A stretch of 64,000 bases of DNA from Escherichia phage dw-ec. Positions within the stretch are counted from its first letter, which is position 1. Every line of letters starts with the position of its first letter. A program made the translations under genes and the position numbers. Where the stretch lies: sequence record OL739525.1; one strand, 5' to 3'. Positions 1 through 64,000 of the stretch are shown piece after piece. The notes under the pieces were generated by a model. The model saw only the letters and a program-made list of their open reading frames with translations. It was not told where the DNA came from and did no database searches.

Positions 1-211
1 AGGTTAAACACCCAAGCAGACGCCGCAATATCAGCACCAACAGAAACACAAAGACACCGACAACTTTCTTGTCACGGTAGGCGATGATCTGGCTAAACAC
101 CCAAATCTGAAACTGAACGAAGTACAATGAATGTAGACAAGAAAGTTGTCGGTGTCTTTGTGACTTGCCTGTCGCTGCTGATCTTGCGGCGTCTGCTTGG
201 GTGTTTAACCT
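1..211. repeat. large imperfect palindrome (arms about 75 bp, spacer about 62 nt)
   Basis: 1-28 is the exact reverse complement of 184-211; 49-73 is the exact reverse complement of 136-160; arms diverge at 29-48 vs 161-183. Confidence 0.8.
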
Positions 212-376
212 AGCATCTTCTCTTAAACGTAAATAAAATCAGAAAATTCTTGATTTATTCTGGTTTTTATGTTAATAAACGTTTAAATAATAATCATTCT
301 CATATGAATAATAGTCCGTCTGTCATGAGCGGCATTAGTTGACATTGTTCCGTCATATGATGAAGTTGCCAAACCA

Positions 377-407
377 TTGATAAATAAGCGTTTGTGTGAT
401 TTATAAT
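377..407 (+). promoter_or_regulatory. sigma70-like promoter (TTGATA, 18-19 bp spacer, TATAAT)
   Basis: TTGATA at 377-382, TATAAT at 402-407. Confidence 0.4.
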
Positions 408-558
408 CAAGTGGCCCACCTTGTCGCTATGTTGGCATAAGCCTTGCATAAGTCATTGAATACGAATGATAATTATTCTCATTCGCATGATATTTGGGAA
501 TTGTCGCTGCGTGGACCTGACGGCCCGAAAATTCGCGTTAAGCACTTCTTACGTATGC

Positions 559-801
559 GCCATGATTTTTGCCATATCATATTGATTCTATTAGATATTC
601 TTGCCATGATTGCCATGAAACAGGGTGTCCCGAAATAATCTCTCCCCGTAGATATTTTGGGTTACTTTTTATACAAGAATGGGGTGTCAAAAATAATCGG
701 TATATATAGGATAATTGATAGGAATCCCCTATGATAATTCGATTGTAATTCCTTAAGATTGATCGTATGATGTTGGTGATTGATGATTGCCATGAAAGAT
801 G
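559..801. repeat. direct repeats in non-coding leader
   Basis: ttgccatgaaaca at 610-622 vs ttgccatgaaaga at 786-798; gggtgtcccgaaataatc at 623-640 vs ggggtgtcaaaaataatc at 681-698. Confidence 0.5.
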
Positions 802-824
802 GCTAACGATGAGAGGAGATTATC

Positions 825-1169
825 ATGCAAGAGAGTAAAAATGTTCCGTTGAGTAGTTTACGTCTAATGAAGTTTTACAAAGCTTGGCTTGCTGGTGAGG
901 TAGAAGGTCACACAACGAGTGGTTTGTGCATATGTTTGATTAAGTATGTAGAGGGAACATACCCTGATGAACTGTTACCTCGTCTACAACAGGAGATGAA
1001 ATCACAGTTTATTAGTGCAGGACTAGATTACAATTTCCCGTTTAATGAAGGTGGTTATGAGGAATACACCTTCGAACATAAAAAACATATTTGCCATAAA
1101 AACAAACATCGTATACAATGGGTGCTAGATAGAATTCAGGATTACGAAGGAGAGAAAAATGACAAATAA
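825..1169 (+). CDS. hypothetical protein, paralog family A member 1
   Basis: RBS gagaggag before ATG; shared motifs FYKxWL, GLCxCL, PFN, CHxN..RIQWVxDRI. Confidence 0.65.
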   Translation: MQESKNVPLSSLRLMKFYKAWLAGEVEGHTTSGLCICLIKYVEGTYPDELLPRLQQEMKSQFISAGLDYNFPFNEGGYEEYTFEHKKHICHKNKHRIQWVLDRIQDYEGEKNDK

Positions 1170-1557
1170 TATTCCGTTGAGTAGTGCAGAATTGATTCGA
1201 TTCTACAAAGCATGGATGGCTGATCACTTCAGCATGGATCGCACGAAGAATGGTCTGTGCACTTGTCTTGTAAATTTCCTAGCTTCAACACTGCAACCTG
1301 AAAACCCGACAGAGGATCAATGGATAACCTACTTAAAGATACGTAATAAGATTGTAAGAGAGATGAAATCTCAATTTCTTTGTGCTAACCTGTCTTATGT
1401 CTTTCCATTTAATATGGGCTTCCAAGATTATGAAAATGAAGTCAAACACAAAAGGTGTCATGAAAACCCACTCCGTGTGCAATGGGTTAAGGACAGAATT
1501 GAAGATTGTTTGAATAATTATGAGGATGTGTTATGCGAACAAAACAAATCTCGTTAA
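1159..1557 (+). CDS. hypothetical protein, paralog family A member 2
   Basis: family A motifs (FYKAWM, GLCTCL, PFN, CHEN..RVQWVKDRI); start overlaps upstream stop. Confidence 0.65.
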   Translation: MTNNIPLSSAELIRFYKAWMADHFSMDRTKNGLCTCLVNFLASTLQPENPTEDQWITYLKIRNKIVREMKSQFLCANLSYVFPFNMGFQDYENEVKHKRCHENPLRVQWVKDRIEDCLNNYEDVLCEQNKSR

Positions 1558-1898
1558 GTAGTACAATGTTGTTGATGTTTTATAAAAGGTGGTTGGAAGG
1601 AGATACTTCCCTTAATCGCACAGAGCACGGGTTGTGTTTATGTATTAATCATTTTGTGCGAAGTCATTATGCAAAGGATGTGCACAGTCCTAGATGGTAT
1701 GATGACATGGTGAACAGTTTGTTATATGAAATGCGTAAGCAATTTGAGGAAGCTGATCTTAGTGCTATTAATCCATTTAACAAAGCATATGCAGATTACT
1801 TCCTTGAAGTTGAGAACAAAATGTGTCATCTGAATCCGCTTCGCATTCAGTGGGTGAAAGATCGCATTGAAGATGCAAATAATGCTTGCATTGAATAA
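1533..1898 (+). CDS. hypothetical protein, paralog family A member 3
   Basis: family A motifs (FYKRWL, GLCLCI, PFN, CHLN..RIQWVKDRI). Confidence 0.65.
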   Translation: MRTKQISLSSTMLLMFYKRWLEGDTSLNRTEHGLCLCINHFVRSHYAKDVHSPRWYDDMVNSLLYEMRKQFEEADLSAINPFNKAYADYFLEVENKMCHLNPLRIQWVKDRIEDANNACIE

Positions 1899-1957
1899 AA
1901 ATGTCTGTATAGTGGTTTGCATACCGCGCATAACAGATAGCCAATGAGGAGATTGAA

Positions 1958-2167
1958 ATGTCAAATATGAAAACTGTATCCTTGTATTTAGCTAACACTG
2001 ATCGTGTGCACACCCTTGCTAATGCAAGTCGTGTACTCGTGCAGTTCCGAAACTTCGCACCGTCCGTTGTGACAGGCAGTGAAACGTGTGTGATCGATTT
2101 CATCAATGAATATTTCCACGGGAATCCTGTTGCTCGTCACTTCGTGGAGAATATGAAAGATGCATAA
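1958..2167 (+). CDS. hypothetical protein
   Basis: ORF with RBS (ggagattgaaATG), dominant strand. Confidence 0.45.
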   Translation: MSNMKTVSLYLANTDRVHTLANASRVLVQFRNFAPSVVTGSETCVIDFINEYFHGNPVARHFVENMKDA

Positions 2168-2390
2168 CATGAAACGTATGAAAATTCGTATTGAGAATGA
2201 TGGTGGTTATAAAGGATTGGCACATGCAAAATTTCCACTTGTGTTGGAAGCTACAGTGGAATACAGTGGGCTTGCTCATGTGCGATTCTCGAAGATGATG
2301 GAAGTGCAGGAGTGGTTTTGGGACGAGATAGATGCACGAGAAGGGGAAGATTATGTTTTCTTTCCTCACGAATATGAAATTGTCTATTAA
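2160..2390 (+). CDS. hypothetical protein, paralog pair B
   Basis: shares MKIR start, EWF and DYVFF motifs with 6876..7097. Confidence 0.5.
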   Translation: MHNMKRMKIRIENDGGYKGLAHAKFPLVLEATVEYSGLAHVRFSKMMEVQEWFWDEIDAREGEDYVFFPHEYEIVY

Positions 2391-2393
2391 AGG

Positions 2394-2627
2394 TTGTGTG
2401 CAATGATCACACCACAACAGAACGAAGCAGCAATGGATCTTCTTGACAGTTTGTATTTCGATAATTGGTACTCTGAATGTGAATGGATGAATGTGCAAAC
2501 TCTGAAAGAGAAGACGGAAGCGTTGATTACAGTAGATCAATTTCTTGCAGAGACAGAAAGAATGAATTATGATATGGCATCTCGCGCACGACGCGTTTCC
2601 ATTTTCAATAAAATGTTAGCATTATAG
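2394..2627 (+). CDS. hypothetical protein
   Basis: ORF on dominant strand, tight spacing. Confidence 0.4.
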   Translation: MCAMITPQQNEAAMDLLDSLYFDNWYSECEWMNVQTLKEKTEALITVDQFLAETERMNYDMASRARRVSIFNKMLAL

Positions 2628-2638
2628 GGAGGTAGAAA

Positions 2639-3100
2639 ATGAGACAATTCACTATACTGGCAGCTTATGTGCAATGTGTTCACGATTATGTTAGTGCTCA
2701 TACAGGTTTGCTGGAAGTTACCAGTAAAATTGAAGGTAATATGGGTACTGTCTGTGTGCAACATACTTTATCCAATGTGCCGTTTAAAGTGTTCACTGTT
2801 GTAGCTGCCGATTACAATCGTGTAGATGTGCGTTTCTTGGATCATAATTTTCGTAACGCATTAGATAATATTGAAGATTATCTTCCCGTGAAACCTTTGT
2901 CATTTCCACCGAGTCGTGCAAATAATGTAGCGACAAACCTTAATGAAAGGAATGTGGCTATGCACAAAAAAGTCCGTCAACTGAAAACGCTGATGGAAAT
3001 GCAAGAAGAGATTGAAAAAGAACTGAAAGAAGATTTTGGTATGCTTCCAAAAGACGCTTTGAAATGGTATGATGAACTAGGAGGAGAAAGTTATGAATAA
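2639..3100 (+). CDS. hypothetical protein
   Basis: ORF with RBS gggaggtagaaaATG. Confidence 0.5.
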   Translation: MRQFTILAAYVQCVHDYVSAHTGLLEVTSKIEGNMGTVCVQHTLSNVPFKVFTVVAADYNRVDVRFLDHNFRNALDNIEDYLPVKPLSFPPSRANNVATNLNERNVAMHKKVRQLKTLMEMQEEIEKELKEDFGMLPKDALKWYDELGGESYE

Positions 3101-3287
3101 AGAAACTACTGTATATTTAGTGACTAAGAACACCCCAGGTTGGAGCCAATGCAGCACTGTTCCTTACAAGATCTGTGCAACACTGGAATTAGCACAACGT
3201 GCAGAAGCAGAAGTTGATGCTATGCGATACAGCTACGGTGAAATCATTCCTTTTACTCTTGAACAAGAAGGAGCACATCGTGTTTAA
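3093..3287 (+). CDS. hypothetical protein
   Basis: ORF with RBS ggaggag; overlaps upstream stop. Confidence 0.45.
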   Translation: MNKETTVYLVTKNTPGWSQCSTVPYKICATLELAQRAEAEVDAMRYSYGEIIPFTLEQEGAHRV

Positions 3288-3735
3288 AGTAGGGTTTACT
3301 TATAAATTCAAAAGTGTTGCTGACCAAGGAGCTATGGCAACACAGGACAAAGCAAATATTGCTGTTTGCCAAGCGATTGGAAACGAAGTTTTCAAAGTTA
3401 TGAATACAGATGATAAGTATGGTCATGTTCTTGAGTTTTATACCAATGGTACCCTTTATACAGCAGGTGTTACCCCAGGGTTTAATTCGTATACTTATTT
3501 GATTGATAACGAAGAATTTAAATATTTTGAAGAAGTAAAGGAGGAAACAATGGGTAAAGCAGAACCACAATGGCATGTTGTGATCGTAGGATCAGAGTGT
3601 GTAGATGTTTGTTCTAGTTTTGAAAAAGCTTCTGAAGTCGCTACAAAAGCTAAGAAGGATTATCCGTCGAAGACGGTTGAGATTTACGCTCGTGTTGCAG
3701 TAGCAAACGCCACAATCACTATTGATAAGGAGTAA
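3280..3735 (+). CDS. hypothetical protein, tandem paralog family C member 1
   Basis: probable GTG start at 3280 after RBS gaaggag (the track ORF 3199..3735 starts upstream in the same frame); N-terminus MFKVGFTYKFKS resembles the next two genes. Confidence 0.45.
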   Translation: MFKVGFTYKFKSVADQGAMATQDKANIAVCQAIGNEVFKVMNTDDKYGHVLEFYTNGTLYTAGVTPGFNSYTYLIDNEEFKYFEEVKEETMGKAEPQWHVVIVGSECVDVCSSFEKASEVATKAKKDYPSKTVEIYARVAVANATITIDKE

Positions 3736-3740
3736 AGCCA

Positions 3741-4196
3741 ATGTTCAAAGAAGGTCATGTCTACCGTTTCCAGGATGAAGATTATATGCAATTATATTCT
3801 ACCTTTGATAACAGTATGGCTGCTATCATTGGAGAGAATTTTTTCGAGGTGTTGAGCACTGATGCAAATGGTAATATCTTGTCAATTGTTGTGATAGGGA
3901 GAGACGGTATTATCACTGCTAGTGATGGGGATCGTTACATAATCAATTCTGCTCATATAGATTATTTTGTTGACGGTGGTATTCGTGGTAGTCGTGGAAA
4001 ACCCCAAGAAGAACCTGTTGATACAACAAAAGAAGAGTGGTATGTTGTAATGACTGATGACACCTGTATTTCTGGATTTGAAAGTTATGAAGAAGCTTTG
4101 AAAGAAGCAGCAGAGCATAAAATGGCTAATCCTACAGAAGAGGTTGAAGTTTATAAACGTTTGGTTGTTGCTACCATCGGCGTATCTTTTGTTTAA
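3741..4196 (+). CDS. hypothetical protein, tandem paralog family C member 2
   Basis: N-terminus MFKEGHVYRF and C-terminal WYVV..VEVYKRLVVA resemble neighbours. Confidence 0.5.
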   Translation: MFKEGHVYRFQDEDYMQLYSTFDNSMAAIIGENFFEVLSTDANGNILSIVVIGRDGIITASDGDRYIINSAHIDYFVDGGIRGSRGKPQEEPVDTTKEEWYVVMTDDTCISGFESYEEALKEAAEHKMANPTEEVEVYKRLVVATIGVSFV

Positions 4197-4208
4197 AAGG
4201 GGAATGTT

Positions 4209-4646
4209 ATGTTTAAAGTTAATGCTGTTTACTGTTTCAAAAGTAAAGCTGCCTGTGAAGCTTTCTCTATGATCTCTGATGAAAATTTCAAAATGGCAGC
4301 TTTGATTGAAGGGTCTTGTTTCCGCGTCGAAAATGTTAGTGAATCGGGGTCTGTTTGCTCATTGACTTTATTGGACAGTGGAGATATTATTGAAGCTGGA
4401 CAGTATCCGTTCAGGAGTTGGGAGATATTGTTAGCTCGCGGAGAGCGTAACTTTTTTATGTGCGTGTCTGCGGGGGAAGCTGTGAAAGAAACTAAGGATG
4501 TTTCTGTTTACAATTCTGAATTTATAAGTTATAGTGAGTATCAACATCTGGAAGGCATTGTTGGTCACTTGTTATCTCTGATTGACATTGAATGTGACCT
4601 GCCTGAATCATTGAAAGAAGAGTTGAAAGCATTAGATCTGCTGTAA
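4209..4646 (+). CDS. hypothetical protein, tandem paralog family C member 3
   Basis: N-terminus MFKVNAVYCFKS resembles 3280 and 3741 genes. Confidence 0.5.
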   Translation: MFKVNAVYCFKSKAACEAFSMISDENFKMAALIEGSCFRVENVSESGSVCSLTLLDSGDIIEAGQYPFRSWEILLARGERNFFMCVSAGEAVKETKDVSVYNSEFISYSEYQHLEGIVGHLLSLIDIECDLPESLKEELKALDLL

Positions 4647-4673
4647 TGTTTCGCACAACGAAAGGAGAATAAG

Positions 4674-4973
4674 ATGAATCTGACCGAACAGTTACGCCGT
4701 ATTGCAAAAGAAGCTTCCTTCAACTTCCCTGTTGAAGAAGTGATCGAGACATGTTTTGCTGAAGCACGAGCGGGAAACTCTTCAAGAAATTTCACGCCAT
4801 CCGATTTTGGTCTGAATAATTCTCCCACCCACCCAGAGCAGATCTACAATCAGGTGAAGTGGATGGATGAAGCAGTAGCAATTCTTCGTGAGCGTGGGCT
4901 TATTGTTTATAAAGAAATGGATCTGAACGGGGCATACGAGTGGATCACTATTGATTGGTCCGAGGTGAAATAA
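4674..4973 (+). CDS. hypothetical protein
   Basis: ORF with RBS aaaggagaataagATG. Confidence 0.5.
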   Translation: MNLTEQLRRIAKEASFNFPVEEVIETCFAEARAGNSSRNFTPSDFGLNNSPTHPEQIYNQVKWMDEAVAILRERGLIVYKEMDLNGAYEWITIDWSEVK

Positions 4974-5206
4974 TGAAAGGTAACAAGATGAAAGTTAATC
5001 AAGTGCCGAGCGCATACACTTTGTGGCTTGCGCGAGCATTACACCAGACGATCAAAAACCCTAAGAAGCCAATGAAGAGCGGGAAGAAGTTTATGTCTAA
5101 GGGCAAAACAACCTTTGGCTTCACTCGTATGTCTGTCAAGATGAAAAGGCTGGGGTACAAGCCAAACTACGCTCGTTACCCTTCTGAATACAACTGGTTT
5201 GACTAA
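4973..5206 (+). CDS. hypothetical basic protein
   Basis: ATG at 4973 after RBS gaggtg, overlapping upstream stop (TAATG); Lys/Arg-rich. Confidence 0.4.
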   Translation: MKGNKMKVNQVPSAYTLWLARALHQTIKNPKKPMKSGKKFMSKGKTTFGFTRMSVKMKRLGYKPNYARYPSEYNWFD

Positions 5207-5218
5207 AAGGAAAAAGCA

Positions 5219-5692
5219 ATGGCAGGTTTGAAACTGGAGATGTTGACAAAGCAAGAATTTGTTCCCGAACACGGTGAAACTTACATTGCTTTCTTGATTA
5301 GTGATTTTTATGGGGATTTAGAGTATGTTGAACTGGAGTGTGAGTTTCACTACCAAATGATCGACGCAGAAACTGGTTATTGTCTGGGTACGTCTGCGGT
5401 GTATAATGGTGATAATGGCATTCCTTTTCATACCCCAATGAGGTACGAAGCGAAAAACCGATTCAAACTTCTCACAGAAGAAGAAAAAGAGACATATAAA
5501 TATCACGAAGAGGAGGATCAACGCTTCTGGTGGGAGAAAACTTGGTTCCTGTCTGATCGCCGTAATCTTCAGATTCACCCAGAAGAACTGGATGAAATGT
5601 CTATTGGCATTATGAAGAAGAAAGACTTCATGTTCCAGGTGAGAGAAGCTAATAAGCTCCGTATTGCAATTAAAGAGGAGAACAAAATATGA
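5219..5692 (+). CDS. hypothetical protein
   Basis: ORF with RBS aaaggaaaaagcaATG. Confidence 0.5.
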   Translation: MAGLKLEMLTKQEFVPEHGETYIAFLISDFYGDLEYVELECEFHYQMIDAETGYCLGTSAVYNGDNGIPFHTPMRYEAKNRFKLLTEEEKETYKYHEEEDQRFWWEKTWFLSDRRNLQIHPEELDEMSIGIMKKKDFMFQVREANKLRIAIKEENKI

Positions 5693-5973
5693 AAACATCT
5701 ATTCGCGTAAAACATGATCCAAACAGCAGTTACCCATACGCGGATGTTGAACGTCATGAAGGAGACTATTACACCATAAAACGTAAAGTCCCAACTGATA
5801 CAGGGTTTAACTTTGATGTTATTGCGCTGGATGATCAAGGTGTTGATAATCTGGTGAACGCATTACTCGCATTGAAGGAAGTACGACATGAAAATCAGAC
5901 TAAAGGTAAAGTGGCTTTCGATTCTTGTGATCGTTTAGCCGAAGAGATTGCCGAATGGCGTGACACTAACTAA
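5689..5973 (+). CDS. hypothetical protein
   Basis: ORF with RBS aaagaggagaacaaaatATG. Confidence 0.5.
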   Translation: MKTSIRVKHDPNSSYPYADVERHEGDYYTIKRKVPTDTGFNFDVIALDDQGVDNLVNALLALKEVRHENQTKGKVAFDSCDRLAEEIAEWRDTN

Positions 5974-5988
5974 AACAGGAGAAAGATT

Positions 5989-6165
5989 ATGGCTACTTTT
6001 CAACAACTGAAAGATGTTTCACGTTTAGTAAGAAAAATCCGAGAAGCAGACGCTGCTGTGCGGAATGCACTAACGCCAGCAGAGCGTGAAGATCTTGAAG
6101 AGGAGGTGAAAACAGCCGAGAATGCTTTTGCTGTGTATCTTGCAACACTGCATACAGGAGGTTAA
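5989..6165 (+). CDS. hypothetical small protein (58 aa)
   Basis: unlisted short ORF with RBS acaggagaaagattATG filling an intergenic gap. Confidence 0.3.
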   Translation: MATFQQLKDVSRLVRKIREADAAVRNALTPAEREDLEEEVKTAENAFAVYLATLHTGG

Positions 6166-6471
6166 ATGTCAGAAGAACTTAAAGAATTTTATCAAGCATA
6201 TCATAACTGGCTGTTAGCTGGTGCTCCAGATAATAATCCTTTCTGGCATGATAAAGGATTATGTAGTTGCCTCTACCTTTGGACTGGAGGTTATGATGAT
6301 CTAAATTATGAAATGCAAATGCAATTCCGTGAGGCAGGATTGTCTGAAGAATACCCGTTTGATGACGGAGACTGGTTTAAATATGATTTTGCACAAAGAA
6401 ACGGGCTATTGCATTTGAATGCTGCCCGTATAAAATGGGTAAAAGACCATGCTACACAGGAGGATGTGTAA
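6166..6471 (+). CDS. hypothetical protein, paralog family A member 4
   Basis: family A motifs (FYQAYHNWL, GLCSCL, PFD, LHLN..RIKWVKD). Confidence 0.6.
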   Translation: MSEELKEFYQAYHNWLLAGAPDNNPFWHDKGLCSCLYLWTGGYDDLNYEMQMQFREAGLSEEYPFDDGDWFKYDFAQRNGLLHLNAARIKWVKDHATQEDV

Positions 6472-6671
6472 TGCCAATAGTGTTTAGTTTCTTAGTAATT
6501 GTTATGGTTGTTCTTTTCGCGGCATGGCTTTGGGATTTTGACCCAGGAGCAGCGCAGCAAAGAGCTACAGACTGGAAAGAACAATGTATTGTGCTCAAAC
6601 ATGAACGAAATGCGGAGAAATTTCTTGACCTAGAGTGTGATCGCCTTGTAAGATACAAGCAAGATAAATAA
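6471..6671 (+). CDS. hypothetical membrane protein
   Basis: ATG overlapping upstream stop; hydrophobic N-terminus PIVFSFLVIVMVVLFAAWLW. Confidence 0.4.
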   Translation: MPIVFSFLVIVMVVLFAAWLWDFDPGAAQQRATDWKEQCIVLKHERNAEKFLDLECDRLVRYKQDK

Positions 6672-6685
6672 CCTTGAGGTGCAAA

Positions 6686-6874
6686 ATGGTAATTGAGATT
6701 AAACTTGAATATGCTGGGGCTGTTGCTCTGATCGCACAAACGCTTGGAGCAAAGATTGAAGAAGTGTATATCAATGCCTGGAGCGTAGAGATTGATGTTC
6801 CTATGGACAGCATTGCTAATCGCTTGTTGGTGGCAGAGTGTGAACGCACCAACATAATCTACAAAGGAGCATAA
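6686..6874 (+). CDS. hypothetical protein
   Basis: RBS gaggtg then ATG at 6686. Confidence 0.4.
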   Translation: MVIEIKLEYAGAVALIAQTLGAKIEEVYINAWSVEIDVPMDSIANRLLVAECERTNIIYKGA

Positions 6875-6875
6875 T

Positions 6876-7097
6876 ATGAAAATTAGAGTTTGCGATGTAT
6901 TGGGTTATGTTGGTTTTGAGAATGTTCAGATTCCTTTTGTTGTTGAAGCACATCTTGTTAGCGATGACATGACAACATTCTTTGTTACGATAGAAGAAAT
7001 GTCCAAAGTTGAGGGATGGGAGTGGTTTGAAGAAGATGTTTGGGAAGGTTGTGATTACGTATTTTTCTCTGATGAAGTGAATGTTCTTTCGGAGTAG
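6876..7097 (+). CDS. hypothetical protein, paralog pair B
   Basis: MKIR start, EWF and DYVFF motifs shared with 2160..2390. Confidence 0.5.
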   Translation: MKIRVCDVLGYVGFENVQIPFVVEAHLVSDDMTTFFVTIEEMSKVEGWEWFEEDVWEGCDYVFFSDEVNVLSE

Positions 7098-7099
7098 GT

Positions 7100-7306
7100 A
7101 TGTCTTGTTTTACAAAAGCAGTGTCCATATGTAAGAAACAGTATGAAAGTGATTACGGAATATTTAATATTCCAGTGGATCATACGGAGTATTGTTCATG
7201 TGGTGGCAGAATGAAGAAAACAGTGATTTATGCGGATAATGGAGATGAACTTGTTCCGGTTATGGTTTGCAAAGCTTGTCATTCTGTTAAAACATTAAAA
7301 GCGTAA
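7100..7306 (+). CDS. hypothetical protein with 4-Cys zinc-ribbon-like motif
   Basis: CSCGG ... CKAC cysteine pairs. Confidence 0.4.
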   Translation: MSCFTKAVSICKKQYESDYGIFNIPVDHTEYCSCGGRMKKTVIYADNGDELVPVMVCKACHSVKTLKA

Positions 7307-7401
7307 GGAGTCGGGACACCCGACGATTGGAGCTAAAAATTTTGCGTACAACCCTTTCCGCCCAACAGGGGCGCGTCGGGTAAATAAAGAGGAGAGTTTA
7401 T

Positions 7402-7800
7402 ATGAAAAAGATCATCGTAGGTTTATTGTTACTCATTGCATCACTCGGAACAGCAAATGCGTCTCAAGTTTATGAGTGTGTGTCAGATGTGGTTGTTAAA
7501 AATCTGAAAGGTGAAGTGATTTCTGGTCCTAAGAAAATGGCTTCTGTTGTCATTAATAAAGATAACTCCTTTATCCTTAAAAATTCAGGTGGTGCTTTGA
7601 TGAGTGGCATTCTGCAACACACAGGAGAAAAAAGTAAAGATGGTAGTGCTATGTATGGTTCACAACAGTTTATTGGCACTACTGAAGTAGTAATGATGCG
7701 CACAGAGTATCGAGACACTTTAGCTTGGTTTGCATTTCTAAAAAATGATAAAACAATAACGAATGTTCTTACTCTAGAAGCTGATTGTACGCAACGATAA
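7402..7800 (+). CDS. hypothetical secreted protein
   Basis: RBS agaggagag; N-terminal signal peptide KKIIVGLLLLIASLGTANA. Confidence 0.55.
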   Translation: MKKIIVGLLLLIASLGTANASQVYECVSDVVVKNLKGEVISGPKKMASVVINKDNSFILKNSGGALMSGILQHTGEKSKDGSAMYGSQQFIGTTEVVMMRTEYRDTLAWFAFLKNDKTITNVLTLEADCTQR

Positions 7801-7810
7801 GGTGGTATTT

Positions 7811-8257
7811 ATGACTAAAGTGCGACATTACGCTGTAAACTGCAACGATGTTTGGCGTTTGTGTCCTGATGATCCGACAGAAGGCACATTTGTAAGATAT
7901 GAGGATTATAAAGAGTTATCGGATGCTGTGATCGCATTGTTAACCGATATCCGTTCACGTTATCCAGGACAAGATTTCACTTGCCCTCACATCAAACTTC
8001 TTGCTTGTCTGGTAGAAGGTGAGAAAGAAGTGGAAGATGGCTTCAAGCGTGTAGAGTATCAAGGTGAAACTTTAGATGTTCCTGAATTTGTTAATTATAT
8101 TGCAACAGACTCGGATGGTGATCGTTATGGTTACAGCCATAAGCCAGAGATTCCTGATTGGATTCCCGCTTGGCGTATTTCCGTTAGTACCGGAGACTAT
8201 ATCTTCCTTGGCGTAGGTAGTAGTAAGGATTGGCGTTTCTCTTTGACAGAGGTTTAA
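7811..8257 (+). CDS. hypothetical protein
   Basis: ATG at 7811 after RBS aaggtgg. Confidence 0.45.
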   Translation: MTKVRHYAVNCNDVWRLCPDDPTEGTFVRYEDYKELSDAVIALLTDIRSRYPGQDFTCPHIKLLACLVEGEKEVEDGFKRVEYQGETLDVPEFVNYIATDSDGDRYGYSHKPEIPDWIPAWRISVSTGDYIFLGVGSSKDWRFSLTEV

Positions 8258-8261
8258 TAAT

Positions 8262-8525
8262 ATGAAAGAGACATTGCCAGCAGCATACCGTTTGAATGAT
8301 GAACGTATTTGGGAGTGGACCGACGTTTCTTGTTTTTACCCTGAAATAGTTCAATATTGGCGAGCAAAAGGGTGTGTTGTAGTTATCAACCCTTGTGGAC
8401 CAGTAGATGAAGATTGTTTGTATCTCAATGGAAAGTGGCACAGTTATTGTCGCTGGCCTTTTGAGTGGATGTGTAAAGAAGATCTCCCAGAGGGTTGGGA
8501 GTATCCGAAAGCAAATAGGAGATAA
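8262..8525 (+). CDS. hypothetical Cys-rich protein
   Basis: ORF on dominant strand. Confidence 0.4.
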   Translation: MKETLPAAYRLNDERIWEWTDVSCFYPEIVQYWRAKGCVVVINPCGPVDEDCLYLNGKWHSYCRWPFEWMCKEDLPEGWEYPKANRR

Positions 8526-8526
8526 T

Positions 8527-8889
8527 ATGTCTAAAGATTTTGTTGAAGTGTTTGTCAAAGACGAAGAAACTGGTTTAGGCACAGGTTTCATTTGCGAAGA
8601 AACTTTTAAGCGTGAACAAGAAAAAGCTATTCTTATGCACCGCTATGATCATGCATTAGAACAATGGAAAAATGCAGAACAAAAATGCAAAAACCTTTAC
8701 GCAGAAAATAGAAAACTACAAGATCAAATGGAGTTGTTAGCTATCAGTTTACGATCTCTCATTTTGGCTGTAGAAGATGGTTTTAAAAATCCAGATGGTT
8801 TTCCTGTGAGCGATATTGAACATGATTTGTATCTTGCTCGTGGTGCTTACTTTTATGTTAAACAGAAGCCTGTAGAAGGAGAGAAATGA
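8527..8889 (+). CDS. hypothetical protein
   Basis: ATG at 8527 after RBS aataggagataat; in frame with track ORF 8407..8889. Confidence 0.45.
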   Translation: MSKDFVEVFVKDEETGLGTGFICEETFKREQEKAILMHRYDHALEQWKNAEQKCKNLYAENRKLQDQMELLAISLRSLILAVEDGFKNPDGFPVSDIEHDLYLARGAYFYVKQKPVEGEK

Positions 8890-9086
8890 TGGAAGAAAAA
8901 CTGGAACGTATTATCGAGTTAGCCATGTCTATTGGCTACGACGATTGTTTTCTCCAAACTATTGGAGAAACACAGGACGATTACGACTCTTGGGTGAAAG
9001 AGTTGGAAGAACTCAAAACTTCCTTGATTGCTGACTTTGCTGAAGCAGAGGATAAAGCAGATCGTTACAACTATCTGTGTCGATAA
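8886..9086 (+). CDS. hypothetical protein
   Basis: ORF with RBS gaaggagag. Confidence 0.45.
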   Translation: MMEEKLERIIELAMSIGYDDCFLQTIGETQDDYDSWVKELEELKTSLIADFAEAEDKADRYNYLCR

Positions 9087-9089
9087 GCC

Positions 9090-9118
9090 TTGACATTTAT
9101 TTTATGTATGGTATACAT
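9090..9118 (+). promoter_or_regulatory. sigma70-like promoter
   Basis: TTGACA at 9090-9095, TATACA about 16 bp downstream. Confidence 0.45.
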
Positions 9119-9148
9119 ACATTATCAACGTGAGAAAGGTGGTGTAAT

Positions 9149-9421
9149 ATGAATAAAGATCGGTTTCTTTCTTTAGTCGCGGAAGCGCCTTTTGATGTTC
9201 TTGGGGTGAGATTATGGAAAGACAGAAACTATGGGTTAGATGTTCAAACATATTCTCTTTGGTTGGTTGGGGAGCACAGCTTAGATGAAAGCTTGTGCAT
9301 GGGTAGGGATTCTCGTTCCCTTTGTTTAAAGTTTAGAAGCTTAGAACGCGCAAACAAAGAGCAAGAAAAACTAACGAGGTGGCTAAATGAAAACAAGCGC
9401 AGGGTTGATGGAGTTTTATAA
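9149..9421 (+). CDS. hypothetical protein
   Basis: ORF with RBS gaaaggtgg. Confidence 0.45.
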   Translation: MNKDRFLSLVAEAPFDVLGVRLWKDRNYGLDVQTYSLWLVGEHSLDESLCMGRDSRSLCLKFRSLERANKEQEKLTRWLNENKRRVDGVL

Positions 9422-9713
9422 AATTTATCTAGCATGGATTGATGTTGGTGCTCCTGATGGTAAACCTTTTCGGCGAGATTGCGGTTTGTGTGCCAATTTG
9501 TTCGATTATGTGCACGCAGATGGCTACAATCTCCTTATAACAACCTTGTCAGACGAAATGCACTCACAGTTTTACTACAAAGGGTTGAGTCAAGAACTCC
9601 CTTTCAATGAGAACTACGATGCATATGTCTTAGAATCAGATGCAGAGGTATGTCACCTGAACGTGGACAGGATTAATTGGGTAAGAGATCGTATTGCAGA
9701 GGAGGATGAATAA
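9387..9713 (+). CDS. hypothetical protein, paralog family A member 5
   Basis: family A motifs (FYKIYLAWI, GLCANL, PFN, CHLN..RINWVRDRI). Confidence 0.6.
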   Translation: MKTSAGLMEFYKIYLAWIDVGAPDGKPFRRDCGLCANLFDYVHADGYNLLITTLSDEMHSQFYYKGLSQELPFNENYDAYVLESDAEVCHLNVDRINWVRDRIAEEDE

Positions 9714-9940
9714 TGTCGGATTATAACTGGTATGAACTTGAGGCTGTTTGTCAGTTTTACGACTCAATAGTTCTGCGTGATCCAATCTGTCAAGAATTAA
9801 GTCGCCGTGCAAGTGCATTGGCAATCAATGTTAAAGTGCACGATTGGAACGCAGATCTGGAAAAAGAATTGGAATTCCTTTTGGAAACAACCCGTGTCTT
9901 CCATAAAGTGTTCCCTGAATGGTTTGAGATGGAGGAATAA
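9713..9940 (+). CDS. hypothetical protein
   Basis: ORF overlapping upstream stop. Confidence 0.4.
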   Translation: MSDYNWYELEAVCQFYDSIVLRDPICQELSRRASALAINVKVHDWNADLEKELEFLLETTRVFHKVFPEWFEMEE

Positions 9941-9942
9941 GC

Positions 9943-10155
9943 ATGTGGATTGTCCGTCTTAAGTATGATGGCAAGTTTCCGTGGGAGAAAGATGTTTGTG
10001 CCTGTGATTCAGCAGCACATGCCAAAGCAGCGGGTCAGGCAGTAGTTGACATGTATAACAACACCCCCTTTGATCCAGAAATGGCAGGTGTTACAATGAG
10101 CATGTTCACTTACTATTCTTTTGAGGTTTACTATCACGAAGGAGAGTGGAAATGA
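9943..10155 (+). CDS. hypothetical protein
   Basis: ORF with RBS ggaggaataagcATG. Confidence 0.45.
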   Translation: MWIVRLKYDGKFPWEKDVCACDSAAHAKAAGQAVVDMYNNTPFDPEMAGVTMSMFTYYSFEVYYHEGEWK

Positions 10156-10472
10156 GCGAAGAGCTATTAACATTTTACCGCACGTATTTGGCATGGTTGG
10201 AAGCTGGTGCTCCTGAAGGTGAACCGTTCACCCGTTGCACAGGTTTGTGCACGAACCTCTATGATTTTTACGACATAGGAGAAAGCGAACGATACGAACC
10301 TGTACTGGATGAAATGCATGAGCAGTTCTACCTCAAAGGTTTGGTTATGGTGTTGCCTTTCAACAGTAATTTTGGAAAGTACACCTTAGAAGCGGAAAAA
10401 GGCCGTTGTCATTTGAATGTGGATCGTGTGAACTGGGTAAAAGAACGTGTAGCAGAAGAAATAATTGGTTGA
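10146..10472 (+). CDS. hypothetical protein, paralog family A member 6
   Basis: family A motifs (FYRTYLAWL, GLCTNL, PFN, CHLN..RVNWVKERV). Confidence 0.6.
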   Translation: MEMSEELLTFYRTYLAWLEAGAPEGEPFTRCTGLCTNLYDFYDIGESERYEPVLDEMHEQFYLKGLVMVLPFNSNFGKYTLEAEKGRCHLNVDRVNWVKERVAEEIIG

Positions 10473-10497
10473 CAGAAGGATCTGTCTTTGTCATAAT
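10469..10497 (+). promoter_or_regulatory. sigma70-like promoter (TTGACA, 17 bp spacer, CATAAT)
   Basis: TTGACA at 10469-10474, CATAAT at 10492-10497, followed by RBS and the 10527 ATG. Confidence 0.6.
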
Positions 10498-10526
10498 CAT
10501 CTCATCGAAACAGAGAGGAGAAAATC

Positions 10527-10940
10527 ATGAAAAAGTTTATTTGCACCCGTTCCACTAACAGTGATATCCTTGTAGGTAAGGTTATCAAAGGAGAACTCTT
10601 CCATGCAAACGGTAAGAAATATATTCTGCTGAAAGATTCTTTCAACGGGGAATATCCGCGCTGCACTTTCTTCAATTACAATACTCCATTTGCTTTAGAA
10701 GGAGATGCTTGGGACTGGGCTGAACTTCATCCTTGTTGTGAGGAAGAAGAATCTATGTTCTTAGGTTTAAACGTTTACCGTGTAGATTACACCATGTGCG
10801 GAGCGGAATATTCTGTTCGCGTAGAAGCCGAATCCAAACTACAAGCACCTTTCAAGGCGGGATTGACTTTGGGTCATTGTTTGGCAAACATTGAAGATGT
10901 TGTGATCCAAAGAGTTGTTTTAGAGAAAGAGGCTATTTGA
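10527..10940 (+). CDS. hypothetical protein
   Basis: RBS agagaggag; promoter upstream. Confidence 0.55.
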   Translation: MKKFICTRSTNSDILVGKVIKGELFHANGKKYILLKDSFNGEYPRCTFFNYNTPFALEGDAWDWAELHPCCEEEESMFLGLNVYRVDYTMCGAEYSVRVEAESKLQAPFKAGLTLGHCLANIEDVVIQRVVLEKEAI

Positions 10941-10965
10941 CAGAAGACGGTACAATATTTAAAAT
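10937..10965 (+). promoter_or_regulatory. sigma70-like promoter (TTGACA, 17 bp spacer, TAAAAT)
   Basis: TTGACA at 10937-10942, TAAAAT at 10960-10965. Confidence 0.5.
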
Positions 10966-10992
10966 ATAAAGATTAACCACAAAGGAGAGAAT

Positions 10993-11292
10993 ATGCAAGT
11001 TGAAGACCTGATCCACATTCTGAATAAAGCTAAAGAGAAGGGTGCTATCAAAGACTGGAAACGTGAAACAAGTGAAGATTTATCTCATTGTTGCCGAGAA
11101 TTTTACATCGAAGGTATTGCTGACGATCATTATACTATTGAATGGTATATCAACTTAATGACTCTTAAGCACGGTTCATTTGAGGTTTGGTTTGATGATA
11201 TTGATGTAAATGGTTTCCATCCTGGCTATAAAATCGCTATGCAGTTATCTTATCGTAGAGAAGTTGTAGCACATTTGGGTTTACATAACTAA
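10993..11292 (+). CDS. hypothetical protein
   Basis: RBS aaaggagag. Confidence 0.5.
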   Translation: MQVEDLIHILNKAKEKGAIKDWKRETSEDLSHCCREFYIEGIADDHYTIEWYINLMTLKHGSFEVWFDDIDVNGFHPGYKIAMQLSYRREVVAHLGLHN

Positions 11293-11302
11293 GGAGAAAA
11301 GA

Positions 11303-11626
11303 ATGCAAGCAGTTGTTAACGAAGCTATTATGAACTTATCCTTCTTGTTAGCTGGTTTAGGAGGTGTCCTCATAGGTTTGGCTCTTATCTGGTGTATTCG
11401 TCGATTAATCGGGTACCGACAAAAAGGTGTTTCATGTTTTGTATCTTATAATTTTACAACTGCTTACAGCAATGAGGTGGGATCTGGTAACGCTCAAGCA
11501 TTTTTACCAACATATCCTCCTACAGTGGAAGATATTCGAAACTTGGAAGTAGAACTTATGGGACTAAGTGATAATTATACATCTCTCGTTATTCAAAATA
11601 TTTTTCGACTAAAACAGGAGGCGTGA
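11303..11626 (+). CDS. hypothetical membrane protein
   Basis: RBS aaggagaaaag; hydrophobic segment LSFLLAGLGGVLIGLALIWCI. Confidence 0.5.
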   Translation: MQAVVNEAIMNLSFLLAGLGGVLIGLALIWCIRRLIGYRQKGVSCFVSYNFTTAYSNEVGSGNAQAFLPTYPPTVEDIRNLEVELMGLSDNYTSLVIQNIFRLKQEA

Positions 11627-11839
11627 ATGAAGGCACATTACCCTCATCCCTTTGATCCTAAAAACAAAGCCGTAATTCTTCGTCAGTGGCAACGGGTTTG
11701 TCGTACTAAATGTCCAATTAATAGCCCACACAATGTAGACAAGGATTATCTTGGGACATTTGTTGAATACACTTACATAGACAAAAACAAGCGTAAACAA
11801 CATGTCGAGGAATACTGCTTAAGAGTAGAATGGCTGTAA
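11627..11839 (+). CDS. hypothetical protein
   Basis: RBS acaggagg; Cys/His-containing small protein. Confidence 0.45.
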   Translation: MKAHYPHPFDPKNKAVILRQWQRVCRTKCPINSPHNVDKDYLGTFVEYTYIDKNKRKQHVEEYCLRVEWL

Positions 11840-11851
11840 ATAATAAATACC

Positions 11852-11880
11852 TTGACAAGTGTTTATTCATTTTGTAAAGT
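11852..11880 (+). promoter_or_regulatory. sigma70-like promoter
   Basis: TTGACA at 11852-11857, TAAAGT at 11875-11880. Confidence 0.45.
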
Positions 11881-11909
11881 GAGAATACAGCAATGGTTTA
11901 GGAGTGGTT

Positions 11910-12581
11910 ATGAAAAAGTTTGTTGTTTACAGTCGTCTTTCTAAACAGAAAAAAGGCGAGGCACAATATGGTATGGAGAGCCAAGAGAACGATATCCGTT
12001 ACTTCTTAGACTCTGTGCCTGATGCGGAAGTTATTGGTCAATTTTCTGAATACTATTCGGGTAAGGGCGATTGGAAGCAACGTAAGGAACTGGTTAAAGC
12101 GGTTGAAATGTGTAAAGCTACCGGAGCAACTTTATTGGTAGCTAAAGTTGACCGCTTGGGTCGTAACAACGCCTCCGTAGCAACTCTTCTAGAAATGATC
12201 GATGTTAAGATAGCCATTATGCCAGATGCAGATAAAATGGTTATACAGCTTCTGTCTGTTCTGGCTGAACAAGAGGTTAGAGGTATTGCTGATCGTATTA
12301 AAAAGGGTCTTGCTGTAGCAAAAAGCAAAGGTGTTTTATTAGGCAGTGCTAATCCTAAAACTGCCGCTGCACGTAGAAAAGGAAAAATGGAATACAACTC
12401 TGTTAAAGCAGACGCTTTTGCAGAGACATTTCGTGAACGTTTGGAGATCCTTAGAGATTTAAATACACCTTACAAAACTATTGCTGAAAAATTCAATAGT
12501 AAGAAAATAGCAACAGCACGTGGTGGTAAATGGGATGCTAAAACTGTTTCTCGTTTGTGTGCCAGACTGAACATTAAATAG
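11910..12581 (+). CDS. small serine recombinase (resolvase/invertase family)
   Basis: N-terminal catalytic motifs VVYSRLSKQ and VAKVDRLGRN typical of resolvase-type serine recombinases; basic C-terminal tail; RBS aggagtgg. Confidence 0.65.
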   Translation: MKKFVVYSRLSKQKKGEAQYGMESQENDIRYFLDSVPDAEVIGQFSEYYSGKGDWKQRKELVKAVEMCKATGATLLVAKVDRLGRNNASVATLLEMIDVKIAIMPDADKMVIQLLSVLAEQEVRGIADRIKKGLAVAKSKGVLLGSANPKTAAARRKGKMEYNSVKADAFAETFRERLEILRDLNTPYKTIAEKFNSKKIATARGGKWDAKTVSRLCARLNIK

Positions 12582-12589
12582 GAGAGGAT

Positions 12590-13012
12590 ATGAAACAAGA
12601 AAATGAATCTGTAGATCACTTAATCATGCTGTCAGCCCTTTTTGCCGGATGGGACGTATTTTTTGAAAATTTGTTCAATTCTGCTACAGATGGTTCCGAT
12701 TTTATGCGCCAGTTTAAACGACGAACTGTTGAGGACTATGCTTTCTATTCAGGTCGGATTGAAAAAGGTTACGAAGATACAAATACAACACTCACTATTA
12801 AAGTTTTAGATGTGATGTTTAGTGTTATAGATGCTATCGACGAAAGCCTTCCGATCCTAGACAATTGTAATACGAAAGCCTATGTTTACAAAATAGCTCG
12901 TGCTTATGTGTCTGCAAACAGTTGTCTTCTTTCCACCCAGATTGCCGTGAACAATCTTGCCAACTTGTTTGATGAAGGAGAAACTTTTTATGACAATCGA
13001 TTTGAAGTGTAA
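12590..13012 (+). CDS. hypothetical protein
   Basis: RBS ggagaggatATG. Confidence 0.45.
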   Translation: MKQENESVDHLIMLSALFAGWDVFFENLFNSATDGSDFMRQFKRRTVEDYAFYSGRIEKGYEDTNTTLTIKVLDVMFSVIDAIDESLPILDNCNTKAYVYKIARAYVSANSCLLSTQIAVNNLANLFDEGETFYDNRFEV

Positions 13013-13355
13013 GAGGATTCTTTTAGATTTCTATAATAATTGGTTAGAACACCTCCGTCTCTTTCCAAGAGAAAGTGGTTACGCTGATGTTGGCTTATGC
13101 CGAGGTCTGCGTATGTATATAAGTGATGAATTTCGGGCAGAGCATTCTTTAGCATATTCTGTTTATGGTATGCAATTAGCCAGTTTTGAAAACGCTGGCT
13201 TAGATACAACTTTCCCATTTAACACAGCAAAATCTTTTGAGCAAGAGTGTAAGGAAAAACGTTGTATGTTTAATGAAAAACGTGTACAGTGGGTTAAGGA
13301 TCGAGTTAAACAACTGGAACAAGAGTTGGATTTCTTCTATGATGAGGCAGAATAA
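12990..13355 (+). CDS. hypothetical protein, paralog family A member 7
   Basis: family A motifs (FYNNWL, GLCRGL, PFN, CMFN..RVQWVKDRV); start taken at internal ATG 12990. Confidence 0.55.
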   Translation: MTIDLKCKRILLDFYNNWLEHLRLFPRESGYADVGLCRGLRMYISDEFRAEHSLAYSVYGMQLASFENAGLDTTFPFNTAKSFEQECKEKRCMFNEKRVQWVKDRVKQLEQELDFFYDEAE

Positions 13356-13627
13356 TGGATAGACAAACCTTAAAAACAATGGCAGATGCTACTAATTCCC
13401 CGTACTTTGAAAAAGTAAGTAAGTTGGTAGCTCAAGCCGCAGAGGAAGGATATTATAACATAAACATCCACAACCCAAGTCTTATACTAGAAATGCCAAG
13501 TGATAAGAAGATACAAGAAAGTATCTGCGAAGGTATTGTTAGTTACTGGCGCGAGCGTGGGTGTGGTGCAAACATGGCTTTAGACAGTGCAAACATTGTA
13601 AGATATATAAATATTTCTTGGGGGTGA
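13355..13627 (+). CDS. hypothetical protein
   Basis: ORF overlapping upstream stop. Confidence 0.4.
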   Translation: MDRQTLKTMADATNSPYFEKVSKLVAQAAEEGYYNINIHNPSLILEMPSDKKIQESICEGIVSYWRERGCGANMALDSANIVRYINISWG

Positions 13628-13631
13628 TTTT

Positions 13632-14243
13632 ATGATTCAATGCACTCATATCCAAATTACTTGGAGAGATGAACTTTACCATTTGGGACAATTTACTGTA
13701 GGGGAGACATACCCTGTCATTAAACATAATCCTAACATCGCAAACTTTGATAGGATGGTTCTTGTTGAGGACGATCTGGGTCAAACTTATTCTTTAGATC
13801 TAAAATATCCGTTTTCTTACGGCTACGATTGGATCGTTACTTTTGAAGACGTGGAGGAAAATAAAACAATGAACGAAAAAAATTCTTGGTATTATCGTTG
13901 TGAACTGCCGCCAGTAGGTGAAAAGGTTATCTTTGTTCCTGATTTGGAAAGATATTCTTGGGACAGTTCTTATTCTGTTCCTAAAGAAGGCACCGAAGTT
14001 GAAGTTATTGCACATCGCACGACTTCGCATGGTAACGATGTAGCAGTTGTTTTCTGGGATGATGAAGGCGCTGCTTGTGCAGGTGGCTTTGTTGCAGGTA
14101 ACTTTGAACCCCTGCCAGATCCTTTGAAGGAGGCAATTTTAGGCGTAGCTTCTTTTGGACTCTCTTACACGTCTGCACAGGAGATCGTAGAAGGTATTTT
14201 AAACGGTACTGTTCCAAACGAAATTTTCAAACAGATTAAATAA
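13632..14243 (+). CDS. hypothetical protein
   Basis: ORF with RBS gggggtgattttATG. Confidence 0.5.
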   Translation: MIQCTHIQITWRDELYHLGQFTVGETYPVIKHNPNIANFDRMVLVEDDLGQTYSLDLKYPFSYGYDWIVTFEDVEENKTMNEKNSWYYRCELPPVGEKVIFVPDLERYSWDSSYSVPKEGTEVEVIAHRTTSHGNDVAVVFWDDEGAACAGGFVAGNFEPLPDPLKEAILGVASFGLSYTSAQEIVEGILNGTVPNEIFKQIK

Positions 14244-14258
14244 CAGTTGCACCCCGTT

Positions 14259-14283
14259 CTGCGGGGTGTTATTGTATATGTAA
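14259..14283 (+). terminator. putative weak intrinsic terminator
   Basis: hairpin caccccg/cggggtg followed by TTATT. Confidence 0.35.
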
Positions 14284-14294
14284 AGGAGGCGCTA

Positions 14295-14633
14295 ATGTAT
14301 TACACTGAAGACTACATATTGTATAACTTTTTTAAAGGTTGGTTGAAATGGGCGGAACAAGCTCCTGTCGGAGATTGTGTTTTTCCTTGGGATTCTCGTC
14401 AAGGCTTGTGTCGTTGTTTGGAAGATTGGCTTATAACCACAAACTACAATTCAGAAACTAAGAAATCTACATCAAACAGATTAAAAATGTTGTTTGAAGA
14501 AGATGGTTTAGATCCAATTTATCCTTTCGGTGAGGAAAGTTTCCACAATGGTCTTTTCCTTGGCACTCAACATTATGATAAAGATCGTGTAGATTGGGTA
14601 AAAGAAAAGGTAGCACAGTATGAATGGGGTTAA
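14295..14633 (+). CDS. hypothetical protein, paralog family A member 8
   Basis: RBS aaaggagg then ATG at 14295; motifs FFKGWL, GLCRCL, PFG, RVDWVKEKV. Confidence 0.55.
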   Translation: MYYTEDYILYNFFKGWLKWAEQAPVGDCVFPWDSRQGLCRCLEDWLITTNYNSETKKSTSNRLKMLFEEDGLDPIYPFGEESFHNGLFLGTQHYDKDRVDWVKEKVAQYEWG

Positions 14634-14823
14634 GAATTATCACCGCTGGTTAGAAAGCTATCTTAAGAAATGTGAACTTGGTGTTCCAGGTTATACTTAC
14701 GACACGGACGAGATCCTTGATGAAATGGAAGTTTGGTTTAAAGAGCCTCGTGAACTATTGGAAAACATTCTAATGGCTTGGGATGGTACGGCACAAAGCA
14801 TTGAAGGAGGTAGAAATGAGTAA
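14620..14823 (+). CDS. hypothetical protein
   Basis: ORF overlapping upstream gene end. Confidence 0.4.
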   Translation: MNGVKNYHRWLESYLKKCELGVPGYTYDTDEILDEMEVWFKEPRELLENILMAWDGTAQSIEGGRNE

Positions 14824-14958
14824 GAAATTGTTTAATATTCGTGAGAATCGTGATGGATCGTTCTCTGTAGTCAATGAGTTTAACGTTTCAGTTGGGACTT
14901 TTATTACTAAACGTCAAGCAGAACAAGTAAGAGATACTTTAAACAAGTAAATTTTTAA

Positions 14959-14968
14959 GGGGGGGGGG
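14959..14968 (+). repeat. G10 homopolymer tract in the ribosome-binding region of the 14973 gene
   Basis: ten consecutive G at 14959-14968, 4 nt before the ATG at 14973. Confidence 0.9.
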
Positions 14969-14972
14969 ACTT

Positions 14973-15392
14973 ATGTTAGGTAAGATCAAAGCCTTTTTCA
15001 AACGTATTATCGAAGGAAGTCCAACAGAAGGTGCATTAGGAAGATCCCTAACAGGAGAACCACTTGCCATAATTTCTATCAGTCGGCATGGTGGATATTC
15101 CATTCGACAAACACCTTTAGGTATAAAAGGTAGTATGCTTTCTTGGACAATATCTCAAGTTGGTGATAACAGGCTTGCAGCTATAGCGTTACTTCGTGGG
15201 GAGTATGACTACTGTTTATCAGCATCTTCTAAAAAGCACCTCATAGAGCACATTAGAGACAGAGTAGAAAGAGAAGGCGGATACTTCTTCGAAACTAAGA
15301 GAAACGAACAAGGAACTCTTGACTTCACTAAGGTTTACTGGGACAATCATACTCGTCAAACTGTTGAACAACTTCTGGAGGAAAGATGTTAA
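14973..15392 (+). CDS. hypothetical protein
   Basis: ORF immediately downstream of the G10 tract. Confidence 0.5.
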   Translation: MLGKIKAFFKRIIEGSPTEGALGRSLTGEPLAIISISRHGGYSIRQTPLGIKGSMLSWTISQVGDNRLAAIALLRGEYDYCLSASSKKHLIEHIRDRVEREGGYFFETKRNEQGTLDFTKVYWDNHTRQTVEQLLEERC

Positions 15393-15595
15393 AAGCTTTT
15401 GCTGTATACTCTACTGTAGGATTCTTTTATTGGATTATAGTTGTTGTTGGATGTTGGTTGGGTTCTTCTGTTGTGATGGGAGAATGGTTAACATACAATG
15501 TATTTGAATGGGATGTAGTTTGTAGATCATTACTTGTTATATGGACTGCTATTGTTTGTTGGATAACTGTTAGTCTAACATTAGATCTATATTGA
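15386..15595 (+). CDS. hypothetical membrane protein
   Basis: two hydrophobic segments (FFYWIIVVVGCWLG, LLVIWTAIVCWITVSL). Confidence 0.45.
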   Translation: MLKAFAVYSTVGFFYWIIVVVGCWLGSSVVMGEWLTYNVFEWDVVCRSLLVIWTAIVCWITVSLTLDLY

Positions 15596-15762
15596 TTAAT
15601 AGATGGTAGATAGATGATCATAGTTTATCTACCTTCACTTACGTTTCATACCTCACTATCGTGAGTAACATGAAACATTATTATATAGAAATCTACTACT
15701 CGCTATCGCTCGTAAACATATGTTTAGGGTACCATATTTTTTTGAAAAAGTCAATGCTGACT

Positions 15763-15859
15763 CACCTATCAATTATCCGTTTAAGATAAGTCTTACCTAT
15801 CAATCTAACTCTTAACTAGTATTGCACCTATAGTAAGACTATTCCTATAGTTATTAACC
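15763..15859. repeat. iteron-like direct repeats (CCTATCAAT x2, CCTATAGT x2)
   Basis: cacctatcaat 15763, tacctatcaat 15794, cacctatagt 15825, ttcctatagt 15843. Confidence 0.6.
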
Positions 15860-15888
15860 CTCTTCTTCTGTAGAATGTAATTAGATCC

Positions 15889-15918
15889 TTGACAAACTCA
15901 CAAAGCTTGTGTTACATT
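15889..15918 (+). promoter_or_regulatory. sigma70-like promoter
   Basis: TTGACA at 15889-15894, TACATT about 18 bp downstream; precedes the 15956 gene. Confidence 0.5.
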
Positions 15919-15955
15919 GTGTCTCACAGGTGAATAATACCAAACAGGAGGAAGA

Positions 15956-16171
15956 ATGAGTTCCAATTTTCTATACAAAGCAAAAGATTCACGAGATGGA
16001 GAGAACCATTGGTGGTTGATCACAGGAGATGGTGTTATCATCCTGCCGTGGGACGGAGAGACGAAAGTTCAAATACTAGAGAAAGTAAAAGGTGTTAGTT
16101 TTAATGTTAGTCATGACATAACAACTTTCAAAGCTTTTGCTATGAATCCTAGTCTTGTTGCTGAATGGTAA
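15956..16171 (+). CDS. hypothetical protein
   Basis: RBS acaggaggaagaATG. Confidence 0.5.
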   Translation: MSSNFLYKAKDSRDGENHWWLITGDGVIILPWDGETKVQILEKVKGVSFNVSHDITTFKAFAMNPSLVAEW

Positions 16172-16184
16172 TCCAGGAGAAAAT

Positions 16185-16403
16185 ATGACTAAAATGTATG
16201 CAGCCGTTGATAAGCTGGATGGGTCTGATTCTGTTTTTATTTTGAATAAAATGGGTGTCTTAGTTTATGCCCGAACTTCTCAAAACATAGAACACCAAGT
16301 GGAAGCAGCACAAATTTTAGAGCAAATAACCCCTCCATACCTATACTCAAATGTTGAGCGTTTTAACGATGCACTTGGTTTGACGTTAATAGCGGAATGG
16401 TAA
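16185..16403 (+). CDS. hypothetical protein
   Basis: ATG at 16185 after RBS ccaggagaaaat. Confidence 0.45.
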   Translation: MTKMYAAVDKLDGSDSVFILNKMGVLVYARTSQNIEHQVEAAQILEQITPPYLYSNVERFNDALGLTLIAEW

Positions 16404-16603
16404 TAATGGCGAAAATGTTGGAAATTGATAATGTCGTAACAATCACTACGTCCACACCTTGTTCTCCTATGCCTTGCCCCTATTGTGGTGGTGCAGGATA
16501 TGTTATGGCGGATGTAGGTCAAATTTACGAGTGTAACCCGTGCAAAACCACAGGTTATATCCAAATAGAATCAGAGGAGAAACACTATGAGCCAAAACAC
16601 TAA
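16397..16603 (+). CDS. hypothetical protein with CxxC...CxxC motif
   Basis: CPYCGG ... CNPCKTTG zinc-ribbon-like cysteines. Confidence 0.4.
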   Translation: MVIMAKMLEIDNVVTITTSTPCSPMPCPYCGGAGYVMADVGQIYECNPCKTTGYIQIESEEKHYEPKH

Positions 16604-17036
16604 AGAAAAAGAAGTAATCACGGTAATCCGTCAGATGGAAGGTGCCGAAAACAATGCTTTTGTTACTAAGATTCTTCTTAATATCTTTGAAGATGTTATT
16701 TTAAACAATCCTGGTCATAAAGATTATCAGTATGATGTTATGATGGGTGCTTTGCTTGAGATTAACAAAAACACTTTTGCTGAATATGAGCAACACATGC
16801 TTTTACCAGAGGAAGATCAGGATTATTTGTTATCTGGTGCTTTAAGTGCACAAGAAAATTTCTACCACGTTCTTAATATGGCTTATGCAGATGAACTTGC
16901 TGTTTCCCTTGAAGAGCGTATTCAAATGGTTCGTGATGTGATGAATGAACAAATCCAAGAAGTTGAAGACTTGGTAGCAGAACCTTTAGCAGAAATTCGT
17001 GCAGCTATTGAAAAACAAAAAGGAACTCAATCATGA
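16587..17036 (+). CDS. hypothetical protein
   Basis: RBS agaggagaaacactATG. Confidence 0.5.
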   Translation: MSQNTKEKEVITVIRQMEGAENNAFVTKILLNIFEDVILNNPGHKDYQYDVMMGALLEINKNTFAEYEQHMLLPEEDQDYLLSGALSAQENFYHVLNMAYADELAVSLEERIQMVRDVMNEQIQEVEDLVAEPLAEIRAAIEKQKGTQS

Positions 17037-17200
17037 TGCAAGTAGGTGATGTGGTTTGCCTTAAAGGTGCAAACAAACAAATGACAGTAATAGAAAGTTA
17101 TGGTGAATCTTGTAAAGTAACTTGGTTCGATGAAAACGGGGAATTGCAACACGCTATATTCGATCAAAAAGCTTTGAGGAAGGTTGAAGAAAAAGAATGA
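17033..17200 (+). CDS. hypothetical small protein (55 aa)
   Basis: unlisted short ORF, ATG overlapping upstream stop (ATGA), fills gap. Confidence 0.3.
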   Translation: MMQVGDVVCLKGANKQMTVIESYGESCKVTWFDENGELQHAIFDQKALRKVEEKE

Positions 17201-17460
17201 ACCATCCGTCAATATTTTTCTGTTTTGTAGATCTTGAAAACGAGTCTTTAATCGTTGATAGTGAGGGTTACTTCACTTATTGGGAATCCGAGCACGAAAC
17301 TATAAGTGTAGTGAAAGAAATTATGCAAACCAATCCAAACCTACCAGCGCATAAGTACGGTATTGCAAAAGTGTTTGTTACTAAAACAGAGTACACAAAA
17401 GAGCGAAGCACTTTGTACCATAATATTGAAGTGATTCACTATTTCAAAGATGTTATTTAG
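17197..17460 (+). CDS. hypothetical protein
   Basis: ORF overlapping upstream stop. Confidence 0.4.
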   Translation: MNHPSIFFCFVDLENESLIVDSEGYFTYWESEHETISVVKEIMQTNPNLPAHKYGIAKVFVTKTEYTKERSTLYHNIEVIHYFKDVI

Positions 17461-17468
17461 GAGGTTAT

Positions 17469-18077
17469 ATGGAAGAGAAGATTTGGGATGGTAAAGATCC
17501 TTTAGAAGTTGGACACGTAGCGCGTGTCAAAAAATCTACCACAGGTCCTGGTTTTTCTGGTTTGTATCATATACCAGAAGAAGGTCAGCACGTTACAATT
17601 TTGGCTCGTGACAAACAAAACGGAGCAACGCCTGTGTGGATTGTTCGTTGGTATGACAAAGATCTTAACATTTGCTTGTCACCTATTATGGCTCATTTGC
17701 TGGAAGCCCCTTGCTCTGAAGAAGCTCTAATTTTTGTTTCGGCTTTTCAGAAAGCCACAGGTTTAACATTAGATGCAAAAGATGTGCAAAAAGCATTTGA
17801 CATTATTCAGGAAGACAACGATACTACATCTAACGACGAACTGGTTGAAGTTACAATCTTATCTTCAGCAGATATCCGAGAGATTGATAATTGTGATTTT
17901 CCAATCACATTTAAAATGTCGCAGAAAGACATGCAGTCATCTGGAAGTTGTTTTGGTATACCTCGTTGGTTTTTTGATTCTATCAAAAATTCTACTACAG
18001 AGGGATCAGACTATGATCAAGATGACGTGCTTTGGTTCTTAAAAAACCGAGAGATTGTTCTCTCACCACTTAAATAA
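17469..18077 (+). CDS. hypothetical protein
   Basis: RBS taggaggttatATG. Confidence 0.5.
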   Translation: MEEKIWDGKDPLEVGHVARVKKSTTGPGFSGLYHIPEEGQHVTILARDKQNGATPVWIVRWYDKDLNICLSPIMAHLLEAPCSEEALIFVSAFQKATGLTLDAKDVQKAFDIIQEDNDTTSNDELVEVTILSSADIREIDNCDFPITFKMSQKDMQSSGSCFGIPRWFFDSIKNSTTEGSDYDQDDVLWFLKNREIVLSPLK

Positions 18078-18240
18078 GGAGAAATAATGGTTTCATTTAT
18101 CGTAGGTGTAGTTGTAGGCTATCTTATTAACAAATATCAAGACGTTATCACGGCAAAAGTAAAAGACATTTTAGACTCATCTAAATAATCTATCAAAGCT
18201 GCATCTTCAATAGGTGCAGCCTTTTAAAAGGAGATATGGC

Positions 18241-18414
18241 ATGACTAAACGCACTGATTTTAAATGTATGCATTGTGGGAAATCTTTTGGGGATCATCAA
18301 GCTCGCACATTCAACTGTCCACGTAAAGGTCGCGGAAATTTTAAAGGTTTTAATCCGGCACATGTTTATTCTCCAGATTACGATAAGCCAGAAGAAGAAA
18401 AATTTGTTATTTAA
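18241..18414 (+). CDS. hypothetical small zinc-finger-like protein
   Basis: RBS aaaggagatATGGCATG; CMHCG...CPRKG cysteines. Confidence 0.4.
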   Translation: MTKRTDFKCMHCGKSFGDHQARTFNCPRKGRGNFKGFNPAHVYSPDYDKPEEEKFVI

Positions 18415-18426
18415 TAAGGAGGTCAT

Positions 18427-18708
18427 ATGGAACTCGTTCAAGAACTGTATAATGCTTTAGGAGCAAAAGGAAAAGATTGGCCCGAACATGCGCTTATTGC
18501 TATAAGAGACTCCGATGGTGAGATTAAGTTTTCAAGCGTAAGTAAAGAGCACATCGTAGAAACAAAACTGGGTATTTACATGCGTGGAACTTATTGTTTA
18601 TTCAACACCAGAATGGTAGAAGCTCCTGTTATTGAAGATGGAACAAAAGATTGCCCCACAATCGTAACAAAAGCTGAATATGAGAAGTTTTTCTACGCTA
18701 AGGCTTGA
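18427..18708 (+). CDS. hypothetical protein
   Basis: RBS taaggaggtcatATG. Confidence 0.5.
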   Translation: MELVQELYNALGAKGKDWPEHALIAIRDSDGEIKFSSVSKEHIVETKLGIYMRGTYCLFNTRMVEAPVIEDGTKDCPTIVTKAEYEKFFYAKA

Positions 18709-18752
18709 CACAGAAACAATACTATAGGATAGTGATCCTATCGTAGCAATAG

Positions 18753-18775
18753 AACCCGCTTCGGCGGGTTTTTTC
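18753..18775 (+). terminator. intrinsic (rho-independent) terminator
   Basis: hairpin aacccgc-ttcg-gcgggtt followed by TTTTT. Confidence 0.75.
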
Positions 18776-18799
18776 ATATCTGTAGCAATAGGAGGTCGT

Positions 18800-19030
18800 G
18801 TGTTAAATAAAATCGAAGAAGGTTGTATGGCATTTTTGGTAGATAACCCGTTTCCCTTTATGGTTAAGGTCCATGTAGGAGAGTATTTAGGTTATGACGA
18901 ATGGGATTGTAGTATCAATAGTGAAATGCACCACTACCAACCAACAATACTTAAGACGGATCAAATGGCGCGTATTACAGTAGAGGATGAATTGATCATT
19001 GAGTTATACGAGAGAGCACTACACAAGTAA
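18800..19030 (+). CDS. hypothetical protein
   Basis: RBS aataggaggtcgtg; last plus-strand gene before strand switch. Confidence 0.45.
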   Translation: MLNKIEEGCMAFLVDNPFPFMVKVHVGEYLGYDEWDCSINSEMHHYQPTILKTDQMARITVEDELIIELYERALHK

Positions 19031-19069
19031 GCTAGAACCCACCTAAATCGAACAGAGACGCTCTAAAAT

Positions 19070-19105
19070 AGAAAAGGCACCCACTTGGGTGCCTTTGTTT
19101 TATTC
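19070..19105. terminator. bidirectional intrinsic terminator at convergence of plus and minus blocks
   Basis: hairpin ggcaccca-ct-tgggtgcc flanked by A-run upstream and T-run downstream. Confidence 0.7.
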
Positions 19106-19114
19106 TTCGTTAGA

Positions 19115-19372
19115 TTACGTTTCAGACGCGTTAAATTCGGTTTCAGTACAACTTGCTAGGTAACTTATGTTTTGCATCACTACAACTACAGGTGTTTGAA
19201 GTTTATCTTCTAGCCCCGCAGCCACTTGAGCCAAGGCATTATCAATATTTGATTTCCTAACGCCTGTTCCATGTCCTGTTGCCAAGTAAAGATTACCTTC
19301 GCCTTTTTGTGTGGCATTGGCAAAGTAGTAAACGTAATGTGCAAGGTAGTAATCACGGATTTCTTCAGTCAT
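19115..19372 (-). CDS. hypothetical protein
   Basis: ORF with RBS; last gene of the minus block. Confidence 0.45.
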   Translation of the reverse strand: MTEEIRDYYLAHYVYYFANATQKGEGNLYLATGHGTGVRKSNIDNALAQVAAGLEDKLQTPVVVVMQNISYLASCTETEFNASET

Positions 19373-19383
19373 TTTATTCTCCT

Positions 19384-19406
19384 AATAAGAAAGGGGCCGA
19401 AGCCCC
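19384..19406 (-). terminator. intrinsic terminator (minus strand)
   Basis: hairpin ggggcttcggcccc followed on the minus strand by TTTCTTATT. Confidence 0.55.
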
Positions 19407-19415
19407 TTGAGTGGT

Positions 19416-20231
19416 TTATTTGTTTAAGTGGTCTTCGACCATTTTAATGAAACCTTCATTGCTGAAGGCTGTTGCAGCTTTTTCTCGGTAAACAAAAACT
19501 CCACGATCTTCATAGAGAAGTGTTTCTTCGTAATTAACTCCAGGGTTAACTACAACCATTTTTGTACCCATACTAAGTGCAGGAAATAATTCCCAATTAA
19601 AATTGATAACTTGGTTTGAACATCCTACTACTACAACCAAATCTTGCATGGTCAAAGTATCGAACAAGTGAGCCATATCTGCATACAAAGGTGCAGCCTC
19701 ACCAAAAAATACAACATTAGGCTTCACCCAGTTATAATCATCTATGTTTATACTATTGTAACCGATATCTACCAGTGTTTTGTAATCTCCAGGATGCATA
19801 CGGTAAACCACTTCAGGAAGATATCCGTGCACGTGAATAACAGAATCTCTGTCTACACCTGCTCGCTCTAGTAGATCATCAACGTTTGTTGTCAAGTTTA
19901 CTACTTGGTTAGGATATTCTTTAAACCATTTTGCTATTTGAATATGTGCAGCATTAGGCTGTACATCTTTAAGTTCAACACGTCTTTTGTTATAAAATTC
20001 GTGTGTTTTGGCATACAAATCCATGCCGTTCTCGTCTACACCACCGACCACTGGAAGATCTGGAGATGTTCTAACACGATAACCTGCTTGGAAAGCTCCA
20101 ATATCGCAGACCTCTTCTAAATCATATTCTTCCCATAAGGCACGACCACTGTCGGTGTCTGTTCGGAATGTTCTAATACCACTATCTGCACTTAAACCTG
20201 CACCGCTTACAAAAATCACTCGTCTTGGCAT
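19416..20231 (-). CDS. Sir2 (sirtuin) family NAD-binding protein
   Basis: motifs VIFVSGAGLSADSGIRTFR, LTTNVDDLLERAG, HVHG, VVFFGE, VVVGCS match the sirtuin Rossmann core. Confidence 0.6.
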   Translation of the reverse strand: MPRRVIFVSGAGLSADSGIRTFRTDTDSGRALWEEYDLEEVCDIGAFQAGYRVRTSPDLPVVGGVDENGMDLYAKTHEFYNKRRVELKDVQPNAAHIQIAKWFKEYPNQVVNLTTNVDDLLERAGVDRDSVIHVHGYLPEVVYRMHPGDYKTLVDIGYNSINIDDYNWVKPNVVFFGEAAPLYADMAHLFDTLTMQDLVVVVGCSNQVINFNWELFPALSMGTKMVVVNPGVNYEETLLYEDRGVFVYREKAATAFSNEGFIKMVEDHLNK

Positions 20232-20701
20232 TCTTCCTCCTCAAATGGATCATAAGAATCGTACTCGTAAGTATCATCTTCTGAAAATTCTACTTCGAAA
20301 TAAATATCAAACTCTGCAAACAGACGTAGGATGTTAGACATGCTGTAATAATTATCGTAGGCAGATTCAGCTTCATAGTAAACATAAAGCAAATGGTTAG
20401 CCTTATCATCTTCCAAATATTTCCCGTCTGCATACGCATAGTCTGCATATGCTTTACCTGCATCTTCCACAAGAGAACGATCAAGCAGAGTAGGAAATGG
20501 TTTCTCTTTTTCTTTTAGTTTGCTCACCAACCAATGTGCAATATCATTCCATTCTGCATCCATACCACTAAAGCAACTTGCTTCTTCTCCAAAAGAAGCT
20601 TCTCCTAAATCGCCACTAATACGAACAACATTAGATGAATTATAGCCACACGTTTCACAATCAGAGTAACTATTATGCACATTGACATTTACTTGAAACA
20701 T
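20216..20701 (-). CDS. hypothetical highly acidic protein
   Basis: ORF; C-terminal half very rich in Asp/Glu/Tyr. Confidence 0.45.
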   Translation of the reverse strand: MFQVNVNVHNSYSDCETCGYNSSNVVRISGDLGEASFGEEASCFSGMDAEWNDIAHWLVSKLKEKEKPFPTLLDRSLVEDAGKAYADYAYADGKYLEDDKANHLLYVYYEAESAYDNYYSMSNILRLFAEFDIYFEVEFSEDDTYEYDSYDPFEEEECQDE

Positions 20702-20759
20702 ATTCCCTCCTATAAAAGAAAAGCCCCCTGAAACAGGAGGCTTTGTTCAGATATCGGCA

Positions 20760-21413
20760 CTATACCAGACTTTCAAGGTATTTGTCAAGGGCTTCTTGAT
20801 CACCTTGACAAACATAGCAACGGAAGTCTTGAGCCGAAGGTTGTTTATTTTCATCCCAGTCCCAATAAACATTACCCTTATAACGTGAACCAGGAAACTC
20901 AAAAGAGGCTGTATGTGTAATGTACCCTGGGCCACCAGTGAAATCACAGAATGAGAATTGGGGGTATGCCGCCTTTACTGCCTCAATAAACCAAGCTTTA
21001 CGATCTAAAGCTTCATTGATGCTATACGCATGTCTCTCCATTTCTTCCCACGTTTTCCAGACACTTCTCTCATCAGGAGAAAAGACAAGCCATTCTGGAA
21101 GGTATAGAGTGTCATAGTAATCATCATATTCGATCTCGGAGGCGCACGAAGCTGACTCCTCCAGTTTTGAGTAATCAAAAGCAGAATATACCCACCAACC
21201 ATCTTCCAGTAAGGCTTTGATAGGGACGAAGCCTTTATCAGCATATTGATCGAATTGTTTGACACGGTGGCTTGTGCAGTCTTCAAACTCACATTCTAAA
21301 CGATATGCACCTTTTCGACGAGCCTCAAGACCGTGTGTACTGAAAATAACAACACTTCCTTCACCATCATTACGATCTACTTGATAAGCAACCACTGGTT
21401 TTGAATTTGACAT
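20760..21413 (-). CDS. hypothetical protein
   Basis: ORF with RBS; 217 aa. Confidence 0.5.
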   Translation of the reverse strand: MSNSKPVVAYQVDRNDGEGSVVIFSTHGLEARRKGAYRLECEFEDCTSHRVKQFDQYADKGFVPIKALLEDGWWVYSAFDYSKLEESASCASEIEYDDYYDTLYLPEWLVFSPDERSVWKTWEEMERHAYSINEALDRKAWFIEAVKAAYPQFSFCDFTGGPGYITHTASFEFPGSRYKGNVYWDWDENKQPSAQDFRCYVCQGDQEALDKYLESLV

Positions 21414-22096
21414 TATTTCTCCTTATCTAGAAGATTGTTAGACAAAAACACTGCACGAGCAAAACCACGTGCGGTTAGTGATCTAAGTTGTTTTGTTTTT
21501 GCACTAGCTCCACCTAAGCTTTTCCAACCCCAGAAGCAGCCTATATGATCTACTGGTTTCTTCACTGGTTGAACAAAACCGTTGCCGTGCCAAATACAAG
21601 TTTTCTTTGTATACCCATCACGGGTAGGCATTTTAGGATGAAAGCTTCCTTCCTCTTCAAACAAATACCCACCATACTCATAAGGATCAAAGTAAAAATC
21701 GGGTTTACGCCATAAGGTTGAAAGTTTACCTACTGGGTTCTCAATCATCCAAGGAACATTATATTTGTTACCCAAAGCTTCCACTACACGAATATTAGCT
21801 AAAGCTTCATCCAATGCCTCTGTGCTGCGTTCGTGTTTGCTACCACTACCTGCTAACATAGTGCAAGGTGGAAATCCAAAAATAATATCGGGTTTAGGTA
21901 TCCCATGATCTTCAGGGTTGAATGTAGAATCTATCCAGGCATTCACATAGGTTATGTTTGGGTGCTCCATCCTAACCTCGTATTTACCGTGATCCCCTTC
22001 ATCAGCGTTTACACAAAAACATTTGTGACCTGCTTCGGCATAACGTAACACCATGATCCCAGATCCGTCAAACATAGACAAAACTGTTTTACTCAT
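21413..22096 (-). CDS. DNA (cytosine-5)-methyltransferase-like protein (short, catalytic core only)
   Basis: motif I-like SMFDGSG, motif IV GFPPCTMLAG (PC), motif VI IENPVG (ENV); start set at internal ATG with RBS ggagggg. Confidence 0.5.
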   Translation of the reverse strand: MSKTVLSMFDGSGIMVLRYAEAGHKCFCVNADEGDHGKYEVRMEHPNITYVNAWIDSTFNPEDHGIPKPDIIFGFPPCTMLAGSGSKHERSTEALDEALANIRVVEALGNKYNVPWMIENPVGKLSTLWRKPDFYFDPYEYGGYLFEEEGSFHPKMPTRDGYTKKTCIWHGNGFVQPVKKPVDHIGCFWGWKSLGGASAKTKQLRSLTARGFARAVFLSNNLLDKEK

Positions 22097-22502
22097 TACC
22101 CCTCCATTCAAGACAAGCCATAACTTTACGCCAATCACTTTCTGTAAGAAAAATCTCGTTTGCTTTCTTCCACAAATCTAAATCGTGAAGGGTTGGAATA
22201 CGATATGTTAGTTCACAGAATCTATGCTCTTCTTCTGTAATATAACCAAAATGCAGAGCCACATCGTGAAACCAACACCAACCATGCATCTCTCGAACAA
22301 CATGGTCATGTTGAGACATTATTTTATGCCGTAAACCTAACCAACAAGGAACAGATACTTTAGTAGTCTTTAATCTGTGATCAACAGTATTAGAGTATTC
22401 AATAATAGCTGTCAGTTTCAATCGTGCTTTTTCTAAATCCTCATGGGTCACTTTGAAATAACTTTCTGAAAGATATCCACACATATTAATAACCTCCTTC
22501 AA
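22089..22502 (-). CDS. hypothetical protein
   Basis: ORF in operon, 137 aa. Confidence 0.45.
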   Translation of the reverse strand: MKEVINMCGYLSESYFKVTHEDLEKARLKLTAIIEYSNTVDHRLKTTKVSVPCWLGLRHKIMSQHDHVVREMHGWCWFHDVALHFGYITEEEHRFCELTYRIPTLHDLDLWKKANEIFLTESDWRKVMACLEWRGNE

Positions 22503-23427
22503 AAGGCTTAACTACATGTTGATTAGCTTTAAAACGTTCAACATAGTCGTTTTCGCCCATGTTTTCATATAGCTTAGTAATAACATAAAAGTTTTCCCAA
22601 GCATATTCCCTAAACCAACCACTAGTGATGGATGTGCAGACTTTAGATAAAGCCATTATAAAACTTTGCTTAGGGGTTGGACCTCCGATCTCTTCACCGA
22701 AAGGAATTTGTGAACGTTCCAAAGCCAAAACACACGCTTCTTCATAAACACCTAACAGGCGCACATGTTTTGGTTGAGCAAAAAACTTTTCTTTGCTGGT
22801 CATAACTTCACTTCCATCTTTCATATAAGATTTATATGCTGGAGCATCCATTACCGCGATTGCTTCATGGATAGAATCATGATCATAAACATACGGAACC
22901 TCATCACCTTTAAAGAAGTCTTTACTTTTTACGTTTAAGTTCGGATGAGAGTAAGTGTATGTTTCTTTCTCACGCAACTCATAAATACTCTTAAGATTTT
23001 CTGGGATCTTTGCACCCAGTGACCGCATGAAATGAATATCTTTCATAGTTTTAAAGAAGTGAGGACTATCCTTTTTAAAACGATGACTCATTTTAAGAAG
23101 GTAGAGCACATCTAAAGGAGCAACAACATGTCCAGCGTAAGTTCGACGAACATCATCAGAATCTTCACAATAACTAATCAAAGCTTCTGTGCTATCTCCT
23201 TGAGAAGCAATATCGTATTCCAAATGTGCACCAGCTATCATTTTGACATGGCCTTTGTTTCCTTTACGTTCTACAAGTTCAACAAACTCATCTTGAGAGA
23301 ACATTTTTGATAATTCTTCCCACTCTTGTTCTGTACACAGGTAATCTAAATCTACACAAGGGCGATACAAGTCTTTTCCCATGTCCATAGTATGAATTTG
23401 TAATGCACGGCTACCAATTAACACCAT
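22486..23427 (-). CDS. hypothetical protein (possible Pol-beta-type nucleotidyltransferase motif)
   Basis: N-terminal LIGSRAL...DLDYL resembles the GS...DxD nucleotidyltransferase signature, but spacing is atypical. Confidence 0.4.
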   Translation of the reverse strand: MVLIGSRALQIHTMDMGKDLYRPCVDLDYLCTEQEWEELSKMFSQDEFVELVERKGNKGHVKMIAGAHLEYDIASQGDSTEALISYCEDSDDVRRTYAGHVVAPLDVLYLLKMSHRFKKDSPHFFKTMKDIHFMRSLGAKIPENLKSIYELREKETYTYSHPNLNVKSKDFFKGDEVPYVYDHDSIHEAIAVMDAPAYKSYMKDGSEVMTSKEKFFAQPKHVRLLGVYEEACVLALERSQIPFGEEIGGPTPKQSFIMALSKVCTSITSGWFREYAWENFYVITKLYENMGENDYVERFKANQHVVKPFEGGY

Positions 23428-23483
23428 AATATTTCTCCTCTATTGGTTGATAGGTTAAGTTTATCAAGCTTCCAGATTCCTGT

Positions 23484-23508
23484 CAATAAAAAACCCGCCG
23501 AAGCGGGT
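23484..23508 (-). terminator. intrinsic terminator (minus strand)
   Basis: hairpin acccgcttcggcgggt followed on the minus strand by TTTTTATT. Confidence 0.6.
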
Positions 23509-23517
23509 TATTATTTA

Positions 23518-23790
23518 CTAACACATTGAGGAAGAAGAGATCCAAACACCTCTTGTGGTTAAACCATTTTCATCCAACTCTACACCATAATCTTCACAAA
23601 TGAAATCAATATAGTGATCTGCGGCTGGCGTTCCTGTAGGGTAATAAGTTTCTCCGTTACCGTAGTCACCTATCCAAGCTTGTTCCTGAAACTGTTCACA
23701 AAGTTCTTCAATTTCCTTACGAAACTTTCTTTGTGCTTGTTCCATCTCTTTAACTTTCTTTTTTATCAGCAGTTCGCCTTCAGACTCCAC
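23518..23790 (-). CDS. hypothetical acidic protein
   Basis: ORF, 90 aa. Confidence 0.4.
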   Translation of the reverse strand: MESEGELLIKKKVKEMEQAQRKFRKEIEELCEQFQEQAWIGDYGNGETYYPTGTPAADHYIDFICEDYGVELDENGLTTRGVWISSSSMC

Positions 23791-23799
23791 AATCCCTCC

Positions 23800-24060
23800 T
23801 TAACAGCTACTACTGTGCCAAACGCCTTGAGAATTAACGACGAAACCATCATCACCTTCACCATAACAAGAAGAGGATTGCCAATCTTCAAAACAGATTG
23901 CGTCATTTTCTAAACTAAGACCAAAACCAGCATCTTCAGCTTCTTTTGTAAGTTCGTCCACTAAAGCCATAATAGCTTGGGCTTTTTCAGTTAATTCTTC
24001 AACATTACGATCACTCATTAGTATTTCTCCTCTGGTTGGAAAACTGAACGACAAGCCCAC
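23800..24060 (-). CDS. hypothetical acidic protein
   Basis: ORF, 86 aa. Confidence 0.4.
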   Translation of the reverse strand: MGLSFSFPTRGEILMSDRNVEELTEKAQAIMALVDELTKEAEDAGFGLSLENDAICFEDWQSSSCYGEGDDGFVVNSQGVWHSSSC

Positions 24061-24332
24061 ATACTAGCTTCTTTTAAATGTTTAATAGCACAACGGATTT
24101 GATCAATACGTTCGTATGCAAGATCTAATTCTTTTTCTGTGCCGTCAAAAGACCCATGATATGCTTCACAATACTCTTCCTCTAAAGCTTTGAAGATTAA
24201 ACCTAAACGCTCTTCTGCATCTTTAATAGCGTTAACCTTGCCAATCTTATCGTCAGTATGCGCCTTATAACCTTTGATATCTTCGATTCCCACTTTACCT
24301 CCTATTAACAACTTAAAGAAGATGGATGCCAA
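24018..24332 (-). CDS. hypothetical protein
   Basis: ORF; overlaps both neighbours so the start is uncertain. Confidence 0.3.
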   Translation of the reverse strand: MASIFFKLLIGGKVGIEDIKGYKAHTDDKIGKVNAIKDAEERLGLIFKALEEEYCEAYHGSFDGTEKELDLAYERIDQIRCAIKHLKEASMWACRSVFQPEEKY

Positions 24333-24502
24333 TTTGTTCCAGTGTTCTCATTTTCATCCTCTGGATCATAATAACCACCCATCCCATATTCAGGGGAGAA
24401 ACGGAAACCTTTACCAGTCTCATCTGCTAACTGCTCTGCTTCCGCTAAAGCCTCATAAGCTGCTTTTACAGCTTCTTCTACTGTTTTAAACTTGGTCGTC
24501 AT
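24305..24502 (-). CDS. hypothetical acidic protein
   Basis: ORF, 65 aa. Confidence 0.35.
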   Translation of the reverse strand: MTTKFKTVEEAVKAAYEALAEAEQLADETGKGFRFSPEYGMGGYYDPEDENENTGTNWHPSSLSC

Positions 24503-24776
24503 AAAATTTCTCCTCTCCTAAAGACATGTTGACATGAAATGCACGATATGTAAATTCATTGTCCGTTGTGTTTGAATAAAACTCAAATTGAACAACACCG
24601 TCTTGAGAAGACAGATACATGCCAATTTGAACTGTTCCTTCTGGTACCAGGTAAGCATACTCTGGACGTAGTGTTACATTGTAAAAATAAAGTTCCCCAA
24701 CACCCATTTCATCCCAAGCTTCCCAAGCGGTAACGAAGTTACTTTCAAAACTTGTTACTGATCCGAACTCTGCCAT
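24486..24776 (-). CDS. hypothetical protein
   Basis: ORF, 96 aa. Confidence 0.4.
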   Translation of the reverse strand: MAEFGSVTSFESNFVTAWEAWDEMGVGELYFYNVTLRPEYAYLVPEGTVQIGMYLSSQDGVVQFEFYSNTTDNEFTYRAFHVNMSLGEEKFYDDQV

Positions 24777-25267
24777 AAAACCTCCTCAATCTTGTAGTTT
24801 GACTCCATCTCCAACACATTTCCACGAACGTCTCTCCGAAGAAAGGCATAAGCTTTATTAGGTATTGTAGACTCATATTTAACCATATCTGGCACAGCAA
24901 AAGATACTACTACTCCTGCTGGGCTTCTGTCAAGAGCCTTATTAATATTTCTAAGAATATCGTTAGCCAAGATTTCTGCCAATTCTCCAAGAACAGTTTC
25001 GGTTATATCTTTATATCCCATTAAGTATTTGTTGATATCTTTCATCTCTGTATTGTTCAGAGTATAGTCCAAAGGATAGAAATTCAAAGCGGAGTCACTT
25101 TTATGTGTCCACATGAAATGCACCCGATCAGAGCAGAATCGTAACCCTCTATGAAGAATATCTTCTACAACAGGGAGAATTTCTTTTGTCACATCATTAA
25201 CCATGTTGTAATCTAAGATTTCTGCCAAGTTTGTTCTTTGTTCACCACGTTTACGTTTAGGAATCAC
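24755..25267 (-). CDS. hypothetical protein
   Basis: ORF, 170 aa. Confidence 0.45.
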   Translation of the reverse strand: MIPKRKRGEQRTNLAEILDYNMVNDVTKEILPVVEDILHRGLRFCSDRVHFMWTHKSDSALNFYPLDYTLNNTEMKDINKYLMGYKDITETVLGELAEILANDILRNINKALDRSPAGVVVSFAVPDMVKYESTIPNKAYAFLRRDVRGNVLEMESNYKIEEVLWQSSDQ

Positions 25268-25838
25268 TTGTTATTGCCCTCATTACCAAAGGTCGTAGAA
25301 AATCGTAAATCTCTTGTTTTGTTTTCCCACGAATGTTTAAACAAGGAACATTATTGGCTTTAGCTATCTTCCAAGCCGTAGCTGTTCCACCTTTTGCATC
25401 TCCATGTTTATCAGTATTAGCACAAGCCAACAAGAAACAGGATGGAGCAGGATTTTCCAAATCTCTACCTAACACTTGATGCACATTACGTTGGTGCAAT
25501 TTTCTAGCACCCTGCTTAAGCTTTTCATAAGCTGGGTGAACATCTTTGATCCATTGCACAGAGATAGCATAGTTCATTGTATCTGGTTTTGCAAGAACAA
25601 TAACATCCCCTGGAATCTGATTACCTTTGAAATTTTCCCAAGGAACATAGATCTCCTTGTTAGTAGGATTTTCAGACTCTTGGACACCTGTTTCAAAAGC
25701 AGAATCACTACCCTCTGCCTTCCCAGACCTTAATTTAAACCCAAGGTTTGAAAGCCATTTCCCTATGCCTACCATCAAAGCCCACTCTTCTTCGGATATG
25801 TCTCTACTTCCAACTCCCGTATAGAACAGTTCTGCCAT
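25257..25838 (-). CDS. DprA/Smf-like (SLOG-type Rossmann) protein
   Basis: FYTGVGSRDIS ... LRSGKAEGSDSAFETG resembles the DprA signature GSR ... SG.A.G.D; start at internal ATG with RBS gaggtgatt. Confidence 0.4.
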   Translation of the reverse strand: MAELFYTGVGSRDISEEEWALMVGIGKWLSNLGFKLRSGKAEGSDSAFETGVQESENPTNKEIYVPWENFKGNQIPGDVIVLAKPDTMNYAISVQWIKDVHPAYEKLKQGARKLHQRNVHQVLGRDLENPAPSCFLLACANTDKHGDAKGGTATAWKIAKANNVPCLNIRGKTKQEIYDFLRPLVMRAITSDS

Positions 25839-25845
25839 AATCACC

Positions 25846-26154
25846 TCAACAAGTAATTTCAAAAGGTGTATACGGTTCCGTATTTCTCATGATCCAAGGA
25901 CTGCTAGGATTGCTCGGATCATAAGGACCAAAAGGTTTTATGGTCGGTTGTGTTTCTTTCTTCTGAATCTCTTCAAAAATACGACGAAGTTCAGAATATT
26001 CTTGATCCACCATAAGATTCGGTGCATCTGATTCTACAGCTTGCAGGTTATCTTCCTTAAGAACAATCTCACGAACAAGATTAACATCTTCTGTTTCTAA
26101 GATAACTTCTTTACGGATATTACCTACACTTTGAATAATTGTAATCTTATACAT
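25846..26154 (-). CDS. hypothetical protein
   Basis: ORF, 102 aa. Confidence 0.45.
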   Translation of the reverse strand: MYKITIIQSVGNIRKEVILETEDVNLVREIVLKEDNLQAVESDAPNLMVDQEYSELRRIFEEIQKKETQPTIKPFGPYDPSNPSSPWIMRNTEPYTPFEITC

Positions 26155-26897
26155 TAATCCTCCTCAAGAGTTGAATAAAATTGAAGACCACCGTCCATAT
26201 CGAAATAAGCAAATGTTAAGTTATTATTGAACACAGATCCAGTATCCATATAAACACGATTCGCATTGATAATAGGTGTTTTTACATAAGAGTGTCCATG
26301 AAACACATAATCCACACCCATCACAACAGGAAGTTTCATTCCCTCTTTAGCACAGTCTACCATATCTCTGTCCCACATAAGTGCTTCAGCAAAACGGTTT
26401 TCCTGTGTTTTTGTCATCTTCGAAATGTATTCTGGAATATCTGTTACAGGGAGATATTCCAAAGAAGATGGATACCCACCATGAATAAACGCAAGTTTCA
26501 TGCCTCTGTAGTTAACAATGAGAACAACAGGTAAATCTTCTGTCATCATTGCTAAGGCTGTAGCTCCTTCTTCACCACATTCTTCAAAGACCGTATATCC
26601 TCCGTTTTGATACCAACACTCGTAGTAGCTACGATCTCCTTCCAGCATACCTTTAATCATCATGTCTTCATGATTGCCACGAATAGCGTAGCGATTGTGT
26701 TTACGAGTAAATTCTAAAACACAACGAAAGTTTTGCTTTCCACGGTCAGTAAGATCTCCTAGAGATACAACCACATCTGTATCTCGGATACCTAACTTTG
26801 CCTTTCCTTTTTCATACAAATTATAACAACCGTGTAGATCTCCAATTATAAAAAGATCTTGATCGTTTTTAACAGTAATTTCTTTGTGTATGATCAC
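26154..26897 (-). CDS. Ser/Thr protein phosphatase (metallophosphoesterase, lambda-PPase type)
   Basis: GDLHG, GDLTDRG, GNHE metallophosphatase motifs in order. Confidence 0.7.
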   Translation of the reverse strand: MIIHKEITVKNDQDLFIIGDLHGCYNLYEKGKAKLGIRDTDVVVSLGDLTDRGKQNFRCVLEFTRKHNRYAIRGNHEDMMIKGMLEGDRSYYECWYQNGGYTVFEECGEEGATALAMMTEDLPVVLIVNYRGMKLAFIHGGYPSSLEYLPVTDIPEYISKMTKTQENRFAEALMWDRDMVDCAKEGMKLPVVMGVDYVFHGHSYVKTPIINANRVYMDTGSVFNNNLTFAYFDMDGGLQFYSTLEED

Positions 26898-27223
26898 TTA
26901 TCCTCCTCAAAATCTAAGAAAATAAAAATATTCACCTTTCCTTCAATCTCTTGTTCTAAAACAAGATCGGCAAATTCTGCATAAGCTTTCTCTTCAACTT
27001 TTTCAATATGTTCTGCGGCATCTTTAAAAGGCGTATCCCCATCCACCTTTACTAATAAGAAAAGAGATCGCATTTCGACGTTTTTACTGTTACGAGGAAG
27101 GAAATCTACAGCTTCAACAATTCTCCAACCCAAATAGCCAGGGGTTTTATGAATCTCCCCTAAATACTTTTCTAAGATTTTACGACCCTCGTCGATAAGG
27201 GCTTGTTCTGTAGTAATTTCCAT
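26894..27223 (-). CDS. hypothetical protein
   Basis: ORF, 109 aa. Confidence 0.45.
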   Translation of the reverse strand: MEITTEQALIDEGRKILEKYLGEIHKTPGYLGWRIVEAVDFLPRNSKNVEMRSLFLLVKVDGDTPFKDAAEHIEKVEEKAYAEFADLVLEQEIEGKVNIFIFLDFEEDK

Positions 27224-27233
27224 TCCTTCCTCC

Positions 27234-27824
27234 TCAAATTATTAACGAAACTGCATGACTAAATCTTGGTTCAGATATAACCTCTGCTACAGTCACATAT
27301 GTATCGTGCAGCCAAAAAGATTCTACTCTACAAACACAAATACCGTTGATAATGAAATCTACACAGGCTTTATTATTTTCGCACACTTGTTGACTATAAA
27401 CAACCCCTAAAGAGTCATAAAGTGATCTCACTGTTGCTACCATTTCATCTGTTTCGTCTTCCTGTGAAACAAAGAAAACGAATACAGACAAGTTATTAGC
27501 GAAAGTATTGCTATTCTCTACTTCAACCGACTTACAAGGTAAAAAGGAGTAATATTTACCGTTAGGTATCAATTTCGCCTCAACCTGGTTAAGTATGCTT
27601 TGAGATGGTTTTGTTACATAAAAAAGATTTTCTGTTGGGTTTTCAACATTACTCCTTACTATGCAACGAGTGGGGTTCGAAGGATCAAAAACATGATCGA
27701 AATCGACACACACAGGTAAGTTAACAACTTTAAACTTTTTGCTAAGAATGCTTACTGCTGTAAAAATCAAACCAGCATTTATTTTGCCAGTGAAAGTTGA
27801 ACGCATAACTACTCCTCGGATCAT
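27234..27824 (-). CDS. hypothetical protein
   Basis: ORF, 196 aa. Confidence 0.45.
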   Translation of the reverse strand: MIRGVVMRSTFTGKINAGLIFTAVSILSKKFKVVNLPVCVDFDHVFDPSNPTRCIVRSNVENPTENLFYVTKPSQSILNQVEAKLIPNGKYYSFLPCKSVEVENSNTFANNLSVFVFFVSQEDETDEMVATVRSLYDSLGVVYSQQVCENNKACVDFIINGICVCRVESFWLHDTYVTVAEVISEPRFSHAVSLII

Positions 27825-28015
27825 TCTACCAAAGAGAATTCCGCCTCTTCCAGGTAGATTACAGACCTTGTTGCATGATATTTAACGCTCCAGAAATTAC
27901 CTTCGCGCCGTAAAAGTATCTCATTCACATCAAGATTGCTTAGAAAAACCATATAACTTAAAGCTTGTTGACGCGTTGAGAATTGTTTCTCTAAAAGTTC
28001 TTCTCCGCTCTGCAT
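27821..28015 (-). CDS. hypothetical protein
   Basis: ORF, 64 aa. Confidence 0.35.
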   Translation of the reverse strand: MQSGEELLEKQFSTRQQALSYMVFLSNLDVNEILLRREGNFWSVKYHATRSVIYLEEAEFSLVE

Positions 28016-28060
28016 AATCCCTCCTTAAAATACTCCCTCCGAAAAGGGAGTATAAGTATA

Positions 28061-28264
28061 TCACGTAGTTGTTATGTTGTCTTCTTGGATACTAGAATCC
28101 ACTTCTGCAAACATATCTTCTGCACTGTAATTATTTCCAGTCCAGCGTGATAAAAGGATAGCACCAATCTCTTTTGCATGAGATTCGGACTCCGCATAAA
28201 CGTTAGTCCCAGTGTCACCTTTTTTCTTTTCATGTGCATAAATGCAGTAATAATTGTAAGCCAT
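28061..28264 (-). CDS. hypothetical protein
   Basis: ORF, 67 aa. Confidence 0.35.
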   Translation of the reverse strand: MAYNYYCIYAHEKKKGDTGTNVYAESESHAKEIGAILLSRWTGNNYSAEDMFAEVDSSIQEDNITTT

Positions 28265-28500
28265 TAATCTTCCCAGTCATTGCCCTCGGTAGAGTGAACT
28301 AAAGCTCGCACGATACCACCGTAATCTACTGCCTGATTTGCAGCATGTTCGGCATAAACTTCAATGGCTTTTTTGAAGAAAAGAGCAGTAGCTGCTTCAA
28401 TATTATCCATTTCGCCATCTACGTCAGTAGAAAGTGAAAGGTTGAGGCTTTCATCTACTTCATCAAAATCAATAGCCACTGTCATAATTAGTTTACCCAT
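28264..28500 (-). CDS. hypothetical acidic protein
   Basis: ORF, 78 aa. Confidence 0.4.
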   Translation of the reverse strand: MGKLIMTVAIDFDEVDESLNLSLSTDVDGEMDNIEAATALFFKKAIEVYAEHAANQAVDYGGIVRALVHSTEGNDWED

Positions 28501-28512
28501 AGTTCACACTCC

Positions 28513-29022
28513 TTAAACAAAATAAAATGGTTGAGAGAGGCCCAAACGATTCTTTGGGTCGTATACATACCAAGCGTATGCTGTCTTATCTGTTCCACCT
28601 GCAACAAACGAAGGCCGTTCTGAAAGGACTATAAGGTTTGTTGGTGGATTCTTTTGATGGAACTCTCGTCGTTTCTTTGACTCCAAGAAGCCCAACCGAA
28701 GAAGATAAATACAAACATCCGCCTCTTTTAAGCTCTTTTCCAAGAACTCCATTGCTAACTTAAATGGAGGGTTTGTAATTATAATGTCGGGACGATTTTC
28801 CCATTCATGACTAAAATAATCTTTACCTTCTTCAAGTTCGCAATATTCTGAACCTTCAGGAAAATGGCGATAAATCGCTTCAGCTTCACCTCTGCAAGGT
28901 TCTGCAAAAACCCAACCTTCTTCCTTTAGATTTTTGAAATCTATAACACTAAACAAACTATTGATTGCTTTTTGCGGTGTCGGATAATAATCGCTCGTTG
29001 GGCGATCATAATCTAATGCCAT
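28513..29022 (-). CDS. DNA N6-adenine methyltransferase-like protein (small phage Dam-type)
   Basis: YYPTP N-terminal motif and catalytic IIITNPPF (NPPF). Confidence 0.55.
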   Translation of the reverse strand: MALDYDRPTSDYYPTPQKAINSLFSVIDFKNLKEEGWVFAEPCRGEAEAIYRHFPEGSEYCELEEGKDYFSHEWENRPDIIITNPPFKLAMEFLEKSLKEADVCIYLLRLGFLESKKRREFHQKNPPTNLIVLSERPSFVAGGTDKTAYAWYVYDPKNRLGLSQPFYFV

Positions 29023-29440
29023 CTAAAATCTCCTCTTTTGTAATATTATCCAACTCTTTAAAAGATGAAATCTCGTTTAATAATCCTATTTGATCAGCCT
29101 CTAGAGGATAAGTGTTTTTATCTGTTTTTCTAGACAGAATATCTTCAACAAACTTATCAATAGCCAAAGAAGAATCATAAAATTTTAAAAGTTGGTAATC
29201 CATAGGAGATATTTTATCATCTCTTAGAAATATTTCTAACATGTTTTCAGGAGTATCGTGGTTTAGTTTATGTTCACCAAAAATATTAACTTCGTAAACA
29301 TCTTTGCCAAACCAACGTTTTTTCTTTTCAACAGTATAGGTTTTTGCCACCAGACCATCTAAACAGTTTCTTGCTCTCTTACATGTTTGACGGTAAGAGT
29401 GGATAGCGCCTTCAACAAACTTAGCAGGAACTTGTAACAT
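29006..29440 (-). CDS. hypothetical protein
   Basis: ORF, 144 aa. Confidence 0.45.
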   Translation of the reverse strand: MLQVPAKFVEGAIHSYRQTCKRARNCLDGLVAKTYTVEKKKRWFGKDVYEVNIFGEHKLNHDTPENMLEIFLRDDKISPMDYQLLKFYDSSLAIDKFVEDILSRKTDKNTYPLEADQIGLLNEISSFKELDNITKEEILDGIRL

Positions 29441-29454
29441 TATTAATCTCCTAT

Positions 29455-29477
29455 GTTTAAGAAATGCCCCCGAAGGG
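29455..29477 (-). terminator. intrinsic terminator (minus strand)
   Basis: hairpin gcccc-ttcg-ggggc followed on the minus strand by a T-rich run. Confidence 0.5.
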
Positions 29478-29485
29478 GCAGTTTG

Positions 29486-30178
29486 TTAAATAGCGGTTTC
29501 TTCGAAATCCGCCACATTTACGAGATTAATATTTTCAGATTTAGAAGTCAAGTTGTTTTCTGCAACAGATTTTTCTTCAGTATCCGCCTCGTTACCTGCC
29601 ACGTTACGAGGTTCTTCTTCACCGTAGGGATTACCGAATTTCAAAAGATTGATTAATTCTTCTTTGGAGAAGTTTTCTAAATCATCATCTGTTAATTCAA
29701 TAATCTCATCTTGTTCTTCAATAAATGTTTCACCACCAGAAAAAGCATCTCGCTTTTTAGCTACTTCCATAGCCTGTTCTGGTGTTGCTCCTGCATCAAG
29801 AGCAGCTAAAGCAAAGTCTGACCCGCTTCCTACCGCATAATATTCTTCATCAATCGGATATGCACGTGTTGGGTTGTTACCTTCGTGCAGGAAAATACGT
29901 CCATCTGGATGAACAACAAGTGCAATAAACTCTTCATCTTCTTTATCTGGATCAGAGTGAATCATCAAACCAGGGACAGCATCACGTGCTGCTTCGCACT
30001 GTAGATTTTGTTCAAACCATTGAAAGAAAGAAAGCACGGAGGTCAGACGACCAGCACCGCCTACAAGGTAATCTCCAATTTTTCGGACCTTTTTGAAATT
30101 AATAGAATCTACACGTCCACCAAAAGTTACCTTACCGTCACTCAAAATCTTATTTTTGGTCGCAATAATTGTCGTCAC
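29486..30178 (-). CDS. HslV-like Ntn-hydrolase peptidase with acidic C-terminal extension
   Basis: N-terminus MTTIIATK (Thr nucleophile after Met), GSGSDFALAAL resembles the HslV GSGG motif; about 60-aa acidic tail. Confidence 0.55.
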   Translation of the reverse strand: MTTIIATKNKILSDGKVTFGGRVDSINFKKVRKIGDYLVGGAGRLTSVLSFFQWFEQNLQCEAARDAVPGLMIHSDPDKEDEEFIALVVHPDGRIFLHEGNNPTRAYPIDEEYYAVGSGSDFALAALDAGATPEQAMEVAKKRDAFSGGETFIEEQDEIIELTDDDLENFSKEELINLLKFGNPYGEEEPRNVAGNEADTEEKSVAENNLTSKSENINLVNVADFEETAI

Positions 30179-30681
30179 TATTCTTCCTCCTCTGTTAATG
30201 TTTTAAGAACCGCTTTCCCGCCATTCACATATTTGCAGATGTATTCTATCGCACGTAGTGTCTCTTTGTCAACAAAAATTTGATCAGACGTTGCGAGCGG
30301 GTTATTAAGAAGATCACTGCAATCACGAACAAGCAGTGCTTTCTTATTAAACAAATTACTTAAGAACAGTAACTTCGCCTCTTCTTCTGTTATGTGCAGA
30401 AGGCTAGGATCGGAGCCAGCTATTCCTATTATACAATCAAACAAGCTTTCTTTACTATCAGAAAGTTCTTGAAAATGGTTTAAAAGCCAATCTTCTCCTA
30501 GACACCAACATTTAAACATTTCCAGTTTATCTCGGAGGGTCATATTCTCTAAAGTAAGAGCAATCTCTTTTTCAATATGGTTTACACAAATTTGACGAAA
30601 TTCGTTAGGTTTTACGAGTCCCGTTTGATAGCACTCATCTATACCGCTTCTTCCGATAGCTATTGTTGCTACACCCATCAA
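30178..30681 (-). CDS. hypothetical protein
   Basis: ORF, 167 aa. Confidence 0.45.
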   Translation of the reverse strand: MMGVATIAIGRSGIDECYQTGLVKPNEFRQICVNHIEKEIALTLENMTLRDKLEMFKCWCLGEDWLLNHFQELSDSKESLFDCIIGIAGSDPSLLHITEEEAKLLFLSNLFNKKALLVRDCSDLLNNPLATSDQIFVDKETLRAIEYICKYVNGGKAVLKTLTEEEE

Positions 30682-30713
30682 TCCTCCTTATAAATGGCTT
30701 CCCTGCCACATTA

Positions 30714-31472
30714 TTAAATAAACACTTCAGTAATCAGTTTAGACAAACGTCCACGTTTATTATCGTCCGTTGTCAGTTCAACATATCCAATAAAATCTAC
30801 AATTGGCTCACGAACACCCTCTTCGTTCTCTGGATATAAAAGTTCCAAAATTTGATGCAGACCATTGCTACGTTTTTTAATTGCATATGTCTGGCGAACA
30901 TCGCCTAATACAATAACATGCGTATTAATACCTGCACGTTCAATAAGAAGTTTAAGTGTTTCTGTTGACATAAGTTGTGCTTCGTCAATAATGACGATTG
31001 TATTATCCAGGGTAGCCCCCAACAAATAGTTAGGAATATTCAATTCGATCTTACCTGATCCAATATCGTTTTCCAATTTGTTGGCTGTCATGAATTGCTG
31101 GAAAATACGTTTTGTAGATTCATAGTGTGCTGCTAGTTTATCTGTTTTATCCCCAGACAAGAAACCAATCTGGTCATCTCCGACTTCAGTAGGGTTCTTG
31201 ATAAAAAGTAGTTTACGGAAGTCTCCTGAACGAAGCATCTGCAAAGCTTTCCATAAAGCAACAGAGGTTTTACCAGTCCCTGCCGGAGCATTTACAACAG
31301 TCAGATCATTCCAAATCATGCTTTGAACAATCTTATTTTGGTCCCCTTCAGGCATAAATTCATCTAAACGGTAATCGTCATTACCTACCGCTTTTGCTGC
31401 ATAACGGCTTTCAATCTTTGCTGAATTAGCCAGTTTCTGCCGTTGTGTTTTAGCTGCGGTTTTATTTCCCAT
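30714..31472 (-). CDS. phoH: PhoH-like ATPase
   Basis: Walker A APAGTGKTS, IIDEAQ, VLGDVRQ motifs; start set at ATG 31472 (RBS aaaaggag) downstream of the lysozyme stop. Confidence 0.75.
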   Translation of the reverse strand: MGNKTAAKTQRQKLANSAKIESRYAAKAVGNDDYRLDEFMPEGDQNKIVQSMIWNDLTVVNAPAGTGKTSVALWKALQMLRSGDFRKLLFIKNPTEVGDDQIGFLSGDKTDKLAAHYESTKRIFQQFMTANKLENDIGSGKIELNIPNYLLGATLDNTIVIIDEAQLMSTETLKLLIERAGINTHVIVLGDVRQTYAIKKRSNGLHQILELLYPENEEGVREPIVDFIGYVELTTDDNKRGRLSKLITEVFI

Positions 31473-31509
31473 AGTAGCACTCCTTTTAGAAGGGGCCGAA
31501 GCCCCTTTA

Positions 31510-32010
31510 TTAGTTGTAAGCATCTAAAGTTCCAGAAGTCAGAACTTTAATTACTCGTTCAGCACGGTTTGGCGTCTGGCTATACCATCGGCTTTTACGC
31601 ATGTTTTTACCTGCTTGAGTATAATATGCATTGCTGATTAAAGTCAAGCTATTTTGAAACCCTTCAGCACCTTTTAACCCCAACTGGAAAACCATGTTGA
31701 TTATTCCCAATTTACGAGTATCACTAACCTTATCATAGATTGGTGATAAGATAGTACTGTTTTTTATGTCTCTCTTCACTTTTGCAACATCGTCAGCAAA
31801 GATTTGACGGGCTTCTTTTTCTGTGATAACTCCATTAGTCTTACGACCAAGAAGATTATCTAAGATTTGAATAGCCTTTGCTTTATCTTTTATTTTAGTC
31901 AGAAGGTGTCCTATGCCGACTGTCCAATAACCAAGATGGTCTTGATAAACAGTAAGCTTCAGTCCTTCATCGACTCGTAGCATATCAAACTCATCTACTA
32001 CTTTAGCCAT
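31510..32010 (-). CDS. T4-type lysozyme (endolysin, glycoside hydrolase family 24)
   Basis: N-terminal FDMLRVDEGLKLTVYQDHLGYWTVGIGHLL closely matches the T4 lysozyme catalytic region. Confidence 0.85.
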   Translation of the reverse strand: MAKVVDEFDMLRVDEGLKLTVYQDHLGYWTVGIGHLLTKIKDKAKAIQILDNLLGRKTNGVITEKEARQIFADDVAKVKRDIKNSTILSPIYDKVSDTRKLGIINMVFQLGLKGAEGFQNSLTLISNAYYTQAGKNMRKSRWYSQTPNRAERVIKVLTSGTLDAYN

Positions 32011-32172
32011 TTACTTCCTATTCGTCGTCTCCTACTCCGTGATCCAACTCGTTAAACAACAGATGTTCTGGAGAAGTTTCACGTTTTGGTTTCGTTTTCT
32101 TTATGTTGGACTTCAGCTCATTTGCCAAAGCACGAGAAAAGATCTTACGTTTCTGTTTACTTTTCATAATTG

Positions 32173-32433
32173 TTACTCCGCAATTTGAGCCATGAGATCA
32201 CGCAGTTCGGTAAAACCGCCTACGTATGTTACCTCCCCGTTCACTTCAGACAGAATTTGTGGAAATGTGCGTGGAGGAACTCCGGTAAGATCAACAACTG
32301 TTTTAGTCATTGATTCTAAATCATAGTCTTGATCAAGACTTAAATATTCAAACTGTTTATTGCGCATGGTTAATAGTTGTTTTGACATTTCGCAAAATTG
32401 ACAGTTAGGTTTACCAAAAATTACAAATTCCAT
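32173..32433 (-). CDS. glutaredoxin-like protein
   Basis: N-terminal beta strand plus CQFC redox motif; adjacent to RNR genes. Confidence 0.65.
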   Translation of the reverse strand: MEFVIFGKPNCQFCEMSKQLLTMRNKQFEYLSLDQDYDLESMTKTVVDLTGVPPRTFPQILSEVNGEVTYVGGFTELRDLMAQIAE

Positions 32434-33275
32434 TACCTCTCCTTATTAAGTAATACTGCTAAAGACTGTTCAATACCTTTATTTAAATCTGATTTTGTAA
32501 GATAGTGACTGGTTACTAGTTGTGACTTCACCGGACGTGCTGCTGGAGCATTATAGGTTGAAGCTGATACCGCCGATATCTTAACAGGTTCTGGCATCTG
32601 TGTCAAGATCTTTTCCGCAAACTCCGCCCAAGAAATAAAATGGCTTCCTGCAAAATGGTAAGTCTTAACAGACCTTGACCAACCTGTTTTTAATACTTCA
32701 AAAATAGCTTCTGCTAAATCTGGAGCATATGTTGGGCAAGAGAACTGATCAGCAACAACAATAAAATCACGTTGTCCATCATTATAGCGAGACAACATGG
32801 TTTTTAGAAAGTTATTTCCAAATTCGCTATATACCGAGGCTGTTCGAATAATATATGCATTTGGGTTAACTCCTCGCACCATTTTTTCACCAAGTTCTTT
32901 CGTATACCCATAATTGTTTATTGGGTTAGGTGTAGTATCTTCAAAAATAGGATGAGAATAATTAAAAATATAATCTGTAGAAATATGCACAAAATCAATT
33001 TTAAGTTTGCTGCACACTGCCGCAATATTTGCAGGTCCATATGCATTAACAGCCAAAGCAGTAGCAAAATCATGTTCTGCTTTATCTACAGCCGTATAAG
33101 CAGCGCAGTTAATAACACCGTCTACATAATCTTCAACAATAGCGTTTCGCACAGCTTCAAAATTTGTAATATCTACACGTTCTTTAGGATAAATTAAAGA
33201 TACATTTGAAGGAACCACTTTACGTAAAGCTTGTCCCAGTTGTCCATTACCACCCAATACCAGATATATTAGCAT
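32433..33275 (-). CDS. dTDP-4-dehydrorhamnose reductase-like (RmlD family, SDR fold)
   Basis: N-terminal LVLGGNGQLG nucleotide-binding motif, AAYTAVDKAE, STDYIF motifs typical of RmlD. Confidence 0.6.
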   Translation of the reverse strand: MLIYLVLGGNGQLGQALRKVVPSNVSLIYPKERVDITNFEAVRNAIVEDYVDGVINCAAYTAVDKAEHDFATALAVNAYGPANIAAVCSKLKIDFVHISTDYIFNYSHPIFEDTTPNPINNYGYTKELGEKMVRGVNPNAYIIRTASVYSEFGNNFLKTMLSRYNDGQRDFIVVADQFSCPTYAPDLAEAIFEVLKTGWSRSVKTYHFAGSHFISWAEFAEKILTQMPEPVKISAVSASTYNAPAARPVKSQLVTSHYLTKSDLNKGIEQSLAVLLNKER

Positions 33276-33835
33276 ACACCCTCACTACGCAACTGTTGAA
33301 AAGATTTAGCCATTGCATCTTTTGTTGATAAGATAGGTTTAAAATCTTCATCAAAAATCATATCAAAGCCCCAATCGATCCCTATATCAGGATCATCCCA
33401 ACGTAAACTTTGTTCGCTAGAAGGGTCGTATGGAGTTGTGCATTTGTATTCAAAGATAGCATCCATACTCAAAACTATAAAACCATGTGCCAAACCAGGT
33501 GGAAGCCAAAATTGCGTATGGTGTCGTGCACGAAGAACAACACCGTCCCAAGCACCGTAAGTTGGACTATCTTTACGTAAATCTACAGCGAAATCCAATA
33601 CTTCTCCACTTACACAACGAACAAGCTTACCTTGCGGGTTGTTTGTTTGGAAGTGCATTCCTCGCAAAACACCGAAGTTTGATTTAGACATGTTATCTTG
33701 AACGAAAGTTTGTCTACCAATAATATCTTCGTATTTTTGTTCATTGTATGTTTCTAAAAAGAAACCACGATCATCTTTATAAACGTCTGGTTTGATAATT
33801 ACCGCACCTTCAATTTTTGTTTTTTCTACTTTCAT
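33269..33835 (-). CDS. dTDP-4-dehydrorhamnose 3,5-epimerase-like (RmlC family, cupin)
   Basis: DDRGFFLETY, VQDNMSKS..GVLRGMHFQ, GKLVRCVSGEV.DFAVDLRK, GLAHGF motifs match RmlC. Confidence 0.7.
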   Translation of the reverse strand: MKVEKTKIEGAVIIKPDVYKDDRGFFLETYNEQKYEDIIGRQTFVQDNMSKSNFGVLRGMHFQTNNPQGKLVRCVSGEVLDFAVDLRKDSPTYGAWDGVVLRARHHTQFWLPPGLAHGFIVLSMDAIFEYKCTTPYDPSSEQSLRWDDPDIGIDWGFDMIFDEDFKPILSTKDAMAKSFQQLRSEGVC

Positions 33836-33844
33836 TTTCTCTCC

Positions 33845-34171
33845 TTACCAGACATGTTGAGAAATAATAGTTTCCGTTTTAATGTTATATTTTTCAAGTA
33901 GCTCTGCATAGGCTTCTTTTGCATTCTCATTTAATTGCTCAAGATCTACAGCTACGCTTCCTTCTCCGCCTTCTAAATAAATACCATATATGCAATAAGA
34001 CTCATCAGCATCGTAGAAAGGAGAGATGCGACTTAAGTCCAGACCTTCTTGTAAGAACCAGTTAAAATCTCCGTCAAATTCTTCTTCAATTCTAGGATCT
34101 TCTCCTACAGCCTCTTCCCACTTATTAAAAGGTGCACCCTGTAACATACGCCATTCGATATCAATACCCAT
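33845..34171 (-). CDS. hypothetical acidic protein
   Basis: ORF, 108 aa. Confidence 0.45.
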   Translation of the reverse strand: MGIDIEWRMLQGAPFNKWEEAVGEDPRIEEEFDGDFNWFLQEGLDLSRISPFYDADESYCIYGIYLEGGEGSVAVDLEQLNENAKEAYAELLEKYNIKTETIISQHVW

Positions 34172-34463
34172 TTTTCATCTCCTCCTCTTGAGCAGCTTTA
34201 ATAATTGCTTCATAAATATCGTAAGCAATGCCTCCACAACATCTAGCTTCGAAAGCTATTGCTTCTGCAATGTGGTCTGTTAGTTCTCGTGGAATTCGGA
34301 CATACTCTTTTTCACTCTCCATCTTCTACCTCCGACCCTGCTTTTTCAAATACTACTACTCGTCCTTCACCATGACAATTCAGGCAAGGAAATGTTACCA
34401 TAATTTCCACTTCCATCTGTCCAGTCCCACCACACACAGGACAAAAAATAAGTTTTTCAGCCA

Positions 34464-34673
34464 TTATTCCTCCTTAATTATTTCAAACTTGGCAACACCA
34501 TTTACAATAATATGACCACAAGACATAACTCCTAGCCAAGGATCGCCGTTTTTCTTCAGGCGTTTACCGAATACATCACAAAAACCATTCTTCATTTCGG
34601 AGGCTTCATAAGAAGCCCCTTTGTCAAAAACGTCTTTGAATGTGTCGATTATACCAACACATCTCAAAATCAT
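34464..34673 (-). CDS. hypothetical protein
   Basis: ORF, 69 aa, immediately downstream of nrdB. Confidence 0.4.
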   Translation of the reverse strand: MILRCVGIIDTFKDVFDKGASYEASEMKNGFCDVFGKRLKKNGDPWLGVMSCGHIIVNGVAKFEIIKEE

Positions 34674-35758
34674 TAGAAGTCAAGCTCCTCATCATCAGAG
34701 AGATCTTTGTTAGCTGAATTCAATTTGTAATTAGTTAACTGAATCTCTTGGGCTGCTGACTGAATCAAATCAGGATTCAACCATTTTTCCATCCAAGCTA
34801 AAGGACTATGTTTAGGTGCTTTAAACTTGGCTTTCATTTTCAATCGACGATAAATAGGAGCAGCATTGAAATAAACCCACTGTTTAGACAATTCGGCGTT
34901 AAGACCTACAATAAAACGACCTTCACTAAACAGGTAGTCACACCACTGTTCCTCTTGTTCAACAACAGTGTCGAGGATCAAAGTCAACTCTTCAATATTG
35001 TCTTCGTAAATTTTACGCCAAATTGGGTCATGCATCAATGCATCAATTACAGCATAATCCATCTTAACATGCAAGATTTCATCTAGCATAATTTTCTGGA
35101 TCAGCTTACAAGCCCCAACAAACAATTGTTGTTCTGCCATAGCAAAAGTAGCAGAGAAGGAAGATATAAACTGAATACCTTCTAATCCAATCAGGGCTAC
35201 CATCCCTTTAAGAATCAGCAATCGAAGTTCATCGTTAGCTTCAATCAATCCTAGAGCATACTTATGACCAGCTTCTTCCAACTGACCCATGATATCAGCA
35301 ATGATACCCATACGATTGAAAATTTTATCATTAATCATAATCTGATTGATGACTTCAATTGGATCTGGAGTACATTGACGAATTATTTCAGAATACGTTA
35401 ACGCATGGAGAACTTCCATTTCACTCTGCTTCATCATCATAGCACAGGCTTCATTGTTACTCAAGAATGGAGAGAACAAAGTGATGATTGATTTTGCAAG
35501 AGAATCATTTTCCCATTGGAACGATAAGTTTTTAATCATAACATCATAGTTGTTTTTAGAACAAGCTACGAAATCTTTACGTGTCTGATCCAAGTTAACT
35601 TCGTTTTCATCCCAATCTTGTGCTTTTTGAAGTTTGTAGAGTTTGTGCATTTCTGGATAAGTTACGTTAACAGAATCAAAGATCCCTAATTGCTCCCCCA
35701 AAAATACTGGATATTTTCCTGTTTTGTAAACTTCGTTGTGTAAATTAATTGCTGCCAT
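34673..35758 (-). CDS. nrdB: ribonucleotide reductase small subunit (class I beta)
   Basis: size 361 aa, E..H iron-ligand pairs (DEILH), adjacent to nrdA. Confidence 0.7.
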   Translation of the reverse strand: MAAINLHNEVYKTGKYPVFLGEQLGIFDSVNVTYPEMHKLYKLQKAQDWDENEVNLDQTRKDFVACSKNNYDVMIKNLSFQWENDSLAKSIITLFSPFLSNNEACAMMMKQSEMEVLHALTYSEIIRQCTPDPIEVINQIMINDKIFNRMGIIADIMGQLEEAGHKYALGLIEANDELRLLILKGMVALIGLEGIQFISSFSATFAMAEQQLFVGACKLIQKIMLDEILHVKMDYAVIDALMHDPIWRKIYEDNIEELTLILDTVVEQEEQWCDYLFSEGRFIVGLNAELSKQWVYFNAAPIYRRLKMKAKFKAPKHSPLAWMEKWLNPDLIQSAAQEIQLTNYKLNSANKDLSDDEELDF

Positions 35759-36083
35759 TTAAATCCTCCACTATTTCACAAAAACCTCTTAAGCTTAAAA
35801 TATCTTCTTCCTCAAAATCATTGCTCCGGTAGAAAGCTTCCAGTGCTTCCCATACGCTTCTACCAAGTATAACAGTCACTGTTTCTTCACTTCTTGCCCT
35901 TGTTATTGCGTAAGCCGTGGCTTCTGGATAAAAAGATTCCCAAATCTGCATGTTAGCTATTTCAAGACCGCCAAGATAATGGTGACACCAAGTAGGGGTA
36001 AAATCTTCAGGGCGAATCAACAGAGGCTTAAACCCAGGTCGGTAGATTGGGGTTACTCCAGGTAAAACTATAAGTGTGCTCAT
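35745..36083 (-). CDS. hypothetical protein between nrdA and nrdB
   Basis: ATG at 36083 with RBS gaggagg. Confidence 0.4.
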   Translation of the reverse strand: MSTLIVLPGVTPIYRPGFKPLLIRPEDFTPTWCHHYLGGLEIANMQIWESFYPEATAYAITRARSEETVTVILGRSVWEALEAFYRSNDFEEEDILSLRGFCEIVEDLNGSN

Positions 36084-36092
36084 AATCCTCCT

Positions 36093-36115
36093 CAATAAAA
36101 AGGGGCTGAAGCCCC
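36093..36115 (-). terminator. intrinsic terminator or attenuator (minus strand) after nrdA
   Basis: hairpin ggggcttcagcccc followed on the minus strand by TTTTTATT. Confidence 0.55.
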
Positions 36116-36123
36116 TAGTTTCA

Positions 36124-38364
36124 TCACATCTTGCAAGCTTCACAACCACCATCAGAATCTTCTTGTGCTAAAGAGTCTGCTGATTTTGTTCTACTATTAA
36201 GGTAATACAACGACTTACCACCCAGTCTAGCAAAATTCAGAATAAACTGCATCTCAGCTTTCACTGATAAACGTCCACCTACCAATTTAGAATAATCTAG
36301 CCAAGAATCACAAGAAATTCCTTGGTCCGTAAACTTGGTAAAGATACCATACATTTCTGCAAGGTCTTTAGCCGGAGTGTCCCAGGCGGACTGGTAGAAC
36401 ATTTTCAGTTTTTCGTAGTCTGGAACAATAAATAATACACTACCTTTCTGACTTTGTTTATACATAATAGTATCACGAACAGGATACAGAGAGTTAGTAG
36501 TATTGCTTACCAAACTGCTGGACTCATTAGGTGCGATAGCAGCCAAGACACTGTTACGGATACCACCTTGTTCAATGATTTCAGCACGTAAGCCTTCCCA
36601 GTCCATTTTAAGATCAAAATTACCGATACTATCTACTGTTTTAGCATAAGTGTCAATTGGTAGCCAACCTTGAGGCCATTTGGTCTTATCAATCCATTCC
36701 GCATTACCTTTTTCCTTAGCCAGACGCAGAGAGGCTTTTGCCAACCAGAAGTAATGACGTTCTGCAAGTTCATGCATTAATTTTTTAGCGTAAGCATCTG
36801 AATAATTTACAAAATTACTTGCCAAGTAATGCGCTAAGTTTGTAATGCCTACACCAATAGATCTACGTGCTTTAGCAGTTATTTCGTTATGTTTAAATGG
36901 ATAATCCATTGTTTCAATAACGTTGTCAATTGTCAATACAGTGTAGTATGCAACATCCTCATATTCTTCAGGTAAGACACGACCAGCAACAATAGAAGAT
37001 AAGAAGCATAAAGCCAACTCTTGATCTTCTGTATTCTCACCAGTAAAGAGATCCGGCATACTGTGGAAAGCTTTAGTTGGTAAGAAGATCTCTTGACACA
37101 GGTTTGATTGATACACCGTATCCAGGAAAGGTGTATGGTTGTTAACGTTGTCAGCAAAGAACATGTAAATACGTCCTGTTTCTGCACGTTGAACAATAAT
37201 CTCTGTCAGAAGATCACGAGCCTTAACAAATTTTTTCTTAATGCGACGACGGCTTACTTTGTCATAAACTGCATCAAACTCTTCTTCACTTTTATACAAA
37301 GCTTCATAAAGTTCAGGAGCATCATCACAACTAACTAACATCCAATCTTCGTTTTTTGCTGCTCGACGCAAGAATGAACGGTTAACAACAATAGAATAAT
37401 CCAGTTTGTCTACTCGTTTATCTATAGGTGTTGTTGGATTCTTCAGTCGAATCAGATCGTCGAAGTCTGGTTCAAGTATGGTAAAGGTAACTGTAGCACT
37501 ACCTCCACGGCTTGCTTGCTTCGAAGCTCCAACACTATCTTCCATCCATTTCAGATACGGAAGAAGACCACCATGAATAATACGATTATTCTTAACACCT
37601 TGACCTGTGGCACGAGTTTGAAGATTAACACCAATACCTGCGTTATTCAACGTATACTCATGAGCTAAGTAATTAGCAATGGCTAAAGACTCTGCTGTGT
37701 CATCTGCACGGAATAAACAACAAGACGCACTTCCTTTGATTGGAGTTCGTAGAGTTGTCAGATATGGTGATGGCAGATTAATCTTAAGATCGCTAACATA
37801 AGTATACAGTTTTTTAATATCTTCTATACGGCGTTCTTTTGGTTGGATCTCCATAACCTTCATTGCGATACCAATGAAAAGAAACTGTGGAGACTCATGC
37901 ACCACATCGTTTACTGCATCTCGGATAAGATATTTATCCACCATCTGACGTAAAACAGAATAGCCATAAGTTAGATTTTTATTATGCTTTACAATCTTAC
38001 CAATTTCTTTGATCTCTTCATCAGTATAATCCATTTTAGCCCAATGTCCACGTTCTACCATATCATGATAAAAGGTATTCAGTGAAGGGATACTGTGGTA
38101 TCCCCCATGAGCCTGTTTGTAAATCATACCCAGAAGAAGTCTTCCTGCCATATCACTGTAAGCTTGTGTTTTCTTGTCAATACACGCTGCAATCATTGCT
38201 TTATGCAGATCACGTGTAGACACACCGTCATAACACCGCTTCACAGCTTCTAATTCAATTTCAGACCAGTTTAGTTTACCTGCTGCAAATTCAGACCACT
38301 TGCGAAGTTTTTCTGGATTAAACTCCTCTGTCTTACCGTTAGATTTAGTTACAAAACGAATCAA
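36124..38364 (-). CDS. nrdA: ribonucleotide reductase large subunit (class Ia alpha)
   Basis: N-terminal ATP-cone (VTKSNGKTEEFNPEKL), 746 aa, C-terminal Cys pair CEACKM as in class I NrdA. Confidence 0.9.
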   Translation of the reverse strand: MIRFVTKSNGKTEEFNPEKLRKWSEFAAGKLNWSEIELEAVKRCYDGVSTRDLHKAMIAACIDKKTQAYSDMAGRLLLGMIYKQAHGGYHSIPSLNTFYHDMVERGHWAKMDYTDEEIKEIGKIVKHNKNLTYGYSVLRQMVDKYLIRDAVNDVVHESPQFLFIGIAMKVMEIQPKERRIEDIKKLYTYVSDLKINLPSPYLTTLRTPIKGSASCCLFRADDTAESLAIANYLAHEYTLNNAGIGVNLQTRATGQGVKNNRIIHGGLLPYLKWMEDSVGASKQASRGGSATVTFTILEPDFDDLIRLKNPTTPIDKRVDKLDYSIVVNRSFLRRAAKNEDWMLVSCDDAPELYEALYKSEEEFDAVYDKVSRRRIKKKFVKARDLLTEIIVQRAETGRIYMFFADNVNNHTPFLDTVYQSNLCQEIFLPTKAFHSMPDLFTGENTEDQELALCFLSSIVAGRVLPEEYEDVAYYTVLTIDNVIETMDYPFKHNEITAKARRSIGVGITNLAHYLASNFVNYSDAYAKKLMHELAERHYFWLAKASLRLAKEKGNAEWIDKTKWPQGWLPIDTYAKTVDSIGNFDLKMDWEGLRAEIIEQGGIRNSVLAAIAPNESSSLVSNTTNSLYPVRDTIMYKQSQKGSVLFIVPDYEKLKMFYQSAWDTPAKDLAEMYGIFTKFTDQGISCDSWLDYSKLVGGRLSVKAEMQFILNFARLGGKSLYYLNSRTKSADSLAQEDSDGGCEACKM

Positions 38365-38380
38365 CTTCTCCTCCCTATTA

Positions 38381-38635
38381 TTAATGCATATTCAAAACAT
38401 CTACATCATAACCGAACTTCATTTCATTAAAAAGTCCATTAGCATATAGAAAACCTTCAAAATGAGTTATGTCATCAAACCCTTTTGCTTTTGCTCGACG
38501 GTCTGCTTCTTGTCTTTTAGGAGATAAACGTTTTGAAGTGTCTAGAATTACAGTTACATTACAACCAACAGTTTCATCAAAATAGACTTCGATTTCACAG
38601 CCTTCATATTTATTATCAGTCATTGTCCCTCTCAT
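38381..38635 (-). CDS. hypothetical protein
   Basis: ORF, 84 aa. Confidence 0.4.
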   Translation of the reverse strand: MRGTMTDNKYEGCEIEVYFDETVGCNVTVILDTSKRLSPKRQEADRRAKAKGFDDITHFEGFLYANGLFNEMKFGYDVDVLNMH

Positions 38636-39042
38636 TGATTAGTATCATCTGCTTTCGCAGGATCATAAGAGTTACCGAAATCATCCATCTTAATATGTGA
38701 CGCACCCCAACCTGTAAATTCTTCATCACCAAAATGAAAAATATCATTTTCTTGATAGATTCGTTTAAAACCACAATTAGGTGAAACAGGGAAAGTGAAA
38801 AGCGTTGTATTTGCAAACACTACTCGCTTATCGTTATTGCTTCGGATATTCACATTACGCTCAACAGAATAGTGTGAATCTTCAGCCATACCCAGCATTA
38901 CAAGCGACGCTCTAATAACAGCATTTTGTTTCTCGTGTGGGATATTGCCATTGTGTTTATTTGATTCTAGTTTCCAGATAGGGGTAGACATTACAGTAGA
39001 CATGCTTACGGTAGCCCAAGTTGTAGTATTTACTAATGACAT
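38632..39042 (-). CDS. hypothetical protein
   Basis: ATG at 39042 with RBS ggagaaaat; the track start at 39075 is GTG. Confidence 0.45.
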   Translation of the reverse strand: MSLVNTTTWATVSMSTVMSTPIWKLESNKHNGNIPHEKQNAVIRASLVMLGMAEDSHYSVERNVNIRSNNDKRVVFANTTLFTFPVSPNCGFKRIYQENDIFHFGDEEFTGWGASHIKMDDFGNSYDPAKADDTNQ

Positions 39043-39140
39043 ATTTTCTCCTTCGTTTTGAATGGGAGGACTCACCTCCTCCCAGTATTGTGCTATATTA
39101 TACTAAAACTAATACTAAAGTCAATAACTATTTAAACAGA

Positions 39141-40139
39141 TCACCATTTAGTATGATTTGTTAAAAGTTGACGATGTTGAATCCAGCCTTTGAAATTGCC
39201 AGACCAAAACTTACCATTACGATCTACATGGGTAATACCTGGTTCCCAAGAGTTAAAATCCCAAGGAGCATTGATAAACAAATCTTCAAAACAGTTCTCT
39301 CCATATTGTTCGTATGTTTCTTGCATTGGAGTGGCTTGATGTTCAAACGGAGAAGCATGAACCTTGCGCCCAGTCAGCAAACGACCATAGATATCTAAAG
39401 CTTTATCTTTAGTTGCATTTAAACGACGATAGCTAACCTGTGCACAACACGAAGCTGAAATAGCTTTGGCTTCTTCCAAAGTAAGCACAACAACTTCTCC
39501 AGATTCATCTTGAACATAGTATCCACCAAAAACAAAATGATCGTCACCTTCTGTGCCAATATTATCATAGAAATGGTTTACATAAGGTGTGTGCCATTGC
39601 CCTGGTTTCAGCACTTCTGGTGTAGATTCTTCATACTCTTTGTGCATCTCTTTAGCCAAAGCTTCGATAGTAGGATCGGCTTCTTTGTCATCACGTAGCC
39701 ACCAGAAATTTTCATATTCTGTTGCTGTCAGAACTGTTTTAATTCGTTGGAAAGGTTCCAGAAGACGGTTTGCAACTTGTTTGTGGTACCCTGCCAAAGA
39801 GAATTCTTCTGCAAAACGTGCTGCACTAAGCGCGGCAAGATCCCACCACTCTTGAGCAGTATAACCTGCATCAATAAGAGCATCATGGTCAACACCTTTG
39901 TCCTGCATACCAGGTTGGTTAGCCCCGAAACGATAAGGACGAGCAGGCTGATTTCGAACCATTTCGATCAGTGTTTTAACAGGTATAGCACGGCTAGAAG
40001 CAGCATTACGACTGAACAGGCGGTGAGTCATCAGTTCTGAATGAATAATACGTGGATATTCAAGTTCGAAAGTTACAATCTCTTTTCCGTCTTCAGTGAT
40101 GGAATGTGCAATAATACTAGCCGAAATCTGTTTTGTCAT
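39141..40139 (-). CDS. thyX: flavin-dependent thymidylate synthase-like (ThyX family)
   Basis: HRLFSRNAASSRA fits the ThyX signature RHR-x7-S region; nucleotide metabolism context. Confidence 0.55.
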   Translation of the reverse strand: MTKQISASIIAHSITEDGKEIVTFELEYPRIIHSELMTHRLFSRNAASSRAIPVKTLIEMVRNQPARPYRFGANQPGMQDKGVDHDALIDAGYTAQEWWDLAALSAARFAEEFSLAGYHKQVANRLLEPFQRIKTVLTATEYENFWWLRDDKEADPTIEALAKEMHKEYEESTPEVLKPGQWHTPYVNHFYDNIGTEGDDHFVFGGYYVQDESGEVVVLTLEEAKAISASCCAQVSYRRLNATKDKALDIYGRLLTGRKVHASPFEHQATPMQETYEQYGENCFEDLFINAPWDFNSWEPGITHVDRNGKFWSGNFKGWIQHRQLLTNHTKW

Positions 40140-40148
40140 TTTTTCTCC

Positions 40149-40757
40149 TTAGTTTTTAAAATTGTTCAAAGTGTTAAAAACATCCAAACATGTTAGCCAC
40201 TGATCTTCTAAACCTGTGATCACAACATTTGGTTTTTTCTTTAGTTCTTCTAGATGGTTATCTTTATAAGGCGTATTAAAATATATTTTAACCACTTCAT
40301 CTGGAAAATATAGTAGGTTATCAGCCCTGTCATCTATTGCTATATCACAAGGCAATAAGTATTTTTCTTTCGTAGCAAAAAAGCCGTTGCCAGATCCTTT
40401 GCTAAAATCAATCGTATCTAATGTTCTTAAAACATGCTTATGTTTAGAACTTAAGTGACCACCTTTTGTCACACTTGCGATCAAAAGATTGCTACCTTTC
40501 CTTGAAACATACTTTAAGAAATCTGGCATACCTGGAACAAAACCCATTGTATCATAGAGATGAGGATTATCCAGAAATCCGTAAGGATCTATATTGAACT
40601 CCTCCCTGAAACCAGGAAAGTAGTTGGTAAGATCGTAATCTGCATTTTTTGTGAATGTGTCGATTTTAACACCAAGGCCACTAATCTTATTCAACCATTC
40701 TAACCAAGCAACATCTAACGGAGCCACAACTAAATCCCAATCACATACTATCTGCAT
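40149..40757 (-). CDS. HAD-family 5'(3')-deoxyribonucleotidase-like phosphatase
   Basis: N-terminal CDWDLVVA (DxDx[TV] HAD motif I). Confidence 0.5.
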   Translation of the reverse strand: MQIVCDWDLVVAPLDVAWLEWLNKISGLGVKIDTFTKNADYDLTNYFPGFREEFNIDPYGFLDNPHLYDTMGFVPGMPDFLKYVSRKGSNLLIASVTKGGHLSSKHKHVLRTLDTIDFSKGSGNGFFATKEKYLLPCDIAIDDRADNLLYFPDEVVKIYFNTPYKDNHLEELKKKPNVVITGLEDQWLTCLDVFNTLNNFKN

Positions 40758-40793
40758 AAAACCTCCTCTCTCTTTTAGTATAGTTATCTTATA

Positions 40794-41369
40794 CTAACTT
40801 TCAATTTCCTGCAATAGGATTTTGACTATTTGTTTACGGCGTTTCGCTACTGTGCTTTCAGGTTCTATTTTACGCTTCTTCAGCCATGCTTTATCTTTCT
40901 TAGCTCTGCACAAAGCTATCGCTTCTTTTTCAGCTTTCGCTTCTTCAAAAGATATGCCTTGCTTGTCTGCATAAGCAAGAATAGAGTTGCACAATTTACA
41001 AACCATTCGCAAATCTTCTTCTTTCACATAGATCAAACGGAAAACAAAAAGGGGAATATCCTCAAAACATTGAAGTTGTTTTGCTGCGTGAATATGATCC
41101 ACTTGGAAGTCTTTCATTCCTCCTCTGTGTCCACATATTTCGCACTCACAATTCCAAACTTGTTTTGGTTTTCCAGTTTTCTTGTCTATCATTACATTGC
41201 CGTCTTTATCTACACGATCAACTTTAAAACGCCTTGCATTGATAACCTTAATTTTATTAGGGTGTCTCATCCATGCTTTTCTAAAACATCCCCTAAGATA
41301 AGTATAAAATTCAGCTTGTGTTTTCCAGGGTGTTCCTTCACCCCACATTATTTTTGGTTCACCTGCCAA
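40794..41369 (-). CDS. HNH endonuclease
   Basis: CECEICGH ... QVDHIHA ... CKLCNSIL (HNH core with zinc-binding cysteines). Confidence 0.6.
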   Translation of the reverse strand: MAGEPKIMWGEGTPWKTQAEFYTYLRGCFRKAWMRHPNKIKVINARRFKVDRVDKDGNVMIDKKTGKPKQVWNCECEICGHRGGMKDFQVDHIHAAKQLQCFEDIPLFVFRLIYVKEEDLRMVCKLCNSILAYADKQGISFEEAKAEKEAIALCRAKKDKAWLKKRKIEPESTVAKRRKQIVKILLQEIES

Positions 41370-41415
41370 TATTGCTCACCTTTTTAGCTGTATATTCCCC
41401 TGGTGGGATATTGTG

Positions 41416-41448
41416 TTTAAAAAACAAAAGGCGGTCTAACCCCGCCTT
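41416..41448 (-). terminator. intrinsic terminator (minus strand)
   Basis: hairpin aaggcgg-(7 nt)-ccgcctt followed on the minus strand by TTGTTTTTT. Confidence 0.55.
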
Positions 41449-41536
41449 GCACATTGTTTCTGGAATAGTCAAAGTTAGTAAAAGTTTATCACCTTTTCGG
41501 TTGAATATTTTATAAACTTCTCCTGCTCCATATTGT

Positions 41537-41938
41537 TTAGTATTGCTCGCCACTAATACGTTCCTTAAGTTGTTTAATAGCTTCGATTGCATCTACATAA
41601 GAAGAGTTATACATGTGTTTCAGTGCTACTCGTACTAAAGGATCTTTTGTGAAGAAATCAATAAGAAGCATAGCTTGATCATGTTTAGCTGCATTTGTCA
41701 TAGATGGATAATTTTCACGAACCATATACGTGTTATTTTGCATAAGGGTTCTTTCTAGTTCAATACAATGAATAGCTTTATCTAGGTTAATCTGACGTTC
41801 ACCTTTAATACGTGTTGCGTATTTTGCCAATTTGCAAAAACAAGGTGTGCCACCAACCAAATAAGCTAGTTCAATAGGTTGCATTGCCATTTTTGTGTAG
41901 TGATCACCGTCAACCTGATTATCAAAAGCATTAGACAT
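41537..41938 (-). CDS. hypothetical protein
   Basis: ORF, 133 aa. Confidence 0.45.
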   Translation of the reverse strand: MSNAFDNQVDGDHYTKMAMQPIELAYLVGGTPCFCKLAKYATRIKGERQINLDKAIHCIELERTLMQNNTYMVRENYPSMTNAAKHDQAMLLIDFFTKDPLVRVALKHMYNSSYVDAIEAIKQLKERISGEQY

Positions 41939-42203
41939 AATTTTCCTCCTGAATTCCTACTGCGCCTTCTTCTGGGTAATCTGTATAATAAGCTACCCTA
42001 CCTTGATAGATAACATCACCATCATCATTGTAGATTGCTGTATCTTCTTGAATTGTTATTTCAACGTCAAGTAAATCTGGGTCTTTCTCGATGGTATAGT
42101 TTAAACCTAACATTTCAAACAGTTCGAAAATTTCGTTACCTGTTAATGTAATGCTCATATTTCCTCCTTTTATTGTGGTTAGCAGAGTATACACTAATAT
42201 CAA
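41931..42203 (-). CDS. hypothetical protein
   Basis: ORF, 90 aa. Confidence 0.4.
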   Translation of the reverse strand: MILVYTLLTTIKGGNMSITLTGNEIFELFEMLGLNYTIEKDPDLLDVEITIQEDTAIYNDDGDVIYQGRVAYYTDYPEEGAVGIQEENYV

Positions 42204-42244
42204 ATTTTTGTCAATAAAAAAGGGAGCAATAAGCTCCCTGATTA

Positions 42245-43204
42245 TTAGATTCCAATAATAGTTGCTGCTCGTTTATCTTTGGATCTGGTGTTTGCTCTAC
42301 TACGTGACAAACCTCCACAAGATTCACAACGAATGATATCGAAAGAACTTACCGCAGTGTGGTATTGCTTACCAGTAACAACGTGAACATGATCACTGCC
42401 GCAACGAGAACAACGGACTTTCTCATCTGGGTAATAAGCGGATAAGTTAGGATGCTGTGGAATCCACGGAAGGATTTTCATATACAAATCACGAAGTGAA
42501 ACAACATCACCATCATTGTAAATCTGCATACGTTCAAAAGCATCACGATCACCTTCACAACATGCTTTCCATAAAGGGAACCCCTCGTTATCCAGTTTTT
42601 CACTTTCTGTTTCAAAATACGCTCCCATCTCTTTAAGAGAATTGGAAGGAAGTGCAAACTGTTTCTTAGCTGCCTTCAAGGTATCAACAACTACATAGTT
42701 AGAAGGTGGAGCCATATCATGATATGCGAAGCGTTGGTTAATGTATGCACGGTCAAACTTGTACCCATTGTGAGCCACAACAACATCAGCTTCATTCAGA
42801 AGATTCCAAAGATCTTGGCAAAGTTCCCAATCATCTGTATGATCGATATCGAAAAGAGGATAAGAAGATAAGTTCTTACCTTCTACTTCACCTGTATACA
42901 AATCAGCAGAAGAGTAAGATAACAAATAACCCCTACGAATTACCTGGTCTGGAGAAATGAAGGCTTTGAATCGACGGAAAGTATATGCAATCTCTGGTGC
43001 AGTTTCAACATCAATAATTTTAATAACTGGTTGTTTCTTTTTAACTGGCTCTTGTTTACTTGCACCGAAACGTGCAAGAAAATCATTTACTGTGCTTTTT
43101 CTTGTTGGACTACCTAAAACAATTGCTGCAATATTGCGAGAAGACATACCCTCTGCACTCATACTAAGGATATCTGCTTTCTGCTCTTCTGTTAATCTGC
43201 TCAC
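42245..43204 (-). CDS. DEDDy-type 3'-5' exonuclease with N-terminal HTH and C-terminal zinc ribbon
   Basis: Exo motifs IIDVETAPE, AHNGYKFDRAYI, YNDGDVVSLRDLY; C-terminal CSRCG...CESCGG. Confidence 0.6.
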   Translation of the reverse strand: MSRLTEEQKADILSMSAEGMSSRNIAAIVLGSPTRKSTVNDFLARFGASKQEPVKKKQPVIKIIDVETAPEIAYTFRRFKAFISPDQVIRRGYLLSYSSADLYTGEVEGKNLSSYPLFDIDHTDDWELCQDLWNLLNEADVVVAHNGYKFDRAYINQRFAYHDMAPPSNYVVVDTLKAAKKQFALPSNSLKEMGAYFETESEKLDNEGFPLWKACCEGDRDAFERMQIYNDGDVVSLRDLYMKILPWIPQHPNLSAYYPDEKVRCSRCGSDHVHVVTGKQYHTAVSSFDIIRCESCGGLSRSRANTRSKDKRAATIIGI

Positions 43205-44319
43205 TCTGCCTCCTGTTGTGAGATGTATGACTGAAGCATACTCTCAAATGTTGTATCGTCATTATCCCAGCGTTTCATGTATACCAACTGGAAAATTGTT
43301 TCTATCCATTCATCTGTTGTCATATGGACTTCTTCTCCATCCCAAGAAGTAAAATTAACGCCATCTGGGAACCACGAGTAGTAAGTATCTTTAACTGTTT
43401 GGAAAAGTTCTGCTTGAGTTTTACAAGCTGAAAGAAGATTAAAACAAGTAATATCTCCGAACTTAATATCAAAATCTTGATAAGGTCGGATACTATCTGT
43501 TTTATCTCCCATTAGCATCTGATAGGCTAACCAATAACTTCCCCAACCTTTAACTTCTTTCTTTTTACCTTTATCTACGATCCATATGTCGCCAATAGAC
43601 TCGTCAATAAGAATTATATCTGGATTTTTAAATACTCCATCCTCTTTGTAGAAATTAAAAAGGATACTAGGAGTATGTAAACTATCTTTATCTATAGACA
43701 CTACGATATAAGAAAATTTACCCGTCCTTTTATAATCTTTATAACCTTGGAAACCATACTTCTCTAACTCATCGTCAGCCTCTATTACAGTAACAACATC
43801 ACCATTGTGGAACTCCACAAGATAATCTTTGGTTTCTGAAAGCTGAAGTGGTTTGATATCTAATCGTTCAGATTTATATTCTACAGGCATTTTGAAGGCG
43901 TGTCTGAAAGTTTTTCCTACGCCAATAACCCCGCAATATTTTTCTAAACGTAGATGTTTTAGAATACCTAAGACTTTTGTTTTAGCTGCTTGGAAGGTGT
44001 GTCCGATATCTTCTGGCGGGTATTGCTTATCAATAATTTCGAACTCTTCCTTTGTGAAGGGACGTTTGTTTTTGGAGGCTCTTTCTGCATTTGTATCTCC
44101 TAGCCAACCTCCAATTTTAGTCTTACTTTTACCCCAAAACTCTGTCTTATTTTTAAATTCCTTTTGAGCACCTGAAGGGATGTGCTTCGCAATGATTGTT
44201 CTTTTCTCTAATGCAGACGCTGCTTGGAAAGCGATCTGATCATAATCAATTGCAGCTATTGTTTCTTCGTTGACATATAAATGAAGATCTTCAGGTTTAA
44301 TTAAAATATAACCGCTAAT
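43201..44319 (-). CDS. RNase H-like 5'-3' exonuclease (T4 RNase H / flap endonuclease family), start codon uncertain
   Basis: reading frame open from 44331 to 43201 with no ATG/GTG/TTG before 43890; upstream part AAIDYDQIAFQAASAL resembles the T4 RNase H N-terminus and MLMGDKTDSI resembles the H3TH motif; putative AUU start after GGGGGA. Confidence 0.5.
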   Translation of the reverse strand: MSGYILIKPEDLHLYVNEETIAAIDYDQIAFQAASALEKRTIIAKHIPSGAQKEFKNKTEFWGKSKTKIGGWLGDTNAERASKNKRPFTKEEFEIIDKQYPPEDIGHTFQAAKTKVLGILKHLRLEKYCGVIGVGKTFRHAFKMPVEYKSERLDIKPLQLSETKDYLVEFHNGDVVTVIEADDELEKYGFQGYKDYKRTGKFSYIVVSIDKDSLHTPSILFNFYKEDGVFKNPDIILIDESIGDIWIVDKGKKKEVKGWGSYWLAYQMLMGDKTDSIRPYQDFDIKFGDITCFNLLSACKTQAELFQTVKDTYYSWFPDGVNFTSWDGEEVHMTTDEWIETIFQLVYMKRWDNDDTTFESMLQSYISQQEAE

Positions 44320-44331
44320 ATTTCCCCCTAA

Positions 44332-44541
44332 TTATTCATCGTCATCCTCTGTTGAGAATGTTTTAGTATACGGACATTGACGACTTTTCGGGATTGCTAT
44401 AACTTCATCTTGGTTAGCGTTAGAATAGTAGCAATATTTTGTGTTGCCATTAACTTCAGAATCAGACAAGATTAAAGTAATTTGACCTGCTGCTACTGTG
44501 AAACTAAAAGCTAAAAGAACGACTGTCAGAATCTTTTTCAT
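44332..44541 (-). CDS. hypothetical secreted small protein
   Basis: RBS aggagg; signal-peptide-like N-terminus KKILTVVLLAFSFTVAAG. Confidence 0.5.
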   Translation of the reverse strand: MKKILTVVLLAFSFTVAAGQITLILSDSEVNGNTKYCYYSNANQDEVIAIPKSRQCPYTKTFSTEDDDE

Positions 44542-44550
44542 AACGCCTCC

Positions 44551-44580
44551 TAAAAAGCCTACCTCATTAAGTAGGTAGGC
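44551..44580 (-). terminator. intrinsic terminator (minus strand)
   Basis: hairpin gcctacct/aggtaggc followed on the minus strand by TTTTTA. Confidence 0.5.
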
Positions 44581-44613
44581 ATAATATCATAACTAATCCC
44601 GCAAGTCAAGAAC

Positions 44614-45492
44614 TTATTTAAGGATTGTTGCTTTGGTTAAATCTTCCATCAGACCTCGAATCTCATTGAAGCACAGAAGGACTGAAGCTTCAATACTACC
44701 TTCTTCGTCTGCAAAATATTTCGGAAAACGTAGTTTAGAAAGTTTAAACTCTTTATCCACTACAAAATCTACAACACCGTCATATTCAAGACCGATTGCA
44801 ACCACATCTTTACCATCTTCTTTTAGTTCGACAGCTTTAGACTCATATAAGGATTCTTTACTCCAAACAACAACGCCCTCGCTATCCTCCATTTTGATAT
44901 AATTTCCGAGAGTAATACGATCTGCTTCGTGATTCTCCAGCAATTCACCAAAACCTTTTACAATAGCTTCTTCGTGCACACTAAAACCTACTGAAGGGAA
45001 AGTCCCCAGAACGGAACGGAGGAAAGAAGTAATCTCTTCTGCAACCTTTTTACTTCCATTAAGAACATAAAGAAGATTCGTAGTTTTATCCAAGACAACA
45101 TAGTTAAAGAAATCTTCAGGTTCTGTTTCAGGCAATAGTGCAAATTCAATATCTTCCTTCATTGCTTTGACTACTTCTTTATCGACATAAAACTCTTTAC
45201 CCTCGCTCTCCATGTCCTGACGCATTTCTTCTAGACGTTCATTCAGAATACGTTTAACTTTCTTTTTATCTACCTTCTTCACAGATTGACCTACATTAAG
45301 TAGTTCAAGATCTGAAAACTCTTTTACAAATTTAGAGTCATCTTCGAAACGAACAAGACCGATGGTGTGGGACTGGGAGCCTTCTGCTGTTACAAATTCC
45401 AGAGGAATATCTGTAATGCTGTTAAGGGATGCTACAGAAGCATTGTCACCAACAACCATAGGCAGAGCGGATTTAAAAGATTTTACAAACAT
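44614..45492 (-). CDS. hypothetical protein
   Basis: ORF, 292 aa. Confidence 0.5.
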   Translation of the reverse strand: MFVKSFKSALPMVVGDNASVASLNSITDIPLEFVTAEGSQSHTIGLVRFEDDSKFVKEFSDLELLNVGQSVKKVDKKKVKRILNERLEEMRQDMESEGKEFYVDKEVVKAMKEDIEFALLPETEPEDFFNYVVLDKTTNLLYVLNGSKKVAEEITSFLRSVLGTFPSVGFSVHEEAIVKGFGELLENHEADRITLGNYIKMEDSEGVVVWSKESLYESKAVELKEDGKDVVAIGLEYDGVVDFVVDKEFKLSKLRFPKYFADEEGSIEASVLLCFNEIRGLMEDLTKATILK

Positions 45493-45548
45493 GTTTCCTC
45501 CTATTTAATACATCTCACATTACCGCCCGTAAAGGGCGGCTTACAACA

Positions 45549-46274
45549 TTACTTGTTAATAATACCTGCAATATTAGGTTTGACAAAGGTCGATGGTTTC
45601 ATGATCTTACCTTTATCATCAAAGAACACATACACTTTCTGTTTTTCATTATAAACAGCATGAACACCAGTGTATGCCCCTTCTGGACGATTGGCATTTC
45701 GTTCTTCAATTGCAGCGCATTCTTGTGCAATGGCTGAATCGATATCCGAAGTTTTCCAAGTTTTCAGCAACTGTTGTTTAGTTGGATACTTGGAATCATT
45801 ACTTTTCAATACCTCTTTAATAACTTTCTTTTCTGGATATTTTGAACGGATTAGAGTGTCACGAGACATACGCATAATACCAGCAGCCATTAGTGCCATT
45901 TGAACTGGCTCTGTAAATGTTTGTTCCAAAGCATCAAAATCAGTATACACAGTTGGAGTAAAAACATCGCCTACAGCATAGTCCAAGAAATTCATCGTAT
46001 GTTCTTCACCAAAGAACATGTAAGTCAGATAACTGGATACTACAAAAATATCTGCTGCTGCATCCAAGAGTTCTACATGATCGTTTACTTTCGCGGCTGT
46101 TTCATACTCTTTAAGCTCTTCACGAACGAACCCGATTTGGGACATAAATAGCTCTTGAGTGAATTCAGGTTGTTCACCACCTCGTGCTTTGGCATTCCAA
46201 TCAATCACGTGCTTTGCTGCATTTTTGAAAAATTCAGTATCGAATTTAATATCTTTAAAAAAATTCTCGATCAT
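45549..46274 (-). CDS. MazG-like nucleotide pyrophosphohydrolase domain protein
   Basis: EELKEYETAAKVNDHVELLDAAADI fits the E-x2-E ... E-x2-D all-alpha NTP-PPase motif. Confidence 0.45.
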   Translation of the reverse strand: MIENFFKDIKFDTEFFKNAAKHVIDWNAKARGGEQPEFTQELFMSQIGFVREELKEYETAAKVNDHVELLDAAADIFVVSSYLTYMFFGEEHTMNFLDYAVGDVFTPTVYTDFDALEQTFTEPVQMALMAAGIMRMSRDTLIRSKYPEKKVIKEVLKSNDSKYPTKQQLLKTWKTSDIDSAIAQECAAIEERNANRPEGAYTGVHAVYNEKQKVYVFFDDKGKIMKPSTFVKPNIAGIINK

Positions 46275-46283
46275 TATAACTCC

Positions 46284-46544
46284 TTATTTAAAATAGCTTT
46301 CTAGAAAGTTGCTAATATTTACTACAGTCTCACCCATGTAAATTCCTGCGAAACCGAAAACAAGCATACGTGGAATATTGAAATACCATTTATCCGCCGG
46401 AAAAGATGCCAGAATTACAATAGCAATTGCTATCAACATCATAAGAATTGTTGCTAAAATTATCATAAAAATGCCTCCAGGTATTTTGCACAATGGTAAG
46501 CTAAGAAACAAGAAACTACCGCATACCCAACTCCAGACATACAT
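46284..46544 (-). CDS. hypothetical membrane protein
   Basis: two hydrophobic helices. Confidence 0.45.
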   Translation of the reverse strand: MYVWSWVCGSFLFLSLPLCKIPGGIFMIILATILMMLIAIAIVILASFPADKWYFNIPRMLVFGFAGIYMGETVVNISNFLESYFK

Positions 46545-46657
46545 GAATCAATCGCAATACATACGGTTCTTTTCTTTGAATTCTTAGGAAAGCTTTCCGA
46601 AGCATTCATACAATAAAAAGAAAGCACACTGAAAACGATTAAAATGGCTAAGAACAT
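46463..46657 (-). CDS. hypothetical small membrane protein
   Basis: hydrophobic N-terminus; overlaps neighbour. Confidence 0.3.
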   Translation of the reverse strand: MFLAILIVFSVLSFYCMNASESFPKNSKKRTVCIAIDSCMSGVGYAVVSCFLAYHCAKYLEAFL

Positions 46658-46666
46658 TTTTCCTCC

Positions 46667-47794
46667 TTATTCTGCTGGTTCCCAAGTGCCTGGGATCATT
46701 TCTCGAATACGAACACCAACAGGTTTTGTTGGAATACCTTCATCTGAAAATTCTTCATACTCTATTTCAACGAACTGATTAATCAAGGTAGAAGCATTCT
46801 CTGCTTTACGATAATTGATAGTCTCATGAGCATCTTTACGCATTAAGAATTCGACTACTTTACCATTTTCCATCTCACCTGTCAACACTCCATCACCATT
46901 TTTATCACTTTTTGAATTTGTTACTTTAACTTCAAGGGTGTGGCGAGGCTTACGTTTAATAACGTCATAAGAACGTTTATCAAATTCGTAAACTCCGTGA
47001 GCATTACGATATACTACACCTTCAGCTTTCTCAAGTAAAGCTTTTTCATAGAAAGCATCAAACTGTTCTTGGTTTTCAATATACTCTGTATGAACTACAC
47101 AAATAAGCTCGTCAAGACCATAATCTTCAACTACTGCCTTAAGAGCAGTAAGAACATCAACACGTTTTTCAAACGGTAGATCTGGAACTGGAATATCGTA
47201 TACGTAATAATTCAGCAAAGGTGTATTTGCATTATGCTTCTTCCAGGCACTGTTAATTTGTTGCAGACTAAGGACACCTAACCCAGCAAACACTTCACCA
47301 TCAAGAGGATGACCAACAACTTCACTAATAAAGTTTGGAATACCTTTCCAATGAGGTGGCAGGTTATACACTTCCCCAGCTTTTGATAAACACTCCCCTT
47401 TCATGTTAATCATAGAACGTAACCCGTTCAGTTTGTATTGTGCATAACCAGGGAACACAACCCTTTCAGGATAATCTTTATAATCCTGGCATTTCATTGG
47501 TGTAGAAGGAACATGGTTTTCAGCTTCTTCTTTTGTTTTATAATAGCCATTCTTTAACTGTTTTGTCCATTTGGCAAAAGCTTCAAGTTCAGCTTGTTCT
47601 TCTGGTGTTGTTTCATTGGAACGACCGATGTTTTTTGCTTCTGCTGTATAAGATTTTTCTGTGATTTTTCCACCTACCCTTCCATGAGCTACAGTAACAA
47701 CTGCACCATCTGTATACACTGTCCACTGTTTAAGTTTTCCTTTTGAATCTTTACCATACAGCGTTTGATTTGTTTGTTGCATTAGTCCTCCCAT
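46667..47794 (-). CDS. ATP-dependent polynucleotide ligase (covalent nucleotidyltransferase superfamily)
   Basis: motif I KLNGLR, motif III LDGEVF, motif IV-V AEGVVYR, KRK; unusual N-terminal domain. Confidence 0.55.
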   Translation of the reverse strand: MGGLMQQTNQTLYGKDSKGKLKQWTVYTDGAVVTVAHGRVGGKITEKSYTAEAKNIGRSNETTPEEQAELEAFAKWTKQLKNGYYKTKEEAENHVPSTPMKCQDYKDYPERVVFPGYAQYKLNGLRSMINMKGECLSKAGEVYNLPPHWKGIPNFISEVVGHPLDGEVFAGLGVLSLQQINSAWKKHNANTPLLNYYVYDIPVPDLPFEKRVDVLTALKAVVEDYGLDELICVVHTEYIENQEQFDAFYEKALLEKAEGVVYRNAHGVYEFDKRSYDVIKRKPRHTLEVKVTNSKSDKNGDGVLTGEMENGKVVEFLMRKDAHETINYRKAENASTLINQFVEIEYEEFSDEGIPTKPVGVRIREMIPGTWEPAE

Positions 47795-48003
47795 TTAAAA
47801 ACTGAAATTTTCAATCTGTTACACACTTCATCCAAATCTGCGTCGAGTAACGTTGTGGATGTTGCCAACATATAATCAATGCTTGTGAAACCTTGCCCTT
47901 TGGCATAGTCAAGCATATCTTCATACATATCTTCAAGATCACCGTCATCAAAAGTAGCTAGAAAATCCTCGTCCCCGCTACGAACATAAAATGCAGTACT
48001 CAT
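47782..48003 (-). CDS. hypothetical acidic protein
   Basis: ORF, 73 aa. Confidence 0.4.
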   Translation of the reverse strand: MSTAFYVRSGDEDFLATFDDGDLEDMYEDMLDYAKGQGFTSIDYMLATSTTLLDADLDEVCNRLKISVFKWED

Positions 48004-48191
48004 TCATCTTCATCCCAAGATTCAAAAACGCAGCAATCATCGGTTTCTATAATACCAACACGTCCGCAGGTATTGCAAGTGATTTTATCACCGTAGAATA
48101 AATAATTTTTATCACCCTCTGTGTTTACAGTTATGTCATTACTACCACAAGGGCAAGTCAGCCAACCAACAACAACGATATCTTTTTTCAT
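48000..48191 (-). CDS. hypothetical zinc-ribbon protein
   Basis: CPCG ... CNTCG cysteine pairs. Confidence 0.4.
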   Translation of the reverse strand: MKKDIVVVGWLTCPCGSNDITVNTEGDKNYLFYGDKITCNTCGRVGIIETDDCCVFESWDEDE

Positions 48192-48200
48192 AATCCCTCC

Positions 48201-48527
48201 TTAAGCGTTCAGTTCGTTGTTGAGTTCGTAAATCTCTTCTTGAAGAGCATCAATCTCTTCCTCCAAACGGGAGATCTCTTCTTTTAGATATACCGTTTCT
48301 GATTCTTTCTCTTCTAATTCATTTTCAAATTTTACTTTATTCGCCTCATTTTCATAATGCAGTTCAGCGTAATCATCACGCATTTGTTCAATAAGATGAA
48401 TCAGAGATAAGATATAGTTATCCCCAGTTTCATCTCGCCACTCTTCCCCGTGGCGCAAGATTGTGATTCGTCCCGTGTTTTCATCTAAAATTGTCTCATA
48501 TTTACGATCATCTGTATAAATCTGCAT
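48201..48527 (-). CDS. hypothetical coiled-coil protein
   Basis: ORF, 108 aa, heptad-rich C-terminus. Confidence 0.45.
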   Translation of the reverse strand: MQIYTDDRKYETILDENTGRITILRHGEEWRDETGDNYILSLIHLIEQMRDDYAELHYENEANKVKFENELEEKESETVYLKEEISRLEEEIDALQEEIYELNNELNA

Positions 48528-48536
48528 TATTACTCC

Positions 48537-48941
48537 TTATTGAAGTTTAAGTGAACCACGAAGACGTTTCTCTTGCTGATCACGAATATATTGTGGAACC
48601 TCGTGAATTGAATCATTACCGTGCCTATTTTCAACAACTAAAGAGATAACTTGATAACCAAACTCTTCAGCAAGAGTTAGATAAGGTTTAAGTTCTTTCT
48701 CTGTGGTTGAAGTGTTAGAAACAATAATCTTGTTAAGATTAGATGCCATAGCATCACGAACAATACTCTGACACCATGCGTGTGCTTTACCTACATTTTC
48801 TGGCTTCCAATCGTAAACACCACTTTCTGTATAATGATATTGATCTGCCTCACAGATAGGCCAATAACCTTCAGAAATAATTTCTGCTACCGTAGATTTA
48901 CCAGCACCTGAAACGCCACGTAAAATGATAAGTTGTTTCAT
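48537..48941 (-). CDS. P-loop polynucleotide kinase-like protein
   Basis: Walker A GVSGAGKST; N-terminus resembles the kinase domain of T4 polynucleotide kinase. Confidence 0.55.
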   Translation of the reverse strand: MKQLIILRGVSGAGKSTVAEIISEGYWPICEADQYHYTESGVYDWKPENVGKAHAWCQSIVRDAMASNLNKIIVSNTSTTEKELKPYLTLAEEFGYQVISLVVENRHGNDSIHEVPQYIRDQQEKRLRGSLKLQ

Positions 48942-49874
48942 TTATCCTCCAAAGAAGTTTTCGATTTTTTCACGTCGCTCTTGCTGATTTAAAGCAGCCC
49001 ATTGAGTCTTCGTAAAATTATTTCGAATCCATTCTAACAAAGCGTAATATTCTTCGTCAACAATTTGTTTGGCATTTTTTGGATTATCCCAAATCAGATC
49101 CCACTTTTTATCTCCACCACGCATAAGAAACTTCTTAGTAAGATAGTGTGGTGATTTAATTTTTAAAAGTAAGTTGAACGGATAGTTTGTTTCACGAACT
49201 ACAAACCCTTCGTGTTTACAATGTTTAGACATTTCAACAACATCTGAAAACTTAACCATTGGATGAACTTCAGGACGCTTAAATTTGGTGACAGAAGCAA
49301 TTCCATCAAGAGCACCTTCAGGTAACATAAAACTTGTCCCATCAGGATTTTGAATTCTGGCACCAATTAAGTATGCACCTGGTTCTTCTTCGACAATATG
49401 TGGATCAGAAGGATCACAGATTTCAAACAGGAAAGTTGCTTTTGCACTCTCTGCCCATTTGATGAAATGTTCTATGTCATCGCACTCTGAAACAATATGA
49501 TTCTTTGCAATACTTGCAAAATCTGATTCAAGGCTTCCTGTTGTCGATACAATAAGTTGACCTTTATATACACCTACAGAGGCCATAAAACCATTTACTT
49601 TACGAACCACATCTACAAGTTCATCCGCTGGTAGATCTGTGCCATTCTCAAAACGATTAAAAATCTTAGTGAAAGGCCAAATAACAACATTGTCATCAGC
49701 ATCAACAACGATTCCGCGACATTCTAGAAGACGAGAATCAATGCTCCATAAATTATCCCAGAAAACTTTGTTCTTATACTTAAGAACAGATAGACCAGAA
49801 TACTCTCCTTCTTTATATGTTTTCTTATGAACTAAACCTTTTTCAACCAAATCGTCGCAATTAAATTTAGTCAC
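48942..49874 (-). CDS. RNA ligase (Rnl1 family, T4 gp63-like)
   Basis: LLECRGIVV and FNRFEN match T4 Rnl1 ALECRGIMF and EKFFNLNEN; motif I KVNG, motif IV EGFVVRE, motif V KIKSPHY. Confidence 0.65.
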   Translation of the reverse strand: MTKFNCDDLVEKGLVHKKTYKEGEYSGLSVLKYKNKVFWDNLWSIDSRLLECRGIVVDADDNVVIWPFTKIFNRFENGTDLPADELVDVVRKVNGFMASVGVYKGQLIVSTTGSLESDFASIAKNHIVSECDDIEHFIKWAESAKATFLFEICDPSDPHIVEEEPGAYLIGARIQNPDGTSFMLPEGALDGIASVTKFKRPEVHPMVKFSDVVEMSKHCKHEGFVVRETNYPFNLLLKIKSPHYLTKKFLMRGGDKKWDLIWDNPKNAKQIVDEEYYALLEWIRNNFTKTQWAALNQQERREKIENFFGG

Positions 49875-49875
49875 A

Positions 49876-50427
49876 TTACTCTCCTTTGATTATTTTGTGA
49901 TGGTCTACAGTCACGATATCTCGTTTACTCATCATAGAAATTATCTCATCAAAATGCAAGATTTTTCCGTGTGCATCCCAACCCACATCTAACATTTTAC
50001 CATAAGCTTCATCAGGGAAAGATCCGTGGGAATGCCCGTGTAGCATGATTGATCCACGACCTTGTTTATTCCAGGAGGCAATAGGGTAATGACTTAAGAC
50101 GAAGAACAGCTTCTGGTATTTCACTTCGTCATAATACACCACTTCGCCATACTCTGCAAGCACTTCTCGGTGCTTGCTGTAATCATGATTCCCAACAAGA
50201 TAAGTGATATCCCCTTGCAGACGGGAAGCAATCTTACGGGTATCTTCTTCAGTCCCGAAACAGAAGTCGCCCAAATGCCACATCTTAACACCAGGGGTAG
50301 TAGCACATTTGTTCCATGCTTCGATCAAGGCTTCTGTCATGTGGTCCATATCTTCCCACGGACGATATTCAGGAGCAAACTCTCGAATGCGTTTATGCAT
50401 AAAATGCAAATCGCTTGTAATAAACAT
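49876..50427 (-). CDS. calcineurin-like metallophosphoesterase
   Basis: SDLHFMH, LGDFCFG, GNHD, HGHSH motifs. Confidence 0.65.
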   Translation of the reverse strand: MFITSDLHFMHKRIREFAPEYRPWEDMDHMTEALIEAWNKCATTPGVKMWHLGDFCFGTEEDTRKIASRLQGDITYLVGNHDYSKHREVLAEYGEVVYYDEVKYQKLFFVLSHYPIASWNKQGRGSIMLHGHSHGSFPDEAYGKMLDVGWDAHGKILHFDEIISMMSKRDIVTVDHHKIIKGE

Positions 50428-50783
50428 TAGTATAATCCCTCGCTAAATAATTCATGGTCGTGACCATTACGCTCATGGTCGATCTGGTCAGCATTTTCCG
50501 CGATGATGTAAGCATCCGCACGACTCCACCAATTGTAATACTGATCGATAAAGCCTTGATTATCTGGTGTGCACAAAGTTTTGTTGATTACACCTGCTTC
50601 TTTCAACACGTTTAACTGTGCATATAGTACAGGATTTGCATGTCGAACACAAGGAATAATTAACTCTTCGCCATTATTCAAAATATACTTATTTGCAGCA
50701 CAGACAATAACACGTTGCGCATAATGACCCTCACCCATCCAGGTAAGAGGTTGGTAACAAATGTTGTTTTCAATACCACTCAT
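50427..50783 (-). CDS. hypothetical protein
   Basis: ORF, 118 aa. Confidence 0.45.
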   Translation of the reverse strand: MSGIENNICYQPLTWMGEGHYAQRVIVCAANKYILNNGEELIIPCVRHANPVLYAQLNVLKEAGVINKTLCTPDNQGFIDQYYNWWSRADAYIIAENADQIDHERNGHDHELFSEGLY

Positions 50784-50942
50784 TGTTTCCTAATCCTCCT
50801 CTCTTAAATTATCCTCGAAAAAACTAGTATCTGGAAGTAAAAGATCATTGCTTGTGTCGGGCGAATCCTCTTCTTCTCTGTAGATAAAGTAACCTTCGTC
50901 CTCTTCTTGTTCCGACCAAACCGAATGATGCATGTTCTCTCC

Positions 50943-51299
50943 TTAGTAGTGCACACGAATCATTTTAATACCATAACGCTGCATGGATTCTTTTGCAAGC
51001 ATGAATTTATCCCCAGCGGCGGGATTAGAAGTATGCACGAAAATGGTAGGTGAACCAAAGCAAGGTTTACCAAACGCCAGAAGTTCTTCCAGGTGCAGGA
51101 AAACATCATACCCATCTTGGTCTGACTCCATACCTAAATCGTTGTCAAAATGCCACTCGTCTACAAAACGATAACCCTTCTGCACCTCATTCATGTAACG
51201 AGAGGCAAGAAGTTCCTGTGAGGTTTTAAACCAGATTGCATCTGGACAACCATAATCTTTTGGATCACGTAAATCATCAAGCCAAATAATAGTACCCAT
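50943..51299 (-). CDS. hypothetical protein
   Basis: ORF, 118 aa. Confidence 0.45.
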   Translation of the reverse strand: MGTIIWLDDLRDPKDYGCPDAIWFKTSQELLASRYMNEVQKGYRFVDEWHFDNDLGMESDQDGYDVFLHLEELLAFGKPCFGSPTIFVHTSNPAAGDKFMLAKESMQRYGIKMIRVHY

Positions 51300-51309
51300 A
51301 TAACCTCCT

Positions 51310-51780
51310 CTAAGCTGGCATGATTAAAAAAGAACTCTCCACTTCAAAATGCCAATCATCCACAAGCCCTGATTCCCAATCCTTCTCTTCATGGAAAGAG
51401 CAAATCCAACGGTACATACCTGGCGGTGTATTCTCAACATCTTCTGGCAACCCATAATCCAAAGCTGTCTTACCGTTCTCTGTAAAACCAGGATGGAGAT
51501 TAGGAGCTTTCAGTACAGAAACCATACCTCCAACATCCACAGCTACGATCCACTCTGTCATGTATGGGCTGTCATATTGAGGCTCATCAGAACCTACCTC
51601 AACAGCCTCTGTGCGTAAGATGATAATAGCCTGCTCTGTGATTGGGGCTTTGACAATATACCCGTGATCCTCAAAAAGATCGATAACCTCGAACTCATCG
51701 CCGTTTTCGACACCATAACTCTTATTCAAAGAGATAAACTTCGGGTTATCATCATAAGCTTTAGTTACTTTAATTCTCAT
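51310..51780 (-). CDS. hypothetical protein
   Basis: ORF, 156 aa. Confidence 0.45.
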   Translation of the reverse strand: MRIKVTKAYDDNPKFISLNKSYGVENGDEFEVIDLFEDHGYIVKAPITEQAIIILRTEAVEVGSDEPQYDSPYMTEWIVAVDVGGMVSVLKAPNLHPGFTENGKTALDYGLPEDVENTPPGMYRWICSFHEEKDWESGLVDDWHFEVESSFLIMPA

Positions 51781-52001
51781 TTTTCCTCCTTCACTTTAAC
51801 CTCAAATTCTACAGGCTTACCCTCAATGTAAAAACACTGATACTCTGCCTTATCATCCTCATCATGAGGCCAAGTTACCAAGGAGTTATAGCAATCTTCT
51901 GGTGCTTTGAAGATGGTTTTAGTCTCCACAGTAACATTCCCATTAAGTGTTGCCAATACCACCCACCCAGCTACATGGATCATAGTGCCTCCACTTTCCA
52001 C
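51777..52001 (-). CDS. hypothetical protein
   Basis: ORF, 74 aa. Confidence 0.4.
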   Translation of the reverse strand: MESGGTMIHVAGWVVLATLNGNVTVETKTIFKAPEDCYNSLVTWPHDEDDKAEYQCFYIEGKPVEFEVKVKEEK

Positions 52002-52162
52002 GTTTTACCCTTATCAACCAAGGTCTTTGCTACAGCATACTCCTTCCCATTAACAAGGAAATAATAAACGATAAAAGATTTCCCGATTGTTACTGTCTTA
52101 GTAACCTCTACACGTTTAACACCTTGCATGTATTTTGCCTTACCGGAATAGAGTAGAATCAT
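51980..52162 (-). CDS. hypothetical protein
   Basis: ORF, 60 aa. Confidence 0.35.
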   Translation of the reverse strand: MILLYSGKAKYMQGVKRVEVTKTVTIGKSFIVYYFLVNGKEYAVAKTLVDKGKTWKVEAL

Positions 52163-52440
52163 TTTGCATTCCTCTTGTTGTTGATAACATCCATAGCAGT
52201 ATATGGTTTATTAGTGCCATGATACTCCAGAATCATTGGAGAGCCTTCTTGCACTACTTCAAAGATACCATAAACAGAACTTTCAGCAAATACCATTTGC
52301 TTCGTTCCTTCATCATTTACAACAAGAGAAAACTTCTTGCCTGTTCCGTTGAGGATCTCGTATTTCTTGCCAGCAGTGAATAATCCAGAGTACCACTCAT
52401 TATCTGTTGCTTTTACACACTTCAGAAAAGTCTTGATCAT
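52159..52440 (-). CDS. hypothetical protein
   Basis: ORF, 93 aa. Confidence 0.4.
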   Translation of the reverse strand: MIKTFLKCVKATDNEWYSGLFTAGKKYEILNGTGKKFSLVVNDEGTKQMVFAESSVYGIFEVVQEGSPMILEYHGTNKPYTAMDVINNKRNAK

Positions 52441-52790
52441 TTCTTTTTGCTCCTCTTTTTAGATTTCTCATACAAACCTAACACAGCCGCTTCTTTTGCA
52501 CAAGTAGGAACTGAAGTCATTCCTCTTCTTTTTGCTTCTGGTAGTTGCAAAGTCCATATTCCCCACCAATAAATTTGGTCTGCCGTGAGTGGTTCAGCCA
52601 TTGGATCTGCCTCCTGCTCCTCAAGACGTTGCAACGCTTCTTCAATCTTCTCGATTGGTGTGTCAAAGACGAATGCCTCCGTATCAAATTTATCTTTCTT
52701 AGGAACTGATTTGGCTACTTTGAGAACCTCGTTTTTCGGTTTCTTAGTAACGTTCTTTGGCTTTGATAACTTCTTCGGTGTTTTCGCCAC
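52437..52790 (-). CDS. hypothetical protein with Lys-rich N-terminus (possible nucleic-acid binding)
   Basis: N-terminal KTPKKLSKPKNVTKKPKN. Confidence 0.4.
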   Translation of the reverse strand: MAKTPKKLSKPKNVTKKPKNEVLKVAKSVPKKDKFDTEAFVFDTPIEKIEEALQRLEEQEADPMAEPLTADQIYWWGIWTLQLPEAKRRGMTSVPTCAKEAAVLGLYEKSKKRSKKK

Positions 52791-52983
52791 TTACTACCTC
52801 CATACGATCTAAAAAGTCATTCACAAATCTCCAGTAACGTTGACCTGTTCTAAGATCTTCATAGATAACCACAGGATCAAACACTTTAGATATTCCGGCA
52901 GGTTTTGGAAATTCCACTACCGTATATAAACCACCTTTTGCTACACAAGAATAGGTTACGCCTGTAATTGGATAGTTGCTCAT
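52744..52983 (-). CDS. hypothetical protein
   Basis: ORF, 79 aa. Confidence 0.4.
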   Translation of the reverse strand: MSNYPITGVTYSCVAKGGLYTVVEFPKPAGISKVFDPVVIYEDLRTGQRYWRFVNDFLDRMEVVSGENTEEVIKAKERY

Positions 52984-53174
52984 TTCTTTACGTACTCCAT
53001 GATTGGGGTATGGTCGCCAGTAAGCGTAACACGGCTGTAGGACACATCTTGTGTCTTCAGTGTATCAATCCACTCTAAGAAGTGTTCTTTCGCTTCTGTG
53101 TAGTTCTGTGTGCCTTTAACAACGTGTATACCATCTAGAGTTACACGGAATACCATTTGAATAACGTCTTTCAT
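52980..53174 (-). CDS. hypothetical protein
   Basis: ORF, 64 aa. Confidence 0.4.
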   Translation of the reverse strand: MKDVIQMVFRVTLDGIHVVKGTQNYTEAKEHFLEWIDTLKTQDVSYSRVTLTGDHTPIMEYVKK

Positions 53175-53270
53175 TTCTTACCTCCTTTGTTGTCAAAATA
53201 ACTTACCAGAACATCGTGAACCACACACATGGCAAAAATCAGAACAATTGTTGTCAGGACTGGATTCTCA

Positions 53271-53594
53271 CTAATTAGTGCTATCATCTTCAACCACCTC
53301 CAATTGCCTTTCGAGTTTGACTTTGTTTGAGAACTGATAATGACACAACTTACATTGCATGTCAACAATCTGATCGTGATTTAACCCTACAATTTTAACT
53401 TCCTTTGCACCATCCCATTCCAAATACTCAAAGCCATCCAAATGATTACTCTTGTCCAACAAGAATGCTATCTGCTGCCATTCAATCTGAATGTCATTTA
53501 AATGATATGCTGCACAGAAGATATCCTCGTAGTAAAAGACGATCATTGTCATTGCTTCGTCCAGCACAACTACCTCTTGTCTTGTAAATCTCAT
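53271..53594 (-). CDS. hypothetical protein (first gene of minus block)
   Basis: RBS ttaggagg before ATG at 53594. Confidence 0.5.
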   Translation of the reverse strand: MRFTRQEVVVLDEAMTMIVFYYEDIFCAAYHLNDIQIEWQQIAFLLDKSNHLDGFEYLEWDGAKEVKIVGLNHDQIVDMQCKLCHYQFSNKVKLERQLEVVEDDSTN

Positions 53595-54064
53595 TCTAGC
53601 CTCCTAAACGCGTCTCTGACGCACTTTTTATATATAAGATGATAAATCACCTTACCTAGTAAGTGAACTTGCTCTACGAGCCTCTTATGAAGCTTATGTT
53701 ATAGGCTATACTATTGCTACCTGTTTAAGCAAGGTTTTTGCACACAGAAAATAATTTTTAATTAAACTCTTGACTTTTGTGTTCGAAGTATGCTACCCTA
53801 GAAATCTATTAACGAGCGCAGCGAGTTAAGGTTTTAGGTTGTTGATGTAGTACTCTGTACTCCGTACTAGATTAATAATTATTAAATATTAATAATAAAT
53901 AATTATTAGATCTAACAAACAGGTACAGTGTATCAGAACTGGTACGTACAGATCAACTTCTATCAATTAAAAAAATAAAATAATAAATTATTATAAATAA
54001 TACTTGATCTATAGATCAGTATGAAGTACAGTACGTAACATCTTAACAAGAATGGAGGTGTGCA
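53595..54064. promoter_or_regulatory. AT-rich divergent control region with palindromes and clustered GTAC motifs
   Basis: separates the divergent gene blocks; palindromes ttaataattattaa (53871-53885) and gatctatagatc (54006-54017); nine GTAC within about 190 bp. Confidence 0.5.
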
Positions 54065-54250
54065 ATGATTAGTGAGAATCCGTGCAAATGGCATCATGTG
54101 CCTATTAAAGATTGTATGTCTTGTAATCCACGTTCTATTTATAACATTGCATCTTATGATGATGACAATGTGTTAGACGATGATGAAGGCTGGGAGGATT
54201 TGGATTGGACTGGTTATGAAACCAAAAAGGATAAAATTATTCCTAGTTGA
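54065..54250 (+). CDS. hypothetical protein
   Basis: RBS aatggaggtgtgcaATG. Confidence 0.45.
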   Translation: MISENPCKWHHVPIKDCMSCNPRSIYNIASYDDDNVLDDDEGWEDLDWTGYETKKDKIIPS

Positions 54251-54287
54251 CTTAAGATATCCTTCGTGCTAAACTAGAAGTGAGGAG

Positions 54288-54539
54288 ATGCCGATCACTC
54301 CCCATTTGGGGTTCGAAGGATATATGCAAAATAGCTTTTATTTTAGGTGCCGTGCTTGTAATAGGCATTTGACAAACCACTCCAGACGTGATAAAAATGG
54401 AGTCATCAAGGAATCAGACCTCTGTTCTATTTGCACAGGTTTGGCTTTTGATGATAGTCCCGAAAGGGTTTATCAGCATCAATGTATAACAGACGTTCTC
54501 GTGTCAAACTTGGTAGAGGACGAACAACTAACAGATTAG
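54288..54539 (+). CDS. hypothetical zinc-finger-like protein
   Basis: CRACNRH ... CSIC cysteine pairs. Confidence 0.4.
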   Translation: MPITPHLGFEGYMQNSFYFRCRACNRHLTNHSRRDKNGVIKESDLCSICTGLAFDDSPERVYQHQCITDVLVSNLVEDEQLTD

Positions 54540-54547
54540 GAGGAACA

Positions 54548-54796
54548 ATGTCTCTATTAGAAAAACACGTGTTTGAAGATGGTAACGGCAATGCAGTTTT
54601 TCTTTTCCATCCAGAAAAATACACATCTGAAAACAATGGTACAACTTCTATTGTAATCACTAAAGATGTTAAAGTTATTGATTTCTTGGCTCTGATGCGA
54701 GAGATGGATCTTGAAATTAATACTTTTAACGCAGAAGCTTTGGTTGTTGCTCTTCTGGAAAAGAAAGATAGTGAAGAAGTAGCAGAATATGCTTAA
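54548..54796 (+). CDS. hypothetical protein
   Basis: ATG at 54548 after RBS ttaggagg; in frame with track ORF 54482..54796. Confidence 0.45.
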   Translation: MSLLEKHVFEDGNGNAVFLFHPEKYTSENNGTTSIVITKDVKVIDFLALMREMDLEINTFNAEALVVALLEKKDSEEVAEYA

Positions 54797-54803
54797 ATAA
54801 CTA

Positions 54804-54833
54804 TTGACAAACGTATCCTTCATATGTTAGGAT
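54804..54833 (+). promoter_or_regulatory. sigma70-like promoter driving the tRNA cluster
   Basis: TTGACA at 54804-54809, TAGGAT 18 bp downstream. Confidence 0.5.
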
Positions 54834-55042
54834 ACGTTCATCAAGTGTGGTAACAGGGTCGTTGACTTTTGTTAAGAGGGGCTTGCACTGCGGTAGTGTT
54901 AGAGACTACTTCTTCAGAGGTTAGCTACCAAAGAGGAAAAGGAATAGTCTCGGCTCAAGAACTTTTACGCTGAAAGTTGGGCTTGGTCTTAGAGAATGTA
55001 GCGGTTCTCTACAATCGTCAGCGTCTCTGTTACCACATTTAT

Positions 55043-55117
55043 GGCCCTGTAGCTCAATGGGAGAGCTGTCGGCTCATAACCGATAGGTAGCTGGATCGAA
55101 ACCAGCCAGGGCCACCA
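55043..55117 (+). tRNA. tRNA-Met (anticodon CAU)
   Basis: acceptor ggccctg/cagggcc, anticodon loop ctCATaa, T-arm and encoded CCA (hand fold). Confidence 0.7.
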
Positions 55118-55119
55118 AC

Positions 55120-55194
55120 GTCTTTATGGTGTAATGGATAGCACAGGAGTCTTCTAAACTCTTAGTCAAGGTTCGATTCCTTGTAAAGACACCA
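55120..55194 (+). tRNA. tRNA-Arg (anticodon UCU)
   Basis: acceptor gtcttta/taaagac, anticodon loop ctTCTaa, T-loop ggttcgattcc, CCA (hand fold). Confidence 0.65.
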
Positions 55195-55390
55195 GAACAT
55201 TTTAACATGAATTAGCTCAAGTGATTTGAACCCACTACTGATCATGGTGGCAGAGAATGAGGCAAGTATGTCAGACATTATAAACAAAGGCCACGGTTAT
55301 ATTAGAAGACATAAATGCTCGAAGAGCACCGTTCGTTGAGAACGGGGGTTGGTGGAGTCACCATTCATGGTAAAATGTTTTAAAAAACTA

Positions 55391-55420
55391 TTGACAACTA
55401 ACATTATTTTATGTTAGATT
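55391..55420 (+). promoter_or_regulatory. sigma70-like promoter inside the tRNA cluster
   Basis: TTGACA at 55391-55396, TTAGAT/TAGATT 17-18 bp downstream. Confidence 0.45.
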
Positions 55421-55428
55421 ATAAGTAT

Positions 55429-55519
55429 GGAAGGGCAAATCGATGTGGCGACGAAAACGGTCTTGAAAACCGCCGAGCTTGAAAGAGCCTTGGGAGTTCG
55501 ACTCTCCCTCCTTCCGCCA
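55429..55519 (+). tRNA. tRNA-Ser (anticodon UGA), type II
   Basis: acceptor ggaaggg/tccttcc, anticodon loop ctTGAaa, long variable arm, CCA (hand fold). Confidence 0.6.
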
Positions 55520-55524
55520 GATTA

Positions 55525-55610
55525 GGTAGATTGGTGAAATGGTAGCCACAACAGTTTGCTAAACTGTAGTCGGAAACGGCGTGTAGGTTCGAGTCCTACA
55601 TCTACCGCCA
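55525..55610 (+). tRNA. tRNA-Ser (anticodon GCU), type II
   Basis: acceptor ggtagat/atctacc, anticodon stem acagt/actgt with loop ttGCTaa, long variable arm, CCA. Confidence 0.65.
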
Positions 55611-55740
55611 AGTTCTTTTTAATATAGCTTACTTTAATAGAGTAAACTTTCGGCAGATGGCCTCCACCATCTTACCGATAACTCATAGTTAGTGGTGTGA
55701 ACACTGGCTATTTTAAAAAGAATTTAAATATTAGTATTTA

Positions 55741-55828
55741 GGTGAGTTAATTCCGTAGGGGTAGCGGGGCAGACTGTAAATCTGTTATCATTGCGATTCG
55801 GGTGGTTCGACTCCATCACTCACCACCA
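55741..55828 (+). tRNA. tRNA-Tyr (anticodon GUA), type II
   Basis: acceptor ggtgagt/actcacc, anticodon loop ctGTAaa, long variable arm, CCA. Confidence 0.65.
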
Positions 55829-55834
55829 AATTAA

Positions 55835-55920
55835 GATGAGTTGGCTGAATGGTTTAAGCGGCGGACTGTTAATCCGTGTTCGAAAGAACGATATAGGTTC
55901 AAATCCTATACTCATCGCCA
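55835..55920 (+). tRNA. type II tRNA, anticodon apparently GUU (Asn-reading), identity uncertain
   Basis: acceptor gatgagt/actcatc, 3-bp D stem, anticodon stem gcgga/tccgt with loop ctGTTaa, variable-arm hairpin gttc-gaaa-gaac, CCA (hand fold). Confidence 0.5.
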
Positions 55921-55927
55921 GAATTAT

Positions 55928-56004
55928 GGACTTGTAGAGTTAAGGTAAACCCCCAGTCGCCAAGAGGCTTCTGGAATTGCAGGTATCGAATCCTGCCGAG
56001 TCCC
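55928..56004 (+). ncRNA. tRNA-like sequence, fold unresolved (possible degenerate tRNA)
   Basis: acceptor-like pairing ggacttg/cgagtcc and T-arm-like gcagg..cctgc, but no clean anticodon arm. Confidence 0.3.
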
Positions 56005-56010
56005 AGTTTT

Positions 56011-56085
56011 GCTCCTATAGTATAATGGCTATTACAACGGTTTTGTAATCCGTGGATCTCTGTTCGATTCAGAGTGGGAGCACCA
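56011..56085 (+). tRNA. tRNA-Thr (anticodon UGU), tentative
   Basis: acceptor gctccta/tgggagc, T-arm ctctg-ttcgatt-cagag, anticodon loop ttTGTaa with a U-U at the stem end, CCA. Confidence 0.5.
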
Positions 56086-56358
56086 ACATAACATTAAGAG
56101 CACTGTGATTGATCGTCGTATCCTGTGCACAAGGTCTGCTCGAAAGACAGTGTTCTTAGTATTGTGTTGATCACACAAAGAGTTACCTGAAACTTGACCG
56201 GAGTAGGGTTGGATGGGGCAAAAGAAGAAGCGGCTCTCCCATCGACAGCAACGAAGAATAATATTTGACTTTGGTTTTGTATTATTTTAAGTTAGCTTAC
56301 CGAACGTAGGGCTAGTCACCCAATGGGATACTCGTCACTGTCCCACTCAATAAAACTA

Positions 56359-56388
56359 TTGACAACCAATAGTAAAATGTAGTATAGT
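56359..56388 (+). promoter_or_regulatory. sigma70-like promoter inside the tRNA cluster
   Basis: TTGACA at 56359-56364, TATAGT at 56383-56388. Confidence 0.55.
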
Positions 56389-56399
56389 AAAGATGTAGG

Positions 56400-56473
56400 G
56401 CGTTCTTGGTGTAGCGGTAGCATTCCGTCCTTCCAAGTCGGCGGCACGAGTTCGATCCTCGTAGAACGCTCCA
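56400..56473 (+). tRNA. tRNA-Gly (anticodon UCC)
   Basis: acceptor gcgttct/agaacgc, T-arm acgag-ttcgatc-ctcgt, anticodon loop ctTCCaa, CCA. Confidence 0.6.
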
Positions 56474-56571
56474 AATTATTTAATAAAGGGTTGCCAGAAA
56501 ACTTTCTCTTTTACTCATGGTTTTCTCCTTCTCTCACACCTCTTCTGGTTGCCCTTCATTAAATGATTTAT

Positions 56572-56647
56572 TGGTTTGTAGTGTAGTCCGGTAGCACACG
56601 ACACTTTGACTGTCGTAGGTTTGGTTCAAATCCAGACAGACCAGCCA
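56572..56647 (+). tRNA. tRNA-Gln (anticodon UUG)
   Basis: U1-A72 acceptor tggtttg/cagacca, D stem gtgt/gcac, anticodon stem cgaca/tgtcg with loop ctTTGac, CCA. Confidence 0.65.
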
Positions 56648-56652
56648 TATAA

Positions 56653-56729
56653 CGGAATTTAGCTCAGTTTGGTAGAGCATACGCTTTGGGAGCGTAGGGT
56701 CGCAGGTTCGAATCCTGCAATTCCGACCA
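56653..56729 (+). tRNA. tRNA-Pro (anticodon UGG)
   Basis: acceptor cggaatt/aattccg, anticodon stem tacgc/gcgta with loop ttTGGga, T-loop ggttcgaatcc, CCA. Confidence 0.7.
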
Positions 56730-56735
56730 ATCAAA

Positions 56736-56809
56736 TGTTTCGTAGTTCAATGGTAGAACCCACGACTGATAATCGTGAGACACAAGTTCGATTCTTGTCG
56801 AAACAACCA
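56736..56809 (+). tRNA. tRNA-Ile (anticodon GAU)
   Basis: acceptor tgtttcg/cgaaaca, anticodon stem cacga/tcgtg with loop ctGATaa, T-arm acaag-ttcgatt-cttgt, CCA. Confidence 0.65.
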
Positions 56810-56811
56810 GT

Positions 56812-56881
56812 TTCCCGTTAGACTTACAGGATAAGAGTTCCACAACTTATTGTGATGCTGGTTCGAATCCAGCACGGGATA
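56812..56881 (+). ncRNA. tRNA-like sequence with canonical T-arm but aberrant anticodon region
   Basis: T-arm gctgg-ttcgaat-ccagc and partial acceptor pairing; anticodon arm would need a 10-nt loop; no CCA. Confidence 0.3.
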
Positions 56882-56887
56882 CATAAT

Positions 56888-56966
56888 AGCGGGATAGAGG
56901 AGTCTGGTCGTCCTCGCCAGTTTCATATGCTGGAGATCATCGGTTCAAATCCGATTCCCGCCTCCA
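56888..56966 (+). tRNA. tRNA with anticodon CAU (Met or lysidine-Ile), A1-C72 mismatch
   Basis: acceptor agcggga/tcccgcc, D stem gagg/cctc, anticodon loop ttCATat, T-arm atcgg-ttcaaat-ccgat, CCA. Confidence 0.6.
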
Positions 56967-57082
56967 AATATCGCTTGCCAGCGGTATCTTTGAAGACCTT
57001 GCCTGGTTCCTTCTAAGATGGAGGGGTGCGACTCCTTAACGCACAATTATAATAAAGCATTTCAAATTAACAGTATTTATTA

Positions 57083-57105
57083 GCCTCCTTATTGGAGGCT
57101 TTTTG
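57083..57105 (+). terminator. intrinsic terminator ending the tRNA cluster
   Basis: hairpin gcctcc-ttatt-ggaggc followed by TTTTT. Confidence 0.75.
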
Positions 57106-57123
57106 CTATCTATTGAATAAAAC

Positions 57124-57152
57124 TTGACTTATTATTTTTTATATGTTAAGAT
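57124..57152 (+). promoter_or_regulatory. sigma70-like promoter (TTGACT, 17 bp spacer, TAAGAT)
   Basis: TTGACT at 57124-57129, TAAGAT at 57147-57152. Confidence 0.5.
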
Positions 57153-57173
57153 AAAGTTTAGGAGGATTTTATT

Positions 57174-57470
57174 ATGCCTAAACTAAAACGTGGTCGTGGA
57201 AGACCAACAGCCGAAATGCAACAGATCTACGCAATGGATGCGGCGCAAGCAAGTGTAAAAGAATTATTTGCAGAGCATTATTTAGAAGCTATGCGATATA
57301 TTGTTGAACTTGTTAATGATAAGGATGCAGCAAAACCTCTCCGCTTCCAAGCAGCTAAAGCTATTAAAGAGCAAGTAGAAGAATGGTTAGAAGAACATTA
57401 TGAAGCTATGGAAGAAGAAACCCCTGCCGTGCAGAATACAGATGACGTTCCTAAAAAGATCGTAATCTAA
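57174..57470 (+). CDS. hypothetical DNA-binding protein with N-terminal KRGRGRPT motif (possible small terminase subunit)
   Basis: RBS taggagga; GRP[ST]-type motif common at small-terminase N-termini; lies upstream of the large terminase. Confidence 0.35.
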   Translation: MPKLKRGRGRPTAEMQQIYAMDAAQASVKELFAEHYLEAMRYIVELVNDKDAAKPLRFQAAKAIKEQVEEWLEEHYEAMEEETPAVQNTDDVPKKIVI

Positions 57471-57485
57471 TCCCTCTCCTCTCTT

Positions 57486-57555
57486 GGGGCTTTGCCCCTC
57501 CTCCTTGTTATTTTTAACACCCCTCTCCGAAAGGTTAGGGGCTTTTTTTATTTTT
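57486..57555 (+). terminator. tandem intrinsic terminators
   Basis: hairpin ggggc-ttt-gcccc with T-rich tail, then cccct...agggg hairpin followed by CTTTTTTTATTTT. Confidence 0.6.
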
Positions 57556-57611
57556 AATGCTTGCAATTGTATATCATTTTGTGATAAGATCAGATATGAG
57601 GAGGATAAAAT

Positions 57612-57782
57612 ATGCGCAATTTTGTAGTTAAAAATGATTTTAACCGTTCTTCTTATCATAAAGATAAAAAGAATGATTACACACGGGTTTGGAACTTGGA
57701 GGAAGAACTTTATGATGACAGAGAAGACTTGGGAAGAGATCCTAGCGGAGGCTCAACCAATGGAAGTGAAGAAGATAGTTAA
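57612..57782 (+). CDS. hypothetical small protein
   Basis: unlisted ORF with strong RBS gaggagga before ATG at 57612. Confidence 0.3.
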   Translation: MRNFVVKNDFNRSSYHKDKKNDYTRVWNLEEELYDDREDLGRDPSGGSTNGSEEDS

Positions 57783-57832
57783 CAACGCCCCTTCTCTTCC
57801 TAAAATAAAATTTTATGAGGAAGTAGAAGATA

Positions 57833-58225
57833 ATGAATCTAAAGACTAAAACTGTATTAAGTTTTGTTTTAATTGTTGTTCTTATTCTTGCCGGAATGTT
57901 TGCTTATAACAAGATACGTGAGTCTGGTTACAAAGATGGTGTTGCCTATCAAACGCAAGTATATCAAGCAGCCCAAGCAAAAGCAAAACAAGATTTCGAT
58001 GTTCTTCAAAAAAGAGCGGATGAAGAAAGAGCATTATTAAATACTCAAATAAACAACTTGTCTAAAAACAATGCACAATTAAAAGCAGATTTAGAGAAGA
58101 AGAAACAAACGATCAATGAGGATACAACGAATTATGCAAAAACTAATTCTGGCAGTATGTCTTGCTTTGCCCCTAATGATGACGGGTTGTTCATCATCAA
58201 CAAAAGTTTCCCCAGTTCTTATTGA
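57833..58225 (+). CDS. putative i-spanin (inner-membrane spanin subunit)
   Basis: N-terminal TM helix VLSFVLIVVLILAGMFAY followed by coiled-coil periplasmic domain; embedded partner gene. Confidence 0.5.
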   Translation: MNLKTKTVLSFVLIVVLILAGMFAYNKIRESGYKDGVAYQTQVYQAAQAKAKQDFDVLQKRADEERALLNTQINNLSKNNAQLKADLEKKKQTINEDTTNYAKTNSGSMSCFAPNDDGLFIINKSFPSSY

Positions 58226-58460
58226 TGAGTGTAAGGCTGTAGCCATAGAAAAGGTTAAAGGTCCAGATTCGGACTTGATGGATAAAGTATCGACACCTGT
58301 GCCATACACTAAAAATCAAATTGCAAAAGGGGCTAGTAGATCTGAAGTTGTTAACAACCAAACTCAAAACAATGCTCTTTGGGAGCAAGATAGACGAAAG
58401 GTTCTAGGTTTACAAACATATATTAAAACACTGCAAGAAAAAGGTATTATTGCTGAATAA
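58134..58460 (+). CDS. putative o-spanin (outer-membrane lipoprotein) overlapping the i-spanin gene
   Basis: lipoprotein signal ILAVCLALPLMMTGC with lipobox-like MTGC; starts inside the i-spanin gene in another frame. Confidence 0.45.
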   Translation: MQKLILAVCLALPLMMTGCSSSTKVSPVLIDECKAVAIEKVKGPDSDLMDKVSTPVPYTKNQIAKGASRSEVVNNQTQNNALWEQDRRKVLGLQTYIKTLQEKGIIAE

Positions 58461-58469
58461 GGAGGGAAT

Positions 58470-60545
58470 GTGGCAAAGAAAAAGGCAGCAGGTAGTTTAG
58501 CTGGAGTAGATATTGAAGTAAAGGCTCAACCAGGTAAACAGACTCTTGCAATGGATTTAATGCCAGAAGTTATGATTTATGGTGGTGCCGCTGGATGTGT
58601 TTCTGCTGAAACGGAATATCTTACAAAAGATGGTTGGAGGCAGATTAGTGAATATTCGGGAGAGGATATTTACCAATACAATCCTAAGAATAAGCGTTTA
58701 GAATTGGTAACACCTTATTTTGTAGAATACGATTTAAATGGAGATAACCTATACAGAATAACAAATGGTGTAGGATTGTTCCAAGAACTTAGTATGGAAC
58801 ACCGTTTTGTATTCTATAAGAAAAAGAAATCAAAGAAACATTTCGAGATTCTTGTAGGAGATCTTATTGCATTACAGCAAATAGGAAAACCCCTTCAAGG
58901 TTATGTAGAAAATCCATTCGGTAAACGTGTTCCTTTTAACATACCTGGTAAAAAGAGCACTTACTTAAAAATACACGAGGTTATTTCAACAGATGATAAG
59001 AAATATTGTTTTGAGACTCCAAGCAGTTATATTGTCTTTAGACGTGGCGATCACTGCTTCGTTACTGGGAATAGCGGCAAGTCTCGTCTGCTATTGCTGA
59101 AAGCTTTAAAATACGCCTACAAAGACCCTTTGTTTGGTGGAATACTTTTCCGTAAGAACACCACTGCTCACCGTAAACCAGGTGGTCTGTTTACAGAAGC
59201 AAAACGTTTGTATCTTCCTTTACAACCGCACGTAAAAGAAAGTACAATGGATATCATTTTTGAAGCCACTGGTGGTGGAACCCTCAAATTTGACCATTTG
59301 GAAAATGATAACGTAACAGCAGAAACAAACCATCAGGGTACACAGTATTCAATGGTAGGTTTTGACGAGTTAACCCACTTCACACAATATGAAATGCTCT
59401 ATCTTCTGGGACGTATGCGTTCAGAGTCAGAAACAAGTTTCATGTTGTGCACATGTAACCCTGACGCAGATAGTTGGGTTTTGAATTGGGTGTTACCTTA
59501 TCTTGATGAGGGTGGTTATCCTAGAGAAGATATGTGTGGTAAACAAAAATATTTCATCATTGTTAACGATGAACCTGTTTTTGCTGACACACCTGAAGAA
59601 CTGAAAGAAAAATATCCAGAAAACTGTTTCATGGAAAACCCTAATACAGGGGAGACAGTTGTTATTGAACCACAAACTTTCGTATTTATTGGTGGGACAA
59701 TATTTGATAACCCAGAACTCATTAGGCTTAACCCTAATTACTTAGCACAGCTTAAATCACAAACAGCGATTAAAAGAGCACAGCTTCTGGACGGTTGTTG
59801 GTTTGCACGTATTCAGAAAGAATCTTTCTTTCAACGTGAATGGTTACATAAAATATCTTATAAAGATGTTCCTAACAATCTTAAACTAATGCGAGCATGG
59901 GATAAAGCTGTTTCAGTTCCTACAGAAACTTACCGTTATCCAGACTATACAACATCTGTCAAAATGGGTAAAGACCAAGATGGTAATATCTACATCTTTG
60001 GCGACTATGATTATGATGCTGTGGATGAGAAAAGTAAAATTTTTGGAAGGTTTCGAAGACTACCTGGGGAAAGGGATAACCTGATTCTAAATCAATGTAA
60101 GATCGATGGACCAGAAGTTACAGTAGTTCTTCCTAAAGACCCATCTGGTGCTGGGACAATAGAATATACAGAGTCTGCAAAGAAACTCATTCTGGAAGGT
60201 TTTGTTGTTAAACCAGATGCTATGCCAGGTAACAAGAAAAAGCTTCAGCGTTTTATGCCTTTTAGTAGTGCGTGTCAAAACGGTTTTGTTTATATTGTTG
60301 AAGATTCTTTCCCTAATGTGGAAACTTTAACCCACTTTTATAAAGAATTGGAATCTTTCAATGGTGAAAGATCTACAGCCACTATTAAAGATGACATTCC
60401 CGATGCTGCTGCCTCTTGTTTTAATACTCTGTCAAAAGAGAATACTTTCAAGGCAGTAGCTATCCCTACAACAACAAATGCTCCTACAGGATACAGTAGA
60501 ATGAACAGCGGATTTCACCAACCGTATAGTGTCCGTAAAAGATAA
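58470..60545 (+). CDS. terminase large subunit (intein-containing precursor)
   Basis: Walker A split as GGAAG / SGKS around the insertion, Walker B MVGFDELTHF, nuclease domain downstream. Confidence 0.8.
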   Translation: MAKKKAAGSLAGVDIEVKAQPGKQTLAMDLMPEVMIYGGAAGCVSAETEYLTKDGWRQISEYSGEDIYQYNPKNKRLELVTPYFVEYDLNGDNLYRITNGVGLFQELSMEHRFVFYKKKKSKKHFEILVGDLIALQQIGKPLQGYVENPFGKRVPFNIPGKKSTYLKIHEVISTDDKKYCFETPSSYIVFRRGDHCFVTGNSGKSRLLLLKALKYAYKDPLFGGILFRKNTTAHRKPGGLFTEAKRLYLPLQPHVKESTMDIIFEATGGGTLKFDHLENDNVTAETNHQGTQYSMVGFDELTHFTQYEMLYLLGRMRSESETSFMLCTCNPDADSWVLNWVLPYLDEGGYPREDMCGKQKYFIIVNDEPVFADTPEELKEKYPENCFMENPNTGETVVIEPQTFVFIGGTIFDNPELIRLNPNYLAQLKSQTAIKRAQLLDGCWFARIQKESFFQREWLHKISYKDVPNNLKLMRAWDKAVSVPTETYRYPDYTTSVKMGKDQDGNIYIFGDYDYDAVDEKSKIFGRFRRLPGERDNLILNQCKIDGPEVTVVLPKDPSGAGTIEYTESAKKLILEGFVVKPDAMPGNKKKLQRFMPFSSACQNGFVYIVEDSFPNVETLTHFYKELESFNGERSTATIKDDIPDAAASCFNTLSKENTFKAVAIPTTTNAPTGYSRMNSGFHQPYSVRKR
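58596..59072 (+). mobile_element. mini-intein (Hint domain, about 159 aa) inserted in the terminase Walker A motif
   Basis: begins CVSAETEYLTKDGW (Cys1, block A), ends ...HCFVTGN followed by Ser+1; flanking exteins rejoin to GGAAGSGKS. Confidence 0.65.
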
Positions 60546-60548
60546 TTG

Positions 60549-60577
60549 TTGACAAAAGTCACTTTAAAGTGTATTAT
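60549..60577 (+). promoter_or_regulatory. sigma70-like promoter upstream of portal gene
   Basis: TTGACA at 60549-60554, TATTAT at 60572-60577. Confidence 0.55.
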
Positions 60578-60646
60578 AACTAGATAGGTGAGGTTGTATA
60601 TAATACAGCCTTGCCTTAACGATTTTATACCTGACTGGAGGAACAA

Positions 60647-62212
60647 GTGTCAACAGGAAAAAGAACGTACACTAAAAAGTCAGAATACTGGGACAAAGGT
60701 GCTGCAAATAAAGCTGCTCTCTCTCCAACAAAAGAAGCAGAGAAAGAGAAAACGTTACTCCTGTCACCTGAAATAGGAACGATCGGATTAAACTCAATCA
60801 AAGCATTTACGAATTTCATGCAACCCTATGAGACTCGTTTCCCAGAATGTATTCGCACTTTTAAAGAGATGGGTGAAGACCCTGATGTAGCTACTGCTCT
60901 TGACGCTACATATATCTTTGTAGATAGAGCATTCTTTGATTTCAAGATAAAATACAATGTAAACTCGGCAAAGTCAAGAAAAGCTGCTAAGTTTATTGAT
61001 TACATGTTACGCAATATGCAAGCCCCTCTACGTCAATATGTTAGATCACTTTTGACATATAAGCAATATGGTTTTGCATTCGCAGAGAAAGTTTATGAGT
61101 TGGATGAAGATCCTAAAAGTCCTTACTTTGGGTATTGGCGATTGACCAAATTGGCTTTTAGACCACAAGACACTCTTCACATGGCTCAACCTTTTACATA
61201 TTCGGCAGACGGACGTTCTATTCTATCTGTTAACCAGAATATCACCAATACGATGTTAGCTCCAGGTAATACAACTTTAGAAACGGGTATTAAAGAAATT
61301 CCTTTCAGTAAAGTTTTATTTGTTGGTAGCAACATTACAGAGAATAACCCATTAGGAGTTAGTCCGCTTTTAGCTGTATATCGTAGCTGGCGTGAAAAAT
61401 CTCTTATTCAGGAATTTGAGGTTATTGGGGTATCTAAAGATTTAGGCGGTATGCCAGTTCTTAAGGTTCCAAGTGACATTCTAAACAGGGCATCTTTAGA
61501 TCCTGCGGGGGATGAAGCACAATCTCTTCGAGTTCTCCAAGCCAACATCGCTAACCTGCACTCTGGTGAGCAAGCCTACATGGTGTTGCCTTCAGACGTT
61601 TATGAAGGCACAGTGATGCGTCAATACGATCTTGTATTCCAAGGTGTTGATGGCACGGGTAAACAGTTTGACACTCAAGCACTAATCAAACAACGTAAAC
61701 TGGATATTTATAACCGCTTTGGTGCGGGTGTGTTGATTATGGGTGATGGTGACGCAGGAAGTTTTGCGCTTTCTGACAACAAACAAACACTATTGTCTCA
61801 TTTTATTGAGCGAGATGTAGATATTGTTGTAGAAGCTATAAACTCTCAACTGATTCCTCAAACACTACGACTAAACAATATCTTCCTTTCTGATGAAGAT
61901 ATGCCTAAGTTTGTCAGTGGTGAAATGGGTGATCCTGATATTGAAGTAAATGCTAAAGCTATTCAGCAGTTGGTAGCCTCTGGTGCAATACCTTTAACCC
62001 CAGAAGTTATTAACGAGTTTCTTGAAAAAATTGGTTTTGAATATCGCATCCCTGATGATATTGTTGCCAATAAAGAGAAATTCTTTGAATTCATGGATAA
62101 CTATATGCCTGACAAAACTTCACGATCAGGAGATGGTTTAGCTACAGCGGGAACTGGAACGTCTGATACTGTTTCTGCTCTAGATCCTTCAGCACAAAAC
62201 CTGTCGAATTAA
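60647..62212 (+). CDS. portal protein
   Basis: 521-aa ORF directly downstream of the large terminase; size and position typical of portal. Confidence 0.6.
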   Translation: MSTGKRTYTKKSEYWDKGAANKAALSPTKEAEKEKTLLLSPEIGTIGLNSIKAFTNFMQPYETRFPECIRTFKEMGEDPDVATALDATYIFVDRAFFDFKIKYNVNSAKSRKAAKFIDYMLRNMQAPLRQYVRSLLTYKQYGFAFAEKVYELDEDPKSPYFGYWRLTKLAFRPQDTLHMAQPFTYSADGRSILSVNQNITNTMLAPGNTTLETGIKEIPFSKVLFVGSNITENNPLGVSPLLAVYRSWREKSLIQEFEVIGVSKDLGGMPVLKVPSDILNRASLDPAGDEAQSLRVLQANIANLHSGEQAYMVLPSDVYEGTVMRQYDLVFQGVDGTGKQFDTQALIKQRKLDIYNRFGAGVLIMGDGDAGSFALSDNKQTLLSHFIERDVDIVVEAINSQLIPQTLRLNNIFLSDEDMPKFVSGEMGDPDIEVNAKAIQQLVASGAIPLTPEVINEFLEKIGFEYRIPDDIVANKEKFFEFMDNYMPDKTSRSGDGLATAGTGTSDTVSALDPSAQNLSN

Positions 62213-62240
62213 AAATATTTAATATTTTTTAATTTTTCTA

Positions 62241-62269
62241 TTGACAAAACAACAAATATCCTGTAGACT
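62241..62269 (+). promoter_or_regulatory. sigma70-like promoter
   Basis: TTGACA at 62241-62246, TAGACT at 62264-62269. Confidence 0.5.
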
Positions 62270-62305
62270 AAGATTTATGGGATATCTGTTTTTAAGAGGT
62301 TTCAA

Positions 62306-62785
62306 ATGGAACTCAATAAAGATACACTGTGGGAACTCTTCAAAACCTTCGCTGGTTTTAAAGAGAATTCTGAATCCCAACAAGATTCTATACCATCTCA
62401 AAAACCTGAAACTCTAGTCAAACAAAATAAATTTGATGAAGAAAAGATGCAGGTTATTGAGGTCTTGTATTGTCCACCTGAAGAAGACGATCTCCACGGA
62501 GAGCGCATGTCTGATTTGGAAATCAGGAAGATGGTTGACAACTTCAATGAGAATATTACCAATATTAGCGGTAATCTTGGTCACATGAAGAACACCGATA
62601 AGTTTGCTCCAATTAAAGCTTGGGTAAATGAAGTCGATTGTTACATTGGTGACGAACTCGTTGTGGAAGGAACTCCCCTCGTTAAAATCCAATTCAACGA
62701 CCCTGAATTATATCAAGCTCGTAAAGACGGCGTTCTTAAAGGTTTGAGTATAGGCGCAATGGGCGTTAAAGTCAAGAAGGACTAA
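62306..62785 (+). CDS. hypothetical head-morphogenesis-associated protein
   Basis: ORF between portal and scaffold-like gene. Confidence 0.4.
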   Translation: MELNKDTLWELFKTFAGFKENSESQQDSIPSQKPETLVKQNKFDEEKMQVIEVLYCPPEEDDLHGERMSDLEIRKMVDNFNENITNISGNLGHMKNTDKFAPIKAWVNEVDCYIGDELVVEGTPLVKIQFNDPELYQARKDGVLKGLSIGAMGVKVKKD

Positions 62786-62787
62786 TC

Positions 62788-63903
62788 GTGGCAAATACAT
62801 ATTTAACTAACGTAGACTTTTCAGGAAAAGCTACGGAAGAGTCACTAGGTGCTCATATTGCTTACACTTTTGATTTTCAAGGTGGAGCGGCATCTGGTTA
62901 TAATACCCCCCTTTTATTTAAGTCAGACGGATCTCCAGACATAACTTTTGAAAAGTTAGAAGCTCTCACTAAAATGGGAGAAGATGTTACAGAGTTACGT
63001 AAAAGCTATATTCAACAAGTGATGGATCGCATTTCTGAAAAAGTGCGTGAAAAATTTGAAGCTGGTTGGGATTGGGTTTACGTTATTGATGCTGACTTCG
63101 ATGCGAACGTTGCAATTTTCTGTTCAGATAACGGTATGTTCTCTGTTGGCTTTAAAGTTGACGGACTGAATGTTGAAGTTGAAGAGGTTGCTAAACCTGT
63201 TGTTCGTGTTACTGATTATCAAGTTGTTGATGGTGATGTAATGATCTCCATTGATTTCTTTGAGGACGTTTTAGACGATGCTTTGAGTAATCTCGTTAAG
63301 AGTTCCTTAAAACAAAGTCAAGTTAAAGATTATTTAGTGAAAGCTCACGCTAAAGCTAATACAAACTCTGTGGATGCAGAGGCTAACCCCGCAGGTGATA
63401 AATCTGCAAACACAACTGGAATCAATAAAGGAGAAACCCCTTTGGAAAATATCAACAAAGAAGAATTCCTGAAATCTGCTGAATTCCAAGAACTGATGAA
63501 AGCACAGATCGCTGAAGCTGTAGAAAAAGCAGCCGCAGATGCACGTGCAGCCGCAGAACTTGAAGCACAGGAAAAAATCGCTAAGGCAGAACAGGAAGCA
63601 GAAGAACTTCGTAAAGCTGAACAAGCTCGTATCGAAGAAGAATATACAACTGTTGTTAAATCCTATTCTTTCGTAGAAGAAGACAAAGTTGAAGCTCTCG
63701 TTAAATATCTGGTAGACAATAAAGATATCGCTGAAACTATCGTCAAAGCATTCGAAAAAGCACGTGCAGAAGTGGACGCAGTTAAGAAAGAATTTGGAAC
63801 AGAACGTGGTGTTGACGTGATCAATACTCAACCTGTAGCTAAATCTTCTTCTGAACTGATTAGTCAGAAAGCTGCTGAACTTAAAAAAGCCCAGAAACAA
63901 TAA
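62788..63903 (+). CDS. putative head scaffolding or decoration protein
   Basis: 371 aa with Ala/Glu/Lys-rich coiled-coil C-terminal half (AKAEQEAEELRKAEQARIEEE). Confidence 0.45.
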   Translation: MANTYLTNVDFSGKATEESLGAHIAYTFDFQGGAASGYNTPLLFKSDGSPDITFEKLEALTKMGEDVTELRKSYIQQVMDRISEKVREKFEAGWDWVYVIDADFDANVAIFCSDNGMFSVGFKVDGLNVEVEEVAKPVVRVTDYQVVDGDVMISIDFFEDVLDDALSNLVKSSLKQSQVKDYLVKAHAKANTNSVDAEANPAGDKSANTTGINKGETPLENINKEEFLKSAEFQELMKAQIAEAVEKAAADARAAAELEAQEKIAKAEQEAEELRKAEQARIEEEYTTVVKSYSFVEEDKVEALVKYLVDNKDIAETIVKAFEKARAEVDAVKKEFGTERGVDVINTQPVAKSSSELISQKAAELKKAQKQ

Positions 63904-63922
63904 TCTTAGGAGATTAAATTAA

Positions 63923-64000
63923 ATGGCTAAAGGAATTACTTTATCTAACTCTCGCCAGGAATTCGGACACCTGGTTCTGGGTGGAGTGTTTAGCTCTGAC
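63923..64000 (+). CDS. hypothetical protein, 5' fragment truncated by window end (possible major capsid protein)
   Basis: RBS taggagattaaattaaATG; ORF runs off the window. Confidence 0.35.
   Translation, partial: MAKGITLSNSRQEFGHLVLGGVFSSD

Follow-up and report, generated by a model that had tools for sequence, protein, structure and literature searches.

A putative compound transcription-control region in a 360-bp early spacer of a Phapecoctavirus

The 360-bp spacer at 15596-15955, set between the small plus-strand ORFs 15386-15595 and 15956-16171, is proposed to be a compound transcription-control region in the early part of the Phapecoctavirus genome, a reading that is given a probability of about 0.55 and in which the functions of all spacer elements are inferred from sequence. 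The window, a 64,000-nt stretch of Escherichia phage dw-ec (OL739525.1), has 100% identity to phage ETEC-TG (Phapecoctavirus). The analysis established how well the following elements are conserved, in how many copies they occur, how they lie relative to genes and which hairpins they could form:

15605-15633, unstranded: hairpin H3, GGTAGATA (15605-15612) and TATCTACC (15626-15633) around a 13-nt loop
15641-15757, minus: conserved cassette, 2 of 117 sites variable among six close relatives
15643-15676, minus: hairpin H2, outer GTTTCAT (15643-15649)/ATGAAAC (15670-15676), inner CTCAC-TATC-GTGAG (15652-15665) with a 4-nt loop
15699-15712, minus: box CGAGCGATAGCGAG, containing GCGATAGC, spanning roughly +8 to +21 of the predicted RNA
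15714-15725, minus: palindrome H0, AAACATATGTTT, between the -10 and the box and spanning the predicted start at ~15719
15726-15754, minus: predicted leftward sigma-70-type promoter, -35 TTGACT (15754-15749), 17-nt spacer, TG (15734-15733), -10 TACCCT (15731-15726), then AA
15761-15773, plus: repeat copy 1, CTCACCTATCAAT, core CCTATCAAT at 15765-15773, 10 nt beyond the leftward -35
15792-15804, plus: repeat copy 2, CTTACCTATCAAT, 31 nt from copy 1, core CCTATCAAT at 15796-15804
15827-15834 and 15844-15851, plus: repeat copies 3 and 4, CCTATAGT, with three variable sites inside
15889-15918, plus: predicted rightward sigma-70 promoter, TTGACA (15889-15894), 18-nt spacer with TG, (TGt)TACATT (15913-15918)
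53770-53825, plus: cassette C, TTGACT (53770-53775), 18-nt spacer, TGc, TACCCT (53794-53799), box CGAGCGCAGCGAG (53813-53825)

The predicted leftward promoter cassette and its setting

The spacer is only slightly AT-rich, with a GC content of 0.33 (0.29-0.33 in its sub-segments) against 0.384 for the whole window; the AT-richness described in an earlier note on this DNA holds for overall composition but does not extend to AT-only runs of at least 12 nt, of which the window has 35 and the spacer none. No exact DnaA or IHF box lies in the spacer, and one-mismatch matches occur at background frequency. The neighbouring genes encode proteins of 69-149 aa that belong to function-unknown PHROGs and carry no significant Pfam domain, and no initiator-like gene of the Rep or O type is found among them. 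A PDB sequence search with the neighbouring 71-aa protein gave no match, and a search of IMG/VR for relatives via proteins retrieved none. No Rfam family matches the spacer at gathering or permissive thresholds; the gathering-threshold matches in the whole window are tRNAs only, the matches in 15500-16000 all have E > 2 and are to eukaryotic snoRNA models, and a tRNA/tmRNA scan placed nothing within the spacer. The small CDSs annotated inside the spacer in several GenBank records are probably spurious. Neither the annotated 40-aa ORF from 15670 nor the 31-aa ORF from 15720 has an SD, and the ATG of the former meets a stop after 2 codons in phiWec190, while Tr1 and PD06 have lost the start or frame of the latter.

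On the minus strand the conserved cassette takes the form TTGACT-17 nt-TGg-TACCCTAA, which carries the pattern of a sigma-70 promoter with an extended -10 (a TTGACA-like -35, 17 ± 1 nt, TGn and TAnnnT). The -35 matches TTGACA at 5 of 6 positions, and the -10 matches TATAAT at only 3 of 6, which is why the promoter was missed by a consensus scan. Among 39 unique variants the spacer between the two hexamers is 17 nt long in 35 and 18 nt in 4, and across 26 diverse copies TTGAC, TG and TAnnnT are invariant or nearly so while the sequence between them varies. In 35 of 35 cassette-type matches a hexamer resembling a -35 is found at a distance of 17-18 nt, compared with ~3 of 70 other matches to the same search pattern, which did not itself include the -35. 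The copy at 15726-15754 scores 59 bits with model R1, and cassette C scores 50 bits. The invariant CCC of TACCCT and the AA that follows exceed what sigma-70 recognition needs, and something else may read them. Plus-strand promoters built on TATCAAT or TATAGT were rejected for wrong spacing or an unconserved -35, and sigma-54, sigma-32 and sigma-28 consensus sequences, judged by eye, did not fit.

In other genera a core of ~100 nt retains 79-87% identity, and the remaining spacer is unalignable there. The nested inverted repeats reported earlier, GTTTCAT/ATGAAAC around CTCAC-TATC-GTGAG at 15652-15665, are confirmed and form part of the leftward cassette. The earlier note had overlooked this combination of a putative minus-strand promoter with hairpins, the dominant conserved feature of the spacer.

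The ETEC-TG genome holds exactly three cassettes. The other two stand upstream of protein genes in matching orientation, with predicted starts near 53806 on the plus strand (cassette C) and near record position 142,345 on the minus strand; cassette C, whose position between divergent genes calls for a rightward promoter, is followed by a 240-nt AT-rich leader, with two 38-nt AT-only runs downstream, and then by ORF 54065-54250. The 15641-15757 copy points backward into the early operon, and no SD-led ORF of at least 25 aa occurs within 450 nt downstream of it. This backward, ORF-less arrangement persists in at least five lineages, among which the flanking genes differ. More than 25 unique relatives have an SD and ORF after the cassette, at +97 to +267 and on the same strand as the promoter; two of these contexts are divergent junctions that require a promoter. 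In phi92 the element is inverted relative to the query and reads into gp208. A co-oriented transcription unit is present for the two paralogous copies and for these relatives, whereas the 15641-15757 copy has only a hairpin-rich stretch.

Small integrative, integrase-linked islands (L023/L029 type) also carry the cassette, there at the head of an operon; if the present reading is true, this hints at a connection of the phages with possible satellite elements. Neither the cassette nor the island leader had a BLAST match in 5,426 E. coli genomes. About two thirds of the matches listed by genome and metagenome pattern scans proved not to be cassettes, many of them being REP-like hairpins (GATTCC-TCGCTTCGCTC-GGAATGACA) of unrelated bacteria that share the box alone; with ~26 chance matches estimated for the genome scan, these non-cassette matches were set aside.

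Hairpins, repeats and the predicted rightward promoter

Palindrome H0 differs in sequence between cassettes, though a stem of 3-4 bp is nearly always kept (ACCC/GGGT, ACCT/AGGT, AACC/GGTT and others), and none of 2000 shuffles attained the stem length summed over 22 variants. Because H0 spans the predicted start, the full palindrome cannot form in RNA, which suggests that it works in the DNA or that transcription starts elsewhere. Within the box, GCGATAGC satisfies the GCGNNAGC mini-hairpin rule. The flanks of the box are invariant in all cassettes found, and its centre is only A, C, AT, AA or TA; the invariance of the flanks is partly forced by the pattern used to collect relatives, but copies found independently of the box likewise obey the mini-hairpin rule.

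A hairpin of 6-9 bp follows the box at a distance of 10-49 nt in all 11 backward-facing or island copies examined. The stems at the H2 position vary (TTTCATG/CATGAAA, TTCCATG/CATGGAA, ATAGTGT/ACACTAT and ATTGC/GCAAT), and formal covariation is weak, with 2 compensatory pairs in a MAFFT alignment. RNAalifold, applied to 13 copies, recovered the box and the TTTCATG hairpin with little covariation, in part because MAFFT aligns stems by sequence. The predicted minus-strand RNA folds into three hairpins at -32.2 kcal/mol (z = -2.7), and the fold of the plus strand is no less significant (z = -3.8). In number rather than length, the stems of the spacer are unusual: the longest, of 8 bp, was reached by 28% of dinucleotide shuffles and is ordinary, and four stems of at least 7 bp per 360 bp were seen in 2.8% of shuffled sequences and in 2% of real windows of that length.

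Hairpin H3 begins 10 nt past the stop codon of ORF 15386-15595. The inverted repeat that forms it had been noted earlier with coordinates 2 nt to the right of the true ones (15605-15612 and 15626-15633). Its 8-bp stem contains 3 G-C pairs, neither strand has a real T-run, and a simple terminator scan gave no call; at the homologous place in phage ASO2A a rho-independent terminator is annotated (TransTermHP/WebGeSTer). In phiWec190 and L108 the pairing is kept via G-U on the plus strand only, which favours plus-strand use. H3 is terminator-like for the rightward early transcript, where it may act as a weak terminator, and it is probably also the end point of the leftward cassette RNA. A separate plus-strand terminator candidate, ending in TTAGGGTAGCATGTTTTTT, was rejected, as its variable segment does not co-vary with its invariant part and its T-run is lacking in L021, L023 and cassette C.

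All of the repeat elements listed in the earlier note are found in the sequence. Its four direct repeats, read there as iteron-like, are two unlike pairs, two 13-mers (CTYACCTATCAAT, spaced 31 nt, copies 1 and 2) and two 8-mers, with only CCTAT in common. The consensus proposed for them, CCTAT(C/A)(A/G)T, misfits both CCTATCAAT copies, and further copies of it show no enrichment, 7 being found in the window against 6 expected. The comparison with chance that the note had called for places repeats and stems modestly above it: a 13-mer repeat with one mismatch arose in 1.6% of shuffles and 3.4% of real windows, which is modestly unusual, and four same-strand CCTAT motifs in 100 bp (spacings of 31, 31 and 17 nt) have a Poisson expectation of ~7e-4 for the whole window. 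Another spacer, at 18721-18744, contains a similar inverted pair, CCTATAGT/CCTATCGT.

Within the spacer, conservation is lowest in the repeat zone, where 20 of 131 sites vary among six close relatives. Only the promoter-proximal CCTATCAAT holds its position across all backward-facing copies: copy 1, as CC[T/G]AT[T/C][A/G][A/T]T, keeps a constant offset throughout the 10 backward-facing cassettes listed, has 0 variable sites among the six close relatives and is accompanied in compact relatives by an inverted partner 8-12 nt away. This promoter-proximal copy is a candidate regulator-binding site. Copy 2 is kept in phiWec190 and has one variable site (15803) among close relatives, while copies 3 and 4, mutated in phage ukendt (CCCATAGT, CTTATGGT) and absent in phiWec190, are probably nonfunctional. 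The earlier suggestion of a binding array for a regulator is supported in part, in that copy 1, with its fixed position and inverted partner, has the look expected of such a site. Copies 2-4 are proposed to be lineage-specific duplications under little or no constraint.

At the other end of the spacer, the promoter sequence previously noticed at 15889 is confirmed as TTGACA-18-TACATT, with 10 of 12 consensus matches and a TG. It precedes ORF 15956-16171 (RBS AGGAGG at 15946-15951, ATG at 15956) and later genes, and at the equivalent place in phiWec190 a different promoter, TTGTAA-17-TATACT, can be read.

A proposed mechanism and its alternatives

From these arrangements we infer promoter activity, the start site, an RNA product and any protein binding as follows. 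Hairpin H3 would serve as a weak terminator for rightward early transcripts, and host sigma-70 would start leftward near 15719 from TTGACT-17-TGg-TACCCTAA. The leftward transcript would traverse the short palindrome, the box and the nested hairpin at 15643-15676, and its product would most likely be a structured non-coding RNA of ~115-120 nt that ends at or near 15605-15633; leakage past that point would give a longer antisense RNA over the upstream genes. With either outcome, the leftward promoter would collide with rightward read-through. A regulator of the leftward promoter may bind the CCTATCAAT located 10 nt past the -35, and TTGACA-18-TACATT at 15889 would restart rightward transcription for the following genes. 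The 15641-15757 copy is most likely to yield a short antisense or non-coding RNA. No target for such an RNA was found by complementarity of at least 14 nt within the phage genome, the maximum being 13 nt apart from the shared box.

One alternative treats the three cassettes as transcription-activated origins like those of T7 (promoters plus AT-rich DNA), T4 (oriF and oriG) or ColE1, at which an R-loop would form and the displaced non-template strand would fold into H0 and GCGNNAGC mini-hairpins that act as entry or priming signals for the T7-type primase-helicase of the phage. A mini-hairpin motif does lie on the non-template strand directly past the start in every copy, and such motifs occur at the primase-dependent initiation sites of G4, St-1 and alpha3 (PMC13037366). 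A palindrome placed over the start site also makes more sense as DNA, the backward copy has no gene to express, and among the genes of the phage are those for a primase-helicase and a Pol I-type polymerase, with no initiator annotated. The downstream sequence divides the copies: a promoter followed by an AT-rich region, as a transcription-primed origin would have, is found at cassette C, with its two 38-nt AT-only runs, but the backward copy lacks any AT-rich unwinding tract (GC 0.29-0.33, no AT-only run of at least 12 nt). Two of the three copies are fully accounted for as gene promoters, the cassette also heads an operon in the small integrative islands, and skew analysis of the related rV5 tracked only the direction of transcription (PMC3606486). 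These points leave origins of this kind improbable. A similarly low probability attaches to the proposal that the three TACCCTAA cassettes are, in place of ordinary promoters, replication-initiation or primosome-entry sites, in which the backward copy would be a pure origin and the islands would thereby be replicated or induced by an infecting phage. The idea that an iteron origin or a multi-site binding array is the spacer's main function, with the CCTAT repeats binding an initiator or early regulator, is very improbable. The CCTAT cluster is non-random, with a 31-bp phase for three of its copies; copy 1 holds its position and has an inverted partner in relatives, and the inverted pair at 18721-18744 is similar. 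But the repeats are short, of two kinds and confined to the most variable, fast-evolving part of the spacer, near relatives have lost copies 3 and 4, the motif is unenriched elsewhere in the window, and an AT-only tract, an exact DnaA or IHF box and an initiator-like neighbour are all absent.

Two further readings concern the backward cassette itself. It could be a relic of the recombination by which conserved promoter cassettes, such as the PeSL elements of T4-type phages, are exchanged, and have lost its gene and any function, as might be supposed from the occurrence of the cassette in three contexts per genome and in integrative islands, from the variation of the genes flanking the backward copy by lineage, and from the precedent of PeSL elements as mobile regulatory cassettes (PMC4122927). 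A relic would be expected to decay, however, and no stretch of the spacer is better conserved than the cassette; at least five diverged lineages also retain the backward ORF-less copy, in every case accompanied by a hairpin and an upstream motif. The relic reading is considered unlikely. Alternatively, the core could work in the plus-strand early transcript, with its hairpins used for termination, processing or stability and the promoter-like match of this copy a coincidence. The plus-strand fold (z = -3.8) agrees with this, as do the H3 variants that pair via G-U on that strand only and an H0 variant that reads C(UUCG)G there, and compact relatives lack a separate promoter for the downstream gene, so that plus-strand RNA must traverse the cassette. 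The T-run after TTAGGGTAGCAT, however, is missing in several cassettes, the plus-equivalent strand is antisense to the following gene in the other two contexts, no Rfam family matches, and the invariant positions are exactly those of sigma-70 contact on the minus strand, and a plus-strand role of this kind is considered unlikely.

If the preferred reading of a compound transcription-control region is true, a phage small or antisense RNA is predicted and a handle on the control of early genes is gained. Although Phapecoctavirus, Justusliebigvirus and related phages are widely isolated for therapy, no mapped signals for their transcription or replication are known, and the three-copy, cross-genus promoter-leader cassette provides concrete sites for testing. 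Literature searches found no transcription map of this phage group and nothing relevant on the box sequence.

Comparison with known systems

The nut sites of lambda and the put sites of HK022 are promoter-proximal RNA elements of lambdoid phages. The cassette resembles them as a structured, conserved sequence placed just past a few early promoters, two or three per genome, but it has no sequence similarity to them and no Rfam match, and the hairpin nearest its promoter overlaps the start site. Iteron origins include lambda ori, P1 oriR and plasmid oriV, with which the spacer shares phased direct repeats near a promoter; it does not have their iteron unit length, copy identity, AT-rich tract, host-factor boxes or linked initiator, and three or more near-identical direct repeats of ~17-22 bp are not found in it.

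In T4-type phages, PeSL elements consist of a terminator stem-loop followed by a promoter, both in gene direction, and occur in dozens of copies (PMC2839356, PMC4122927). The spacer is like them in combining a short, conserved host-type early promoter with stem-loops, repeated amid small variable ORFs. Unlike in PeSL elements, the promoter of the cassette comes first and the hairpins would be transcribed, there are three copies and one of them is inverted; the rightward hairpin and promoter of the spacer lie ~255 nt apart, and order and strand in the cassette are opposite to the PeSL layout.

DNA mini-hairpins of the form GCGNAGC or GCGNNAGC are known from the complementary-strand origins of G4, St-1 and alpha3 and from the promoters of the N4 virion RNA polymerase (PMC13037366). 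The box variants GCGATAGC, GCGAAGC, GCGCAGC, GCGAAAGC and GCGTAAGC all obey this rule, and an initiation site, here a predicted one, adjoins them. The mini-hairpins of those systems function on single-stranded DNA, together with a primase or the N4 polymerase, and the invariant flanks of the box, CGA...GAG, exceed the rule.

The predicted leftward promoter resembles E. coli sigma-70 promoters of the extended -10 type, which serve early genes of lytic coliphages; it shares with them TTGACT, a spacing of 17-18 nt, TG at -15/-14, T-12, A-11 and T-7. Host-type promoters are reported to number 33 in rV5, and 11 of these have an extended -10 (PMC3606486). The cassette stands upstream of genes in two of its three copies. 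It differs from extended -10 promoters in the invariant CCC inside its -10 and the AA after it, in the palindrome and box placed past the start, and in its 15641-15757 copy, which opposes its neighbours and leads no gene.

Setting and conservation of the spacer

The window and Escherichia phage ETEC-TG (OR786310.1; Phapecoctavirus, Stephanstirmvirinae) share 100% identity, with window position x corresponding to x + 11,791 of that record. The 360-bp intergenic spacer at 15596-15955 is located within an extended series of small, rightward early genes, and both flanking products fall into PHROGs of unknown function and contain no Pfam domain:

15386-15595, rightward: upstream ORF, 69 aa, hydrophobic, with a strong SD
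15956-16171, rightward: downstream ORF, 71 aa

The downstream ORF (phrog_16110) and ORF 16185-16403 (phrog_24460, also matching phrog_16110 at E = 5e-4) are tandem paralogous small genes, homologues of which, carrying an N-terminal LYKA(V/K)D motif, adjoin the backward-facing cassette described below in most lineages. The 68-aa protein encoded at 16397-16603 is named 'DNA ligase' in several records, a doubtful name; it matches only a short PHROG and weak, sub-threshold zinc-ribbon-type Pfam models. The ORF at 11904-12581, 3 kb upstream of the spacer, is a DNA invertase (serine recombinase) according to the ETEC-TG annotation, and no link between it and the spacer repeats was found.

A BLAST search with the spacer as query, covering 50,697 phage records, returned full-length matches in about 64 records of Phapecoctavirus, with identities of 94-100%. 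Outside these, retention is confined to roughly 100 nt (about 15641-15765), a core with identities of 83-87% in the phiWec190 group, 85% across 60 nt in Citrobacter phage Tr1, and 79-82% among some 56 phi92-like phages. The phi92 copy of this core is inverted with respect to the adjacent genes.

Variable sites among six close relatives
Core cassette: 2/117
First hairpin: 1/45
CCTAT repeat zone: 20/131
Flanking ORFs: 2-5%

The repeats thus occupy the least constrained DNA of the spacer, and the nested hairpin is part of its most constrained segment.

Anatomy and copies of the cassette

Cassette copies were gathered by sequence-pattern searches of IMG/VR, of GTDB genomes and of JGI metagenomes, and about 40 unique variants remained once chance and REP-like matches had been discarded. 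All share one order, read on the window minus strand: a -35, a spacer, (A/G)TG(C/G), TACCCTAA, 7-14 variable nt, and a conserved box, CGAGCG-N(1-2)-AGCGAG. The -35 is TTGACT (TTTACT in one clade) and is separated from the -10 by 17 nt in 35 variants and 18 nt in 4, with varying sequence. This hexamer, which had been left out of the search pattern, is present in 35/35 cassette-type matches vs about 3/70 other matches. The invariant positions are sigma-70 contacts (-35, TG at -15/-14, T-12, A-11, T-7) together with CCC and AA, and the cassette, judged by its sequence, has the form of an extended -10 host promoter.

Downstream of TACCCT, the variable segment almost always includes a 3-4 bp palindrome whose sequence differs between copies (AAAC/GTTT, ACCC/GGGT, ACCT/AGGT, AACC/GGTT, and others), and the summed stem length is matched by 0/2000 shuffles. 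The box centre is limited to A, C, AT, AA, or TA, so that GCGNAGC or GCGNNAGC is present in every box; this is the 'mini-hairpin' motif covered by a review (PMC13037366). Invariance of the box flanks arises partly by construction, because several gathering patterns fixed them; copies gathered independently of the box show a concordant one. About two thirds of the listed genome and metagenome scan matches are not cassettes, and many of these are REP-like hairpins of unrelated bacteria with the same GAGCG-N-AGCGAG box as their loop, which supports the idea that the box folds. TTAGGGTA stands at a varying distance from these hairpins; the genome scan was estimated to contain about 26 chance matches, and the co-occurrence of TTAGGGTA with the box in the non-cassette matches was treated as chance. 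Such hairpins (e.g., GATTCC-TCGCTTCGCTC-GGAATGACA) are found in Bacteroidota, Acidobacteriota, Alphaproteobacteria, and others (L031, L039-L047, L052, L057, and many metagenome loci), and Desulfovibrio cuneatus carries seven copies of a related unit.

A sequence-only model trained on 26 diverse cassette copies identified exactly three in the ETEC-TG genome:

Window 15697-15758, minus: copy in the spacer
Window 53764-53827, plus: cassette C
Record 142,321-142,385, minus: third copy

Cassette C lies at a divergent gene junction and is followed by a 240-nt AT-rich leader, an SD-led, Cys-rich 61-aa ORF, and a tRNA cluster; the leader (within 53764-54064) has a GC of 0.26 and two 38-nt AT-only runs (53871-53908 and 53965-54002). 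An SD-led 65-aa ORF begins at +150 of the third copy. In >25 relatives, the cassette precedes an SD-led gene on the promoter strand, encoding either a phi92 gp208-type small membrane protein or an acidic 70-aa protein followed by one of about 297 aa, and these gene-leading contexts are as would be expected for a promoter with a leader. Small CDSs annotated at 15670-15789 and 15720-15815 in phAPEC8, ASO2A, BI-EHEC, and ETEC-TG overlap the spacer cassette, lack an SD, are unconserved, and are probably spurious calls; the 31-aa CDS0284 (record 142192-142287), over the leader of the third copy, looks spurious on the same grounds.

The spacer copy belongs to a third class, type B, which opposes its neighbouring genes and has no SD-led ORF of at least 25 aa within 450 nt. 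Type B is retained in at least five lineages (ETEC-TG, phiWec190, Tr1, the phi92-like PD06, and one metagenome-only clade). In each type-B copy, a 6-9 bp hairpin of lineage-dependent stem sequence stands 10-27 nt past the box, followed by a longer stem that directly adjoins the upstream gene's stop codon; covariation in the hairpin is thin (2 compensatory pairs in a MAFFT alignment). The predicted minus-strand RNA from about 15719 to about 15600 forms three hairpins (-32.2 kcal/mol, z = -2.7), and the plus strand folds comparably (z = -3.8), so that folding does not decide the strand.

Repeats, proposed transcription control, and the origin question

An earlier note had described the spacer as iterons, AT-rich DNA, and a promoter, resembling an origin or a regulator-binding array. 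All of the elements that it listed are found, the first inverted repeat 2 nt to the left of its reported place (15605-15612/15626-15633). Compared with 500 dinucleotide shuffles and 354 real 360-bp windows, the longest stem is not exceptional (P about 0.25), the four stems of at least 7 bp are unusual (P about 0.02-0.03), and the 13-mer repeat CTYACCTATCAAT, at a spacing of 31 nt, is modestly so (P about 0.016-0.03). Four CCTAT units on one strand within 100 bp (spacings 31, 31, and 17 nt) have an expectation of about 7e-4 for the window; these four supposed iterons are actually two distinct pairs, and a search of the window for further copies of the degenerate consensus CCTAT(C/A)(A/G)T gave no enrichment.

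In every type-B copy, CC(T/G)AT(T/C)(A/G)(A/T)T stands exactly 10 nt past the -35. For most of the compact relatives, it is followed after 8-12 nt by an inverted partner (such as TTGATAGG), which directly precedes the next gene's RBS; the gene in question is usually homologous to ORF 15956-16171. The Phapecoctavirus stretch is, from sequence, an expanded form, with a direct second copy at 31 nt and two CCTATAGT units gained, and the downstream gene has gained its own predicted promoter at 15889. Among close relatives, copy 1 (15761-15773) is without variation, copy 2 (15792-15804) has one variable site, and copies 3 and 4 (15827-15834, 15844-15851) have three in total, are mutated in ukendt, and are missing from phiWec190. 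This pattern makes copy 1, and perhaps copy 2, a reasonable candidate regulator site; the array in its entirety is not one. In another spacer (18705-18776), TTGACA-17-GATAGT overlaps the stop codon of the upstream ORF and is followed by an inverted pair, ACTATAGG-N8-CCTATCGT, sharing a half-site with copies 3 and 4. Then comes a strong terminator (CCCGCTTCGGCGGG and a T-run). Of the seven CCTATMRT sites in the window, four fall in copies 3 and 4 and this pair.

We slightly favor, at a probability of about 0.55, a model in which the spacer combines four transcription control elements. A weak terminator would act on the rightward early RNA, and a backward-facing sigma-70 promoter cassette would yield either a short, structured RNA or one antisense to the upstream genes, and would counter read-through; a probable regulator site would lie directly upstream of this promoter, and a restart promoter would serve the downstream genes. 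Counting against this model are the atypical, invariant -10, a palindrome spanning the predicted start site, and the weakness of the terminator. The spacer shows none of the tested defining features of an iteron origin (repeat length and identity, AT-rich tract, DnaA/IHF boxes, linked initiator gene): the DNA is mildly AT-rich (GC 0.33 vs 0.384 in the window) with zero AT-only runs of at least 12, no exact DnaA or IHF boxes were found in the spacer, and no linked initiator gene was found among the neighbouring ORFs. Transcription-primed initiation at the cassettes, in which the mini-hairpins would act on the strand that is displaced, is an alternative of low probability; its best candidate is cassette C, which precedes two 38-nt AT-only runs, whereas the spacer copy is a poorer one, and the region 53764-54064 looks more origin-like than the spacer.

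Related elements and known systems

In small integrative islands, one each from an IMG/VR contig, a metagenome contig, and a Scandinavium MAG (L023 4700-4770, L129 860-935, L029 5330-5400), the cassette also lies immediately behind a tyrosine integrase. An ORF-free stretch of 600-900 nt separates it there from an operon for two unknown proteins, an endonuclease VII-like protein, and a DUF5906 helicase. The islands carry HTH and resolvase genes as well, and such an island may be a phage satellite borrowing the promoter type of the phage. An unrelated small viral contig (L013/L014, IMG/VR contigs of 5 and 16 kb) contains TTGAAT-17-TGgTACCCTAA without a box, preceded by three tandem 21-nt repeats (ATTAGGTATAGGTACCCAATG).

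The region has no Rfam match, and no promoter or origin maps for these phages were found in the literature; for rV5, host-type promoters were predicted and the origin could not be placed (PMC3606486). Among known systems, the PeSL promoter/stem-loop cassettes of T4-type phages (PMC4122927) come closest, and the spacer cassette differs from them in order, orientation, and copy number. It is read here as a promoter-leader cassette, one member of which is putatively antisense and non-coding.

Follow-up and report, generated by a model that had tools for sequence, protein, structure and literature searches.

A zinc-free CobB/SIRT5-like sirtuin encoded by a phAPEC8-like Escherichia coli phage, and its overlap with an upstream gene

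Sirtuins encoded by bacteriophages have been discussed by Skliros et al. (2016; PMC5107563), who described zinc-free examples for phiSt2 and KVP40, and by Iyer et al. (2022; PMC9503650), who recognised a "distinct viral clade" that includes the rV5-like, Proteus Mydo-like and SP15/T5-like proteins and that of Serratia phage BF. In the rV5-like, Mydovirus-like and T5-like phages, the sirtuin gene is embedded among RNA-end-repair genes, and this neighbourhood is the basis on which a Tpt1-like activity was predicted for phage sirtuins (Iyer et al., 2022; PMC9503650). Our literature searches turned up no phage sirtuin whose function had been examined by enzymatic or genetic means.

For the class III sirtuins, the pocket for anionic acyl groups consists of a Y-x-x-R pair together with a small residue (A76 in CobB, A86 in SIRT5), and the role of the pair in binding such groups has been described for CobB Y92/R95 and its class III paralogues (PMC6636992, PMC10652111). 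The two-step NAD+ chemistry of Tpt1 is parallel to that of sirtuins (PMC11417386); the likeness of the phage sirtuins to Tpt1/KptA is an analogy only, in that the sirtuin and Tpt1 reactions are both NAD+-dependent two-step ADP-ribosyl transfers in which nicotinamide is released.

The window analysed here is a stretch of 64,000 nucleotides from Escherichia phage dw-ec (OL739525.1). Over the 3 kb that were compared, the sequence matches Escherichia phage ETEC-TG (Phapecoctavirus) with 100% identity, and the phage that carries the sirtuin is a phAPEC8-like E. coli phage. The gene is a 271-aa open reading frame with an ATG start, and its features are as follows.

19416..20231, minus strand: coding sequence of the sirtuin, zinc-free and class III (CobB/SIRT5-like), from the open reading frame list, Pfam, PHROG, the AF2 model and the fold match
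20163..20204, minus strand: codons of G10-R23 (GAGLSADSGIRTFR), the NAD-binding glycine loop and the Phe22-Arg23 cofactor loop, from invariance in the clade and alignment to CobB F60/R61
20016..20093, minus strand: codons of residues 47-72, a variable insertion, from alignments; the block has a pLDDT of 91-95 in the model
19983..19994, minus strand: codons of Tyr80-Asn-Lys-Arg83, the class III Y-x-x-R pair, invariant in the clade and mapped to CobB Y92/R95
19878..19889, minus strand: codons of Thr115-Asn116-Val117-Asp118, the TQN(I/V)D motif with Gln changed to Thr, from the alignment of 141 representatives
19827..19829, minus strand: codon of the catalytic His135 (CobB His147), present in 141/141 representatives and in every phage lineage examined
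19710..19826, minus strand: codons of residues 136-174, the small-domain segment that bears the Cys4 in canonical sirtuins and has 0 Cys here, from the Cys count and the model

The identification of this gene product as a phage-encoded Sir2-family protein, made in an earlier note from the sequence alone, is borne out by matches to Pfam SIR2 (PF02146; E = 1.3e-22, 81 bits, with the cutoff at 24 bits) and to PHROG 2162 "Sir2" (E = 8e-105, residues 2-271, the full length), and homologues occur in 983 phage records; as sequence matches, these lie far above chance. NCBIfam CobB-type models also match the protein, yet under their equivalog cutoffs. All of the motifs that the note had quoted are present, with GAGLSADSGIRTFR at residues 10-23, TTNVDDLLERAG at residues 114-125, HG at 135-136, FFGE at 175-178 and VVVGCS at 200-205. 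The closest sequences, in sequence and profile searches, are the deacylases E. coli CobB, Sir2-Af1/Af2, SIRT5 and Sir2Tm. The AF2 model has a pLDDT of 91.7, and its closest folds in Foldseek are CobB, Sir2-Af1 and SIRT5, the best PDB match being E. coli CobB 1s5p (E = 5e-18, TM 0.85 normalised to CobB).

The tblastn identities of the sirtuin are 46-47% to Vequintavirus (rV5-like), 56-58% to Mydovirus-like, 52-62% to T5-like, and 36-38% to the Serratia BF (37%) and Vibrio nt-1 proteins; the clade has diverged to about 36% identity. The protein is a full-length member of the PHROG 2162 phage Sir2/CobB family (T5, KVP40/phiSt2, rV5, Serratia BF), and this match, together with its close homology to the exemplars named by Iyer et al., places it in their clade. 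The ETEC-TG copy is already annotated as an NAD-dependent deacetylase. Thus, the family is widespread, annotated and discussed in the literature, and the observation of a phage sirtuin is correct but ordinary; our analysis adds nothing to the public annotation of the gene itself. The new details are the detachment of the sirtuin from the RNA-repair genes in Stephanstirmvirinae, the overlapping gene pair conserved across that subfamily, and the link between a Gln-to-Thr change and the loss of the zinc cysteines. The earlier note had overlooked the prior annotation and literature, the RNA-repair clusters of the relatives, and the translational coupling to the upstream gene.

The full catalytic set is present in the sirtuin (G10-A11-G12-x-S14, F22-R23, N116, D118, H135, F176-G177-E178, G203-x-S205 and N229, the Asn that contacts the adenine ribose), including the His of the HG motif, so that the missing catalytic residues which the earlier note had named as a refutation are not seen. 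This set is invariant in 44 clade members, as is S17 of the glycine loop, and is conserved in 141 representatives, where an alignment-based motif census of the homologues found His135 in 141/141, N116 in 141/141 and D118 in 136/141. The GAGxS, F-R, N-x-D, H-G, FGE, GxS and N elements, as well as the fold, are shared with CobB (1S5P, 6RXJ), SIRT5 and Sir2-Af1. Cys42, Tyr80 and Arg83, which map to CobB A76, Y92 and R95, are invariant in the clade, and the Serratia phage BF sirtuin lacks Arg83. The sirtuin retains all three determinants of class III anionic-acyl specificity, namely the two residues that bind the anion and, where CobB has A76 in its pocket, a small side chain. Its class III placement follows from these residues and from its closest sequence and fold relatives. 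Of the subfamilies among which the earlier note had wished to place the protein, CobB-type class III was thus the one supported, and SirTM and defence Sir2 were not.

Conversely, the sirtuin departs from CobB, to which it is about 27% identical, in several respects. All four zinc cysteines are missing: C42 and C204 are the only Cys of the protein, and the stretch from His135 to Phe175, where CobB and the relatives that keep the Gln have four, has none; the Cys4 zinc site is therefore absent, as the earlier note had observed. The length of the small-domain segment is nevertheless kept, and three beta-strands are still predicted there with high confidence in the AF2 model. Such a zinc-free small domain is common to this protein and the phiSt2/KVP40 sirtuins, and the family shows that the sirtuin fold can do without structural zinc. 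In addition, Gln129 of the CobB TQN motif, a residue expected of class III enzymes, is replaced by Thr115, and Pro221 of the VYP substrate loop is replaced by Asn210. Among the 141 representatives, 72 have Gln with at least three Cys and 34 have Thr with fewer than three (odds ratio 20.9, uncorrected for phylogeny), suggesting that zinc-cysteine loss tracks the Gln-to-Thr change.

These results indicate that the protein is, in all likelihood, a catalytically competent zinc-free member of a phage-specific class III (CobB/SIRT5-like) branch. The gene is real, and we consider it highly probable that it encodes an active class III-type sirtuin, although its enzymatic activity and its substrate are what we infer from these comparisons.

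The sirtuin gene, unlike that of CobB, is phage-borne and translationally coupled to an upstream gene for an acidic protein, ORF161. The features around it are as follows.

20720..20744, minus strand: terminator-like hairpin upstream of ORF161, with an 11-bp stem, 6 GC pairs and a T-run; an equivalent is annotated in the relative Schickermooser
20216..20701, minus strand: ORF161, encoding an acidic (pI 4.05) protein of 161 aa, PHROG 9509, from the open reading frame list and PHROG
20236..20242, minus strand: Shine-Dalgarno sequence GAGGAGG for the sirtuin, inside the 3' end of ORF161, read from the sequence
19391..19408, minus strand: terminator-like hairpin, 8 nt beyond the stop codon of the sirtuin, called here and also annotated in Schickermooser
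19115..19372, minus strand: ORF85, a small conserved gene, PHROG 15991, the last of the minus-strand block, from the open reading frame list and PHROG
19073..19096, no strand assigned: bidirectional terminator where plus- and minus-strand transcription converge, called on both strands; the cumulative GC skew changes direction at this point

The 3' end of ORF161 overlaps the start of the sirtuin gene by 16 nt, and the GAGGAGG precedes the sirtuin ATG by 4 nt. In Justusliebigvirus, the two genes overlap in the same way, at about 37% identity. ORF161 is restricted to Stephanstirmvirinae and has invariant residues H9, C15-x-x-C18, C43 and C158; its model has no PDB fold match, and its BFVD matches are uncharacterised phage proteins only. 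ORF85 follows the sirtuin by 43-44 nt in 5 IMG/VR loci and is present in Justusliebigvirus. ORF161 and ORF85, as well as the neighbouring ORF217, have no Pfam domain. The pairing with ORF161 and ORF85, both Stephanstirmvirinae-specific, distinguishes the sirtuin of this phage from its rV5-like, Mydovirus-like and T5-like relatives.

The earlier note had placed the sirtuin between two terminators at the 3' end of a long minus-strand operon. Both hairpins exist (20744-20720 and 19408-19391); they bracket a two-gene unit of ORF161 and the sirtuin, not the sirtuin alone, and ORF85 follows before the block ends at the terminator at 19073-19096. The best sigma-70-like match for the two-gene unit is at 20788-20759, immediately before the terminator hairpin, and we claim no promoter there; promoter-like sites are not enriched, with 15 found against 16.1 expected in shuffled sequence.

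In the relatives, the gene context is different. An RNA-end-processing gene lies within about 3 kb of the sirtuin in 41 of the 59 IMG/VR loci: in 13 loci, Rnl1, kinase, cREC and phosphoesterase genes are found within this distance, and in 28, a HAD_SAK RNA-repair phosphatase gene lies 0-460 bp away. The sirtuin neighbours comprise Rnl1, PNK, phosphoesterase and cREC in Vequintavirus and Mydovirus-like phages, and HAD_SAK_2 (E = 1e-20) in T5-like phages; in the Mydovirus-like phages, the sirtuin also directly abuts an ATP-dependent DNA ligase. In Serratia BF, the context includes a short protein annotated as "RNA ligase" and a Nudix protein, together with Nampt and a cytidyltransferase, and Nampt lies 3-6.6 kb upstream of the sirtuin in 10 loci. 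These locus counts are not independent observations, because they come from few lineages. In addition, the co-occurrence of the sirtuin with Rnl1 is partial: many of the 682 Rnl1 records are from Pseudomonas and Streptomyces phages, groups scarcely present among the 983 sirtuin records, and the Salmonella-phage records number 15 for Rnl1 and 289 for the sirtuin.

The phage studied here has a full RNA-repair module, recognised by BLASTP to the sirtuin neighbours of Vequintavirus and Mydovirus-like phages and by Pfam, as follows.

45549..51299, minus strand: RNA-repair module
45549-46274, minus strand: MazG-like gene
46667-47794, minus strand: ATP DNA ligase gene
48537-48941, minus strand: kinase gene (Pfam AAA_33, E = 4e-10)
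48942-49874, minus strand: Rnl1-type RNA ligase gene (Pfam RNA_lig_T4_1, E = 4e-15)
49876-50427, minus strand: calcineurin-like phosphoesterase gene (Metallophos_2 match weak, below cutoff)
50943-51299, minus strand: gene for a cREC domain protein (Pfam cREC_REC, E = 1e-13)

The window also contains 10 tRNA genes. The sirtuin gene, however, is detached from this module by 25-30 kb, and no RNA-end-processing gene (Rnl1, PNK, cREC, MazG, HAD_SAK or 2H/Nudix/PIN) lies within 10 kb of it in the window or in the 5 equivalent IMG/VR loci, so that the adjacency to RNA-end-processing genes that marks the clade is lacking in this phage.

The earlier note had viewed the protein through the defence Sir2 NADases such as ThsA and DSR. 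With these enzymes (ThsA, DSR1/2, Sir2-HerA and short pAgo-Sir2), it has in common a distant Rossmann-type Sir2 domain that uses NAD+; it differs from them in being a single-domain protein of 271 aa from a virulent phage, with no sensor or partner domains. PADLOC returned only a 37-residue match (E = 0.007) to an unrelated candidate model, Pfam matched PF02146 and not SIR2_2, defence Sir2 structures are absent among the 50 matches listed by Foldseek, and Pfam and PHROG found no SLOG, HerA, pAgo or like sensor or partner domain in the neighbours. The defence framing is thus not supported, the nearest relatives being CobB, Sir2-Af1 and SIRT5, and we rejected a defence Sir2 or a decoy on the missing PADLOC and SIR2_2 matches and the invariant catalytic residues. 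SirTM is a microbial sirtuin that likewise shares a small operon with a partner, whereas the phage protein keeps the class III signatures, no Macro or GcvH-like neighbour was detected, and the ORF161 model matched no Macro-like or GcvH-like fold. On the missing partner, SirTM was rejected, and with it the SirTM-type ADP-ribosyltransferase among the functions that the note had offered.

An acylated protein lysine is, in our tentative judgement, the most likely substrate. The sirtuin would bind NAD+ and expel nicotinamide, an ADP-ribosyl adduct would form with an oxygen nucleophile of the substrate, and His135 would then activate a ribose hydroxyl for the second step. Host or phage proteins would supply the substrate in the form of acylated lysine side chains, we expect acyl groups that are short or negatively charged (succinyl, malonyl, acetyl or 2-hydroxyisobutyryl) to be preferred, and the sirtuin would act as a phage-brought CobB analogue, expressed from the two-gene unit with its acidic, Cys-bearing 161-aa partner. 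This reading is favoured by the nearest sequences and folds, all deacylases, by the invariant catalytic residues and the three anionic-acyl determinants, and by the predicted strands of the small domain. In addition, the positions expected to line the acyl-lysine tunnel, as aligned to CobB alone, stay hydrophobic (F22, V117, V173, F176 and V208). The protein itself has an acidic pI of 4.83 (clade median 5.0), and the alignment to CobB shows none of the additional basic residues that an RNA binder might carry. The departures at Thr115 and Asn210, the Arg83 missing in Serratia phage BF, and a zinc-site loss that may have reshaped the substrate cleft count against it, as does the gene neighbourhood, which is the sole function-specific evidence and points to RNA-end processing. 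The conserved His and Y-x-x-R do not discriminate between a deacylase and a Tpt1-like enzyme, because the two reactions are chemically parallel. As an RNA-repair sirtuin (Iyer et al., 2022), the protein would carry out a Tpt1/KptA-like removal in which a 2'-phosphate remaining at an RNA break or junction attacks C1'' of NAD+, a possibility that we find doubtful; the RNA might, for example, be a tRNA that a host anticodon nuclease has cleaved and that the cREC, phosphoesterase, kinase and Rnl1 enzymes of the phage have healed. Three RNA-end-processing gene sets are linked to the clade in separate phage lineages, a context that would suit a Tpt1-like step, and the 41 loci, the complete module (45.5-51.3 kb) with the tRNA genes, the published prediction (PMC9503650) and the chemical parallel (PMC11417386) argue in the same direction. 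Against this stand the distance of the module in this phage and subfamily, the partial Rnl1 co-occurrence, the few lineages, and an acidic protein with a putatively hydrophobic tunnel and no new basic cluster. The fold and sequence are unrelated to those of Tpt1/KptA, the sequence and fold searches having returned sirtuins only. T4-type healing is not known to leave a 2'-phosphate, which also counts against an RNA-repair role, and to our knowledge RNA 2'-phosphotransferase activity has never been shown for any sirtuin. For the zinc-free clade as a whole, it is conceivable, if rather unlikely, that it acts on RNA as a sirtuin-fold Tpt1 analogue, removing 2'-phosphates or a related end modification during tRNA repair, and that in Stephanstirmvirinae it was moved from the repair operon to the ORF161 partner; the evidence here neither favours nor excludes an RNA substrate for this clade.

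It is improbable that only the first step is used, by a mono-ADP-ribosyltransferase that modifies a host protein or nucleic acid (SirTM, SIRT4/6-type) or by a plain NADase that lowers host NAD+. In favour of this, the NAD pocket is preserved, deacylation might be weakened by the Gln-to-Thr change next to the nicotinamide ribose and by the missing Pro221, and the Nampt genes near the sirtuin in the 10 loci and in Serratia BF fit a heavy NAD+ consumer; however, the His of the second, deacylation-type step is invariant (141/141), the neighbours yielded no Macro, NADAR or GcvH-like partner, and there is no similarity to the NADase-type defence Sir2. Nor does this phage have an annotated NAD+ salvage pathway to offset an NADase: the ETEC-TG record annotates none, one unannotated "nucleotidyltransferase" beyond the window being left aside. 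A deacylase that acts on acylated aminoacyl-tRNA, for example reversing tRNA-acetylating GNAT toxins, or on the active-site lysine of the neighbouring ligases is a speculation that we regard as very unlikely. Such an enzyme would bring together the amide-cleaving architecture of sirtuins and the surrounding RNA and ligase genes, and the deacylase-like active site, the tRNA, RNA-repair and ligase contexts, and the abutting DNA ligase of the Mydovirus-like phages are merely compatible with it, but the Y-x-x-R pair suggests an anionic distal group rather than a plain acetyl, and we know of no sirtuin that acts on the alpha-amine acyl group of aminoacyl-tRNA. Least probable, and highly unlikely, is the inactive decoy or sponge of the earlier note, which would bind NAD-derived immune signals or block host Sir2 defence. 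Nothing specific favours it, though one might take the zinc-site loss as a sign of decay; the invariance of His135, Asn116, Asp118 and Tyr80-x-x-Arg83 in a clade with 983 phage records and a divergence down to about 36% identity argues against a decoy, as do the confidently predicted fold and the lack of resemblance to defence Sir2 proteins.

If the sirtuin is an acyl-lysine deacylase, large virulent coliphages would bring with them a CobB-like enzyme that resets host or phage protein acylation, a modest extension of what is known. If it acts in RNA repair, no sirtuin before it would have been shown to work on nucleic acid, and the enzyme would add a new arm to the counter-defence of phages against immunity that cleaves tRNA. 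The family is a large one: among its 983 phage records are those of the T5, rV5 and phAPEC8 groups, which have a use in phage therapy. The sub-lineage to which this sirtuin belongs is further set apart from CobB by the 26-residue insertion at residues 47-72, which in the alignments is absent from the Mydovirus-like, Tequintavirus and Vequintavirus homologues.

The sirtuin gene lies among minus-strand genes of the Phapecoctavirus dw-ec, where its neighbours are named here by their length in amino acids.

Features around the sirtuin gene (positions in the window).
20760–21413, minus strand: ORF217, upstream of the sirtuin; PHROG 8514, no Pfam domain
20744–20720, minus strand: terminator-like hairpin 5' of ORF161
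20216–20701, minus strand: ORF161; PHROG 9509
19416–20231, minus strand: sirtuin, 271 aa, ATG start
4 nt 5' of the sirtuin ATG, minus strand: Shine-Dalgarno GAGGAGG, read from the sequence
19408–19391, minus strand: terminator-like hairpin 3' of the sirtuin
19115–19372, minus strand: ORF85, small gene after the sirtuin; PHROG 15991
19073–19096, both strands: bidirectional terminator, meeting point of the plus- and minus-strand blocks

All five motifs on which the earlier note had based a Sir2-family assignment were found in the ORF. The protein scored 81 bits with Pfam SIR2, for which the cutoff is 24 (E 1.3e-22), and PHROG 2162, "Sir2 (NAD-dependent deacetylase)", covered residues 2–271 (E 8e-105). 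These matches confirm the assignment at a level far above chance. In the 3 kb surrounding the gene, identity is 100% with Escherichia phage ETEC-TG and 98–99% with many other Phapecoctavirus genomes, and relatives in this genus already carry the gene under the label of NAD-dependent deacetylase or Sir2-like protein. Outside this region the coordinates are offset by ~347–360 bp from the ETEC-TG record, with which the window is not strictly colinear.

The nearest solved relatives in sequence and profile searches were E. coli CobB, Sir2-Af1/Af2, SIRT5, and Sir2Tm. An AlphaFold2 model built from 44 homologues (mean pLDDT 91.7, pTM 0.88) best matched CobB (E 5e-18, TM 0.85 normalised to CobB), Sir2-Af1, and SIRT5, and no defence-type Sir2 was seen among the 50 structural matches listed. 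Pfam SIR2_2 did not match the protein, and the sole PADLOC match spanned 37 residues (E 0.007) and was to an unrelated candidate model. These results indicate that the sirtuin is of the class III type and not a ThsA/DSR-type NADase. Thus, the earlier interpretation holds at the family level, whereas its framing around defence Sir2 proteins was rejected.

The residues G10-A11-G12-x-S14, F22-R23, Y80, R83, N116, D118, H135, F176-x-E178, G203-x-S205, and N229 are invariant in 44 members of the phage clade. Across 141 cluster representatives, His135, the catalytic histidine of the HG motif, and Asn116 are both kept in 141/141, and Asp118 in 136/141. Residues were mapped onto an E. coli CobB sequence that was checked against PDB alignment fragments and the residue numbers in PDB titles and PMC5107563. 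On this mapping, C42 corresponds to A76, Y80 to Y92, R83 to R95, T115 to Q129, V117 to I131, H135 to H147, V173 to V187, F176 to F190, and V208-I209-N210 to V219-Y220-P221; the phage clade deviates from CobB at Gln129, which is Thr, and at Pro221, which is Asn. Desuccinylation by CobB requires Tyr92 and Arg95, whereas deacetylation can spare Arg95 (PMC6636992), and in class III paralogues the Tyr/Arg pair determines whether negatively charged acyl groups are preferred (PMC10652111). By this mapping, the class III pocket for anionic acyl groups is complete in the phage clade, and the lysine tunnel is still hydrophobic. The dw-ec protein is very probably an active, NAD+-consuming class III-type sirtuin.

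C42 and C204 are the sole cysteines of the sirtuin. None lies between His135 and Phe175, where ordinary sirtuins bear their Cys4 zinc site, and the absence of a zinc ribbon noticed earlier is thus borne out. This segment has the usual length (41 residues, 43 in CobB), and in the model the three beta-strands of the small domain are predicted to form despite the lack of cysteines. The zinc site is also missing from the sirtuins of phages phiSt2 and KVP40, and T5, SPC35, and GAP32, among others, are listed as carriers of the family (Skliros et al. 2016, PMC5107563); its loss is therefore already published and not new. Of the 141 representatives, 72 combine Gln at position 115 with three or more Cys, and 34 combine Thr there with fewer than three (odds ratio 20.9, uncorrected for phylogeny). 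Only two jumbo-phage members, L068 and L069, both of which keep the Gln, have 4–6 Cys among the phage sirtuins.

Most viral sirtuins have been proposed, from gene neighbourhoods, to form a distinct RNA-repair clade with KptA/Tpt1-like 2'-phosphate removal (Iyer et al. 2022, PMC9503650). We confirmed the cited neighbourhoods in four phages. Vequintavirus DrSchubert has polynucleotide kinase, phosphoesterase, RNA ligase, a 116-aa protein, and the sirtuin, with a DNA ligase farther downstream; Mydovirus-like Iguana has phosphoesterase, RNA ligase, a kinase-type ATPase, sirtuin, DNA ligase, and MazG. In T5-like HildyBeyeler the second gene downstream of the sirtuin encodes a phosphatase of the HAD_SAK_2 type ("Swiss army knife RNA repair"; E 1e-20), and in Serratia BF (L006) the sirtuin is flanked by a short protein annotated as "RNA ligase" and a Nudix hydrolase, with Nampt and cytidyltransferase-type genes adjoining.

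We then took a census of 59 IMG/VR sirtuin loci with 10-kb flanks, which represent few independent lineages. HAD_SAK lay 0–460 bp from the sirtuin in 28 loci, all T5-like. The two ORFs overlap in four of these (L033, L038, L044, and L051), which could reflect tight coupling or fusion, and are 124–460 bp apart in the others. The set of Rnl1, kinase, phosphoesterase, cREC, DNA ligase, and MazG lay within ~3 kb of the sirtuin in 13 loci. Nampt lay 3–6.6 kb upstream in 10 loci of the census, and a Nampt homologue stands 0.5–6.6 kb upstream of the sirtuin in many Mydovirus-like and larger phages (loci such as L017, L026–L029, L060, L062, L064, L065, and L067); together with Serratia BF, these loci indicate that the NAD+-consuming sirtuin is often near NAD+ salvage genes, none of which is annotated in the dw-ec-type phage. 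In five Phapecoctavirus-type loci the flanks contained ORF217, ORF161, and ORF85 and lacked any RNA-repair gene.

The window nevertheless holds homologues of the entire repair module, in the same minus-strand block, 25–30 kb from the sirtuin.

RNA-repair module and tRNA genes (positions in the window).
45549–46274, minus strand: MazG-like protein (pyrophosphatase)
46667–47794, minus strand: ATP-dependent DNA ligase
48537–48941, minus strand: P-loop kinase
48942–49874, minus strand: Rnl1-type RNA ligase
49876–50427, minus strand: calcineurin-like phosphoesterase
50943–51299, minus strand: cREC domain protein (Pfam cREC_REC, E 1e-13)
55043–56966, plus strand: 10 tRNA genes (ARAGORN: Met, Arg, Ser, Asn, Thr, Gly, Gln, Pro, Ile, Met)

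This RNA ligase shares 99.7% identity with its ETEC-TG counterpart. In rV5-like and Mydovirus-like phages the homologous clusters flank the sirtuin, whereas in dw-ec they are detached from it, and three small ORFs fill the slot between kinase and DNA ligase that the sirtuin occupies in Mydovirus-like phages. The tRNA calls differ in that the ETEC-TG record has tRNA-Tyr and lacks the second tRNA-Met, and ARAGORN gives the reverse. Rnl1 was found in 682 phage records, to which Pseudomonas and Streptomyces phages contribute many although they are barely represented among the sirtuin records; for Salmonella phages, 15 records carry Rnl1 versus 289 with the sirtuin. Co-occurrence of the two genes across phages is only partial.

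Acyl-lysine deacylation would be the first-ranked activity of the dw-ec sirtuin, at slightly below an even chance. Sequence and fold favour it because the class III pocket is intact, the hydrophobic tunnel residues are present, and the protein is acidic (pI 4.83; clade median 5.0; CobB 5.4), with no new basic cluster. Tpt1-like removal of RNA 2'-phosphates is possible, with a clearly lower probability: the neighbourhoods in relatives and the census point to RNA-end processing, but the dw-ec repair module is distant and the Rnl1 association incomplete. The sirtuin and Tpt1 reactions follow parallel chemistry, in which an oxygen nucleophile attacks C1'' of NAD+ and the adduct is next attacked by the 2''-OH of the ribose (PMC11417386); the conserved His and anion-binding pair thus cannot discriminate between these two activities.

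An ADP-ribosyltransferase or NADase is unlikely, and deacylation of acylated aminoacyl-tRNA or of ligase active-site lysines, our own idea for reconciling the evidence, is more improbable still. The decoy proposed in the earlier note is contradicted by the invariant catalytic residues and was rejected, retaining only the slightest probability. In the literature searched, no phage sirtuin was found to have been tested enzymatically or genetically. The gene, its family, the absent zinc ligands, and two functional hypotheses are already known from public annotation and literature. What is new is small: the detachment of the sirtuin from the RNA-repair module in Stephanstirmvirinae, its overlapping partner ORF161 conserved across this subfamily, and the Gln-to-Thr change linked to zinc loss. 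The sirtuin is a very common phage enzyme, and its substrate is easily testable.

Homologues of the protein were found by tblastn in 983 phage records.

Identity to the dw-ec sirtuin (tblastn).
Phapecoctavirus: 95–100%
Klebsiella phage KP13-26: 76%
T5-like Demerecviridae: 52–62%
Mydovirus-like Klebsiella phages: 56–58%
Vequintavirus (rV5-like): 46–47%
Vibrio nt-1/KVP40-like: 36–38%
Serratia jumbo phage BF: 37%

When 1.84 billion cluster representatives were searched exhaustively, just 26 matches had E < 1e-30, and weaker matches formed a continuum of sirtuin-length proteins (~240 aa). Several "Campylobacter phage" records (host C. jejuni; MG065639, MG065650, MG065645, MG065677, and others) share 86–98% identity with genes of E. 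coli phages of Phapecoctavirus, Justusliebigvirus, or Vequintavirus, which suggests mislabelled hosts or contaminating coliphages.

The earlier note had placed the sirtuin between two terminators at the 3' end of its operon. Both hairpins are present, but they bracket ORF161 and the sirtuin together, and ORF85 still follows before the bidirectional terminator. The 3' end of ORF161 reaches 16 nt into the sirtuin ORF and holds its ribosome-binding site. ORF161 is very acidic (pI 4.05; 38 Asp+Glu, 16 Tyr), and its invariant residues, H9, C15-x-x-C18, C43, and C158, the last within a conserved EEEECQD tail, may form a metal site. Its homologues occur in ~130 phage records, essentially Stephanstirmvirinae only; Justusliebigvirus keeps the order ORF217-like, ORF161-like (overlapping, ~37% identity), sirtuin, and ORF85-like, and the GAP32 homologue does not adjoin a sirtuin. 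No convincing PDB relative was found for the ORF161 model (pLDDT 78); the only proteins it resembled, from Erwinia phage pEa_SNUABM_47 and Klebsiella phage RaK2, are uncharacterised.

More distant IMG/VR loci without ORF161 (L013, L046, and L059) also have ORF217 upstream of the sirtuin, so its association with the sirtuin is wider than that of ORF161. In RefSeq, the entry for phage ESCO13 names the small ORF after the sirtuin (~90 aa; L007:1101-1373) "Sir2-like protein"; this seems an annotation slip, because the ORF is of the ORF85 type (PHROG 15991, unknown function) without sirtuin features. The best sigma-70-like promoter match of the region (20759–20788, minus strand; TTGACA, 18-nt spacer, TATAGT, extended TG) stands directly upstream of the strong hairpin at 20720–20744 that precedes ORF161, an odd promoter-then-terminator order, and may be a chance match, since promoter-like sites are not enriched relative to shuffled sequence. 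Farther upstream, a 313-aa protein (22486–23427, minus strand) strongly matches DUF7275 (E 2e-75) and DUF7277 (E 1e-13), both of unknown function.

Follow-up and report, generated by a model that had tools for sequence, protein, structure and literature searches.

The closest described system is the Dcm-like protein of phage K42, a phage 95% identical to the BASEL phage KarlJaspers. K42 mutants that escape the retron Ec86 have been isolated, all of which disrupt a 711-bp 'Dcm-like' gene, and phages that have lost this gene evade the retron (bioRxiv 10.1101/2023.08.16.553469). Expression of the gene raises the amount of 5mC on the Ec86 msDNA, as determined by LC-MS, and the rise is not seen with the quadruple mutant C82A/E128A/K175A/K176A, whose four positions were picked from a superposition of DNMT3A and an AlphaFold model (bioRxiv 10.1101/2023.08.16.553469). 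Changing the CCTGG of the msDNA to AATGG, ACTGG or CATGG abolishes defence. The CCWGG specificity given for the phage enzyme was borrowed from E. coli Dcm without mapping; in dcm+ MG1655 alone the msDNA stem-loop carries little 5mC, and with the phage enzyme it carries much (bioRxiv 10.1101/2023.08.16.553469). The K42-type Dcm is cited by later papers as the trigger of Ec86 (Retron-Eco1). Its counterpart in KarlJaspers (Bas06, MZ501090) is bas06_0055, a gene of 711 bp encoding 236 residues and annotated 'Dcm-like C5 cytosine methyltransferase'.

The window analysed here, a stretch of 64,000 nucleotides from Escherichia phage dw-ec (OL739525.1), contains two methyltransferase (MTase) genes (Table 1). 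We put at about 80% the probability that the gene at 21413-22096 encodes an active, SAM-dependent orphan DNA C5-MTase and the gene at 28513-29022 a minimal gamma-class N6-adenine-type MTase. A 10-kb slice around the locus of interest shares 99.7% identity with Escherichia phage ETEC-TG and at least 99% with many further myophages of Phapecoctavirus (Stephanstirmvirinae). Both MTase proteins of the window are 100% identical to those of ETEC-TG, where both are already annotated 'DNA methyltransferase'. The compact phage C5-MTase family as a whole is already annotated and very common, and one homolog is already characterised. A second, canonical C5-MTase such as that of the sister genus Justusliebigvirus was not found in the window by tblastn.

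Table 1. Features of the two methyltransferase genes and their surroundings (positions in the 64,000-nt window)
Feature	Coordinates	Strand	Remark
Strong terminator-like hairpin of 11 pairs with a T-run, at the end of the predicted four-gene unit	20720..20744	minus	consensus scan only
217-aa protein (PHROG 8514), start overlapping C5-MTase stop	20760..21413	minus	
CDS, 227 aa, compact 'Dcm-like' DNA C5-cytosine MTase (PHROG 757 family)	21413..22096	minus	
Codons of C-terminal block R205-S-L-T-A-R-G-F-A-R-A-V216	21449..21484	minus	conservation
Codons of motif VIII-like strand Y162-T-K164-K165-T166-C-I-W169	21590..21613	minus	hhalign + conservation
Codons of motif VI, E119-N-P-V-G123 (ENP variant of ENV)	21728..21742	minus	aligns with canonical ENV
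Codons of motif IV, F75-P-P-C78-T79	21860..21874	minus	aligns with PC of M.HaeIII/HhaI
Codons of motif I, F9-D-G-S-G13 (SAM-binding loop)	22058..22072	minus	aligns with FxGxG of M.HaeIII and canonical profile
137-aa protein (PHROG 16551), stop overlapping C5-MTase start	22089..22502	minus	
Shine-Dalgarno GGAGGGG, 5' of the ATG at 22096	22099..22105	minus	read from sequence
313-aa DUF7277+DUF7275 protein, first gene of predicted unit	22486..23427	minus	PHROG 2141
Promoter-like site (TTGACA, 17-nt spacer, TAAACT, with TG)	23458..23486	minus	consensus scan only
Intrinsic-terminator-like hairpin with T-run, between the two MTase genes	23492..23509	minus	consensus scan only
CDS, 169 aa, minimal gamma-class N6-adenine-type (amino) MTase, PHROG 799	28513..29022	minus	
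Codons of motif IV N84-P-P-F87	28762..28773	minus	T83, N84, P85, P86 invariant in 29 sequences
Codons of E41-P-C-R-G45 (motif I-like)	28888..28902	minus	E41, P42, C43 invariant; G45 >=90%
Codons of Y12-Y-P-T-P16 (gamma-class motif X-like 'YxTP')	28975..28989	minus	T15 invariant; Y13, P16 >=90%

The C5-MTase reading frame begins with ATG and yields 227 residues; an alternative in-frame GTG at 22138 would yield 241. The ATG at 22096 is taken as the true start, and 227 residues as the right length, because the GGAGG box (22105-22101) lies 4 nt 5' of it, because it overlaps the stop of the upstream gene (22091-22089), and because the homologs share the start position MSK... The stop codon overlaps the start of the next gene as TAATG.

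The protein matches PHROG 757 'DNA methyltransferase' over residues 1-225 with an E-value of 3.5e-84. A search of 5.8 billion proteins returned 869 homologs, and an exhaustive HMMER search 1,770 clusters at 50% identity (752 with E<=1e-10), nearly all of 200-260 residues. The family was located by tblastn in 1,496 phage records, among them T1-like Drexlerviridae, Dhillonvirus, Vequintavirus, the Salmonella phages 9NA and Jersey, and Klebsiella Webervirus. The original prediction had regarded the C5 enzyme as truncated. The length of 200-260 residues throughout this huge family indicates instead that 227 residues is a native architecture, and judged by its sequence the protein is a full-length family member, neither a fragment nor a pseudogene. 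General-purpose profiles do not reach it. Pfam and NCBIfam gave no match for the window protein, and PF00145 touches only one of 78 family members, with an E-value of 0.007. Automated pipelines therefore often label such genes hypothetical. Searches against PDB sequences returned only M.HaeIII or Dnmt2 (E about 0.1-0.8, spanning motifs I to IV/VI), two family HMM profiles against PDB sequences covered motifs I-IV or I-VI only (E about 0.6-0.8), and the PADLOC matches to C5-MTase profiles were weak and confined to residues 1-125. By contrast with Pfam, comparison of the family profile with a profile of eight canonical enzymes by hhalign gave 89% probability and an E-value of 2e-6, the alignment running from motif I to motif VIII and the F-x-x-P element that follows it. 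Seven of the eight reference sequences came from GenBank phage records, found with a search seeded with an M.HhaI sequence entered by hand, which also forms the first row of the reference alignment. The PHROG 757 match and the profile-profile alignment together place the protein among the DNA C5-MTases.

The predicted structure agrees with this placement. The model is compact and confident and has the fold of a C5-MTase catalytic domain, closest to DNMT3A/B, and DNA C5-MTases rank above Dnmt2 and RNA m5C enzymes in two fold searches. Almost nothing occupies the usual site of the target-recognition domain. In comparison with canonical C5-MTases (M.HhaI, M.HaeIII, E. coli Dcm; PF00145) the window protein is about 100 residues shorter, lacks that domain, has Y-T-K-K-T for Q-x-R-x-R and ENP for ENV, and falls below the Pfam threshold. 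Identity to the catalytic domain of mammalian DNMT3A and DNMT3B is only 16-19%. DNMT3 is about 55 residues longer, has R-x-R in motif VIII and a motif X, forms dimers or tetramers, and recognises only the CpG dinucleotide.

The three motifs first noticed in the reading frame are all present, at F9-D-G-S-G13, G74-F-P-P-C78-T-M-L-A-G83 and I118-E119-N-P-V-G123. Alignments with M.HaeIII and the canonical C5-MTase profile, obtained with phmmer, hmmsearch and hhalign, bear out their assignment to motifs I, IV and VI in the canonical order. In an alignment of 112 divergent family members, C78 is found in each of the 111 members not gapped at that column, E119 in 112 of 112 and P121 in 111 of 112; on the strength of this conservation the motifs are well beyond chance expectation. 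Cys78 is the predicted catalytic nucleophile. Of motif I, DGSG is invariant in close relatives and becomes D-x-[TS]-G in the wider family (112 members). Motif VI has P for V at its third position, and the acidic residue of motif II is Asn in the subfamily of the window protein. C78, E119 and K164 are invariant also in a separate alignment of 78 sequences. The invariant core common to the two alignments consists of Cys78 in F-P-P-C-T, Glu119-Asn-Pro121, Pro138, Tyr162-x-Lys164-x-Thr166-x-x-Trp169 (Y162, K164, T166 and W169 being invariant in both), Pro177, and the Arg205-x-x-Thr-Pro-x-Gly-Phe-Ala-x-Ala block.

The profile comparison of the remaining motifs, VIII to X, had a divided outcome. A motif VIII strand aligns, in a register that may be off by up to 2 residues, such that K164 pairs with HhaI R163 and T166 with R165; the F-x-x-P element comes next. 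It reads Y-T-K-K-T, not Q-x-R-x-R. Motifs IX and X gave no significant match with hhalign, whether the full profile or C-terminal segments were used; the best hit of residues 178-227, with a probability of 2.9%, was to the helix after motif II, and the canonical forms of motif IX (RxLTxRExARLQGFP) and motif X (GNxV) were not recognised in the protein by this comparison. By eye, R205-x-x-T-P-x-G-F-A-x-A resembles motif IX. The family consensus of this C-terminal block is R-x-x-T-P-x-G-F-A-x-A-V, and a helix is predicted at 210-220 in the model. Only about 35 conserved residues separate the motif VIII-like strand from the block, and the earlier remark that a normal target-recognition domain would not fit into the protein was thus correct.

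The short length, the escape from Pfam and NCBIfam, the want of recognisable motifs IX and X and of the canonical motif VIII arginines, and the Asn at the acidic position of motif II might together suggest a remnant that has lost catalysis and persists in a non-enzymatic capacity, for instance as a DNA-binding protein or a decoy. This is highly improbable. In about 1,800 clusters the nucleophilic Cys, the Glu of ENP and the KK pair do not vary, the predicted model is compact and confident, and a 49%-identical member has an activity that its quadruple catalytic mutant lacks.

That member is the K42-type enzyme. The window protein is 49% identical to KarlJaspers bas06_0055 over the full length (E 2e-71) and 51% identical to DanielBernoulli bas08_0051. 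The four residues mutated in the retron study, which are C82, E128, K175 and K176 of the KarlJaspers protein, align exactly with C78, E119, K164 and K165 of the window protein. From the full-length identity and the coincidence of the catalytic residues, the sequence comparison places the window protein clearly in a family of which one member has experimental support. Both proteins are compact, have the same catalytic set, and are orphans among small early genes of lytic coliphages. They differ in half of their residues, and the phages differ as well, KarlJaspers being a siphovirus of the Drexlerviridae and the phage of the window a myovirus of the Stephanstirmvirinae. Since triggering of retron Ec86 is on record for this family, one may expect that Phapecoctavirus-type phages could be sensed by this defence.

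In the proposed mechanism, Cys78 would attack C6 of a flipped-out cytosine, Glu119 would contact N3/N4 of the base, and the methyl group of SAM would be transferred to C5, after which beta-elimination would free the enzyme. The C5-MTase fold can serve a different chemistry. CmoX (PDB 8yf3), a phage C5-MTase homolog, transfers a carboxymethyl group from Cx-SAM; its marks are an SPPC motif and an arginine, Arg350, where HhaI has Asn304. It differs from the window protein in having 333 residues, a target-recognition domain and, usually, linked CmoA and CmoY. A use of Cx-SAM supplied by the host CmoA, or a substrate other than DNA (RNA or tRNA, as for Dnmt2, or free nucleotides), is an improbable explanation of the window protein. 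The CmoX hallmarks are absent, FPPC standing for SPPC. At the position of R214, the sole candidate for an arginine that would bind Cx-SAM, the 112 family members differ (R in 31, K in 19, Q in 13, I in 11, L in 9 and E in 8). In ETEC-TG, the annotation of the 16 kb surrounding the gene includes neither CmoA nor a CmoY-like ligase, although host CmoA could in principle substitute. The homolog produces 5mC, not 5cxmC, by LC-MS, and Dnmt2 and the RNA m5C enzymes came below the DNA enzymes in both fold searches. CmoX-like carboxymethyl transfer was rejected on FPPC, the variable R214, the lack of a nearby CmoA or ligase and the 5mC made by the homolog. The suggestion in the original prediction that the enzyme acts on another substrate found no positive support; of the readings available, its other suggestion, that of an orphan anti-restriction methylase, is the best, and the 49%-identical homolog makes 5mC in vivo.

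As such an orphan methylase, the enzyme would act early in infection and methylate the phage DNA, CCWGG sites of the Dcm type being the likeliest targets. This would protect the DNA against enzymes that cut unmethylated CCWGG and would create no R-mC targets for McrBC; the cost may be that the methylation becomes detectable by systems of the retron Ec86 type. The literature yielded neither a phage methylome nor a mapped site of recognition for the compact family, and the specificity of an active DNA C5-MTase could also be other than CCWGG: a shorter or different motif, or hairpins, single-stranded DNA or replication intermediates. The small space left for DNA reading, the borrowed origin of the CCWGG assignment and the specificity of DNMT3, the closest fold, for CpG alone all leave room for such a target. 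The poor methylation of msDNA in a dcm+ host, compared with that obtained with the phage enzyme, suggests that the site or substrate preference of the latter may differ from that of host Dcm. However, each of the three changes of the msDNA CCTGG abolishes defence, and the high conservation of the family across unrelated enterobacterial phages fits a single shared specificity. Promiscuous m5C patterns, moreover, make targets for McrBC in E. coli. A specificity unlike that of Dcm is therefore possible, with the balance of these observations against it.

The counts of sites in the window bear on the same question. GGCC (21 observed, 61 expected), CCGG (17, 50) and GTAC (58, 177) are depleted about threefold relative to Markov expectation, and several 6-bp palindromes are absent, such as CTGCAG (0 observed, 13.8 expected) and GGATCC (0, 8.8). 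No avoidance was seen in the window for CCWGG (59 observed; 72 expected by the Markov model, 54 from base composition) or GATC (276 observed, 284 expected by the Markov model), and KarlJaspers likewise does not avoid CCWGG (125 observed, 121 expected). The depletion of GGCC, CCGG and GTAC beside unavoided CCWGG and GATC argues against either MTase being a promiscuous protector; loss of GGCC and CCGG but not of CCWGG would be unexpected if methylation of a very short or relaxed motif shielded those sites. The counts are compatible with protection of CCWGG. They do not prove it, since Dam and Dcm of the host already cover GATC and CCWGG. In the BASEL study, relatives of this phage group were exceptionally sensitive to the restriction-modification systems tested, and there was no simple link between MTase genes and resistance to restriction.

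How so small an enzyme chooses its cytosine, with neither a recognition domain nor the canonical motif VIII arginines, is the point of mechanistic interest. Tentatively, and with the odds clearly against it, the enzyme may methylate a specific site or structure by a mode of DNA reading that solved C5-MTases do not show, at a target differing from that of E. coli Dcm. The DNA would then be read through the invariant segments 124-161 and 170-205 or by a DNMT3-like dimerisation, and the target might be, for example, the outer C of CCWGG, a hairpin or single-stranded DNA. Such a mode would account for methylation of the retron msDNA by the phage enzyme and not by host Dcm. If the selection of cytosine were worked out, the protein could offer a minimal scaffold for engineered DNA methylation. 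In terms of annotation, the assignment settles the status of the short reading frame, which belongs to one of the commonest MTase families of enterobacterial phages, found in about 1,500 sequenced phages.

The C5-MTase gene is predicted by consensus scans to belong to a four-gene unit, which would start from the promoter-like site at 23486-23458 and in which it is preceded by the genes for the DUF7277/DUF7275 protein (Pfam PF23940, E 2e-75; PF23942, E 1e-13) and the 137-residue protein and followed by that for the 217-residue protein. The two MTase genes are about 6.4 kb apart, much as had been claimed. Their assignment to the same operon is doubtful and probably wrong, because a predicted terminator (23509-23492) and a predicted promoter (23486-23458), both found by pattern matching only, lie between them, the former setting the unit apart from the upstream block with the second MTase. 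A conserved partner gene was considered and rejected, as both overlapping neighbours are unrelated to those of a Salmonella prophage homolog; in particular, the 217-residue protein has no similarity to the product of the gene downstream of that homolog. The Drexlerviridae homologs have yet other neighbours. The lack of conserved neighbours in these phages suggests a C5-MTase without an obligate partner.

The second MTase gene is a real reading frame at 28513-29022, and the motifs Y12-Y-P-T-P16 and N84-P-P-F87 that had been read in it are present. Its product matches PHROG 799 'DNA methyltransferase' with an E-value of 2.8e-59; the sole Pfam match, to EcoRI_methylase at NPPF, is below threshold (E 0.02). 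The 247 homologs are mostly of 165-200 residues and the family occurs in 576 phage records. The invariant order of motifs is YxTP, EPC-G and TNPPF, that is X, I and IV, which indicates the gamma class and not the alpha-class order of Dam. The label 'Dam-type' given to it at first must therefore be dropped, the more so as no alpha-class Dam is found among the best 60 structural matches. The model (pLDDT 89.5) has a Rossmann-like MTase fold and is matched best by MmeI, M.TaqI, M.BseCI, CamA and HsdM, together with m6A rRNA MTases, which match it equally well: PH1948 (13.1), METTL5 (12.9), ErmC' and KsgA. An N-terminal YxTP, as gamma-class motif X, favours a DNA enzyme, and in the sequence of the second MTase this motif favours DNA as the substrate. 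The protein is probably a DNA-modifying orphan. An experimental report on it was not found in the literature. Unlike M.TaqI, the MTase domain of MmeI and the type I HsdM, it has, with its 169 residues, no recognition domain or specificity subunit. Some of its relatives carry a Cys-rich insert.

Palindromes of the kind cut by restriction enzymes were counted over the whole window (1-64000) and compared with a Markov expectation. Several 4-mer palindromes are strongly avoided: GTAC (58 observed/177 expected), CCGG (17/50), GGCC (21/61) and CTAG (75/132). The 6-mers CTGCAG, GGATCC, CAGCTG, CCATGG and GCATGC are absent altogether, against expected counts of 13.8, 8.8, 7.3, 6.9 and 6.0, respectively, and CGATCG occurs once where 7.6 copies are expected. 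CCWGG and GATC are both found at expectation and are thus not avoided. This combination of avoided palindromes with CCWGG and GATC at their expected frequency suggests that the phage counters many type II systems by the loss of sites rather than by their modification.

The motif II position of the C5-methyltransferase (21413-22096, -) is occupied by Asn30, in the context C-F-N-A-D. The Asp of motif II normally binds the ribose of SAM. It is found at this position in 96% of the wider family, whereas the Asn is invariant within the Phapecoctavirus-type subfamily. A full-length canonical C5-methyltransferase of about 330 residues is encoded by Justusliebigvirus alia, a phage of the sister genus (OZ035770.1, about 305-1310 of its locus L010). 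Its motif IV is SPCQ, its motif IX is RKLTVKECCRLQGVPDDY and its motif X, GNGWTIPV, is DNMT3-like. A tblastn search of the 64,000-nt window found no counterpart of this enzyme.

The predicted transcription unit that holds the C5-methyltransferase gene is opened by the gene of a 313-residue DUF7277/DUF7275 protein. A Sir2-family gene lies directly downstream of the unit, and a Sir2 gene likewise adjoins the member of the compact C5-methyltransferase family in Salmonella phage SeKF_80.

In the alignment of homologs of the second, 169-residue methyltransferase (A2), a subset of sequences, including P0308, P0321, P0340, P0353, P0375 and P0385, has about 30 additional residues, rich in Cys, inserted after the RPxF strand and before the G-TD motif. 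The insert has a zinc-ribbon-like C...C...CxC pattern and may have been added as a module that binds DNA. It is missing from the window protein (28513-29022) in the same alignment.

The co-directional early block at 25257-30178 (-), in which the second methyltransferase gene also lies, encodes several enzymes of host-manipulating appearance. The GenBank label of one of its ORFs, 'histidyl tRNA synthetase', looks implausible because the protein has only 196 residues.

Features of the window and their positions
Feature	Position	Strand	Remark
Sir2-family protein, phage-encoded	19416-20231	-	Pfam SIR2, E 1.3e-22; PHROG 2162
DUF7277 + DUF7275 protein, 313 aa	22486-23427	-	Pfam E 1e-13 and 2e-75; PHROG 2141
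DprA-like protein	25257-25862	-	PHROG 768
NinI-like Ser/Thr metallophosphatase	26154-26897	-	early block
ORF labelled 'histidyl tRNA synthetase' (doubtful), 196 aa	27234-27824	-	early block
HslV/proteasome-like peptidase	29486-30178	-	early block
tRNA cluster, 10 genes	55043-56966	+

Both the GC skew and the gene orientation switch near 54 kb. The tRNA cluster starts shortly afterwards and comprises genes for Met, Arg, Ser, Asn, Thr, Gly, Gln, Pro, Ile and Met.
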